Part shown: in pieces, positions 1-64,000 of the stretch | Layout of the letters: every line of letters begins with the position of its first letter | Numbering within the stretch: position 1 is the stretch's first letter | Assembly: GCA_951406725.2 (NCBI GenBank) | Contig: OX597821.1 | Span: 30,194,001-30,258,000 of the forward strand | Direction: 5' to 3' | Length of the DNA stretch: 64,000 nucleotides | From: Octopus vulgaris | Taxonomy: Eukaryota | Notes under the pieces: generated by a model | What the model saw: only the letters and a program-made list of their open reading frames with translations | The model's database searches: none | What the model was told of the DNA's origin: nothing | Position numbers and translations under genes: made by a program

Positions 1-118
1 GTCACGACTATAGTTGACATGTAAGAAAAATCGGTTTTAACATCAGTAAATAGTAGGTAACATCTGTAAACAGACTATCACGAAACATTATAATATAATA
101 TGCGTGTGTATGCATGTC

Positions 119-173
<55 letters not shown>

Positions 174-176
174 CAT

Positions 177-234
<58 letters not shown>

Positions 235-1405
235 TTATGTATATATTATATTATATGTGTGCGTGTATACATATAAATGTCTGTGCTTTTGTGTATGATT
301 ATATAAAGATATGTTTGTATTTGCGTGTACGTATATAGCATGTGTGAATGTGCTCTTATTAATATACATGGCAAGCAGATAGATATATGTTCAAAACAAA
401 TTTCTGTATTATATAAGTGAACTTCACATGCAATCTCGTTATCTCTTTATCATCAGATCAATTCCTATTGAAATATTTGTCTATCTGCCATTAAATAGAC
501 ATATTCACCCAATGGATACGGCGTTTCTGGTTTTATTGTGTAAGTTTGATACTTTTTCTATCGGTCTCGTTTGTCAAGGCGCTATTTTATGCGAACTTAA
601 CTAGCTAACACCGGTTATCAAAGATTTGAGGGACAAACACAAATACATATACATGTTTAAACGACTGGCTTGTACAATGTTTTCAGCTGCAGATTTCTCT
701 TACCAGGTATTAGTTGGCGTGGGGCTACATAGGGGCCACTTCCTACGAAACCGGAAACCATGTGACGCTAAATCGATTCTGCTACCTTCCCGCTTGAAGA
801 GCTCAAAGAAATAATAAAAATAAATAAATAAAAACTGCAATCCTAGGTGAGGGATAGAGAGGGAGAGGAGGAGAGAGGGGAAGAGAGAGAAGAAAATGTA
901 CACAAAAAGTTGTTAGAGCATGGTGTCTATGCAAACACAAAGTAAAAATATAAACACGAAAAACAAAACAAACACATACAAAACAAAAATAAAACAAACA
1001 AACGGCTATGATTTTGATACAATTAAAAAAAGAAAACTATACAGAATACGATGATAAAATAACGAATTACTTTAACTTAACCCATTGCACTCATTAAAAA
1101 GTTACCATGTTGAAGATTTTGTAGAAGGGTTATACAATTGTGTCGAGACGTTCAAATAAATTATAGTTAGCTAAAGAAAGAAAGAAAAGAAATGAAATTC
1201 ATACTTTAGAGGTGAGAAAAGTTTATGGCTGGGAAACAGAAATATACACGGGGAAATGTAAAACTAGACATATATTGTGGAGATAGACTGCCATTTACAA
1301 ATGGCGAAAACGATTCAATTAGATCCGAGTTATTTGCAATTATTGGAAAGAAATATTAGCGGAACAAGACTACAAGAATGTGTCTGAGTTGCCATTAATA
1401 GTATA

Positions 1406-1458
<53 letters not shown>

Positions 1459-1544
1459 CAAACACGAACACAAACACATATAGATTTGGTGCTGCATAGG
1501 TAGAAAATGGAACTCATTACCTAGTGTGAGTGTTTGTATGTATG

Positions 1545-1579
<35 letters not shown>

Positions 1580-1975
1580 ATATATATGTGACAATAAATA
1601 TGTCAGTTGTAGAGAGATAAAGACAAAAAGTGGAAAAAGACGCGATGGCTTGGAACAGAAGAACTAAAGGGAAGAAAAAAAAACAAAAGGGAGAAAGAAA
1701 GAGAAGAAATAGAGGAGGGGAGGCACGGGATAGAAGAATGAAGCTAGAATCAAAGTGGTTTTTGTATAATGTACTAGGTCACCACACCCATAAACATTTA
1801 CATTGGGGATAAACCTCGGATCCAGCCTGAAGAATGCACAGAGTTCTCTACTATTATCAAGCATTTTGTTAGTGTAGTATATGTACAATGACAGGGTAGT
1901 TATAAAGTACATTTCCCGGATTCATAATCCCTCATTAATAAATTTCTCTCCCCCTTTCTCCTGCTCTCTCTATCT

Positions 1976-2007
<32 letters not shown>

Positions 2008-2011
<4 letters not shown>

Positions 2012-2186
2012 TCAACAATATAAAGGAATGACCCTGGTGGGCCATTCGTCTCACTAGAAAGAGCAGCCATACTCAAGCCACTAAATACAAGTAATTCAGA
2101 AACTACTATTTAGCGGTTTGAGTATGGCTGCTCTTTCTAGTGAGACGAATGGCCTACCAGGGTCTATCCTTTATATTGTTGAATTT
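2008..2186. repeat. ~80-bp inverted repeat (fold-back) inserted in a (TA)n array
   Basis: aaattcaacaatataaagga...ctaaata (2008-2087) pairs with tatttag...tcctttatattgttgaattt (2107-2186) with few mismatches. TA repeats on both sides. Confidence 0.9.
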
Positions 2187-2278
2187 ATATATATATATAT
2201 AGTCTGCGACTATTTTCTCTTCTCACTAGACCGCAAGTGCCGAAAAAATTTCTATTGAATTTTTTGCTACCCTTATAT

Positions 2279-2422
<144 letters not shown>

Positions 2423-2608
2423 TATATAATTAGGGCTTAGTAAAATAAATTACTTTGCCACATACTGAACTTAGTAGAAATAGCAGCCAAAAAAATTTTC
2501 TTAGCATTTCTACTACTTAAAGAAAATTTCTCTCAGATAATGTTTACTCTAGACAGCTCACGAAGGTTTGGGGGTAAATACAGAAAAATATCACAAGTAC
2601 ATAGATCG

Positions 2609-2671
2609 TTTGAGTACGTCAACGTTCCAAGATTAGCCAAATAAAATCAGCATTTCTTTCGTCAGCTCAAA
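2609..2671 (-). ncRNA. Type I hammerhead ribozyme, mutated copy (GGAA instead of GAAA)
   Basis: Minus strand: uuugag-CUGACGA-aaga(...)ucuu-GGAA-cg uuga cg-UA-cucaaa. Confidence 0.7.
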
Positions 2672-3171
2672 ATTTCTTAATTTGGATTTGGAAACACTAA
2701 AAAGAAGGAACTTTACCTATCAGCGACTTGTCGCTTCAGATGAACCACTCCAACTAACAGTGTCAACAAATTCTAAATGCGCAGGCGTAAAATTCTGCAC
2801 TCCCCATTCCACCCACGTGGTCTATCTAGCAAACATTATATTTTAACCGCGAGAACCGAGGCAGTATGACCGAGAGATATGAATTATAATATCAACAATT
2901 GAGGGTAAAATTAATTAATTAATCAATTACACCAAGTGTTCAGTATGTAAAAGGACCATTTAAGGCGAATTCAAAATATTACATTATATAATTAGGGCTT
3001 AGTAAAATAAATTACTTTGCCACATACTGAACTTAGTAGAAATAGCAGCCCAAAAAAATTTTCTTAGCATTTCTACTACTTAAAGAAAATTTCTCTCAGA
3101 TAATGTTTACTCTAGACAGCTCACGAAGGTTTGGGGGTAAATACAGAAAAATATCACAAGTACATAGATCG

Positions 3172-3234
3172 TTTGAGTACGTCAACGTTTCAAGATTAGC
3201 CAAATAAAATCAGCATTTCTTTCGTCAGCTCAAA
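3172..3234 (-). ncRNA. Type I hammerhead ribozyme, canonical core, GUA cleavage triplet
   Basis: Minus strand: uuugag-CUGACGA-aaga(22 nt)ucuu-GAAA-cg uuga cg-UA^-cucaaa. Stem I 6 bp, stem II 4 bp plus a distal helix, short stem III. Confidence 0.85.
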
Positions 3235-3329
3235 ATTTCTTAAGCTCCTTCTATATAATAAATTAATTTTACTCTGCTATGTATTGAGTACCTTACTTAC
3301 TGTGGTTAACCCCGAATCAACCCGGGACC

Positions 3330-3369
<40 letters not shown>

Positions 3370-3372
3370 GAA

Positions 3373-3452
3373 ATAAAGTAGCGTGCTTACGAACCAAATT
3401 ATTCCGGGTTCAGTTCCACTGCTTGGCAACTTGGGCATGTATCTTCTACTAT
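3373..3452 (+). mobile_element. Truncated tRNA-derived SINE head
   Basis: B-box-like ccgggttcagttccactg...ttgggcatgtatcttctactat, matching the reverse complement of the SINE copies at 43100-43258 and 51220-51378. Confidence 0.6.
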
Positions 3453-5865
3453 GTGATAGTCCAATGGATTGAGATTTGGGGAATTAGGAGGCCAAATGTT
3501 TGGAGTTATGTGGTCAGGAAAATTTTCAGCCATCCATTCCTGGGTTACTAGAGCCACGTTTGATAGTGCAGAGTCTTACTGAAACACATATGACCTTCCA
3601 ATGCATACAATGTCTATCCAGGGGTTAACAATTATTTCCAGGACTTCAATGTTAACTATAATCCCTATGGAAAGAAGTAAGTTGGCATCGTTTGTCCTTC
3701 ATTGCTGATAACCCCTAAAACATGACAGTTTCCGGAAATTGTGTATGCATAACACTGTACATAACCATCTGTCGCTTCTGTTAACTGTTTGAGAAAAACC
3801 AAATACTTCTGCTAGATTTTCAGTTTGTTTAAAGGCCTTTTAGATTTGATGTAGTGATTTTCTTTTGCTTTTTTCTGACAAATTGAGCTCTACTCATCAT
3901 ATAAAACTTATATCTGATACCACCGTGGACAACATTTCTGACTGTTCCTTCTGACACATGGGGATTGCAATTGGCCTCATGGATTTTCTGGGATTATAAA
4001 CAATGGTCTGTTGAACTTGCTGAATAAATTCAGGCGTTCTGATGATTTCAGAGCATTTAGAATGCGTTTTATGCTGGTGCAAGAGTCACGGCCCTGACGG
4101 CATACACCCACGGGTTATCAAAGCGTTGGCTCCGGTCATCTGCGAGCCCTTAACACGTCTATTCAATATGTCATTGGCGACGAGTGTTATACCTGCGGAC
4201 TGGAGAACAGCGATAATCTGCCCAATTTTCAAGAAAGGGAGCCGCGAAGACCCACTTAACTACCGACCGGTTTCCCTTACATCAATAATCAGCAAGATGT
4301 TCGAAACAATCCTTAAGAAAAGTATGATGCTCCACCTCCAAAACAGCCTTTATCTCTGATTCCCAACACGGCTTCGTGTCGAAGAGATCATGCTTGACCA
4401 ACTTACTGGTAATGGAAGAATTGGTGACGCGCATCCTCGATGATAGTGATGCTGTTGACATCGTTTTATTGGACTTTGCTAAAGCTTTTGACTCGGTAAA
4501 CCACCGCCTATTACTTGTCAAGCTTCAAGCATATAGTTTCCATCCGGATATTGTACGATGGGTTGGTGCCTTCCTCTCAGATCGCTCCTTCCAAGTCCAA
4601 GTTAATGGTTCGCGGTCCGACGTTTCCAGTGCGAGCAGTGGCGTGCCTCAAGGTTCAGTGCTTGGGGCCTTATTGTTCTTAGTCTTCATAAATGACTTGC
4701 CCGACGACCTTACGCCACACACCCTTCTATTTGCCGACGATGTCAAACTGGTCGCTCCTCGCGGTGATATAGAGGATCTTCGTCGATGCCTCCACCAAAT
4801 TTGGAGATTGTCTAACGAATGGGACCTGTGTCTGAACGTGTCAAAGTGCTGTCATCTGCCTGTTGACTCTCCTCCTGCAACTCAACTTGATTTCGAGCCG
4901 GGTCGTCTGCTGCTGGAGAGGACCGATCAGGTAAAGGACATGGGTATCTTGGTGGATTCCTCCTTTTCGCCTTCGGCCCAGTGCGTCCATGCTGCCAACA
5001 AAGCACTCGGAGTTCTGTTCTTGATTCGACAGTCATTCGGAATGCTCACAGCAGCCATATTCCTACCACTCTATATCACGCTGGTGAGACCCATATTGGA
5101 GTACGGGATTCAAGCCTCTTCTCCTTATCTCCTCAAAGACATACAGCATCTCGAAAGAGTCCAGAAGCTGGCTACCCGCATGGTTCTTGGTCTCAAGAAT
5201 TTGTCTTATGAAGAAAGGCTGAAGACGCTCGACCTTTATTCTCTAGAAAAATGACGACGCCGTGGTGATCTCATTCCTGCTCACAACATCATAAGCGGAA
5301 AGTGTAACCTCTCGAAAGAGCTGTTCTTCACTCCTGCTCCAGAGCGTCGGCTGTGGGGTCATTCCGAAAAGCTCTATCTGCGACGATTTCATCTCAATCG
5401 AAGGAGAGGGGCTTTCTCCGTCCGGGTTGCGGATCCGTGGAATAAACTGCCAGACGAGATGGTGAAGATGCCGACGACCGCTCGGTTCAAAGTCTCCCTT
5501 GACCACAAGTGGCCTGAACTCTTTACCTGAATACCACCCTGTACATAACTCCATGTCCCCCTACATGGCCTTGCTTTTTGCTTTTTGAGCCAAAAAATTA
5601 ACTAACTAACTAACTAACTAACTGTCTTCATTCTCTAGCTCCTTACAAACTTTGTAGATGAACGATCTGGCAAATTTTAACAATCGAGTTATTACTAAAT
5701 CGCTATGATCAGCTTTTATAACCACAAAAACAGCATGCCTCTTCATTTGTTGGGTAAGCTGAGGGTCTGCCATTATTGTTTTCTGTAACAAAGATTACAC
5801 AGAGCTGGCAAAATTTGCTCCAATGACCCAAAAGTGGAATGTCCTCAAATACCTTACGCACCATG
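3453..5865 (-). pseudogene. Decayed Tc1/mariner-superfamily (maT/DD37D-like) transposase, interrupted by a LINE at 4081-5623
   Basis: Manual minus-strand translation: MADPQLTQQMKRHAVF (ATG at 5773)...IRTPEFIQQVQQTI..NPRKSMR..VSEGTVRNVV...YVFQ*DSA...TQEWMAENFPDHITPNIWPPNSPNLNPLDY. The last motif is WPPNSPDLNP(L)DY-type. Contains stops and frameshifts. Confidence 0.85.
4081..5623 (+). mobile_element. 5'-truncated CR1-like LINE (ORF2 reverse transcriptase, disrupted) with (TAAC)n tail
   Basis: GPDGIHPRVIK, NYRPVSLTS, DFAKAFDSV, GVPQGSVLG, FADD motifs. One frameshift near 4350, in-frame TGA at 5252-5254. 3' tail (taac)n at ~5599-5623. Confidence 0.95.
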
Positions 5866-6101
5866 AATATATATATAAATTAGAAATATTGAATTTCTAA
5901 ATGTCTCAGAGAGACATAAGCGGTGGTGGAGCGGTATAGTGGTCGTATACTGTCAACTCAATGTGACAGTCCCGTAAGGGAATTACATCACCGCCATTTA
6001 GCACGAGGAAACATCGACGTCTCCTGTCGGCTTTGACACATTTTCTGTGTCCTTATATTTGCAAAGGGGAGGCGATCACACCCGGAGGCCGGGACAAGGC
6101 A

Positions 6102-6147
6102 CCTGAAGACATATGGTTCTGAGTGTATTGCTCATCGTCAGTTCAGG
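6102..6147 (-). ncRNA. Type I hammerhead ribozyme, GAAC core variant, GUC triplet
   Basis: Minus strand: ccugaa-CUGACGA-ugag caauaca cuca-GAAC-cauaug-UC-uucagg. Confidence 0.75.
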
Positions 6148-7332
6148 GTAGCCTGCCTCTTTCTCTTTATTATAGGCACAATGGCCTGACTGAAGAGGGG
6201 ACATAACAATACAATACAGGACATGGGGTACATATAATAAAAAAAAACATGATATGAAATGAATTATTAACAATGAATTAATGAAATGGCTTACGAGCCC
6301 CGCAAAGCTCGCAGTTTCATTAATATTACAGTTCTACTATCTGGGGTGTTCGTCCGTAATGTAAACGAGTAATTCATCTTGCTCTATAACTCCGGGTAAA
6401 CTGTCATATCGAACGTAATGCGATATGGTTACAACTGTATCTGAAAACAAATTTATTAATTTATTCACCGTATCTTTTTGGTGAGGGAGAGAGAAGAGGA
6501 GAGAACAGAAGAAAGAGAGGATAGAAAGCGAACACGGCTGGAATCACCACGCAAAGACCAAAAAAAAAAGAGAAAAAGGCTAAAAGGAAGGATGCTGACG
6601 AGACAGAGGATCGAACGCACGAAGGGAGAGATAGAGCAACTGAAGTGAGTGAAGGTTCAAGGTGGGAGGAAGCGATAAAATGGTCAACAAAAGTGGAAGA
6701 ATGTCTGAAAACATGCAAGGAAGGAGGAAGACCCAAAGGAAATATGTCAGAGCTGTAATATTGTACAGAAAAGATAAAGAAACTGAGAAAAAATTAGCAG
6801 TAACGAAGAATCTAACGAGAGTGAAATTGAACCCGAGTATGTATGATGACAGATCAAAGGCTGCAATAGTGGAAAAAGAGACGGTGGATAAATTAATAAA
6901 TTTGTTTTCAGATACAGTTGTAACCATATCGCATTACGTTCGATATGACAGTTTGCCCGGAGTTATAGAGCAAGATGAATTACTCGTTTACGTTACGGAT
7001 GAACTCCCAAGATAGTAGAACTGTAATATTAATGAAACTGCGAGCTTTGGGTGGCTCGTAAGACATTTCATATAATTCCTTGTTAATAATTCATTTCATT
7101 TCATATCATCCTTTTTATTTTTTATTTTTATTATATGTACCCCATGTCCTGTATTGTATTGTTATGTCCCCTCTTCAGTCAAGCCATTGTGCCTATGATA
7201 AAGAGAAAGAGGCAGGCGACCCTGAACAGTGTTTGTGTCGGTTTTTCGGATTTGCGGTTGTACGTTGTATTTGTTGATTGTTGTTGTTGAGAGCTGATGC
7301 GTCGTGTTGAATTGTTGAATTCTTTGTTGGGT

Positions 7333-7945
7333 ATGCAAGCCCAAACTTATGCGGGAGCAGCTGGCAAGGGCCTGGCTGCGAACGAATTACAGTTGGAAGA
7401 AATAATTATCGAGAAGGAAAATTTGAGGAAATACTACGACAGCTTCAAGAAGGAAGGAGACTGTCTGAGGGTTACACCACCTGAAGACGAAGTGAAAGAA
7501 GCGGAGAAAAAATCAAAACATACAGAACATGGAATGTGGTCTCAAAGAGAATAGAAGTAACAGAGGTGGAAGAGATTGAAAAATGTCTACAAGAAATTAA
7601 AGGAAGAACTACCTTCTACAATAGAGGTAGAAATACGCTACGGTAGACGTTCGCTTCGAAAATGAAAACGAAGCGAAAAGGAACGCCACGACAGTGTTGA
7701 GATCGGAAAAATGGGTTTTACTCCCTAATTATTGTGGAAAAAGAGCAGTGAGGATACGAATAAGCCAAATCCCTCCGGAGCTTGATACCGAAAGAATTGT
7801 AGCTGCAATAATCTACAACTGCAAGGAAATATTGTTTTCTGATACAGTTGTAACCATGAAGTATTACGTTCGATATGACAGTTTGCCCGGAGTTATAGAG
7901 CAAGATGAATTACTCGTTTACATTACGGACGAACATCCCAGATAA
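7333..7945 (+). pseudogene. Frameshifted non-LTR retrotransposon ORF1-like (RRM-type Gag-like) protein, probably internally deleted
   Basis: MQAQTYAGAA...EEIEKCLQEIKGRTTFYNRGRN/ATVDVRFENENEAKR...WVLLPNYCGKRAVRIRISQIPPELDTERIVAAI resembles Tx1/L1-type ORF1 N-termini (by-eye similarity). Confidence 0.55.
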
Positions 7946-8138
7946 TATAACTGTAATATAAATGAAACTGCGAGCTTTGGGGGCCTCGTAAGCCATTTCA
8001 TTAATTCATTGTTAATAATTAATTTCATTTCATATCATCTTTTTTTTTATTATATGTACCCCATGTCCTGTATTGTATTGTTATATCCCTCTTCAGTCAG
8101 GCCATTGTGCCTATAATAAAGAGAAAAGGCAGGCTACT

Positions 8139-8182
8139 CTGAACTGACGATGAGCAATACGCTCAGAAACATATGTTTTCAG
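8139..8182 (+). ncRNA. Type I hammerhead ribozyme, canonical core, GUU triplet, palindromic minimal stem III
   Basis: cugaa-CUGACGA-ugagc aauac gcuca-GAAA-c auau g-UU^-uucag. Predicted cleavage after 8177. Confidence 0.88.
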
Positions 8183-8343
8183 GTCCCTTGTCCCGGCTTG
8201 CAGGGGTGATCGCCTCCCCTTTGCAAATATAAGGCCACAGAAAATATGTCAAAGCCTACAGGAGACGTCGATGTTTCCTCGTGCTAAATGGCGGTGATGT
8301 AATTCCCTTACGGGACTGTCACATTGAGTTTCCAGTATACGAC

Positions 8344-8346
<3 letters not shown>

Positions 8347-8428
<82 letters not shown>
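8347..8428. repeat. (TA)n microsatellite
   Basis: Pure TA run. Confidence 0.95.
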
Positions 8429-8430
<2 letters not shown>

Positions 8431-9523
8431 CTTAGGCAACTTTGTGTTAAAACTCAATATACATGTGTTTCTGTACGAAGTATCAACTGTGTACACACCG
8501 CTAATATGTAGCTTGTATGAAAAAGAAATACAAAATTTTGTTATTAACTCCATTAGCTTACACCTGTTTCTACTATATTGTACAATGCAACTACGACTTC
8601 ATCGGAGTTTTAAACACGAAGACGACCAGATGCTACAACACTGCGAAATATCCTCATATGTAGAAGTATAAGTGCATATACATCTACGATTATGCACATA
8701 TCGATACACACATACATGCATGTAACTTACAATGCATATAACTTACAATGCATAACTCTCATTTAACATATAGTGGCGCCACTGAGTTCCCCAATAAGGG
8801 ACATGCATATTGTACGAAAAAATGCTGTATGTCAGAAATATAGATAAGGTATTCGCATCTGTGTTCTGTTATTACTAAGTCTATTCTATAAGGGTTAACC
8901 TGTTGTTAAACAACTGAATTAGGAGAATTATGAAGGGAGGCAACCGAGAAACAGCTCTTACGATTCAATATGTTGTAAAGTATATGTATTTTTAATGTAA
9001 TCATTGAGAATTTTCGCTTTCCAGAAATAGTTTCTATAACTGACTCCTCTAATGCTTTGCAAAAAAATATATTCTCGCCAGAGGTTATGAAGATCTAATT
9101 ATATTTTCCTCTGTCATTTTCTCAACATAACCTGGAAGGATTGGAATCATTTCCAGATACGTAACGTAGAAGAACCCAAGCCAATGCAGAGATCAAAGAA
9201 AATCTTTGCTGGATATTTATTAGATTGGTAATTTTTATATATTTTTTTTTGTTTGCTTTAGCTTGTATGAGGAGAGAAAGTCTTTTTTTTGTGTGTGTAC
9301 GGGACTGAAAAATACTATTTTACCAAAAATCAGTGAATATAGTCATTGCTTCTGATTCTGTTCCTAGTATCACATTCTTAGATCAAATATATACAGAGTT
9401 TCTTTTTTTATATAACTAAAAGAACGTGAGAATCGAATAAAGAATAAAGCCGTCTTTCACCCAACAGCATACAATTACAAAGTGAGTTTCTGTATATTTT
9501 AAAGCAGTGGTCTTACTATTTGA

Positions 9524-9569
<46 letters not shown>

Positions 9570-9625
9570 CCACACTCTTATACACACATACGTGTGTGTA
9601 TGTATATATATATACATATATATAC

Positions 9626-9674
<49 letters not shown>

Positions 9675-9684
9675 CATACATACA

Positions 9685-9716
<32 letters not shown>

Positions 9717-10599
9717 CATACATACATATATATATATATATACATAACGAAAATTTAAATAAATAAATGTACAAACAGGAATATATGAATAACAGAAATA
9801 ACTCAAAACAAGTGGCTATCAAGAAAGAAACTAAACTCAATCCTTTGCTTTACTGTTAACAGTTCAATAATTTTGTAGAAGAATTCTTAAGATAAGAAAT
9901 AAATGTAAAAGAAAAAACAAAAAATGGTAGAGACGGCGCGGAATTTCTTAGAAAAAATATTCAAAGTTTAAATATAGATATAAAACAAAGAATTGTTCAC
10001 GCCACAATTTACTGTGAAAGCGAGCAGAAAGAAACGATTCTAGCCAGATAATTTTTTTATTTATATACCCGAACCACTCTAAAAATACTTCAAACCACCA
10101 ACCCTCAACCAAACACCGTCTTGTAAACGCACGCCACTCTAATCACCGTAAGTTCCTTTTCTCTCATTCTAGGGTCAATAAATACTCTCCAACAATTCTT
10201 TCAAGTACCAAACAAGATGGCACTAATTTAATTCTTCTCTAGATTTTCACCGTTGCTTTCTTCCCTGCCCATCTGTATGTCAAACTGCCTGTCTGTCTGA
10301 AAGACTCACTCAATCTAGTCTTTTACATTTTTAACATTCTTTTTGTCAATTTTGCATTTCTTTTCTCTTTTTCGTTTTTATCATATATATTTTTTTCTAA
10401 TTGCAGTCTCAGTCTTCAGGCTTCATTCTTGCTCATTAGAGAAATACGAATCGCTTTAGATGTAATTAACGAAAGCAGTTTCCAGAAATATTCGCTTCAG
10501 GATATTAGTTTAGCTTAAGTTATTAAGCCTGCAGCTTCCAGTCAGCCGCTACACAGATGCACACCTACATACATACATACACACATAGGTAAAGATAGA

Positions 10600-11020
<421 letters not shown>

Positions 11021-11250
11021 ATGAGTGTGGCTGTGTGTATATGTGTATATGTGTCTGCGAATGTAAGTGCGTATGCATATATAAATGTTTACATGCAGAG
11101 AGGGTGTCGAAATAAAACCTGAGGGGGAAAGAGGATGAATTTGAAATTTTGGTGCTAAAGAAAGAACTTTTTATATTAGAAAGCAAGGAAGCGTTGCGCA
11201 GCATAACAACTTCTAAAAGGAGAAAAAAAACGTATCATATGTGTATGCAA

Positions 11251-11293
<43 letters not shown>

Positions 11294-11394
11294 TATGTAT
11301 GTGCATATATATATGTCTTTATATACATGTATATGTATATCTATATATATGTACATATATATATGTATATATATAAACACGCGCGCACACACAC

Positions 11395-11427
<33 letters not shown>

Positions 11428-12144
11428 CATGTGTATATATATATATAGGGAAATAGGGAAATAGAAAGATAATTATAAGGGAAATGGGTTTCCAGAACAA
11501 TGACTTGAAAGGTTCAGTTCCTAATTAATGGTAGGTTTAGCATTAATAATGTTTCATAACTTAATATTGTGAAAGAAAGAGACTGTTCTCCTTATAAGTC
11601 AATTAAATAAACCACCAATAATGAAATTTAGCAATCATATAATATCGATTTCTTTCGCTGCACAGATCCACATTTCCAATGATTAAAACAAGTTCATATA
11701 ATTTACCTCACTATTACTTACCTTATTTAAGTAAGCTACAATGATTAAAAAAAGCAATATCGACCTGGGAGAGTTTTGAACACTGAACATAAAAATTGTA
11801 CGTAAACTAAATACCGTAACGCTATCGGGTTGTTTTTATTTATAAGCCATTCAAGTTCCATCGTCGTTTGGATACCGTTCTGCAAACGTGACTGGTAAGC
11901 GCTGATGTTTTGAGGTCATGTACCTTGTTCTCACTGATATGTGTATGTGGTGTACCCATCCCACGTTTGTTCTCACATCACATTTATCTCAGCAAGACAC
12001 TCTGGATGTGACAGCTAGAATGAGAGAGGGCAACATCAATACTCAATAATATTGAGTGTTGGTGCTGCCTATGATATTGTGTCCATGAGATAGGCTCAAT
12101 ATCATAGGCTCAGCTTATGATACTGTGTCAATATTGGAGCTATA

Positions 12145-12440
12145 AGTAGTTGAAATGCCAAGCTCAAGGACACAACGCGTCTTCTAACCTAACCCAGGAA
12201 TCGAACTCAAGATCTTATAATTGTGGGCTCAACACCCCTAAACACCAGGCTACAAGCTTACAGCCGGAAATTAGAGATTAAGTGAGTGATTAAATCCACT
12301 CCTGTATTTGACTAGTTTATTTTTATTATCAAGCACGGAGCTATAAAACGAGAAGTTAAGCCTGGCGGAAATTAAATTTCAGAATATAAAACGCAATTAT
12401 TTTTTCCTCCGTCACTCTTCCAATTCTTCTAATCCACCGA
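12145..12440 (-). mobile_element. Degraded SINE pieces (tRNA-like head plus a second-family body)
   Basis: gctcaaggacacaacgcg...ggaatcgaactc (reverse B box) and cctggcggaattaaatttcagaa, similar to other SINE copies in the window. Confidence 0.55.
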
Positions 12441-12741
12441 CAATTTGCCACGCCGCCACCTTTCAGGATATTATACAGTATTGATTTGTGTCATAGCGAC
12501 AATATTGCACAGGTTTTTTTTTTGTTATACTGTGAGGGTATAGATGATTTTATTGATTCTGCACTTGAATGTCACTCTGTTTTAACCGAACTGCTAACAA
12601 TAAAAAGTAAAGTCCACTCTGGCTAGATTTGAACTCAGAAGAAATAAATATCACATTGCATTAATCAATCGCGTTACTTACTCTGCCATTCTAAGAAATG
12701 TGCTCACCCAATGTATCACATTGTATCACATTGTATTAGGT

Positions 12742-12950
12742 CATCATCATCATCATCATCATCGTCGTCGTCGTCGTCATCAACGTCGTCATCATCGTAA
12801 TCATTATCATCATCAACATCATCATGTTCATCATCATCACCATCATCATCATCATCGTCATCATCATCATCATCATCATCATCATCTTCATCATCATCAT
12901 CATCCTTATCACCATCACCACCATCATCATCACCACCACCATCGTCATCA
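12742..12950. repeat. (CAT)n/(CAC)n trinucleotide microsatellite
   Basis: Direct inspection. Explains the poly-H/D/M ORFs. Confidence 0.95.
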
Positions 12951-13099
12951 TTTGGCGTCTTAGAATGACGAAACCAACTAGTTGGATTTAACAATATGGA
13001 TTGTACCATTCATCATTTCGATCGTTGAATACAAAACGTGGCTCGGGAAGGTCACCGTTCCAGTGTTTAACTTGAGTCACCATTTCAACCTTGTACACC

Positions 13100-13257
13100 A
13101 ATCCGTTATAAAATTACCCATTCACAGCTGAGTGGACTGAAACAACATGAAATGAAATGGTTTGCTCAGAAACACCACGCAAAACCGGTCTTGAAATCGA
13201 ACCCATGAGCTCGCAATCGTGAGCAAAACATCCTATGCATGATACCAAGCACCTTCA
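13100..13257 (-). mobile_element. tRNA-derived SINE, 5' part
   Basis: acagctgagtggactgaaacaacatgaaatgaa...gaaatcgaaccc, homologous to 16780-16923 and 47360-47472. Confidence 0.65.
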
Positions 13258-13719
13258 TACATTATTAGATGACTGTTGACTCTTTGACGGGTTTTGTTTT
13301 CCGTTCCGTGGGATGTCCAATAAATCACACTCCTCACCAAGAAAATTTATTTGGGTTACCGGTTTAGTTACCGATGACCCTACCGTATGACAGGTTGAAC
13401 TGAGTTACATGATACCAAAGTGATCTGACAATATTATGTAGTAAATTAAACTGCTTTAGGATAAGGGCATTTAACCTCATTCTCTTAGGTTTCTAAAGTG
13501 CAACCCCAACGAATGAAGCAAGCTAAAATCACATTTATGCATATGCAAACATAGATGACACATGTAGTTAGCCCTTATTTGGGCGGACGATTTCTTACGA
13601 AGAAAAGACAAATTTCAACCATACCATTTTAGAATACAATGTACTTAGTTAGAAGGCTTGGCTTCTCAATCCAAGATTACGTCTCTATCGCTAACTAGGT
13701 CCTATCTAACAACGAAAGC

Positions 13720-13773
<54 letters not shown>

Positions 13774-14579
13774 ACTTAGAAAGGTTTTAGCAAGTATTGA
13801 CCCAGAGTAACTTTTGTTATACTCTTCAAGGATAACACTTTTTGGTACCTTGACTCGTCATAAATTATTGTATATTGATCTTAACTTATGGAAAAAAAGT
13901 TTGGAGTGTTGACATTTGTTATTCTTGCACAGTTTCCAAGCCTTAGAGGCATACGATATATTTGGGATAACAACACAAAAATCTCAATTTTTTTTATTTA
14001 AGTGAATCTTCGTGATTTTCCCAAAGAAGGTCAGCTTTTGTATCAGTATCCAAGTATTAGATCACTTTCAGGTCCATTAAGTTTATGTATACAGTGAAAA
14101 CAGTTTGCCTACAACTCCAGAGATTGATCTTTAGGCAAACTGTTTAATGTGAATTTTCGATGTAGGTTGTGTTTGATTTACTGTCAATGTATTCTTTCCT
14201 GGCAGTATTTAACCCAGATGAATTAAAGGTGAAATTTCTCTTTGCATTTCAGATCTTAGAAGGGGGAAATTTTCGTTAGAGGGGTCTTTGGAACGGTGAG
14301 GTTTTCCCTTCCTTATATCCTGTGGATTGGCGGCAACCACCAGCTCGCTGAAAAATTTTCCTACGTTAGAGAAGCTTTTATCTCGGTGTCCTGAATTCGT
14401 GCTTTGGAGTACTTAGCTTTTCATTGAGTTTGGCTTGAAGAGTTACCATAGAGTTTCAATATTTTTTATATAAGATATAATTTGTGATCTGTGAAATCCT
14501 TACGCTCCTTACATTTTATTACTGATTAGATAATCGATATGACGATGATATGTTCATGTTCACTTCGATATATATTATT

Positions 14580-15100
14580 TAAAGTTTCAGCTCAGAGCTG
14601 TGGTCGTTTTGCGCTACACTGTTATTACTAGGAGCCTCTTCTAATATTTGGCACTTGATGAAGAATGGAGTTTGATATAGCTACACTCATTTGCACCTCT
14701 TGCCATGAGGTAGGCTCATCTGGGACTCTCGACAGGAAGAGGTTCAGCTTTGATTTAAAAAACCCTACATCTACTTTGTGCAAGTTCCTCAGACTATTTG
14801 GGAGAATATTAAAAAGCTGTGGGCCCTTGAAACCCAGGTTGTTGCAGTAACTGGTCCTGAAGCGTGATGGCATTGCTGGGAACTTTGGCTCCATGCAGTG
14901 TCGTCCAGTTCTGGCATTGCTGTAGCTTTCAATGCCAAAATTTGGCACAATTCCTTCCAGGATCTTCCAGATATATATTACTGCATACCTCTCCCGTCTT
15001 CTCTCCAGGGAGTAGAGTCTTAGCTGTTTCAACCTTTCCCAGTAGCTGAGCTGTTGCAGAGAGACGATCTTCTTTGTGAATCTTCTCTGGATTACTTCAA
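14580..15100 (-). mobile_element. 3' fragment of a CR1-like LINE
   Basis: LRLYSLERRRERYAVIYIWKILEG...KGPQLFNILP...FKSKLNLFLSRVPDEP, followed by the 3' stem-loop cagctctgagctg-aaac. Confidence 0.9.
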
Positions 15101-16589
15101 CGTCCGCTGTTCATGTTTTCTTCGATATATTCATGTTTTCTTCAAGTTTTGCTTTCTATCAAGGTTTTTACTAGATACAATTTATGTATACCGCGGATTT
15201 CTCAAAGGTATTCTTAGAGTGACTGCAGCTGATTATAAAAAGGTATTAACTGTGCAGTAATACATACCACAGGATTCTGTGTGTTCTCCAGCATCTCATT
15301 TATATCTTTCAACACTAGAGCAGTGTTTATTTTTAATCATTATTGATATATATTATCAGCAGATGTTAGAGAGTTTTTCACTCATTATCTCTCACTGAAA
15401 GAAGCAATCGTTGCTAGGTTCACCCGAAACTCCTGCGGTTACATAAGAAAATGATATATATATATATGCTCGCTCACAACGTGTACATGCTAGTATACAC
15501 ATGTGTTTATGGCTTTGTGAGGAGTATTGTTCAGTAACAAGCATGTTTGTTAAACGATTTTGTTTTTATTTTAGTTCGCCTTTGTATTAAAGCAATTACA
15601 TTTTAATTAAAGTTAAATTAATTTTAAACTTCACGTTAAATTAGCAATCGTTACTCTCAGCATATTCAGAGATATTTCAATTAAAAAATAGCAATGTTAA
15701 ATCATGTTCTCTTCTTGATTACAAGACTGGATTTTTTGCAATAGAGGCGACAATTTCTACGCACACATACACACACAAACAAACACACACATACACACAC
15801 ACAAACACTCACAAATACACACACACACACATATATACATATATATATTTATTTATATTTATACACATTTATTTCCCAGCTAACTATTTCCCGGTAAATA
15901 ACTGTTGTCATACCAATATATTGGAATAAAATGCTAAATCATCACCCCTAACTCCATACCACGTTGCTCCACCATCACTATAGCCAATAACAGGAACAAC
16001 AACGACAACAACAATTATTTTTAGACGATGTAATGAAACAGTGAAAATGTGTAGTGATTTGAGTATCGAACTTTTGGAAATAGCTTCGATTTTCGAAACG
16101 CGCAGTGAGCAGTATGCTCGCGTAATGTACCTCCTTTTATATTGTTTCTATTTACTCAATTGAAAATAAGTAGCAATGGCATCCTATGGAGATGGTGTTT
16201 TATCCGTCTGAATTGTTGCCGTCCAGTTCAATTCTTTCATTTCCACTTACTTCCCCTCTGGTATAATCAACACAAGCTCCTATCTAACGGGCCTATCTCG
16301 AGTCAAAAATGTTCACTTTCACTATAAGGAATAACCATAGATACAAGATTTTTTTAATTGTATTTATTGCCGATAACAAACTGATAAGAAAACTATACTG
16401 ATCTGTGAACTATCACGGGGGATCAAATATTGCCATGGATAAATTGTTTAGGCTGTTCAAGAAATAGATTTCTCATTGTTATTTCTATTAATAACTTATG
16501 CACCAATGTTATAAATCGAGATTTCTTTTGTTCTGAATTAATTGCTTGTTGACAGATTTAGCAATGGAATCAAACATTTGGCTACATAA

Positions 16590-16923
16590 AGACCCTCTTC
16601 GGTCGTGAATGACCATGGTTTTGCATCTAGAAAGTTACCCTCCGAGGCGCAAGTCCGGGCACGGTTGCGTATGGAAGACCAGCAGTCGACCATGTAAACC
16701 AGCCTCCACTTTTCTCGCCACTGATGTTATCCAGGGGAAAGGCAAAGGCTGATACAGCTGGGTGACGCTGCAACTCATTTCTACAGTTGAATGGACTGGA
16801 GCAACGTGAAATAAAGTGTCTTGTTCAAGAACACAGCACACAGCCCGATTTTAATCTCAAGTCGAAAACTCACTACCTCGTCACTGTGAGCCTGACGCTC
16901 TGAGTACTGAGCCACGGTCTTCA
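16590..16923 (-). mobile_element. Full-length tRNA-derived SINE
   Basis: Collinear with the copy at 47165-47472. tRNA-like head at the 16923 end. Confidence 0.85.
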
Positions 16924-17152
16924 CAATAATGTAGGCACGGATCTTCAAACCCCATAATGTAATATAAATGGTCAACATTTTTCTGAATTAGGGCAAACAT
17001 CAGTAATTTTAAGAAGTGAGGATTAATCGATTCAAATGTATCCAACACTTGACTGCAGCATAAAAGAGTGGAATACATGGAGCAATGCACATTTTTCTGA
17101 CGCTCTAAAGTTTCTTCCAATCCGTTACAATATAATATAAACAAAAATGAAA

Positions 17153-17265
<113 letters not shown>

Positions 17266-17269
17266 ATAA

Positions 17270-17500
17270 TAGAAGGTAAAAATGCAGGGGACCTTAAAAG
17301 TGAATGAAGCCGTAGATCCAACACGATTTAAAAGGGACTAGAGAGTAGATGAAGAAAATTTGGCAGGACACGAAAATGTATAGTCAGTTCTTGAAGAATA
17401 AAGATGTCATTGATTGGAATAGAACCTGGCAATGGCTGCGGAAAGGAGACTTAAAAGGGCCCACTGAGGCGTTAATGTGCAGCGCTCAATAACAGCTCGC
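17270..17500 (+). mobile_element. R4/Dong-like non-LTR retrotransposon fragment next to (TAA)n
   Basis: Manual translation WQDTKMYSQFLKNKDVIDWNRTWQWLRKGDLKGPTEALMCSAQ*Q matches the post-RT W..K.MHGQF...W.WL..G.LK.ETE....AAQ.Q motif of R4-clade elements. Confidence 0.7.
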
Positions 17501-18518
17501 TGTCTTTGAAATTTGGAGTCCATACAACAGGTACCAGTTGAACATTGGGGTCCATATGATCTACCTATCTCCTTTCTGAAATTAATAGCCTTGTGCAAAA
17601 GTTTTAAACAAATATCTAAACATAGGTAAAAGAATAAACCTCAGTGATATCTGCTTTGTATAAAATATATCTTCTTTTTGTCTGTTAACTGTTGTTGCTG
17701 TGATTGCTTTACAGTCTCCAGCCATCATTTATTGAGCAAAGCTATGATCATAGGCTTCCGGCCATATTTATCATTTTCTTCTCCATTAGTCATCGACGAT
17801 CAAAGGTATAACTTCCTCTAAACCTACTTGCTGTTATTAGAGAATGTAGAGTGATTTTCACTAATATTTTGACTCTATGTCAGACAGATCAGGTGCCCAC
17901 ACAGCGGTATCTTTACTGTGATTGTCATAACATTTAAACCCCAAGGCAGCTCTCATCGATAAGATTTATGATCAAAAGAGTCCAGCGTTGATCATCCATT
18001 ATTTTTCTTATGTACGAGAAACGTAGTACCAATACATTCGATGTGTAACTTCATGGAATTTTGGCTGCTAGTTCTAGCTGGTCAAGAGACCAAATGGATG
18101 CTTTTTTTTCTCTGTTCGATGAGTTCATGTTGATTCCCTAAGTGATTTTTTTGCTTTGATTATTATGCTTCCATTATTTCTCTCTATCCTTCTGGCTATT
18201 CTAAGTCTTTTCCTTTTGTTCTGTGATTATTTTGGCAAGTTTCTGGTGTTTACTGAATGCTTGGTGAGCTAGTATTGCTGTTTATGTATCTGATATTTTG
18301 TTTATGTTATGTTATGTTTCAGCTACTTTTCTGGCAGTTGTTTTAGCTCATAGGAGAATTGCTCGTCCCGTAAATTGTAAAGAAAAAAGAAAAGCAAAGA
18401 GAAAAAACATAATAAATAAAAAAGAAAAACAACAACAGCAAAATATAAACACAGTAATAAATAAATAGAATAAAATAAAAATAAAATAAACCCAGTATAA
18501 ATAAATAAAAATATATAT

Positions 18519-18750
18519 GTTTCTTTATTACCCACAAGGAGCTAAACATGGAGGGGACAAACAAGGACAGACACACGGATTAAGGCGATTACATCGACCT
18601 CAGTGCTTAACTGGTACTTAATTTATCGACCCCGAAAAGATGAAAGGCAAAGTCGACCTCGGCGGAATTTGAACACAGAAGGTAACGACAGACGAAATAC
18701 GGATACTCATTTCGCCCGGCGTGCTAACGTTTCTGCCAGCTCGCCGCCTT
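18519..18750 (-). mobile_element. tRNA-derived SINE (second family)
   Basis: tttatcgaccccgaaaagatgaaaggcaaagtcgacctcggcggaatttgaac...ctgccagctcgccgcc. Same family as 30650-31262 and 23075-23245. Confidence 0.85.
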
Positions 18751-20229
18751 TGAAAAAAAAAAAAGTAGGAAATATATAATTAATAAATAAACGAAAACGA
18801 AAATAATAAATGATAAAAATAAATATAGATAAAATCCAAAGTAAGCAAAAATACACTACCGAAAGCGTGATGCAACAAGAAGGACCAATACTGTTGAGAC
18901 ATTCTGTCGTTTTTGTATGAATAAAAACAAACGAATAATAAAATTCCTATTTTTGAAGGCGGGAATGAACGATGATAGAAAAGCCTCAACAAGTCAAGGC
19001 TGAATTTAAGACTCTGCTTCATTCCTATTCACCAGAATAGGAATGAAGTCTATGCATTTGTATTGAAGTGACAATGTCACTTCAATGCAAGTACAGAGAT
19101 ATCATTTCTTTTCATCACCCAAGAGATTTGTGGTGTATAAAAACGTGTCACACAGTCTGGTGAAATTACGTTTCCGCAGCGTAATGTAGTTCAGTGAGTG
19201 GCGCAGTGTCACTTTCAGCTAATAATTACAAAGACAGCGGTAGCCATTATTTTCGATGTTGGTAGTAGAGGTAGCAGTATAGGATTTTAGTCGTGGTAGA
19301 TTTGCTGACGGTACTTTTGATTCTACAAAGTTTTTGGTGGTGGTGGTGGTGGTAGATTTGGTGACGGTAGCTTGTGGGCTTTTGTGGTCTTGGTGGTACC
19401 GGTGGTGAGGAAATGAGGAAGATAATGATAAAGGTGATGATGATGATGAGGAGGAGGAGGTGGATGAGAATGATGATGATGGTGACAACGATGATGATGA
19501 GGGGCGATGCTGAGGCTGACACCGATGATAATCGTATCCGTTGTGGTGAGGTGATGATGATAAAAGATGATGATGAGGGGGTGCTGCTGCTGATGATGAC
19601 AATATGATGACAGCAATGACGATAGTAACGAGATAAATTCAATTACAATACACCCAACCACACACAAAAAATAAATAAATAAATAAAATAATTAATTAAT
19701 AAAGAAAGACAGAAAAAGAAAGAAATAAAGAATGACAGGAAGAAAGAAAGAAAGAAAGAAGGAAAGAAAGGAAGAAGAAGAAGCATTAGAAATAAAACAA
19801 GCAATAGAGTGATGAAGATGATGGTATTCTGAAAGATATTAGTAAAAACAGAAGTGACACAAATTAAGAAACGGAAGAAGTAGATAATAAGACGATAATA
19901 ATAAATATTGAAAAGAAAAAATAGGAAAGAGGAGTAGAAAAAATAGAAAAGAAAATAAATAAAAATAAATACAATGGGTGATTAATATGAAGGAGAATAA
20001 ACCAGAAGAAGAGAAGAATACTTCAGATTTATAAAGCGTCAGTTTCGTCTCTAATCAAAGAAAACACGTAACCGGGATTAACAGTAATACTAAGTAATAT
20101 TAATCGGTAGATATGGACCCCCTTAAAAAGATTGAGGCAAACTTTGTAGATCCATAGGAGAACATATCCTATGTAGGAGGACAGCTACATACAAGAAATA
20201 TATACTTGCTTACTTGTTTGATTTATGCT

Positions 20230-20410
20230 TTTCCTTGATGGGGCCGGGCATCCCAGGCTGGTGGTCCTAGGCAGAACCGACTAGGTCCATCAGTGCTAGT
20301 GGTTCTGTGCCAGCTCCTCTTCCAGCCCCGACGAGCTTCTGGTTAACTTTCTTAATCACGTCCAGCCGTCTCATGCGGAGCCTGCAACAGGGCCCCTTCC
20401 GGCCCGCAGC
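20230..20410 (-). mobile_element. Probable RTE-clade LINE 3' remnant
   Basis: GC-rich island. Minus-strand translation GPCCRLRMRRLDVIKK resembles the RTE C-terminal RGRPRMRWLD.I motif. Confidence 0.4.
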
Positions 20411-20419
20411 TGCTGCGTT

Positions 20420-21300
20420 AAATGAAGGTAAAGCATGAATCCACAAAAGGCCGGATTCATACCAAATCGATCTACCCGTGGGCCATATTTTTGACCTTCG
20501 TCTGATTATTGGACCTTCGTCTGATTATGAGACCATCATTTGATCTACGGAGTTCAACAATGATTTTACCTCTCATGTGACCCATTAAACAAAAAAAATA
20601 TATGGCTGACGAAAAGCAACTTCTTTTGGCATTTCCATTCATATTCTATACACAACATATGCTCAATATCTGTAGTCTCACAAACGTTGTTCTTACTTAT
20701 GCTAGAGGTTTTTCGCCCCACCCAAATAAACGCATACTTCACAGTGAAAATCTCTCTCATTCTTCCGGATTGGGAGACATTTTTCCAAACTGCAACTTAT
20801 TTTTTGATCCCTTTCCAAAAAGACTCTCTACCAATATTGTGGTGTTCTCTTTTCCTCCACTTTGAAACAAAGATGGCCCTGCATGCAATATTGGTAAATC
20901 TCCATTTTTGCAGTTTGCTGCAACATGCTCTTAGCCAAATTTTCCAAATCTACTGTATTCTATTCCACCAACTACCCAATCCAGTATACAGATGCTTCAA
21001 CTAGAAATAGCCCCAGTTCCTTGAAACGAATTAGAACACTTGTCCCTAAAACAGGCTTTCCTATAACCTTAAGGTTAACGCCCAGAACTTGCCCTTATAC
21101 TAACCACGTTCATCAGTCTCTCCGCTCTCTAAAGTGATATGCTCTGATATTTGGAACCATGTCACGGTTTGTCACAATCTAATGAACTTTAGCTATTCCG
21201 ATTTCCCTAATTATTTTATTGCAATAAATTTATAGCTCATTAATACAATGGAGACAGCCATTAACAACGGCGTTCTCCAAACACTTGGATCTCTATCCTC
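20420..21300 (-). mobile_element. Possible highly decayed hAT transposon remnant
   Basis: Frameshifted TDE(R)WL.*GQVL near 21075-21118 resembles the hAT RWLS.GKVL motif. cccgtgggccata near 20476 resembles hAT subterminal repeats. Confidence 0.3.
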
Positions 21301-22746
21301 AGTGAGCTAATTTAATCTAATACTATTTGAAGAGGGTTTGTTAATCCTTGTTTGGCTAGCTTTCACACTAATCAGTAAATGCTTTGCTTACTGATGTCCA
21401 TTATCGAAACATGCATTTACAGTTTAACTCAGAATGTCGAGAGTTTATGTCACTGGAGATATAAAAGCAAATCGGAACACCGGCGCATTTTTGAGTGAAG
21501 CCTTATGTTTTCTCAATACACTCATTTCGTGATGTTCCTTTACGTTAAAATATAACAACTAGTCTTCATTGACGTTTGAATATAAGAAATGTTATACACG
21601 CTGATATTTGACATAACCAGTTTATTTTTGTGTAGCTTCTGCAATAAGGAGAAATATTACATCTTCACAAGTGTAGCGGGAAACTCATGCATGATATCTG
21701 AGTCAATAATTAAAGTAAAATAAACAAATATTCTGTATGCAAGACATCGCGAAAGTCAACAATACAATACGCTCTAAACGCTGAGAAAACTGATTAGCGA
21801 GGTGTTCGTTTTACCAATTGATGTTATCTGATTTTGTTTTTTATGGTGATAGACATAAAACACTTAATTACTAGGAAAATGCTAACAGTGTTCCGAAACT
21901 ACAATTAAATATAATATAAATATTTTACATCTACCCTACAAAGATAGCGAGTTTGATATATCAAAAGCAAAAAAATATATAGTACAAACCAGACACTGAG
22001 TACAATGAATACAATGCTTCAAGATACTACGGTAAGAGTAGCAAAAAATAAGATGTAGAGTGTAGCAAGAAATGATATTTTTAGGCATATTATGTAGATT
22101 TGTCAAATGAGATACAGATTTTTCCAATTGAAGAGATTTAACGAAATGACGCGCGCCATTTTGGCTGAAGTTCTTGCAACGCAGGAAACAAAACCGTACT
22201 TTTTCGTTCCTCACAAAATAAAAAAACAATATAAGTGTATTAATTTCTCATACACAAAATATACAACACTAACGTCTGTATTTCAAAAGTGTACTTGTGA
22301 ATAATTTATATCTCTTTCACAGTTTTTCACTATTTATAAACAAAGTAGCCGCCACTGATAGACATAGCATATATTTTCTAAAATGGCTTTCGTATCTGAA
22401 GCATATAATTGTTATTACGCTATTTTCCGGTACACATGGGATCTACTTTTGATAAGTCTATGCAAACACTCACTCATGCGAACACGCACACACAAACGTA
22501 TGTACTTAAGTATGAATATATATATGTATAAATGTATGTATGTATGTATGTATTTATGAATATACGTATGTATGTGTAAATGCATGTATGTACGTACGTA
22601 TGTATGTATACATCTATCTATCTATCTATCTATCTAAATATACACAGACACACGCACACAGACACAGATACACATATATAATATGCACCCATAATCATCT
22701 AATCACAACAACAAACACACATCCACATATAAATATATATATGTAT

Positions 22747-22784
<38 letters not shown>

Positions 22785-22867
22785 ATACATATATATATAT
22801 ATATATATACACATACATATATATATACATATATACATATATATATATGTATACATACATACATACA

Positions 22868-22951
<84 letters not shown>

Positions 22952-23074
22952 GTGTGTGTATATGTATATATATATGTTTCCCACACGTACGGAAAAACAA
23001 CTTTTTACCATCGAGGGCTTGTATGTTACCATATGAAACTATTTTCTTCAGTCAATACACGGTGATCGCCTATG

Positions 23075-23245
23075 AGTTTTAAGCTTAGCGGCATTTATGT
23101 TCTGAGTTCAAATTCCGCCGAGATCGAATTTGCTTTTCATCCTTTAAGTGTCGATAGGTTAAGTACCAGTTACGTGCTGGGGGAAAAATGTAATCGACTG
23201 GCCCTCCCCACCCCATATTTTCTGTCTTGTGCCTAGAGTAGAAAA
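23075..23245 (+). mobile_element. tRNA-derived SINE (second family), partial
   Basis: gttctgagttcaaattccgccgag...ttgcttttcatcc...taagtaccagt. Confidence 0.75.
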
Positions 23246-23246
23246 A

Positions 23247-23339
<93 letters not shown>

Positions 23340-23500
23340 GCTGCCGCTGCTGCTGCCGCTGCCGCTGCTGCTGCCGCTGCCGCTGCTGCTGCCGCTGCCG
23401 CTGCTGCTGCTGCTGTTGTTGTTGTTGTTGTTGTTGTTATTATTATTATTATTGTTATCATTATTATTATTGTTATCATTATTATTACCACTATTATTAT
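23247..23500. repeat. Compound trinucleotide array (CTA)n-(CTG/CCG)n-(TTG)n-(TTA)n
   Basis: Direct inspection. Confidence 0.95.
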
Positions 23501-24595
23501 TCAGTAGTCTTATTTTAAAAACGTACGTTTACTGCTCTACCTAGCGCAGCTCTGTTTGTCTCGAGTATGGACTATGGTTCGTCGTGATGCTCTTATTTTC
23601 ACTAGATTGAAATTGTTTTACGTAGGATGTGAGCGGTACCTAGTGGTTCTATTTTGCTAGTCCTTGTATTTTTGTTATGTATTTGTTTGAATATTTTCTA
23701 TCATATCTAATGTGCCTTCTCTGAAAGGAATTGTTTCTGCTTTTCAACTCCACATTCGAGTTACCTCTTTTCCACTTCTTTGTATCTTGAAAGTTTCTCT
23801 GTTTCTTTTAGAAAAATAAACATTGTCATCTGTTGGTATTGATGCATCAATTAGAAAGCAATTTTTCTTGCTTATCTCTGACAACTTGATCCGGCCTATT
23901 GGCCTCAATTTTCTATCTGTGTGTATTGGTATTTCCCAGAGTATGGTTGCTTCCTCATTTTCTGTGAGTTTTTCTGGCGTGTACCTATACCGTCTTTTTC
24001 TGTTGTTATTCTACAGCGTTGGCATAGCTTCCTTTGTATATATAGGCCCCAACACTGTCGTGTCTGTGAATATATTCTTTCTTAGCCAGGACTAGGCAGA
24101 CAGAAACAATATAATTTATTGTTTCTTCTCTAACACCACATATTCTGCAGATATTTCTTGGATTACTTTTCATTATATGCTTTTGGTAGTTTCTGTGGGG
24201 AAGACTTTGATCTTGTGCTGCAGTTAAATATCCCTCAGTCTCTGCTTTAAGTCCCGACCTTCACAGCTATTGTTGGGATTTTGCATTGTCAATTACTTTT
24301 CTGTTTAGTTTAATTTAGTATTTGCCATGAAGGGGTTATTCTTGCCATCGTTTTTCATAATCCGTTGCTGTTCCAAATTTAGTTTGGATTTCAGTTGTCA
24401 TACAGCTTTCGTTGTTTCTTCTTTTTCTTCATTCTTCTTGGGTATTATGACTTCTGTTTTGTATTTGCCAATTTCCTTAAAGCCGGAAAACAGTTTTATT
24501 TTGTTTTATTCGTGTTTTGCGTCTATTTGTAATATTCTTCCTTGCTTCTGGAGTGTGTTTCCGTAGGCCTATGGTTGTTATTTTGCAATAGTTCT
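23501..24595 (-). mobile_element. Decayed R4/Dong-like non-LTR retrotransposon 3' part (restriction-like endonuclease region)
   Basis: Minus-strand translation includes SGLKAETEGYLTAAQDQSLP, ILWEIPIHTDR, NRPDQ, CFLIDASIPTDDN, KETEKLSRYK, LGTAHILRK. The 3' end runs into (TAA)n. Confidence 0.85.
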
Positions 24596-24642
24596 CTAGT
24601 TGTTTAGGCCTCTACTACATTCGATAAGTTGTATATACCACC

Positions 24643-24769
24643 CTTCTTCTTCTTCTTCTTCTTCTTCTTCTTCTTCTTCTTCTTCTTCTTCTTCTCCTTC
24701 CATTTCTTCTTCTTCTTCTTCTTCTACTATTTCTTTCATTTCTTCCACCTCTTCTCCTTCTTCTTCTTG

Positions 24770-24801
<32 letters not shown>

Positions 24802-25040
24802 CTTCTTCTTCTTCTTCTTCTTCTTCTTCTTCTTCTTCTTCTTCTAATATTTCTTCCATTTCTTCCACTTCTTCCACTTCTACTTCTTCTGTTTCTTCTT
24901 CTTCTTCTCCTCCTCTTCTTCTTCTACTTCTCCTCCACTTCTCCTCTTCTTCTTCTTCTTCTTCTTCTTCTTCTCCTCCTCTTCTCCTCCTCTTCTTCTT
25001 CTTCTTCTTCTTCTTCTTCTTCTTCTTCTTCTTCTTCTTC
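24643..25040. repeat. (CTT)n/(CCT)n microsatellite
   Basis: Direct inspection. Confidence 0.95.
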
Positions 25041-25366
25041 AAAGTGGTAAAATCGTTAAAACGTCGCATATATGCTCTGAACCTCTACGCTTTGAATTCA
25101 AATCCAGTCGGGGAGAACTTATTTGTTCGGTGGTGGTGGTCGAGGAAGGATGAATTAGTATTTCTATCATGTTCTCCTCATGACGTTGACGAGTGAGTTT
25201 AAACAGTAGTGAAGTCACTAAATTAAATTTTTAAATATTAGTCGTTTTCTTTCTCATTTTGCGGTAATTTCAGCTTCGAAGATAGGTACTTAATCATTAA
25301 TTTACATGGTGAATATTGAGTGTAGGTACAACATACGCTTATACACGCAGCCAGACACATACGCAT

Positions 25367-25448
<82 letters not shown>

Positions 25449-25449
<1 letters not shown>

Positions 25450-28335
25450 AAACTTAGATAAAACTTAGATAAACTTAGATATGTTTCGACCAGAGATTGG
25501 TCCAGGCCATGTCTAACTTAATAGCACCACCTGATAGGATTATTCGAATCCTGTTTAAGTCAAGTTTTGTTCAAGTAGTCAGTTCTTGTTGGGTGAGTTG
25601 TATCCAGTTTTGTTCAAGTAGTGAGTTCTTGTTGGGTGAGTTGTATCCAATTATGGGTGGCTTGTCTGGTATTCTTTGAAGGAATCTATCCAGACTCTGT
25701 TTGAAGTTGATGGGATCCTTTTCCTCTTTGATCTCCCTCGGGACAATGTTAAATAGGGCAGGGCCTGTTGAGGAAAAGAAATTATGTTGCAGTGTACATG
25801 TATGTTGTGATCTTGAATTTGGCAGGGGACGTATAGCCCGTGGTCCAAGTCTCGGATGAACCTTGAAGCTAATGTTTAGGTCGTTTGGGCAAAGTTGGCG
25901 GTATATTTTCCACATCGTACAAATGATGTACCGCTCACGGCGACGCTGGAGGGAGTAAAGTTTCAAGGCTTTAAGGCGATCCCAATAGTCGAGAGCAGCC
26001 ATGCCTTCAATTTGTTTAGTGAGTGCCCTCTGGGGTGACTCAATTCTGGAGATGTTTTGTCTTGTGTGAGGAGACCACAGTGGGCAGCAGTATTCAAGGT
26101 GTGGCCGTACAAAGGATGAAAAAAGTGGTATGATGACACCTTGTTCTCTGGACCGGAAAGTTCTTAAGATCCAGGAACTCATCCTACGAGCTGTATCGAC
26201 CTTCTTGTTGATGTGTGCACTCCAACTGAGATCGTCATCAACAATTACACCCAGGTCTCTGATATTGTTAGAGGCTGTGAGCGGTTCCCCTGAAGGAAGA
26301 GAGTATGGTTGTTTTAGTGAGGAATTTCTTCCAAAATGCATCAGCTCAAATTTTCCCTCATTCAGTTGCATTTTGTTTCTGTCTGCCCATTGACTCACAG
26401 CATATAGGTCAGACTGGAGTTGAGTTCGGTCTGCTTCTTCATTGACGATTTGCTGGAGCTTAGTGTCATCAGCAAATATTTTCACTTTGCAGTGATGTAC
26501 GACACTGGAAAGGTCGTTTACATAAATTATGAAGAGTAGCGGACCCAAAACAGTTCCCTGGGGAACACCGCTGGTGACTTTTGCTGGGTTTGAGTGGACT
26601 CCATCAACTACAACATGTTGTGTTCTATTCGCTAGGAAATACTGAATCCAGTGTAGAACTTTTCCACGGATTCCAAAATTTGCCAATTTTGAGAGTAGGA
26701 TGTTATGGTCTACCCTGTCGAACGCTTTACTGAAGTCAAGGTATATGACGTCAGAGTTCGAACCTGTTCCCAAGGCTTTGAGTACATCTTCAATGTGGTG
26801 TAAGAGCTGTGTTAGACAGTCCCTGCCACAGCGAAAGCCATGTTGATTTGAATTCAGGAGTTTGTGGGTCTCCAGGAAGTCAGCTATCCTTGATCTTAAC
26901 ACTCTTTCAAACACTTTAATGATGTGGGAGGTGAGTGAGATTGGGCGATAGTTGACTGCGAGGGATCTGTTTCCCTGTTTGAAAACCGGGATGACCGACT
27001 GGGATAGAAACTTTTTCGGTATATAACCTGCGTCTAACGAGTTTCTCCAGAGGTTGGTCAGAGGGACTGCAAGTTGATATCTACATTCCTTCAGGAGACT
27101 GGCGGGAAATCTATCAGGGCCTACAGCGGAGTAATGTTTGACCTCATTTATTGCTGCTACGATGTCGGTGGCAGTGAAGGTTATGTCTGCGATTTTGTGT
27201 TGGGAGTCAGCTTCGTTCGTTTCCCTCACATCAATATCAGTGGGAACACTGAAGACAGAGCAATATTGTTTCTGCAGTATTTCTGCCATTTCTTTAGCAT
27301 CGTGTTGGAGAATGCCGTTTTCATCAATCAATGGCCCAATAAGTGAGACAGTGGTTCTATGCTTATTTGCATAAGAATAGAACACTTTTGGGTTCTGTTT
27401 GATGTTTTTGATTACCCATTGTTCCTCCACAGCTCTTTGATTTTCAATGGAGGTTTTCATGTTAGTCTGCAGATGAAGTTTTTCCAGCTCTAGTCTTTTC
27501 ATTGTTGTTGAATGTGGATGTTGCGTGTGGGAATATTTTAATTGGTTGATTTTTTTGTTGAGTCTTTTGATGCGCCTGATGAGTGTTTTTTTCTTTTTAG
27601 GGAGCCGGTTTCTGTTTGTGTTAGTAGATTTCTTGGGAGCGTGTTTAGAGCATGTGTCGGTGACAATGGTTTCAAAGTGCTGCCACGCGGTCTCAATATG
27701 AGGGGAATTGAGAGTAAAAGACCAGTCGATGGAAGACAGATCCTTTCTGATTGTTCCCCAGTCCGCTTTGTGGAAATTTATGTTGTCAAATGGGTGCCAT
27801 GGAGTGGGATTGGCTGGTTTGGTTTTTATACGTCGGGAATTAAGATTGCAGAGTACCATGTCGTGGTCTGAGAGGAGAGTTTTTTCGACTGAAATGCTGT
27901 GAACGTAGCTAGAGTGATTGGTCAGTACCAGATCCAAGATCGTTTTATTCTGTCTCGTTGGTTCAAGCACTAGCTGAGTCAGGAAATACTCATCCATCAG
28001 ATTAAAGAGCAGTTCTGCTGCTGCCCTATCTGATGTAGAGCACTTGCCCAACTTCGGAGTATTTGTGGGCCAGTTCACATGAGGGAGGTTAAAATCACCC
28101 ATCACTATTATGTTTCCGGAGTGGTACTTCCGAAGGAAGGACTTGACTTTGCTAAGGCACTCTTCAAAGTACTTTAGAGGTGCCTGGGGAGGCCTGTAAA
28201 GACCAACAATGGTTATGTCCTTGGCTTTGTTGTATACTGATACCGATTCACAGTAGCCATTGGAAAATGTGTCCTTGGCATCAAGTGAAAAGGAGTCATG
28301 GATAAAGATGGCTGTCCCTCCCTTATTTCGGTCTG
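25449..28335 (-). mobile_element. Young 5'-truncated CR1-like LINE inserted in (TA)n
   Basis: Uninterrupted APE+RT frame, conserved 3' stem-loop, tail of (ATCTAAGTTT)n-type repeats at 25449-25480, TA arrays at both ends. Confidence 0.95.
25571..28335 (-). CDS. LINE ORF2 (partial APE endonuclease + reverse transcriptase), ~920 codons open, lacking its native N-terminus
   Basis: DR..GG.AI, YRPP, MGDFN, LDLVLT, SDH (APE). NYRPISLTS, QHGFR, DFSKAFD, GVPQGTVLGP, FADD (RT). The first ~80 aa of the listed 1000-aa ORF are microsatellite/SINE read-through. Confidence 0.9.
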
Positions 28336-28356
28336 TATATATATATATATATATAT

Positions 28357-28440
28357 TGTGGCTCTGTGGTATGAAATTTACCTCCCAGCCCCATGGTTCC
28401 AAGTTCAGTCCTAGCCCGTGGTCTCGGACTGCCCTAGGAC
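28357..28440 (+). mobile_element. SINE head fragment
   Basis: gtggctctgtggtatgaaatttacctcccagccccatggttccaagttcagtcc, the reverse complement of the head at ~43200-43258. Confidence 0.6.
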
Positions 28441-28500
28441 TTATGAAAGTATATACATATATATACATACATACATGCACACACACGCACACACACACAT

Positions 28501-28531
<31 letters not shown>

Positions 28532-29218
28532 GATTAATTTAATAAAAACCGATAGAGCTACTAATAGTCTCATACTTTTAAGATACTTTAACTAGGCATA
28601 TTTATGAAATACGCCATATATCCATATGTCTCCAAGCAATCTTCCAGGCTATGTTTATGCGTTATAAATATATTAAAAATAAGGACGCGTGACAGGCTGA
28701 AAATAAGTAGAGAAAAACCTCTCCCCCCAAAAAGTAACAAACAAAAAACAAACCAAAAAAACACGTGAGGAAGGTTGACGGAAAAAATGGAACGTGAATA
28801 TGGAAGCGAAATCAAGAAAACATAGATCCCCGGTGTCCCCCGATTACAGAACCCGCATTAAATACAGCTGCTATAGTTCAAAATAACAGAAACTATGTCA
28901 AAATCTGCGAGACAACTCAATCTGGAGCGGTTGTGTCCTTCATTCGATAACCTGTCCCTGTTTTTACAACTGCTAAAAATTTCTGATCTGTAATTAAGCA
29001 GTGTTGGAAATGTTGGATCTATGAAGAATAAGAGATCATGCTGCAACGCCATAAGTTGCATTTGTTAAATCCATTATCATGTGTCTGGATTCTACTGCGA
29101 TTCTCCACTTAATTGTACATCGATGATTATTCTATATTGGCCACCAGCATACCAAAGCCTAGCGTGAAGACTTCGTAATGGGAAACTGAAAAGATCCAGT
29201 CGTATATATATATATATA

Positions 29219-29558
29219 TTACGGAGATGTACTCGCATAGCAAGTATTTTGATCTGAGATCGTGTGCTGAAACGAAAACAATTGCAGCGTGGAAGGTGTT
29301 TATAAGCCATTTAATAAACACACAAAAGCCGTTCGATTCACTTCAACATTTAAGTTTAATTTGTCAAAATATTTTCGTCGCTAAAATCCGCGACCTGTTC
29401 ACTGACAAAGTGATGCAGCACGGACTTTGTCAGTGAACAGGTCGCGGATTTTAGCGACGAAAATATTTTGACAAATTAAACTTAAATGTTGAAGTGAATC
29501 GAACGGCTTTTGTGTGTTTATTAAATGGCTTATAAACACCTTCCACGCTGCAATTGTT
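29219..29558. mobile_element. TA-inserted element containing a perfect 135-bp inverted repeat with an HHR-like fold in each arm
   Basis: 29277-29411 is the exact reverse complement of 29424-29558 (12-nt spacer). TA repeats on both sides. Confidence 0.85.
29426..29475 (+). ncRNA. Candidate minimal type I hammerhead with G3-C8 core variant (mirror copy at 29360-29409, minus strand)
   Basis: uuuguca-GUGAACA-g-gucgc ggauuuua gcgac-GAAA-auau-UU^-ugacaaa. Confidence 0.55.
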
Positions 29559-30649
29559 ATATATATATATGCATATATGGGTACAAGACGTCACCAGCAG
29601 TAAACAACATGAAGTACGAAAACAAATGAGTCACTTGCGGAAACAACGAGAGAAAAAATAGTAAACAGGACAAGTAACACAAAGAACGACCCTTTATCAG
29701 TTGCCGGCTGGCTATCTACTCCTCATTTCGAGCATTCAGTGACATTATGAGTTTTCGAAAACAGTTGCTCCCATAAATATCAAAATAAAATTTTGGATTT
29801 ATGAAGGGTCAAAGTTGGGAACAAATACAGGACAAAAAGGAAACCGAACGAAAACAAACACGGAGGGTCGTTAGAACAGAACGTGTGTGTGTGTGTGTGT
29901 GTGTGTTTATCCTTCGTCACCACTTGACAACCAATGCTGTTATGTCTCCGCATCTTAGCAGTTCGAGAAAAATAAACTGGAACATAACTGTTGAGGTCAA
30001 TTCATTCGACTAAACATTACGCAACATGGCGCAGTCTGATGTCTGAAAAATATATGAGTGCGTGCGTGCGTGTGTGTATGCGCATGTGTGTGCGTGAGTG
30101 TGAGTGTATACATTATTTATAATAAACACTTATATATTGGCACGCCTGCATGAATCCATAGAAAGATACATCGTTACTGAACACCTATTGCTTCAAAAAA
30201 CCCAAATAAATAAAAGAAGCAATCAACCTCACCCCAAGAAATAATAAAAACTTACTTCTACCAAACAACTTACTCTAATTACCTAACTATCTATATACAC
30301 AATGATTCACATACGTTTTCGCTTACATACTTAACTCTCTATCATTGCAACCGGATGTACAGAACATTATAATTAGATAATCTTTACTGGTATTTCGTTA
30401 AATAGATGACATATGAATTTTAATAGCCTGCTAATATTTTCTTAAATGCTATACAAAAATATGAAATAAGAACAGAAACAAATATAAAAATATAGCAGTT
30501 GCATGCGGCTGAAAATGTGTTCAGGTATGCCTGAACAGTAAGTTGCTGTTTGATAATGTGGAAAGGAAATCCGAATCACAACGTATTATGTTATAACGCG
30601 AAGGACATAGGTTTCTCGATGCGCTACCAAGTGGTCTTTCATGTAATAT

Positions 30650-31262
30650 CCTTTTCTATTCTAGACCCAAGGCGCGAAATTTTGGGGGAGGGGGCGAGTC
30701 GATTAGATCGATCTCAGTACGCAATTGGTACTTATATAATCGACCCCGAAAGGATTTAAGGCAAATTCGACCTCGGCGGAATTTGAACTCAGAAGGTAAA
30801 GACAGATGAAATACCTATTTCTTTACTATCCACAAGGAGCTAAACACAGATAGGACAAACAAGGACAGACAAAGGGATTAAGTCGATTATATCGACCCCA
30901 GTGCGTAAATGGTACTTAATTTATCGACCCCGAAAGGATGAAAGGCAAAGTCAACCTCAGTGGAATTTGAACTCAGAAGGTAACGGCAGACGAAATACCG
31001 CTAAGCATTTCGTCCGCCGTGCTAACGTTCTTATTTCTTTATTGCTCATAAGGAGCTAAAGATAGAGGAGCAAACAAGGACAGACAAAGGGATTAAGTCG
31101 ATTACATCGACCCCAATGCGCAACTAGTTCTTAATTTATCGACCCCGAAAGGATGAAAGGCAAAATCGACCTCGGCGGAATTTGAACTCAGAACGTAGCG
31201 GCAGACGAAATACCGCTAAGCATTTCGCCCGGCGTGCTAACGTTTCTGCCAGCTCGCCGCCT
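30650..31262 (-). mobile_element. Three head-to-tail SINE copies (second family)
   Basis: Three repeats of atcgaccccgaaaggat...ggcaaa.tc.acctc..ggaatttgaactcagaa at ~30740, ~30925 and ~31140. Confidence 0.9.
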
Positions 31263-31344
31263 CGTCTTTGATGTAATATCGACATCGTAAATGACTCCAC
31301 TCGACGAGGTTATTAACAAGAATAACATCAACACTAAAATCTGT

Positions 31345-31680
31345 TAATTCTTTCAGTCATTGGACTGCGGCCATACTAGGGCACCATATTCAAGGGTTTA
31401 TCGGTATAAGTTTTACCGAACCGCTAAGTAACGTTGATATAAACAAATCCAGCACCTTTTTGCAACGGTGGAGGAAGACAAGCAAAAGCACAACGACAAA
31501 CATAGATATACATATACACACGCACGCACAGACACACAGACAGACGCAGACACACACACGTTCTTGTTTCTGTCAACCGTATCCACTCACAAGACTTTTA
31601 TGGGCAGTTGACTATAGTAGAAAGCAATCGCCCAAGGTGCCTGGTAGAGGTTGGAAAGCAAACCATGACTACTAACAACA
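31345..31680 (-). mobile_element. Degraded composite SINE
   Basis: ttcagtcattggactgcggccat tail, ccgaaccgctaag, and tccactcacaagacttt...ctatagtagaa...cccaaggtgcc, as in 42880-43258. Confidence 0.6.
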
Positions 31681-32048
31681 ATGCGATCAAATATCATAAT
31701 ACAAAATGCCAAAAAATTTCATTGTAGAATGGCGTGCGCAAGCGTATACTCATGCGCACGCGCGCATGTGTATGTGATAGTTAAGTATGTGTTTATCCCA
31801 TTTCTCAAATAGAAGTATTTTGATTATATTTATAGTTCATCACAGGCGTTTCGAGACGATTTTCCTGCGTCCCAATTCGCTCACAAAACTTGGATGCACC
31901 CGATGCTATGGTAAAGATAATTGTCGAAGATGCCACACAGAAAAATCTAACGCTTTTGGTCTTCTCGTTGCGATTTTCTTCACCACTGACACATGCATGA
32001 CGTACATGAGTCAGTACGAGTGTGTGTGCGTAAACACAAACATACACA

Positions 32049-32093
<45 letters not shown>

Positions 32094-32678
32094 CAAATTT
32101 ATGTGTCTATTTATCCATCCATCCTTACATCCATCCAACTATCTATCTATCGATCTAACTTTCTTTCTTTCTTTCTGTGCGTGTGTACATATATATACAT
32201 ATACGCAGATACTCACATATAGCTGCAATCTAGTAATTGAAAACGCGTCTACCCCAGACTTCAAGAATTGGCAGTTGAGCAATTTTGCAATGTAGCCCTA
32301 ATAACCTAGAAATATAAAATGGCTAAAACTGAAAGCCATTGAGAGTTGGTATGTTCCCATTGGAGCAAAAATATCAACAGCATACAGAATAGTTAATCGA
32401 TCGTGATCTACAACGCTCGATAGTCAAATATTTTAAATCTCCTTCAACTATTTAATAGCATCAAATTTTCAACCATACCACAAGTCGTATCAAGCTGATT
32501 CTCTCACAGTCTAGGTTAACAACGCCCATGTCTAAGTTACGCAATTAGTCATATATTAATTCAAGAAGCATGTATTTAGTGGTCGAAGAACTGAATGCTC
32601 ATCTTGAAGATCAACGGAAAATCCATGAAGTGTATATACGTAGAGATGGAATAGAGATGATGAAGGATGTGGATGTAT

Positions 32679-33241
32679 GGGATCTTTTCGGTTTGAACGG
32701 TAGTTTCTAACAATATTCTAGGTAACTAAAAAGTTTTAAACTTCGTATACTGGTAGAATGTGTTTATAAAATATCTATTTCTCTTGGCTTTATTGAGAAA
32801 ACACTATAGTTTGTAAGATATTTGTTGTTTTTTTTCTTCAATTTTTGCAATTTCAATCAATCAGTGACGTCTATTGAGGTAAAAAAAACATTCAGTGCCG
32901 TATGAATATGTCCCTCGTTTAAGAAACAGGGTTAGGGGTGGGGGGAAAGAGTATCTTTTTTTTCTTCACAAATGTAACTAAACCCAATCTATTTCTTAAA
33001 CGAGGGACATATTCATACGGCACAGAATGCCTTTTTTTTACCTCAATAGACGTCAGTGATTGGTTCAAATTGCAGAAATTGAAGGAAAAAACAACACATA
33101 TCTTACAAAGTATACAATTTTCTCAATAAAGCCAAGAGAAAAAGATTTTTTATAAACACATTCTACCAGTATACGAAGTTTAACATTTTTTAGTTACCTA
33201 GAAATTATGTTAAAAACTGCCGTTCAAAATGAGAAGATCCT
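32679..33241. mobile_element. Palindromic MITE / fold-back non-autonomous DNA transposon
   Basis: ~250-bp arms from ggatcttttcggtttgaacgg to ccgttcaaaatgagaagatcc. Same family as 38840-39267. Confidence 0.85.
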
Positions 33242-34349
33242 ATTTGGCTTCTATTTGTAGGAGATCAAAAGATGAAGCTCGGTTTACTTTTGTTTCATTG
33301 GAACTCGACATTGCTATCACAAGTGTTTCATTAATTCAACTGATACACCAGCTTGCTTATAAGTTAAAGATATTTGCACAGAACGGAGTCCAGAATTTAT
33401 TTATATCACATTAGAGAGATCCTATGTATTTCACATATTTATTTCGCATTATTTTTCTACTGTTTTCGAATTTCAATTTTAAGCAGTCGGAAGTGAAGGT
33501 GACCGTCTCTAACTTTAGAGAACGACTCGAAATAAAACAGCATTATATAAAATAAACAAAGTGACTGAAAATAAAAGGTTAAAGTTACACTAGAAAGAAG
33601 GGTCTAAGATAGTATGTCTAGAATTTCTTCTCTTATTCACTCTTTCATATAACGATTCTATCACATTAAAGTTGTTGATATAGGCTAGGTTGGTTTGAAC
33701 GAATAAACAAGCTCTAAAAAGACTTCTAATTTCTTACATATCGAATTACAATGCTCACTATATCGCATTTTAATGTTTAGATTTTCTCTCTCGCTATAAA
33801 AAAATATATATTTCTTTGTATTGTATTATATTTATTTACACAAGCATAGAATATAAAAAGCAGATTATAAAGGCTGCCATGTTAACTGATATTTATCTCA
33901 ATACATAGATGGCATTTAATATGTTTTTAAAGGTTGTTAAATCTTTCCAACATAAAAATAGGAATAGTGAAGGGAAGAGCTAAAATACGATGCAATTTTC
34001 TTTTATATATTATTTCTTTCCGTTCTTATTTTGCTCGATTTCGTAAGAAGTATAGTGGTGTGATGGATGTATTAAGAATTTGTTTGAGACCTCAGTGAAG
34101 AAGTTTAAAAGGTTGTTGCGGTGATATGAGAGGTAAGGTAAATACGAGAAAAAGTCAAGTAGATGTGAAGAGTGCTAAAGACCGAAAGCCAGCTTCATAA
34201 TGAACGGTATTGTTTCAGTGTGTGTTTCTGTATGTGTGAATGTGTGCGTGTGTGTGTGGGTGTGTGCTTCTGTGTTTGTTTATACACGCATATATACCCG
34301 TATGTGCATGCATGTGTACTTATCAATTCTTCTACGTAGGTAACATATG

Positions 34350-34387
<38 letters not shown>

Positions 34388-34616
34388 TACTAACATATAC
34401 ATATATAAACATATATATATATATAATCAAAATCAAAAATCAAAATCAATCATATATATATACATACGTATGCTTATATATTTATATACAAACGTCCATA
34501 TATATAAATATATACATATAGTTCTACATATACATATATATGTATATATATATATATACATACAGACATATATATACATACATATTATTTTTTTGTAAAT
34601 TCTCACTATATACGTG

Positions 34617-34683
<67 letters not shown>

Positions 34684-35074
34684 GTATATACATGCGCATA
34701 CATATGTTTATATAAGTGTGTGAGTGTATATATACATATATAGATATAGATATATATATATAAACACTCACACCCACAAAGATATGAAGGAACATTAATT
34801 TATGTACGCATATGTAACAGGCTGTGCATATATTTCCCTGTTTATATCATTATAGCATTGAGGGTAATAACGGCAAACGACAACCAATATAAGATGTAGC
34901 TACAACTTTGTTACAAAATCACCATAAGAACAATGGAAATTGTTAATGAAAACAAACATTTAGGTATAGAAAATGATAACAGAAAGAACAAAATTACATC
35001 CGAGAGATTGTACCTGGAAAATATACATATATTCATTGATAAGACACACACAAATATATGTACATATATACATA

Positions 35075-36578
<1,504 letters not shown>

Positions 36579-37088
36579 CAATATATATATATATACATAC
36601 ATACTCACACATATACATACAGGCAAGTACACAAGTATACTGAAATAGATATATTCGTGCTTCCATGTCTACATACATACATACATATATGCCGACTTCC
36701 TGAACTACATGCGTATATAAAAGAATGCCTAAATCAATTTACACACACCCACTTGCGCGTACGTCTATACGTGCATACACGTATACATTCCTCATTAATC
36801 TTTAGAAGCTCAGTTTGAAAATCTCAGAAAGAACATGCATGATCACTGGATTGCAGCTACACGTGATCAATGGCTCTATTTGAGTATGCGTGACATTCTA
36901 GGAATTTAGTAGGTAATAATAGCATATACAGACCTATGAAAATTCACGTACCCAATGACATCCAATCCATGTACAAGTGTGTGTATATGTATGTCTAGAT
37001 ATATATATATATATCTATATATATATATATATATATATAGATATATAGATATATCAGTCGCCATGATACATCGTTACCCACTACACCC

Positions 37089-37252
37089 ATTTTTTTTCTC
37101 TCCTTGTTTTTTTTTCTGTGTCCCTTTCTGTAGAAGAGCGTAGGAACGAAACGCAAAATACGTTTTCTATTCCTGAGCGTTATACTCATACATCTGTTTG
37201 TTTTGTACACCACCTGTCTTCGTCTTTTGTTGTTTTTTCGTAAACTCTCCCT
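37089..37252 (+). mobile_element. Short dispersed repeat, second copy at 48683-48843
   Basis: Shared ctttct.t.gaaga.cgtagg..cgaaacg...cc.gagcgttatact.ata.atctgtttgtt. Next to TA arrays. Confidence 0.7.
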
Positions 37253-37347
37253 TTATATGTATGTATATGTGTAATTATACATGTTTATATGTATGTATAT
37301 ATATCTGTCTATCTATCTACCTACGTTTTTGTGTATGTATGTGTGCG

Positions 37348-37387
<40 letters not shown>

Positions 37388-37407
37388 AAGGAACATGGCT
37401 TAGTGGG

Positions 37408-37730
37408 TGGGGTCGCATGGCTCAGTGGTTAAGGGGTTGCACTCACGACTAGGTTCGATTCCCAGACCGAGCGTTGCGATGTGTTCTAGAGCAAAGCACA
37501 CCATTTCTGCGATGATTTCGACATTTGGCATGCGACATCCGTTGCACTTGTGCAGGTAATGTCGATCTGATGGAGAGCGTGAGCTTATATCTTCAAATGC
37601 CGCCGGGGTCAACTCTGCCTTTCATCCTTTCGGGGTTGATAAATTGAGTACTAGTGAGACACTGGGGTCGATGTTATCGACGGGTCTCCTCCCTCGTAAT
37701 TGCAAGGGCTGTGTCATATAGTAGAAAGGA
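37408..37730 (+). mobile_element. tRNA-derived SINE(s), chimeric
   Basis: A box tggctcagtggtt and B box ggttcgattccc, followed by a second-family body gcctttcatcctttcggggttgataa. Confidence 0.75.
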
Positions 37731-38839
37731 TTTGATTGGTCTGGTCTTAATATCAGTTGGTAAGAATAGAAGTCATTTGACGACATATTTTTGTTTGTAA
37801 TTGGCTATTCTGTTGCAGGTTCAGTCCGGGGAATATTGAATTAATACCCAACTTGTCCATTCCACAGAATGAGAGAATGCTGGAGAACATCAAAACAGGG
37901 ATGAGTCTGTGAAACACGTTTAAGGTTGTTATCTTGAACACGAATAAGAATATCATGATCGTCAAACCATAAGGTTGGCTACTTCATTAAGTAATATGGA
38001 CTTATTAAAACAGCGTGAAATTTTGTTTGCTATAGTTTACTATAGAAGTAACGAACGCAGAAGCACGTACACATACACATACACACACGCACACACACAA
38101 AATTGATAATATTGAAAACAGCAAAACGTACACATACATAGTTCAAGCAAAACGAAATGTAGTCAATACAGGTGCAAAACATACATTCTGTAGCATAGTT
38201 ATGCTTTAAAAGAAAATGAAAGTCAACAATTTAGCAAAAGTTAGTATGCGTCACGAATGTAAGACAGTCCAGAAAGTCAACATTCATTTCTAACATGTGC
38301 TAAATGTTATAAGATTCACGATAGAATGAATGCCACGGTGAAGAAAGTGAAAGTCCAAGAAAATTCAGAAGGCATAATTCAATTTTTCATACAAAAATAA
38401 TTTATTTTACAATTTTGAAATGAACGCTGAACCAAGTGTATAAAAAGGGAGATGCTGTTGTGAAGGTTAGTTTAAAATATTTGCTGAAGGATGTATGTAG
38501 CAAGATATAAATTAATTTGATATTACTATATATTTTTGAACTGTTTAACGTTATAGGCTGTAAAATAAATACTGAGTCACGCAGTACAAAGGTTGTGCGA
38601 CGTTGATACTCACAGAGATGAAGAATACAAGGACTGATAAAAAAAAACAACATTATCTTGAAACTGGTTAGAAGCAGTGGAAGAAAATTTCTGTAATTAT
38701 ATCGAGAGAGGCGCTGAGGCTTTCTACTACGCTAAGTTTCCGATTTGTTATAATAACCAGACTAACATTTTTTTTCAGATATGTTTGCGTGTATTGAGAG
38801 TGCTGGTAAATCAGTCAAGTATGCATATTATATCATACA

Positions 38840-39267
38840 GAGATCTTTTCGGTTTGAATGGCTTTTTTTAACATAATTTCTAGATAACTAAAAAATGTTA
38901 AACTTCGTATACTGGTAGAATGTGTTTATAAAACATATTTTTGTATTGGCTTTATTGAGAAAATTCTATAGTTTGTAAGATATTTGTGGGAGGGATCTTC
39001 AATTTCTGCAATTTCAACCAATCACTAGCGTCTATTGAGGTAAAAAAACATTCTGTGCTGTACGAATATGTCCCTCGTTTAAGAAACAGATTGGGTTTAT
39101 TTACATTAGTGAAGAAAAAAAGATACCCTTCCCCCACCCCTAACCCTAACTAACTCTAACCCTAAAACAGATTGAAATGCAATACATCGATACTAGGGTC
39201 GTAATTACGGGTGACAATTTCATATGACACCGCTAGAAAAAACTGCCGTTCAAACCGCTAAGATCCC
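38840..39267. mobile_element. MITE / non-autonomous DNA transposon with short TIRs and internal (TAACCC)n
   Basis: TIRs gagatcttttcggtttgaa / ttcaaaccgctaagatccc. ccctaaccctaac at ~39138-39165. Confidence 0.8.
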
Positions 39268-39872
39268 ATGTTGGTAGTATTTGAAAGTGAACTTTGTTGT
39301 TTGTTTGAAATGAAGACCACAAGTAAACTTTCAATATCGGCGCGCTTCACTGTTAGTGGGGGAAAGTAAGAGAGACACATACGTACGTTGCTGCACACCT
39401 GAAGCCTATCTTTGTCCCTATGTGTCTGCCTCTGTCTTTAGATGTGTGTGTGTGTGTGTGTGTGTGTGCGTGCATGTGTGTGTCAGTCGTCACAAAAATT
39501 TACGCACAGTGATAAACACACACACCGTCTCATACATATACTTGTCAGTCGCCGGCATAACAGTGGTAACGAACGTGCGAACGCACTCATATAGAAAATG
39601 TGAGTCATCGACCTTGTGGTGGTGAAATAAAATGTCGTTTATGATAAGTAGCTGAAACAAAAATGATAATGTTACATTTTTGTAAAGCAAATATGTGAAT
39701 GGAAATATGGTTTTAGTTGGTAGACAAAAGCTGACTGAAATCAGCACCTCGGTTTTGGAATGCACAAGAAACATACGCGCGCACACACACAAACTCTCTT
39801 ATAAAGAAATATATATATATATATATATACATATGTATATAAATATATATACATACGTGTATGGACATATTC

Positions 39873-39931
<59 letters not shown>

Positions 39932-39997
39932 CATAGATAGATATGTGTACAAATATATATATATAAATTAATATATATATATATATACACATACATA

Positions 39998-40039
<42 letters not shown>

Positions 40040-40150
40040 CATAAGTATATCTATATACGTACGTATATATAGATACATACATATGTATGTAGATATGTAT
40101 ATATAACAAATGAAAGATAGAATATACGAATATACGAGAATTTATTATTA

Positions 40151-40256
40151 ATCACGACAATTGTTTCGACACATCTAGCATCGATTCCTCTTGGGTGGGA
40201 CACTCAGCAACTGGTTCAAGAGCATCCGGTGGTGCAGATGTAACTCGTCGAGTGAT
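40151..40256 (-). ncRNA. Candidate type I hammerhead with extended stem II and degenerate UCGACGA core
   Basis: Minus strand: aucac-UCGACGA-[77-nt hairpin: acaucu/agaugu, gca/ugc, cucuug/caagag]-GAAA-caauug-UC^-gugau. Confidence 0.6.
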
Positions 40257-40417
40257 AAATAAATAAATACAATTTATTAAAATGACTGTTCCACTATGTA
40301 ACTTTCCGTTTTGTAGAGAGAAAAGCATCCATATGGAGGAAATATCTTCATTTATATGCAGATGACAAAAAAGAGAAAAGAACACGTAATCCAGCGAGAA
40401 CAGCATATATATTCATG

Positions 40418-40497
<80 letters not shown>

Positions 40498-40784
40498 TAT
40501 ATATATACACATACATACATGCCTACACACACACAAACACACAAGCGCGCACACACACATATACATATAAATACTTGTGTACATGACTAGTAATATAATA
40601 TTCTGTACTGCTATGGTAGAGCATTGTTTGTAACCTAGGAACTAAACTTTTGTCCATTCTTGATCGATTCTAAAGCATAATACCAGAAAAAAACATATAC
40701 ATTAAAACAAACTTAGATGCAAATATAGACACACACACATATATATAAATATATACAATCATACATATATAAATACATACTTAC

Positions 40785-40864
<80 letters not shown>

Positions 40865-41073
40865 GTCTGTCTGTCTCTCTCTGTGTCTCTCTCTCTGTCT
40901 CTCTCTTTCTCTCTGTCTCTCTCTCTCTATATATATATACAAACATACATACATGCATACATGTACACATGCACTCATAAATAGATGTATTCATGCACAC
41001 ATACCTATATGGATACCTGTACACACATACACACGCACACTCACACACACGTGTGTGTGTGAAAGTGTATATT

Positions 41074-41105
<32 letters not shown>

Positions 41106-41599
41106 TACATACATGCACATATATCTCCATCTGTGTGTATGTCTCCCACTCCCGTTCACTTTATCTCTATATGTATATATATCTACCCATGTAATAACAA
41201 CAAAATATTGTGTATACCTTTGAGTCATTGTTCCACACTCAAAAAACCTTAGATTTGTGTTACCAGCGTCTCCCTCTGCTACTTAAACAGTAGTCAGACG
41301 TGTGAGATCAAATATGTCTCCTTTTGCTACTTAAATAGTAGTCCTACGTGTGAGATCAAATGCTATAAATCAATGTTTTCAGTACGTGTTATGGTCACCT
41401 GCCCGAAGTATACCTTTTTGTTGATATTATTTGGTTGAGGAATAAAAAAAAAATCGCTTAAAATAAGGACAGCTAATTCCAAGCCATTTTAAAGTCTGAT
41501 ACTGAAAGTGAGACACTTTATTGCGACGAAAAGTCAAGATTCTCTCGCAAGAGATTATATAAATGAAAAAGGTGAAGAAACAAAATTGGAAATACTAAA

Positions 41600-41809
<210 letters not shown>

Positions 41810-42879
41810 TTCCACAAAATTTAGATTCAGATGAATATGGTACTTAAGTTAATTAAAACAGACAATGCACATTCTTATACATATTTCATTTGCCAACATT
41901 ACAAAGAGGGTAGATATATAGACAGAGAGGTTAATTTCATCATTAAGAACATAGTGGTGGTATGGTCTAGCATACCACCACCGTGTTCTTTCATGATGAA
42001 GTAACATGAAACAATTGTACTACACTACCTTGGATATCCTAGTTGCTCTTTTGGAACATATATATACATATATATATATATATGCATGTATGCATGTATG
42101 CATGTATGTGTGTATGCTTGTGTGTTTGTTCCTTAGTTTGTATGTGTGTGTTTGCGTGTGTCTGTGTATCTGTGTGTATGTGTGGTCGTGTTTGACAGAA
42201 AGAGAGAGAAAGAGAGAGAGAGAGAGCGAGAGAAATGAGAGAGTATATCAAGACCATGAGCATATATGCCGATCAAAAGCTTAATGGAATTTAGCAGCTC
42301 AGCACATTTCCTTTACGACGTTATCAAATATCATGACAGAAGCAGGTGAGTGGGGACCAGTATTTTTTCTGGAAGTATAGCACTCTTTGCTGAAACGGTG
42401 TGAATCTGCCAAAATAAACACGGGAGAAGGTCACTACGATAATCAAAAATCTGTAATTACTCACTGATGTATACAATGCGTGCCCTTGCTTCAGTAAAAC
42501 AAAAATTTTCTGATCTAGCTTCCATTGTATGCACAATATTTGTACATATGATTCAGATTGCAGAACGTTACTTTCTTTTGATCTAAAATAGTGGTCGGTG
42601 TATGAACTACCAATAGATGCTTCACTCGCGGTAATTCTACTCTTATTTTGAAAATATTTGCCACATTTTCTATCCACCAACGCTTAATAAAGACGTGTAC
42701 AGTGAATTCATACTTGTTAAACTCGTATCAAGATATTATGCATTTCTATACAAGTATCTGACTAATTGAATGCCTGCATTGATACTACATCCCCGAATTA
42801 CACTGAATCGCAAAAGAAACATGATTTTTGTCAAATGTCATTTTTTATATACTTTCTTTTACTTTCTTTGTTTTGTTTT

Positions 42880-43035
42880 TTATTTGTTTCAGTCATTTGA
42901 CTGCGACCATGCTGGAGCACCGCCTTTAGTCGAGAAAATCGACACCAGGACTTATTCTCTCAGTCTTTCTTGCCGAACCACTAAGTTACGGGGACGTAAA
43001 TACACCACCATCGGTTGTCAAGTGATGTTGGGGGG

Positions 43036-43100
<65 letters not shown>

Positions 43101-43258
43101 GACGGGCTTCTTTCAATTTCCCTCAACCAAATCCACTCACAAGGCTTTGGTCGGCCCGAGGCTATAGTAGAAGACACTTGTGCAAGGTGCCACTCAGTGG
43201 GACTGAACCCGTAACCATGTGGTTGGTAAGCAAGCTACTTACCACACAGCCACTCCTG
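42880..43258 (-). mobile_element. tRNA-derived SINE (third family) split by a (CA)n(TA)n array
   Basis: Head at 43200-43258, body ccactcacaaggctttggtcggcccgaggctatagtagaagacac, tail ggcggtgctccagcatggtcgcagtcaaatgactgaaac (minus strand). Confidence 0.85.
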
Positions 43259-43269
43259 GTAAATTCTGA

Positions 43270-44070
43270 AAATTTATTTTGGGGATGTAAGTGTATATAT
43301 TCCAAGACATGCTGGTTTACGGCTGTGACCCAATTTGCAAGTAACCTTTCAACTTTCCCTGAAACGAGAAGCCAAAATGCGGCTACGTTGAATGCCATGA
43401 GCGTTAGTTTCTTTTCAAAACCGTTCAACGTGAAGTGCTCAGTTCTCCCCTCCTGTACGTATTGGCTCTTGAGCCTTTGCTGCGGAGGCTGGAGGGACCG
43501 GGGGTATCCTGCGCGTTTTCGGTTATAGGAGGGTGGTCACGGCGTTTACGGATGACATCACCATCATCGTATCCCGGGTAAATCACCTACGGATTCTGGG
43601 TGAAGCCATCAAGGACGACGGGATGTGGCAGGAGCAAAAGTTAGCCGAGAAAGAGAATCAGCTTACAATTCGGCACCTGGAGAGGCAAGTCAATGCCTTC
43701 CAACAGCATCGTAGGGCATAATACGGAAAGGCCAGTAAAAATGCTAGGAGTTTGGTTTGAACCAAACCCCCAGATAGAGAAGAATTGGGGCGAGGAGGCT
43801 AGCAAGGTGACTTACCTAATTCAGACCTGGTCTGAGCGGTGGTTATCCTTGAAAGAGAAGGCGAAGGTGGCAGAGCTATTTATCGCTTCTGTGATTACCT
43901 ACCGCCTAACCGTCGCGCCTTGTCCCGTTCATTGGCTGAACATGCTGGAACGGCTCTTTCTCCGCTTTTTGTGGAAGGGTAAAGGTCGGCTTGTGAAACG
44001 TTCTGTCTGCTGCCAACACCCTCTAAAGGGTTGGCTAAGGATGCCTTGGATATCGATGTGCAAATTACCG
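43270..44070 (+). mobile_element. Tx1/L1-clade LINE RT fragment, frameshifted
   Basis: AFTDDITIIV, PVKMLGVWF, WSERWLSLK, YRLTV.PCP, RFLWKGK..LVKR....P.KG.L.MP motifs. Confidence 0.85.
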
Positions 44071-44142
44071 CTCCATCGGAAGGATCGATCCTTGGCGTTT
44101 TACTCAGAGAAATTCGACATCTTCCTGGATATCATATCCCCT

Positions 44143-44189
<47 letters not shown>

Positions 44190-44278
44190 GTATATGTATA
44201 TGTCTATATTTATCTACATCTATCTAACTATATGTATAGATATATAATTGCCAACCTAATATATATATATATATATAT

Positions 44279-44760
44279 ATTAGGTTGGCTATTAAGTTCC
44301 CTCGTCTGTAAATAAATAACTTCTTATATAATTTTTTGTTGTTATGTTATATATCAAGGATTCTGGAAGGGGGATGGCTACCTTCATGGAAGAAAGAAAA
44401 GATGGTTCTACTAAAATTGTGGTTTTCTGTGCGTACTAGTTGTCAAATAGGCAGAAACGTCTGTACATTTTGGGATGCTATTACAATTTTTCTGCTGAAA
44501 ATAGCTAAATTTGTTGAAATGCACCTCTTGGATAAAGATTATAATGAATGACCTGCCAATGGGGAGGAACAGCATTCCAAGACATGGCAACAGGAGAAAG
44601 TCATGCCAAAGATTGTACGTACGAGGTCGGATCAATAAGTATCCGGACTGTTGCCATAGTAACGAAGCTAAAGCATGCAAAGTGAAGCTGCTTCACAAAG
44701 ATTGACTTGAACTCTGCTGTGTATGTGCACTAAGTTTTAACGTTCTAGCTCTCTTCTGCT
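44279..44760. mobile_element. Mariner-like remnants (two TIR-like ends)
   Basis: attaggttggctattaagttccc at 44279 and tacgaggtcggatcaataagt at 44620 resemble mariner TIR starts preceded by TA. Confidence 0.45.
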
Positions 44761-45127
44761 GTGTGTAGCGCGTGATCATCGCTATATATGTACTATAGTT
44801 TTCGGTGTATGACCCATGGTGTCTCTCTGCTAAACGGGCATAAATGGGTTTTAAATTGGTTAATGTAGGATGCTTGATATATTTTCGGACTGTTTTTGTT
44901 TTTCATTTGTTTATCATATTAATTTATGTATAGCTAGGAGGTGTGAGTGGATTAAGTTGTGGTTTTGGGGGTTGCGGGCCTATGAGCAGCGTGGTTCATA
45001 ATCTGGAAATACGGTACACGAATGTATGTCATTTTTTACCAAGTTAATTACCCTTCACTTTATAGGGGACTGCGAATCATCGAAAAAACTGTAATTGGCA
45101 ATTGCTGGTTGACTAATGTCACTATGT

Positions 45128-45166
<39 letters not shown>

Positions 45167-45851
45167 TGGATGGTTAGTTGGCAGGCACTCAATGCAACAT
45201 CTGTGTTGGCCTCTTGTAAAGTTCAAGGACACCGAAAGAAAATATTTGTTTCGAAAATATATGGAAAATACATATGACCTGTGCAGCGCCTGCTTCGTCA
45301 CCTACGGAAACTAATGATGCCAAGGCGTATTGTCATTGCCATTCCTATAATTATTGCCACTATTATCACTACCATTATCGTTATCAGCATTAAAGAAAAA
45401 TTCATGTTGACATACGTGATATTACGCACGTGCCATTTCTATCATTAATTCCATGTGATAATCAAAACTAAGGTGTAAAACAAATATTGACATTACCAGA
45501 CATTTGTTTAAGATCATTTCTGCCAGGCTTCTGGTCAATTTTAGTTTCGTTTTGGCTATATGATGCTATTAATATTACATATTTTGAGCTACGGTTGTTG
45601 GCGTCCATCTTTCTATTCAACCTGGGACTAGGTTTTCCTCATCTATGCCTAAGTGGCTAATAAAAAAAATGTCATCATCATCATCATCAATGGATATCCT
45701 TGTTGCTTATTTTGATTATAATCACCCCATTTGATTTATATGGATAATACCATACCAAACTCTGGTGCCTTTAACTTAAGTACCATATTCATCTGAATCT
45801 AAATTTTGCTGAACTTATATATGTATATATATGTATACACACACACACACA

Positions 45852-45907
<56 letters not shown>

Positions 45908-46358
45908 GTATGTATGTATATATTATTTAATGGAATAGGGCGCATCCATTTCCAAGTAAATATATATCTATATATATAAGCACCATATGTGAATGTATAA
46001 CGGAGTAGTCATAAATACACATGTACATAAGCATAAATGTAATATTTATTCCCACTTAAACGTGGATGCCCTGTTAGAAGAATCTTTACTATCGTAGATA
46101 CCATGAGAAAAAGCCTCATAAAAGTCTACACGTAAAAATATATTGCGCGTTCATATATAAATATAAGCTATAAGACACACACACACATATGTATATAGAG
46201 ATTCCTGTTGTTATTGGTAGGATCAACATAGAAAGTATTCCATCCAGTGACAGACGAATATCATTTAATATATATAGCAACTTAAATACGAGCTGTTATT
46301 AGTTTTATGCTGTGAATACAACGTATACTGGTAAAATTATATTTCATCTGTTGACTGT

Positions 46359-46395
<37 letters not shown>

Positions 46396-46401
<6 letters not shown>

Positions 46402-46774
46402 TACAATTGAGGATATAATCTTTATAAGAAATTATCAGTAGTTAGCATGAAAAACCTCGTAAGAGAAAAAATCCGTAAATTTTTCCACTTTGAAAATATT
46501 TATTTATATTATATTGAGGGTACTACTATTCGTAGATACCACACGCTAAGAGGGACCAAAACTACTAAAATAGACAAAATTTTACCGAATGCAAAACTTC
46601 AAAGCAAATCATTTAAAAAAAGGATTTAGTTACATATCACCTGTGATTTCGCAATTAATGCAGAACATGCATTATATGTTCATCAGTGCAACAAACTCAA
46701 GATATATAAGAAAAAAACATAACGTTACAAACTCGATAGCCAACCGTAGAAATCTACGAATAGTAGTACCCTCA

Positions 46775-46783
<9 letters not shown>
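46396..46783 (-). mobile_element. TA-inserted short element with a 32-bp inverted repeat enclosing a hammerhead
   Basis: atattatattgagggtactactattcgtagat (46506-46537) and its exact reverse complement (46752-46783). TA arrays on both sides. Confidence 0.75.
46629..46692 (-). ncRNA. Type I hammerhead ribozyme, CUGAUGA core, AUA triplet
   Basis: Minus strand: guugca-CUGAUGA-acaua uaaugca uguuc ugcauua auugc-GAAA-ucac ag guga-UA^-uguaac. The first stem II pair is an A-C mismatch. Confidence 0.75.
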
Positions 46784-46839
<56 letters not shown>

Positions 46840-47066
46840 TCGATATGTATACAGATCCTCAATATAGAGAACACAGTAGTGCTGAAATGATTTGAACTTC
46901 CATTCCGGAGTGTTTATCCCGGGCTGAGCCCACGGGTAAAGAGTGTCTACATGAAATCCAGTTGAACTGATTTGGAAATAAGAATGCAGATAAGCATGTT
47001 TAGTGTGACATATATAAATGTACTTATATGTATGTATGTATGCATGTATGCATATGTAAATACATT

Positions 47067-47145
<79 letters not shown>

Positions 47146-47164
47146 ACATACATATATATATATA

Positions 47165-47472
47165 GTGACCCCCTTCGGTCAGACACTGACCATGGGTTTG
47201 CACCTAGAGAGTTACTCTCTGAGGCACAAGTCTGGGCAAGGTTGTTTCATGGAAGACCAGCAGTCGCCCATGCATACCGGCCTCCCTCTCCACGTCACCG
47301 ATGTTGTCCAAGGGAAAGGCAAGGGCCGATACAGCTTGGCACCTGTGACGTCGCAACTCATTTCTACAGCTGAGTGAACTGGAGCAACGTGAAATAAAGT
47401 GTCTTGCTCAAGAACACAACACGTAGCCCAGTCCGGGATTCGAGCTCACAACCTCACGATCGTAAGCTCGAC
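47165..47472 (-). mobile_element. tRNA-derived SINE (same family as 16590-16923)
   Basis: Collinear match. B-box-like gggattcgagctc on the plus strand. Confidence 0.85.
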
Positions 47473-47577
47473 ATAAATACATATATACATATATATATAT
47501 ACATATAAATACATATATACATATATATATACATATATATATACATACATTCATATATATAAATATATATATATATA

Positions 47578-47624
<47 letters not shown>

Positions 47625-48504
47625 AAATAAGGATTCGAATATAATCAACTACTTGAAAAGATATACACCAGTTAGGGTTCGATAAACCTGTTGTTCCGGC
47701 CGATGGTTGGTAAGTATCAAATAAGATATTCCGGTTGTGTACTGAGATAAAACCAACCTTATGAGCATTTAGTCCCTATGGGGTTGGTTTAAAGTACGCG
47801 TTACGTTGAATTGTATGTTGTTGGCGTCCGTCAAGGCGTAATCCCCTTGGTGTATTATAATCAAATGATTAATAACATGCGATGGATAATTATCAGCTCA
47901 AATACAACAGTTTCTTATGCATCTTTTTGGATAGAAGCATGCGAACACCGTTACAAAATTCTTAATCCTCAGATGAAACGTAATTTTACAAACAAAAGAA
48001 TATCCCATGAATAGAACAACGACGTGGCTGAAGTCTGTCGAGGCCAACTTTGAAATGAGAGAATGAGAAACAAAGTTGACCGTTCAGGTTATAAAATATA
48101 GTTTCTGAAAGTGTAATATGATAGCTAAGGACAGCGACTCCTATCTCACCCGAGTCACTGTAACATTACCGTAGTACCAGTTCCCTTCGTGAGGTACTGC
48201 AAGAAATTAAGCGTTGATATCATGGTGCAAGAATGTTATGGGTAGACAAACGTTGTACAAAACCTCGACAGGTAACAGAATATAGAATTTTGCACAAAGA
48301 CACTGATAAAAATATCGACGAATAACGGGTAATAGAATATATATACTTTTACCGAAAAAATGGCTATGAACATCGAAGCCCCATCTCCAATGCATGAAAC
48401 CATTAGTATCTCGTAACTTTATACTGTGTACATTAAATGATATTTATTACTCACTGGGTGTAACACCTTTAATTGAGATTACTCTAACAGAGAATTAATA
48501 TATG

Positions 48505-48674
<170 letters not shown>

Positions 48675-48682
48675 TGTACACA

Positions 48683-48843
48683 TTCTTTATTTTCTCTCCT
48701 TTTTTCTTTCTGTGTTCCTTTCTATGGAAGAACGTAGGCTCGAAACGTTAAAAACTTTTTCACTTCCCGAGCGTTATACTAATATATCTGTTTGTTGCCT
48801 ACACTACCTCTCTGCATTTTTTGTTTTTTTTGGTGAATTCTCC
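48683..48843 (+). mobile_element. Short dispersed repeat (copy of 37089-37252)
   Basis: See 37089-37252. Confidence 0.7.
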
Positions 48844-49393
48844 ATACACATATATATATATATGTATGTATGCTTGTATGCATATATGTATTTTGTTTCA
48901 CAGCCATAATATATTTAGGATGTATGTGTGTATAAATGCACGTATGCATGCATACGTATACCAGAATACATGCATATTTTCCTATGTATCCGATGTAAAT
49001 CACCATATGTGTCATTATTCATTTTTAATGTCATTTGATGGAATTTATTTTCCTGTTATTCCACTTTTGCGTCTAAAACTCTCGATCATTTCCATCACAT
49101 ATTTTTCTCATTTTTACTTAATAAATATTATTTTTTCCTGATAATACATTTTAAAATGATTTTTATAGAATTTTCACCGCCAAGAATATATATGAAACTC
49201 TGCAAGTCCTACTAAAATATGGTGGTTCGCTTTCTAACATTTTATTACCATTTTCTCCCCTTACCGAAAATGCTGATTATTTTCATAGATTTTTATCAGC
49301 ATATTTGGATTAGTTTCTGATCTTTATGTTTCGTCCATTTTATATTTTCTTATATACATACATAGATACATAGATACATACATACATACATAT

Positions 49394-49443
<50 letters not shown>

Positions 49444-49478
49444 TTATATATATATATATACATACATACATACATACA

Positions 49479-49561
<83 letters not shown>

Positions 49562-49699
49562 GTATGTGTGTATGAATTAGCATAGCATTACTTCCTTTCT
49601 GTCGTTCAGATTTTCATAATTCCATTTAGAATATCATATTATTTCCAAAACACATCTTACCATTAATGTTTTCCATGTACTTTTTCCAGGCAAGCTATT

Positions 49700-50095
49700 T
49701 TATTGCTTTGTTTATGGTGATTTTAATGTCAATATCTTTAGTTATTATTTCGACTGCTGTATATATTCGCTGTTTTATATGTGATACGCCTGATATAATT
49801 CGTTTTTCTTTCGTCTAGATATACATACTTTAGTGCCTCATTAAATTCGCTTCGATAATATTGTTTATTATTTCCACCGCCTCCAAGATGTTAAATAATG
49901 TCGAACTTATCTATTGCATATCTTCGAAATAAATTTATATTTATTTTGATGTTTTCTAAAGTTTTGCCTTTATTATTGTCTCTTGTACATTTTCTTCCTG
50001 TTGGGCAGAGACATTTGACAACATATAAAAAGGAATTTTTGGATTTTTGCTTACTGAAGCACATTTGAAACAAAAATCGTTCCATTACGGAAGCA
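49700..50095. repeat. Dispersed ~350-400-bp repeat, copies at ~51545-51950 and ~53765-53985, possibly a non-autonomous Helitron
   Basis: Shared atatgtgata(c/g)gc(c/a)tgatataattcg.ttttctt.cgt.taga.atac....tttagtgc. The third copy interrupts a LINE. Confidence 0.6.
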
Positions 50096-50230
50096 TGCAT
50101 GGTGATGTGGTTACGTGTTCGCTGTGCAATGGCATGGTTCACGATACAACATCACTTTCTGAAGCTTTCTTCTAACCTAAAAATGGAAATTGTACAAGTA
50201 TCTCTCCTATGCACAAACATTCATTCCAAA

Positions 50231-50274
<44 letters not shown>

Positions 50275-50933
50275 GCACCCACATCTCCACACCCACCCAC
50301 ACACACACACATACATACATATATATATATGCACGCATACACACACACTCATAAGTGCAGGTGTATATGTTTTTCTATGTAAGTGTCAGTATATGTTAAT
50401 GTATGTATTGCTTGCGTGTCTGTATTTACAATCATCTGGTAATAAACTCATAGCATGCATGTCAAAGCTCCTATATTTTATTGGCTACCATATGTCAACA
50501 CACAGCAAGGTTACACTTTTACTCGATATAAACTGGGAAATTCGTTAGCATAACGAGAATTATATAAAAATTTGCTAACAAGATGGCATTAATTTTTATT
50601 TACCTTGACTAACTTTGGTCTATTTGTTTTCTAATTAATAGTTTTGACTTTTACCACTATCTATATGATACTCAGTATAAATGGAATGTTAAAACAAAAT
50701 ATAGTATAAAACAATGGGCAACTGGATGTGATCCATCAGTGCAGTCAAAGCGACTCACCTGATGATGTTCGGTTACAGAGCTGCTGCTGCTGGATCATAT
50801 TCCTTTATATGATATTTATGTTATAGTATTTTATGGAAAAAATCAAGAACTAACACCGGTTACCAATGCACAGAGACAATTGTTCTGATTATCAATTATG
50901 CCCTGAAATTTTATCTAGGTTTATTTTTTTGCC

Positions 50934-50983
<50 letters not shown>

Positions 50984-51093
50984 TTCTGTCTCTCTCTGTG
51001 TCTGTCTGTCTGTCTCTATATATATATTATGCATCAACACATGCACATTCACCCTCACCACACCTACACCTACACCCCCTATGATATATCTGT

Positions 51094-51135
<42 letters not shown>

Positions 51136-51145
51136 GAGACAAACA

Positions 51146-51217
<72 letters not shown>

Positions 51218-51219
51218 TA

Positions 51220-51378
51220 CGACGGGCTTCTTTCAGTTTCTGTCTACGAAATCCACTCACAAGGCATTGGTCGGCCCGAGGCTATATTAGAAGATACTTG
51301 CGCAAGGTGCCACGCAGGACTGAACCCAGAACCATATGATTGGTAAGCAAGCTACTTACCACACAGCCACTTCTGCAC
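51220..51378 (-). mobile_element. tRNA-derived SINE (third family), 5' half
   Basis: Collinear with 43100-43258. Confidence 0.85.
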
Positions 51379-51454
51379 CTATATATATGTTATATATGTG
51401 TGTACATATAACCTACATGAATATATATATATACGTATGTAATATGCATGCATA

Positions 51455-51497
<43 letters not shown>

Positions 51498-52299
51498 TGT
51501 GTGTTTATCTCTACAGATGTAGACCCCAAAAGTTCACCATCTTACGGGGACACATCCACATCCAAATAAATAAACCTGCTGAGTTTATGGTTATTTTAAT
51601 GTCAAATATCTTCAGTTATTTTTTTCAACTAATGTATATTCACCGTTGATATGTGATACGCCTGATATAATTCGTTTTTCTTCCGTCTAGATATACTTCC
51701 TTTAGTGCCTCATTAAATACGCTTCGATAATCGTCTTTACTATTACCGCCAGGGTTTTAAATAATGTCGAACTTATCAGTTTCATATCTTCGAAATTTAG
51801 TTTATATTTTCATGTTCTCTGATGTATTTTATTATTTTCTCTTGTATATTCTCTTCTTTTTGGGCAAAACCATTCGACGATGTATAAAGGAAGTTTAGGA
51901 TTTTTGTGTACTGTGGCAAATTTTGAAGTAAAATGTATTCCATTCTGAGAATATGAATTAGCTGAATGTTTTAGAATTTTCTCTATAGCAAGATAGTTTC
52001 CAATTCAATCACATATGAGTAGTGGTATACAAACTTAGTCTTGAGTTGCGTCATCCTTTGTGAATGAAACTGTATAAATATCTACCCTATAAACACACAT
52101 TCACTCCCACGTGTACATATATATCTATGTTACAGAAAATATGTTTTGCACCTATATTGACTACATTTCTTTTCACTTGAACGTCGTGTGTTTAAGTTTT
52201 ACTGTTTTCAATATTATCAGTTGTATGAGTGTCTATGTGTCTGTGAGTGTGTGTTTCTGCGTTCATTGCGTTTGATTAAAAATATATAGTAAAGGACCT

Positions 52300-53722
52300 T
52301 ATACACCGTTTTAATAAGCCCACATCTAAGGTAGTAGTCATCCTAGTGGTAGCTGATCCCCATGATCATCGTGATAATCTCATTCGTGCTCGAGATAACA
52401 AACTAAAACGTGTTCCTGATACTCTTCCCTCTTATAATGCGCTCCAGTATCCTCTTATCCAACGAAATGGACAAGAAGGGTATCATTTCAATATTCTACA
52501 GATTGAACCTGCAGTAGGAGAGCCAATTGCACACAAAAAGGTGTCGTCAAATGACTTCTATATTTACCATCTGACGTAAGACCAAAACAATGAAATCAAT
52601 TATTCACGTATCGTGATCTATTTCAGCAATAACTGGTTGATATGTTTGCTAAAGTTGAGAGTCAGCGACTCGTCTACATTCATAACGATAAAAAAAGCTA
52701 AGGTCTAAAAATTGTTTGTCTCTAAGATGCTCTCAGGACAGATTGTGATATTCAAAACATGGGGAAATTGGGCTACTTACAATCCCCCTATCATCATTCA
52801 CAAGTGGTCCTCGTTTTATGCATGACCGAACACAAGATGATATGACATATGTCAGGACATATGGAAAACCAGATCTTTTTGTTACTTTCCCCTGCAATCC
52901 TAAATGGGAGGAAATAAAATCTATCCTTCTTCCAGTGTTGCAACTTCTGGTATTGCATCTACCTCACTCAGTGGCGGAAGGACTGCTCATTTCATGAACA
53001 AGCTCTCTCTAAACTTTGCAATGAAATAATCTAAAATATGCAACATTTCCAAAAACTCTACAATGGCAACAGTTCTTCAACAAACATGCCTAATTGTTTG
53101 GGATGAGTGCACTGTCATATCGTGGAGCTCCAGAGGTAATTGACAGTAACCCCCAAGACACAAAAAATAATAACACACTCATGGGAGGAGTTCTTCTTGC
53201 AGGAGATTTTTGTAAAATGTTGCCAGTTATACCCAAAGGATCCAAAGCTGGCGAGGTCAATGCATGCTTTAAACAATTGTACCTTTGCAGACGGGAAAAA
53301 ACATGCAACATCAGAAACTTTCTACAAGGTGATCATACGAGCTTCTTAAGATTGGTAATGGGATATTAACATTCAGCATAAGACCTCAGCTACATGAAAT
53401 TACAAGCGGAGAAATGATATTTCCTCTTAGCGATCTTATGGATAAAATATTTCCTAATTTATCTCTCAATTAAACTGGCTATGTGAAACAGCTATACTAG
53501 CTCCAACTAATGAAATGGATTATGAACTCAGTGATGAAGTTTTTCAAAAGTTAACAGATACATCGGAGATTACTATTCGGTCAATTAACAACAGTCGATC
53601 AAGATCAGGTTGTTCAATACCCTGTTGAATTTCTGAGCATACTTAAACCCACTGGTATGCCACCGCATAACTTGACACTAGAACTGGGTGCTCCCATTAT
53701 GTTGCTATGGAATCTTGACCCA
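52300..53722 (+). pseudogene. Decayed, internally deleted Helitron Rep/PIF1-helicase
   Basis: SYNALQYPLI...GYH, FQQ*LVDMFAKVESQRL, GPRFMH...MTYVRTYGKPDLFVTFPCNPKWEEI (Helitron N region). ATSGIAST.LSGGRTAH, IVWDEC, LLAGDF.K.LPVIPKG, AILAPTN, YPVEFL....TGMPPHNL.L..GAPIMLL.NLDP (PIF1 motifs). Confidence 0.9.
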
Positions 53723-55450
53723 AATGAGGCGCTCAGCGAACAGTTCAAAAGCGTCTTCACTCTTCATCTCCTTAATTGGACACATCTACATCCAAATATA
53801 TGAAACTTCTCAGTTTATTGCCTTGCTTATGGTGACTGCAATATTAATAGTTTTAGTTATATTTTGACTGACATATATTCGTTGTTTTATATGTGATAGG
53901 CATGATATAATTCGCTTTTCTTTCGTTTAGAAATACATCCTTTAGTGCTTCCTTGAATTTGCTTCAATAATATTGTTTGCTCTTTGCAGACCAACGTAGA
54001 GTCCAACACCAAAGAGGCAGATGTATCAGCGGCTATTGATGAAATGGGATTAAAGTTAGCTACTGGCCTTGAGGGTTTCCCAGGTGTCTTCTTGGTTGAT
54101 GCCAGCAGAACCATTTCAAATACATTTCTAGCTATCTTACAAGTGAGTAAACTTCGTAAAATGCTCAAGGGGAGCATCATATGCGCTACCCGTAAAGACG
54201 GGAGGAGAGCGGAGACAAGAAACCGCAGGTCTATCTCTTTGACTTAACATATCAGGAAAATCATGAAAAAAATCGTCAGAAGGAAACTGATAACGTTCCT
54301 AGAAAAAATACCTTGCTAATCGATACCCAGTATAGATTCTGTCTGGGAAAAAGCGTTCTAACACAGCTCTTGAGCCACTGCGACCAGGTTCCTAGAAAAA
54401 ATACCTTGCTAATCGATACCCAGTATAGTTTCTGTCCGGGAAAAAGCGGTTAAACACAGCTCTTGCGCCACTGCGACCAGGTTCCTAGAAAAAAATACCT
54501 TGCTAATCGATACCCAGTATAGTTTCTGTCCGGGAAAAAGCGGTCTAACATAGCTCTTGCGCCACTGCGACCAGGTTTTAAATGTTGCTCGACCTTGCAA
54601 ATGTCCATCTGATATATTTTGGCTTTGCAATGAGCTTTGACCAGGTGGATCATGGCGTAATGTGTCAGAAGCTGCAATACTTTGGCACAGCTGGTAAAGT
54701 CAGACAGTTGCAACCAATTTTCCTTCTCTAGCTAAACGCACATTCCAAGAGGAGTCATTGGCACCATTACTGTTTATAGTAGGTATCTTAGACATGCTCG
54801 AAGCCACTCAGACAACCTCTGTCACTAGTTATGCCGATGGTATACAATAATCACAGGTAATATGGATCTTCGGCGATGCCTGAGAGCTGCAACGCGACCT
54901 AAATAGAATATTCGAGTGGGCTGCACAAAACAGCATGTAGTTTAATGCAAGAAAATTTCAAGCATTGTGCCATCACCCAACAAATGCACTACAGCTCACA
55001 TGTACAGCTACTGTCATCAAGCGAAGCTTGAGGCGATTGAACGCTGCTATACCTAAAATCAGATTTCCACAGTGCAGGAAATGAACTACTGCGAGAAGCT
55101 AGAAAAAACAAGGACTTTACTTATTGGAGTGAAAATGCAAGAGATGAGAAATAATTTATAAGTGGAGAATACTAGAGGGCTTCTCTCTAACTTCAGCATC
55201 AAGAGTTATATAAATGCCTGTAATCCACGTTGTTGCATAATACCAAAAGGACCATCCACTCCATCTGAACAGCGAACCAGGTACTGTGATAACATTGCGC
55301 TCAAAGACTCACAGTTCTTAAATGTTCTGTCAAAAGAATTAAGAAATCTACCAAGTATGGAGGTGGATGTCATTAAAAGAAATTAAACATTGTTCTATAT
55401 ACGTCACCAGAGAAACTAACATCCCGGCATGAAGTAAAGATGAGGGTCGT
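53723..55450 (+). mobile_element. Heavily decayed CR1-like LINE with a nested insertion and an internal triplication
   Basis: NEALSEQFKSVF, DVSAAIDEM...G.EGFP, RSISLT, SYADG, LQRDLNRIFEWA...FNARKFQ remnants. Confidence 0.75.
54295..54577 (+). repeat. 3 x 93-bp tandem repeat inside the LINE RT region
   Basis: Units begin gttcctagaaaaa at 54295, 54388 and 54481. Confidence 0.9.
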
Positions 55451-55628
55451 GGTGTCAAACGACTTACACACCCTTTGTAAACCAAGAAAAAATGCAAAAT
55501 CCTGATGATATGAAATTCCACCACAAAATCACGATAACTGTGCTCTAACATGACCGCAGCCGCATGGCTGTAACACATAAAGTAAAAATAAAACACACAC
55601 ACATATACAGAGAGGGATAGATAGATAC

Positions 55629-55710
<82 letters not shown>

Positions 55711-56339
55711 TGGACAGATATTCATAATGGTAGATAGCATGCAATGAATCGGTTATGTGTATATGAACATCTTTGAAGAACCCTGGCAAGGAAACTATTG
55801 AATAGGGATGGGCAGGGAACAACGCTTAAGTAAAACTTCACATTGCCCCCACCTAGTAGTTCCTATTTGAAACCTTATATAAAGAGCATGGTAATTAAGG
55901 GCGTTGTTGCAAAATACATGTCGGAATGAAATCTTGTGAATTGTATACCATTATAATTAATACTTCCCGTGCGTAAGGATACTTAAAGAAGGTAATGAAG
56001 ATATTCGTCTAAATATACGAAAACGAAATTCTAATATAAGCTGGCATAATTTACAAACGCGAGTAAAGCTCAAGGATTGTAAGTATAGAAGTGGTGTGCA
56101 GTTGTAAGGTGTTAAAATAAATGTATATATGTCAATGAATTTTTGTTCCTCTGTCATATTTAATTATTCTTGTATATCAGGATCATTAGAAAAAGAGAAC
56201 AACCTCCCAGAATATGTTCTGCCATTCGACATAAGTATATATTTACGCATGCATGTAAATTCTTATACACACAACCCATCACCACCACCACCACCACATA
56301 TACCGGTATATATATATATTTACATACATACATATATAT

Positions 56340-56373
<34 letters not shown>

Positions 56374-56385
56374 GTATATATATAC

Positions 56386-56477
<92 letters not shown>

Positions 56478-56917
56478 TATATACAAACATTCATACATAC
56501 ATGAACGTTTAAATTACGGACCCACGCACATGCACACAGACAACGGACACCCACACATACATATATGAACGTACAAATCATACACACAAACACTCATTTA
56601 TATGTGCGTACATGTCATATCTGCAGGTGGTGTGGCAGGTTGAAACGTATATTTGATAGCCCTTTCGGATCTATTTGTTTTATCCTCCGCAATAAGTGTT
56701 CTCGCTAATATGACAGACTGAATGACTGCTACAAGTATACTTACCTTACATCCGCGACCCATGAGCCCATCAAGTTATCCATCCATCCACGCATAGATAT
56801 ATCCATACCTGCATACCTAAACGAAATAGGTAAAAATAAAAATAGGCGGACAAAAAGTCATTCTAAATATAAAATAAAATATTGAAAATATATATCTTTC
56901 TTACGTTCTCTCTCAGT

Positions 56918-58478
56918 TGAACACTATAAGGCCTGGCGTACACATAAATGTAAACAAATTAAAGTACTTGTTGACTTTGAACAGGTCACGTATAGGTTAT
57001 AATTTTTGCTGACACCTTAAGCAGATATTGACATTTAATGTTTACAATGAAATGCATTGTGGGACACTCGTGAAGTTTTCTTTCAAAAAGCAGCCTTAAC
57101 TGGGATGCCTGCAATTTTCATTCAGTTGAGCAGTTTTTCTACAAATATAGGCTAGTGAAGACGTAGTTTTCTTAATTTTTCGCTTGATTATATTCATATA
57201 TGTTCATTGTTTCTAAATTATATGTTTCTTTGGTGTTTTCTTTGATATGTATGTATAGATCATTACGAAGTTTTGTCTATACTTAAAGGGTACATGAGGA
57301 AAATAAAGAAATCAGAACAGCAATATTTACATTTTTTGTTTGTACGTGTAGGATATTTCAATGAATATATTCACCATGAATGATGATGTAGCTTTGCATG
57401 CAAGTAATTCCTGTGTTTTCTTAGATATTTTATCATCAATATATCCTACAGCATGTTATATTTTTTTCACTTGTAGTTCTTTTGACAACTGAAGCAAATT
57501 TACAAAATATGATTTCGTGCAGGAATATGGGGCCACATTTACGAGTTTAAATTCATCGGGGGAAAAGATGCAAAAAGGCTACCCGCAAATGTTCGTTTTG
57601 TACGAGTTTGGAGAGAGAGCAAGAATGTGGCGATACAATTCACAAAGGATCTTGAAAAGGATAAGCTTATGGTTTTCTTTGATAACCTATTTGCAAACTC
57701 TGAAATTATGATTCATCTTAGACATCAGGGAATATTTGCTGTTGGCATACTCCAGACTGATATATCGAGAGGTTGCCATATATCTACAAAATCAGCAATG
57801 AGAAAAGAGAGACCTGGATCCATCTGTGAGTTTGTCTAAAAATGTTACAACCTTGTGATTTGTGGATGGTATAACAATCGTCGCGTCTTGACAATTTAAA
57901 ATTTATTCGGTTAGGATCCTGCCTCAGAGGCGAACCGCTGCATCAGCAAGAATTACAAGAGACTGAAAATACCCCATTTTACTAGTGTTGGAATTTACCA
58001 CCGCAAAATGTGTAGGGTAGACAAAGCTGATACGCTCTTCTCACTTTATCGAACCACGATACGTATCAGGAAATAATATCACAGGATTGCTTTTCATATG
58101 CTCTCGTTAAGCTGTTGACAATGCATTTGTCATCTACTACCAACGCGGAGGTATCAGTTCCTTTATTAGGTTCTACACTGATATTTGCTGAAGCCTGCTG
58201 CAGGGAGAAAACAATATTGGCAGTAAAGGTGAAAATAACATTCCTGCCAAGAAAGTACGATTATTCCAAGCATCAGTAGTTCTAGAGTCGATTCGTTTCG
58301 GCAATATTGGTCACTATCCGGTGCAAGATGGTTGGTTGTAGCTGCCAGATAAATCTATCTCTTCCAAGTGCTAGACCTATCTGTGTGTAGCGGAAAGTGG
58401 AGAAATCTGTTTCCTGAAACTTCAGGGAGTTGCATTATGACTATATATTTCATTTTAGCAACCAGGTAACGTTAAATT
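56918..58478 (+). pseudogene. Decayed piggyBac transposon (transposase remnant ~57520-58430)
   Basis: VFFDNLFAN...LRHQGIFAVG, GWYNNRRV, IYHRKMCRVDKADTL.SLYR...K*YHRIAFH, AVDNAFVIY are piggyBac DDD motifs. The ends are approximate. Confidence 0.8.
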
Positions 58479-60644
58479 TGCTTTAAGAAAGAAATGCTTA
58501 TTTCATTTTTCTATTGTTCCTCATCAGAACTTAAGTGGACACGTTTGAAACACCCACGACTATGTAATGAAGAAGAAACTCTGTGAAGGATTCAAGGCAT
58601 TTGAAGAAAAACTTCCTGTAACTATATTATCGAGAAATTTACTATAATAACGGTATGATATACGTTGATAAAACGATTGAGTGTTCCAGCGATTTTACCT
58701 TGCCGGGAAATGGTATATTTAAAAAGAGTGTAAAAAAATAATAAATGATAGGTTCTAAAAGGATACAACGCCTGAAGCTGGGAAAAGGTATATTTCGATA
58801 ACATAACGTAGTTTAAAATCGACAAGTGATATATAAAAAAAGATTAGAACATGATTTTCTTTCAAATGGATTACTTTCCAATTTTTCTGAAGCATTAGGG
58901 AGTGATTACAACTGGAATTCAATGAAGAACAGGTTTATAGAGGAGTGATAGAAAAGAAATACTTTTTTATTGAGTCTGCTAAATCAATGATAAATGTGAC
59001 ACCTTTCTGCAAGAAATATCATAGTAAAAGAGAATAAATATCTTTACAGAAGGTAAAGCAAGTTAGCGTCCTGGAGTGGTTAGACCTAATAAGCTATAGA
59101 AGTGTAGTGTTACGAAGGAGAAACTCTTAATAATTGTCGATTGAAAGACAACCACTTAGCTTCATACGTAGCAGAGAGTAAAGCACTGGCAGTACATGGC
59201 GGGTCTCAGCATAGTAGCATGCAGTTTATAAAGCACAAGAAGGTGTGCTTTGAGCTTATGCTCTTACGAAGCTTAGGAATTTATTTGGTTTTCTGAGGTG
59301 TTTATTCTTCCGAAAATACAAGATTCTGATCGGTACCCAGCCCCAAGCAGGCTTAACTTCCAGCTGCTGCTGGCACATTTTCAGCAGAGTTGACTAGAGG
59401 CACACAAAAGGAAATTCCTTGAATAACGACATTACATGTGACCCGTCCGCGTTTTGAACTAACAGCCTGGCGATCATGAATCCAAATATCTTTACCGCTA
59501 GGTCAAGTGCTTTCACCAAAATTCAAGGGAAACAATAAAACACAAACGTGAGTCCAAAGCTAGCAAGAGAAAGGTGAAACATTTTTAAGGAAGAGAAATT
59601 GCAAATATAGAAGGGAGAGAGATTGCTGGAGGGATTAAACAGCAGACAGGTTGTTATAGGTGGTTCAGTGCATGCAAGGGAACACGCTCACACGCATTTA
59701 CCACATATATTATGGTTTTCTGTACTCTTTCACAAATTCATTTATTAGGCATTAGTCAGACTGAGTTTCTTGCCGAAAGGGCGGTGAGACTAAACCCGAA
59801 ACCACATGATTGCTAAGCAAGCTTCTTAACCATTTTAACCATCTGTGCATAGGGCTTGGGCAAATGATATTTCAATCGTGTCTGACTTGCATGGCAATGC
59901 CCCGTCGTGCTAAGGAAGATACATAAACATCTCAGATTGAGTACCGAATTGGAGTTCTGCCGAATTTAGCAAAATAAAAAAAATACTGATACAGAATTTA
60001 ATCCCAAATATTTTTGTGCTAATTTTTTTTATTTCTTTCTAACGCAAGTTTTGGTTTTTATTCAGAATGTTTGTGATTGCTGATGTGCAACAAACCATCT
60101 AACGTTAAAATCATGGTACAAGGGATATCGAACAATTCTAGAGGATTGGAGGTATTACAAATAAAATTAAGAATACGTGGGTTTGTATTGATTTGCACCT
60201 GCTGTTTCAGATATGTGTATACATAAAATTACTTTTAGGAGCGTGTGGAAGAGAATATGTATGCGTATAATAATAATCTCTTTAGAAAGAGAAACCAAGT
60301 TTTCATGCAAGAAGATATTCTAGTTGTGTATGAATATTAAAACGAAGATTTACACGAAGAAAATCGTCTGCACGCATGCGTTTACTATCACGCATATGTC
60401 AATATATAAGGCTCACGTTTACATAAATATTATACTACAATTATTACATTCTGTGTTTATGGTTACATAGACGAAAAACCATACACAAACATATATACAG
60501 CTACTTTCACTTGAATAAATGTATATGTATCTTTAAATATATACATGCACATATGCATATATATATACATATATACGTGTGTGTGTGTGAGTGTGTTCTT
60601 GTGTGTGTAGGTAATATATATTTATATATATGTGTGTGTTTGCG

Positions 60645-60698
<54 letters not shown>

Positions 60699-60795
60699 GT
60701 ACGTGTGTTAAGGTGTGTCTTACAGGCATCTCTGAATGTAGATATGCATACCAGATCATAGGCAGACAGATACGTATCCAAATAAACAAAAAGGC

Positions 60796-60828
<33 letters not shown>

Positions 60829-60843
60829 AATGTGTATGTGTTT

Positions 60844-60880
<37 letters not shown>

Positions 60881-60894
60881 TACTAATGAATATG

Positions 60895-60931
<37 letters not shown>

Positions 60932-61010
60932 CTAGGGACGTTGACGAGGTACACGCCAAACGACGAAATCATTTACAGAGTATTCGAAATCAATTATATA
61001 ACAACAATTC

Positions 61011-61067
<57 letters not shown>

Positions 61068-61452
61068 GCATAGAATAACATATAGATGCTACTTCATGTA
61101 ACCAGTAAACATATTCATGCACAAAAATGTATGCCACCGAAAACATGGAAATGAGATACCCATCATACATACATATACGCGGAAGCACACATAGACACAC
61201 ACATACACAAACATATATATATGCTTGCATATATACATTCACACATACATGTATGCATACATAAGTACGTGTTTATATATATATTCACACATACATATAT
61301 CTGTACAAAGGTATATAACATATGGTTATTGCCGCATATATATAATATTGCGAATTATATTGAATGTACTTAAGCACGTTTATATATACATATGTATACA
61401 CATGCATACATACATATAAACATACATACATACTTAATTATATAATTTTATA

Positions 61453-61503
<51 letters not shown>

Positions 61504-61774
61504 GTGTGCATGCATTGATGCATACTTGTATATGCATGTATACTTACATAGACACATACATAAAACTTATAATAGTATTCACATATACAGATTGGGATAG
61601 CCATACGAGGACATATGCAAATAAACACATGCAAATATGCACACACACACACACACATATATGTACATGCATATATATTTATATATATGTAACATTTTAT
61701 ATCAATTTTTGCATACTACATGAGCACTTATAGAGTATACACTTAATTTGGCCTATGTCTATGCGTGTACACAA

Positions 61775-61811
<37 letters not shown>

Positions 61812-61834
61812 CGCCTCCCACATTTACATATATG

Positions 61835-61873
<39 letters not shown>

Positions 61874-62128
61874 ATTATATATATATATGCACATAAATAT
61901 ATACATATATGCACATATGTTTATGTGTACAATGTAAATGCATATGTATATATGTGCATATATGTTTATATTAAATATATGTTTGTGTGTGTGTGTGTTT
62001 GTGTGTGCATGTATGTGTACAGCTATCCTACTCAGCTTCGATACATGCTTGTTTCTATATATATATATCTATATATATCTATATATCTATATATCTATAT
62101 ATACATATATATTTATGTATATATATGC

Positions 62129-62237
<109 letters not shown>

Positions 62238-62506
62238 CACAAATGCATATTCATTTGACTCCTTCATATACCCACACGTTTCTACTTTCTACACACACCA
62301 GAAGCCTACGCATGCTATTATATCCTCCACTATACACTATATGCAGAGAAAACTGGGAATCAATATAACCAATTGAAAATCTTGTTACGGTGATCTTATC
62401 CGCCATATTGATCACGTTTTCACATGCGATATCTTAGTTAATAAGTTGCCGTATATAAATCAGTTGACATATCACGATACACATTGTGAAAATGATGTAT
62501 TTCATA

Positions 62507-62865
62507 GTGATGATGACATTGAAGGCGATGATGATGATGATGATGATGACGATGAGGATGAGGATGATGATGATGATGATGATGGTGGTGATGATGATGA
62601 TGATGATGAGGATGAGGATGAGGATGATGATGATGATGGTGGTGATGATGATGATGATGATGATGACGATGATGGTCGATGATGATGATGATGATGATGA
62701 ATATGGTGATGATGATGATGATGATGAGGAGGAGGAGGATGGTGGTGGTGATGATGATGATGATGAGGATGAGGATGAGGATGATGATGAGGATGAGGAT
62801 GAGGATGAGGATGAGGATGATGATGATGATGGTGGCGATTATGATGATGATGATGACGATGATGG

Positions 62866-62896
<31 letters not shown>

Positions 62897-62900
62897 GGTC

Positions 62901-62936
<36 letters not shown>

Positions 62937-63250
62937 TATGGTGATGATAATGATGAGGAGGAGGGGGAGGACGACAACTATATCTATGATCATAATTATG
63001 ATGATATCATTTAGGATATCATAATAATAATAATAACAATATGATGATGATGATGATGATGATGATGAAGAACAGGAAGAAGAAGAAGAATAAGAAGAAG
63101 AAGAAGAAGAAGATGAAGGTGAAGAAGAAGAAGAAGAAGAAGAAGAAGAAGAAGAAGAAGAAGAAGAAGAAGAAGAAGAAGAAGAAGAAGAAGAAGAAGA
63201 AGAAGAAGAAGAGCAACAGTAATAATATTAGCAATAATAATAATAATTGT
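62507..63250. repeat. (GAT/GAG/GGT)n, then (GAA)n and (TAA)n trinucleotide arrays
   Basis: Direct inspection. Source of the poly-D/M/H/K ORFs. Confidence 0.95.
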
Positions 63251-63429
63251 CATCCGCTGTGCATCTTCACGTGAGATTACCATTATATGGTTGTGATGTA
63301 TGAACCTGATTCGACCATATCAGACGGGTAGTCATTATGAGTATATTGGGCTCCGTATATTCGTACCCCTGTAACACTTTATTGCATGCACTCATTTCTC
63401 ATTCGTTAATAATAATGATAGTAATAATG

Positions 63430-63770
63430 TTGATAATGATTTCAAATTTTGGCACGAGGCTAGCATATACGGTGGGGGTGGGGCCTTAAGTCGATTACGT
63501 CGACAACAGTGTTCAGCTGGTTCTTATTTTATCAATTGGGAGAGGGTGAAAGACAAAGTCATCCTCAGTGGAATTTGAGCGTGAAGATGGTCAAAGTGCC
63601 GCTAAGAATTTTGCCCGTTGAAAACCTATCTATTATAGGTTGAAGGCTTGAAAATGTGGAGCGGGGTGCCAGTCAATTACATTGACCTCAGTTTTTGAGA
63701 ATTATTTTATATTATTGTTATCGAAAAGATAAAATGCGAAGTCGAACTCGGCGGAATTTTCCAGTTGTTG
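63430..63770 (-). mobile_element. Two degraded SINE copies (second family)
   Basis: taagtcgattac.tcgac, gaaagacaaagtc..cctcagtggaatttga and gaagtcgaactcggcggaattt. Confidence 0.6.
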
Positions 63771-64000
63771 TAGCATTCAGATTAGGCCCAAACTTCTGCT
63801 TCATAGGGGACAGCTAGTATTTTCAGATTAGTGCTTGGGTGTGGAGTGTCTTTCACAATAAGTTAACATCCAAGTACCAAAATTATAATTTGCGGAGAGA
63901 CACTGTGAGACCGCTGACGACGGGTTGCTCACATATAATCAACCAGTGCAAGTACGGCCGAGACCTATGAGGAGTAAAATAAGAAATGATAATAATAATA

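Follow-up and report, generated by a model that had tools for sequence, protein, structure and literature searches.

Drosophila HeT-A encodes only a Gag protein, is organised in head-to-tail arrays and is mobilised in trans. HAL1 is a non-autonomous LINE derivative that encodes ORF1 only, as outlined in PMC5753468. In the Tx1 clade, represented by Keno, Tx1 and Tx1-Mar with its SINEU, APE-RT LINEs target snRNA genes or other transposons, and their non-autonomous partners use the same target (PMC4494074). Non-LTR retrozymes are tandemly arranged units of 150–400 nt that bear a type I hammerhead and no ORF (PMC7229834), and have been proposed to be non-autonomous derivatives of PLEs (bioRxiv 10.64898/2026.07.22.740005). 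PLEs for their part leave a pattern of inverted truncated copy, one-sided extension and TA target (PMC8557442), and Terminons carry hammerheads between their ORFs (PMC6431247).

The window analysed here is a 64,000-nt stretch of the Octopus vulgaris genome (contig OX597821.1, positions 30,194,001 to 30,258,000). Judged from its sequence, the locus at window positions 5,866–8,428 contains a repeated element in two copies, both broken, whose only coding capacity is for a putative RNA-binding ORF1 protein. We consider it highly probable that the two copies are nested 5′ of the hammerhead of a retrozyme, and that they represent a non-autonomous relative of Tx1-type LINEs, on which such a LINE likely acts in trans. 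The hammerhead is a property of the target, not of the ORF1 element.

Architecture and history of the locus

The window holds three related repeats that are 88–93% identical, two direct and one inverted. A first-pass annotation had described this inverted-plus-tandem layout; its three repeats are real, but the inverted one reaches ~5877 rather than 5935. The observation that the inserts between the repeats, X and Y, both read into a common C-terminal peptide is borne out by sequence comparison. A hammerhead had also been placed ~190 nt past the stop: a type I core does start 199 nt after the Y stop, but none follows X, because the middle repeat stops at 7227, ahead of the hammerhead core. Nor are X and Y alternative inserts, as had been supposed. 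Both represent parts of a single ORF, of which Y covers the 5′ third and X the 3′ quarter, and 16 of the 19 other loci found with Y show the order Y, ~310–360 nt, X, and then repeat/UTR. Compared with a full-length sister copy, the Y copy of the window lacks ~716 nt including the zinc knuckle, and X proves to be the 3′ part of another copy, itself truncated; the window ORF itself is broken and frameshifted. A splice acceptor at the start of Y was considered, and abandoned after a target-site duplication was recognised there. In window coordinates, the features are:

5877..6479, minus strand: inverted, 5′-truncated composite copy, holding the last ORF codons (6474–6343), 3′ UTR, poly(A) signal, target site, hammerhead and retrozyme body, and ending in a 56-nt extension that finishes at a short TA run and recurs on many free retrozyme copies
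6102..6147, minus strand: type I hammerhead of the inverted retrozyme, first helix III pair broken, predicted inactive
6480..7209, plus strand: upstream ORF1-only copy, 5′-truncated (X plus 3′ UTR; residues ~320–460; stop 7013–7015), sister of the inverted copy
7210..7227, plus strand: 5′ copy of the 18-nt target-site duplication, with 2 mismatches
7228..8126, plus strand: second ORF1-only copy (Y), with 5′ UTR, start codon 7333, frameshifts, ~716-nt internal deletion at 7826/7827, stop 7943–7945, poly(A) signal 8115–8120 and short tail
8127..8144, plus strand: 3′ copy of the 18-nt target-site duplication
8138..8183 (core from 8144), plus strand: type I hammerhead of the right-hand copy, with two-pair helix III and palindromic loop
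8127..8347, plus strand: rest of the family A retrozyme, sister of the retrozyme part of the inverted copy
to ~8428, plus strand: (TA)n run terminating the right-hand retrozyme

Other LINE sequences lie in the window as well. A truncated LINE with an RT match at 4024–5620 (plus strand) ends in a tetranucleotide repeat ~250 nt to the left of the locus and is unrelated to it. A 1006-aa open frame at 25571–28591 (minus strand), with endonuclease- and RT-like motifs, belongs to a near-intact LINE of a different type, of which related fragments occur at 14631–15110 and 35656–36738.

The hammerheads of the window were recognised by eye from their core motifs, and Rfam reported none in the window. 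Over 19 copies the three helices are 95.6% paired, versus 18–43% in slid controls. These 19 copies, all of one young family, show no covariation, with no both-side changes and the shuffle control not exceeded, and the single-strand folding energy is no better than that of shuffles (z −1.4 to +0.5). With Rfam negative and folding unremarkable, the ribozyme call rests on the core motifs and the conserved pairing. Both window hammerheads carry a core change, in the inverted one the broken helix III pair; at cleavage position 8177 the right-hand one reads U, in contrast to the C of 16 of 18 other copies. Non-canonical cores, changed at positions 3 and 8 and of uncertain activity, were also seen in some retrozyme families (L192, L194, L198, L210).

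Across 30 fetched loci, the hammerhead repeat is a ~355-nt unit that is copied both in tandem and in inverted orientation, with its ends at TA runs; in 25 of the 30, some of which overlap, no ORF match lies within 1.5 kb. Its length within the 150–400 nt range, tandem unit, type I hammerhead and lack of an ORF are those of a non-LTR retrozyme, and on sequence grounds it is a free-standing one, separate from the ORF element. The earlier proposal that the hammerhead is part of the element and forms its 3′ end is not supported, given that the retrozyme is free-standing and the element is flanked by its own duplications. One retrozyme (L002, ~2100–2500, minus strand) contains a SINE copy, at a site other than that of the ORF element.

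Shared derived bases shed light on the order of events. The UTR of the inverted copy shares such bases with the X UTR and not with the Y UTR, two of them missing from all 10 other aligned copies. Its retrozyme part has four derived bases in common with the terminal retrozyme, two of which are absent from 17 of 17 others. The inverted copy, X and the terminal retrozyme thus appear to descend from one template. Going by this architecture, an element-plus-retrozyme composite was likely recopied in the window by Penelope-type machinery. The composite would have been copied into a TA microsatellite together with an inverted, truncated 3′ copy, in the PLE style, and Y would have entered later, in front of the hammerhead, leaving the 18-nt duplication. 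Inverted and tandem structures at microsatellites are seen in the window and in many free retrozymes, and element tails are found on both strands at three independent places among all fetched loci. In the fetched loci, no PLE with a terminal repeat matching the retrozyme was found, nor a PLE ORF joined to a retrozyme; PLE-like fragments noticed by eye elsewhere in the genome have neither a Pfam match nor a link to retrozymes. The first-pass annotation had offered, as an alternative, that a PLE repeat captured an ORF1. This reverses the direction, since it was the ORF1 element that inserted into the repeat, but the composite does appear to retain a trace of PLE-type copying at the locus. Among the fetched loci, L078:332–1027 and L056:3088–4261 (both minus strand) resemble by eye PLE RT thumb, GIY-YIG and RT core, with no Pfam match, and an ORF at L061:1094–1870 (plus strand) matches the Schlafen AlbA_2 domain (E 1.9e-8).

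The ORF1-only family and its insertion sites

The intact element is ~1.6 kb long and contains one ORF of ~460 aa, whose product is predicted to comprise tandem RRMs and one CCHC knuckle. A protein search of the genome, with 150 hits scored among 8,959 candidates, recovered open frames of at least 440 aa in 31 of the 150. For a diverged subfamily, 29,117 candidates yielded 90 scored hits, many of them intact and in arrays of 1.7–1.8 kb. An ORF2 was found within 700 nt of the ORF end in none of the 70 distinct ends with enough flank. The first-pass annotation had suspected an RT-less element encoding only an RNA-binding ORF1; with the protein hits, the missing ORF2 and the predicted RRM and CCHC domains, such an element is seen to exist as a large family. 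The fold that it anticipated, RRM plus zinc knuckle, also emerges from prediction. Foldseek matched the predicted model (mean pLDDT 58.7) to tandem-RRM proteins at E ~1e-4, and the CCHC knuckle was matched weakly, below the Pfam cut-off, in 18 of 18 aligned members. The proposed comparison between copies gave a dN/dS of 0.09–0.23 over the RRM–CCHC core in 11 of 12 pairs, the remaining pair being saturated; values so far below 1 indicate that the ORF is kept under purifying selection.

Named relatives of the ORF are proteins of Octopus species and Argonauta, and an Octopus bimaculoides protein falls in the ORF1-only clade, apart from the LINE ORF1s. LINE ORF1s, the ORF1 family of the window and a second ORF1-only group form three supported clades, although the tree leaves the links between them unsettled. 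An atlas match at 0.90 with ZCCHC3-like RBD clusters is no more than a lead. Contigs from presumed-RNA runs cover parts of the stretch; start, strand and level are not readable from them. Arrays of several ORF1-only subfamilies are held in a larger repeat that looks Helitron-like by eye (L051, L052, L057, L206, L207).

The ORF1-only element adjoins the hammerhead on its 5′ side, at a homologous place, in at least five diverged retrozyme families. Its 45 distinct 3′ ends comprise 29 ahead of a hammerhead, seven ahead of another copy, with a target remnant between, and nine ahead of neither; of these nine, inspection by eye put four ahead of a degenerate hammerhead and three within unrelated DNA. 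Genome-wide, a strict junction pattern yielded 37 exact junctions at varied positions, versus 1 control match, so the junction is not peculiar to this locus, a point on which the first-pass annotation had made its case depend. Target-site duplications of 9–21 nt, with a score of at least 9, flank 19 of the 24 copies with both ends (control scores: 95th percentile 6, maximum 9), and no duplication was seen in 3 of the 24. The copies have their own 3′ UTR and poly(A) signal, and the 3′ end lies just past the latter; those outside retrozymes (L016, L049) stop within ~6 nt of it. Since the poly(A) signal also marks where copies in unrelated DNA stop, it is not the hammerhead that generates the 3′ end for integration. 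Related ORF1-only subfamilies form arrays that lack a hammerhead altogether, and one of 30 U2 loci (L239) has a full ORF1-only copy against the start of the gene. Insertion offsets are spread from about −3 to +14.

These distributions bear on two other accounts of the locus. Conceivably, it could be one RT-less element of the PLE family, whose pseudo-LTR holds the ORF end and an RNA-processing hammerhead, and of which free retrozymes are deleted derivatives. The inverted and tandem layout of the window with its TA ends, the hammerhead behind 29 of the 45 3′ ends, and composite inversions at three places would all follow from such an element. Its duplications should then not vary in length and position as they do, nor should one ORF subfamily be found in retrozymes of different families as well as in U2 (L239) and unrelated DNA; the same sites are moreover used by an APE-RT LINE, and related ORF1-only arrays do without hammerheads. 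We regard this account as very improbable, and the PLE-family model as largely refuted. Still less credit can be given to the idea that the ORF1-only copies are dead, 3′-deleted LINEs, passively amplified inside other repeats. Some young, identical arrays share their upstream flank, which suggests copying within a larger repeat, but passive passengers would hardly have a 3′ UTR, poly(A) signal and duplications of their own and a dN/dS well under 1, or fall with an Octopus bimaculoides protein in a clade apart from LINE ORF1s.

The partner LINE and the choice of target

A candidate partner for the ORF1-only element came from the junction search, in which one of 30 junction loci held an RT. There, a truncated LINE occupies the site used by the ORF1-only element and is flanked by a perfect 16-nt duplication. 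A search via the shared 3′ tail led to a tRNA-like SINE (30 of 30 loci) and to ORF1-only copies, for which no RT-like ORF was noticed in the output examined for 30 loci. ORF2 of the LINE is intact, at 1130 aa or more, in ~30 of 117 scored matches and comprises APE, RT and a C-terminal zinc finger, and its ORF1 contains a CCHC knuckle. In 20 hand-picked loci, this ORF1 is 28–33% identical to the ORF1-only proteins (E ~1e-29 to 1e-39 for the long ORFs). By its domain set and the sole ORF2 homologue named TX1 (32% identical), the LINE is likely of Tx1 type.

The LINE 3′ end was placed in the same 20 loci, which came from the top matches, four of them chosen for adjoining ORF1-only matches. It lies ahead of a retrozyme hammerhead in 13 of these 20 hand-picked loci, compared with the more than 20% of flanks in one repeat that Kojima's rule asks for. 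The others precede U2 snRNA (2), another repeat (2) or an ORF1-only copy followed by a retrozyme (1), lie in the interior of an array (1), or are unassignable (1). Duplications of single LINE copies are mostly 16–18 nt, and near-identical copies are inserted at U2 and in two retrozyme families. In 3 of 30 U2 loci (of 56 U2 matches), a LINE tail abuts the gene start, and mixed arrays of LINE and ORF1-only copies exist. The homologous ORF1, the same retrozyme sites and the 5′ end of U2 genes make this LINE the likely mobiliser. Common targets, duplication length and tail likeness by eye thus suggest that a Tx1-type APE-RT LINE, and not a PLE or Terminon RT, likely mobilises the ORF1-only element in trans. 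The true partner may be another Tx1 subfamily, since the LINE and window ORF1s fall in separate clades with an unsettled link.

Several further observations concern these LINEs and their surroundings. A degenerate piece in the window (43400–44145, plus strand) resembles the partner LINE ORF2 and terminates at a TA run. U2 array units on one contig (L219–L226, L237) have remnants of decayed LINE ORF1s in their intergenic parts, and a LINE begins ~300 nt past one U2 start; together these suggest a long association with U2 arrays. One LINE subfamily, too, sits in the Helitron-like repeat, a second target class that has no upstream box. The tRNA-like SINE (L101–L130) is very abundant and often forms 184-nt tandem arrays; its last 23 nt (22,726 exact matches) are common to some ORF1-only subfamilies, so the SINE may use a related LINE.

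Retrozymes and snRNA genes have a promoter-like box in common. In the zone from −66 to −46, U1 and U2 genes have the same most frequent hexamer, present in 10 of the 14 U1 loci and in 13 of the 19 U2 zones that are distinct (background 0.5%). Of 11 retrozyme variants, eight have the box by eye between −50 and −59, and the other three have it with 1–2 changes. With this box near −57 common to retrozymes, U1 and U2 genes, retrozymes are likely transcribed from an snRNA-type promoter, which inserts borrow. The LINEs inserted at U2 have a short leader of retrozyme origin, from which we infer that their RNA began inside a retrozyme. Precedents include the snRNA-type promoter reported for newt satellite 2 (cited in PMC2220036) and the flank-driven transcription proposed for SINEU (PMC4494074).

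A possible cycle would start with the retrozyme being transcribed from its snRNA-type promoter, which an insert within approximately the first 35 nt of the transcript would borrow. The element would then make ORF1 protein, which would package its own RNA, ending at its own poly(A) signal. This RNA would be integrated by target-primed reverse transcription, with the LINE supplying endonuclease and RT. The duplication would restore the target, leading to head-to-tail arrays.

How the target is chosen admits two readings, neither reaching an even chance. The one that comes close to it is recognition by sequence, in which the APE of each subfamily would recognise a short stretch of DNA near the hammerhead by its sequence or shape, together with 5′-junction base pairing of a target-derived leader, as in other Tx1 families. 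Switches of target are frequent among Tx1 families, and the choice has been attributed to the endonuclease (PMC4494074). Sequence reading would also account for subfamily-specific offsets and for the late Y insertion in the window, where the element's own 3′ UTR, with no box, lies upstream of the target. The nick positions across retrozyme families and U2, however, have no common sequence visible, and near-identical LINE copies enter both U2 and two retrozyme families. Such differing targets could be understood if the insertion were instead steered by position, via an snRNA-type promoter complex or an open start site, a possibility that we entertain tentatively. LINE duplications span about −3 to +14 of both U2 and the inferred retrozyme start, and the same upstream hexamer marks U1, U2 and, by eye, most retrozyme variants. 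Against steering by position stand that same box-less Y insertion, a LINE subfamily that targets a box-less repeat, the variable ORF1-only offsets, the doubling of the box as one arm of a hairpin in retrozymes, and the lack of any element tail at U1 upstream regions in 14 loci. An extended version, in which the LINE and its Gag-only passengers home positionally on snRNA-type start sites, retrozymes act as decoy U2 and promoter donors, and composites ride on PLE machinery, is rather unlikely as a whole; if true, the system would consist of three tiers of parasites able to spread by two independent routes.

Relation to described systems

The combination of element and retrozyme, and the target class, were not found in the literature searched, going by titles and the opening lines of abstracts; the families may already be catalogued in Repbase, Dfam, subscription journals or supplements. 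The locus adds ribozyme retrozymes as a new target class for site-specific LINEs, as well as an ORF1-only lineage beyond L1 that is maintained by selection, a natural test of the reasons for retaining ORF1 alone. It also suggests a mode of transcription for invertebrate retrozymes. Near-identical copies at U2 and several retrozymes, with matching offsets, make steering of a LINE endonuclease by a promoter complex testable, and whether such a complex or sequence does the steering is relevant to safe-harbour gene insertion.

Among Gag-only elements, HeT-A is telomeric and Jockey-related, whereas the octopus ORF1-only family is interstitial and Tx1-related. The target of the partner LINE is a hammerhead retrozyme and the extreme 5′ end of U2 (about −3 to +14); the Keno site is further inside U2, at about +37. 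Its passenger encodes a protein, while the Tx1-Mar passenger, SINEU, is a SINE. Here, retrozymes provide the landing sites, and at a small number of loci a LINE-derived ORF travels with them. The inverted 5′-truncated copy, partial tandem, one-sided tail and TA targets of the window are PLE-like (PMC8557442). Unlike PLEs or Terminons, the element has no PLE RT, GIY-YIG or telomeric repeats, it has its own duplications and poly(A) signal, and the hammerhead is not in a terminal repeat of its own.

The closest likeness is to HAL1: a single ORF homologous to LINE ORF1, no ORF2, its own 3′ end, and independent retrotransposition with target-site duplications (19 of 24 copies). HAL1 proper derives from mammalian L1, whereas the octopus ORF1 is CCHC-bearing and its named relatives are octopod. 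HAL1 is not described as site-specific in PMC5753468, whereas the octopus element is targeted, array-forming and tied to Tx1, with an ORF1 of the RRM–RRM–CCHC type. The parts are thus of known kinds, a HAL1-like element, a target-specific Tx1 LINE and a retrozyme, and the ORF1-only element is likely a HAL1-like Tx1 derivative.
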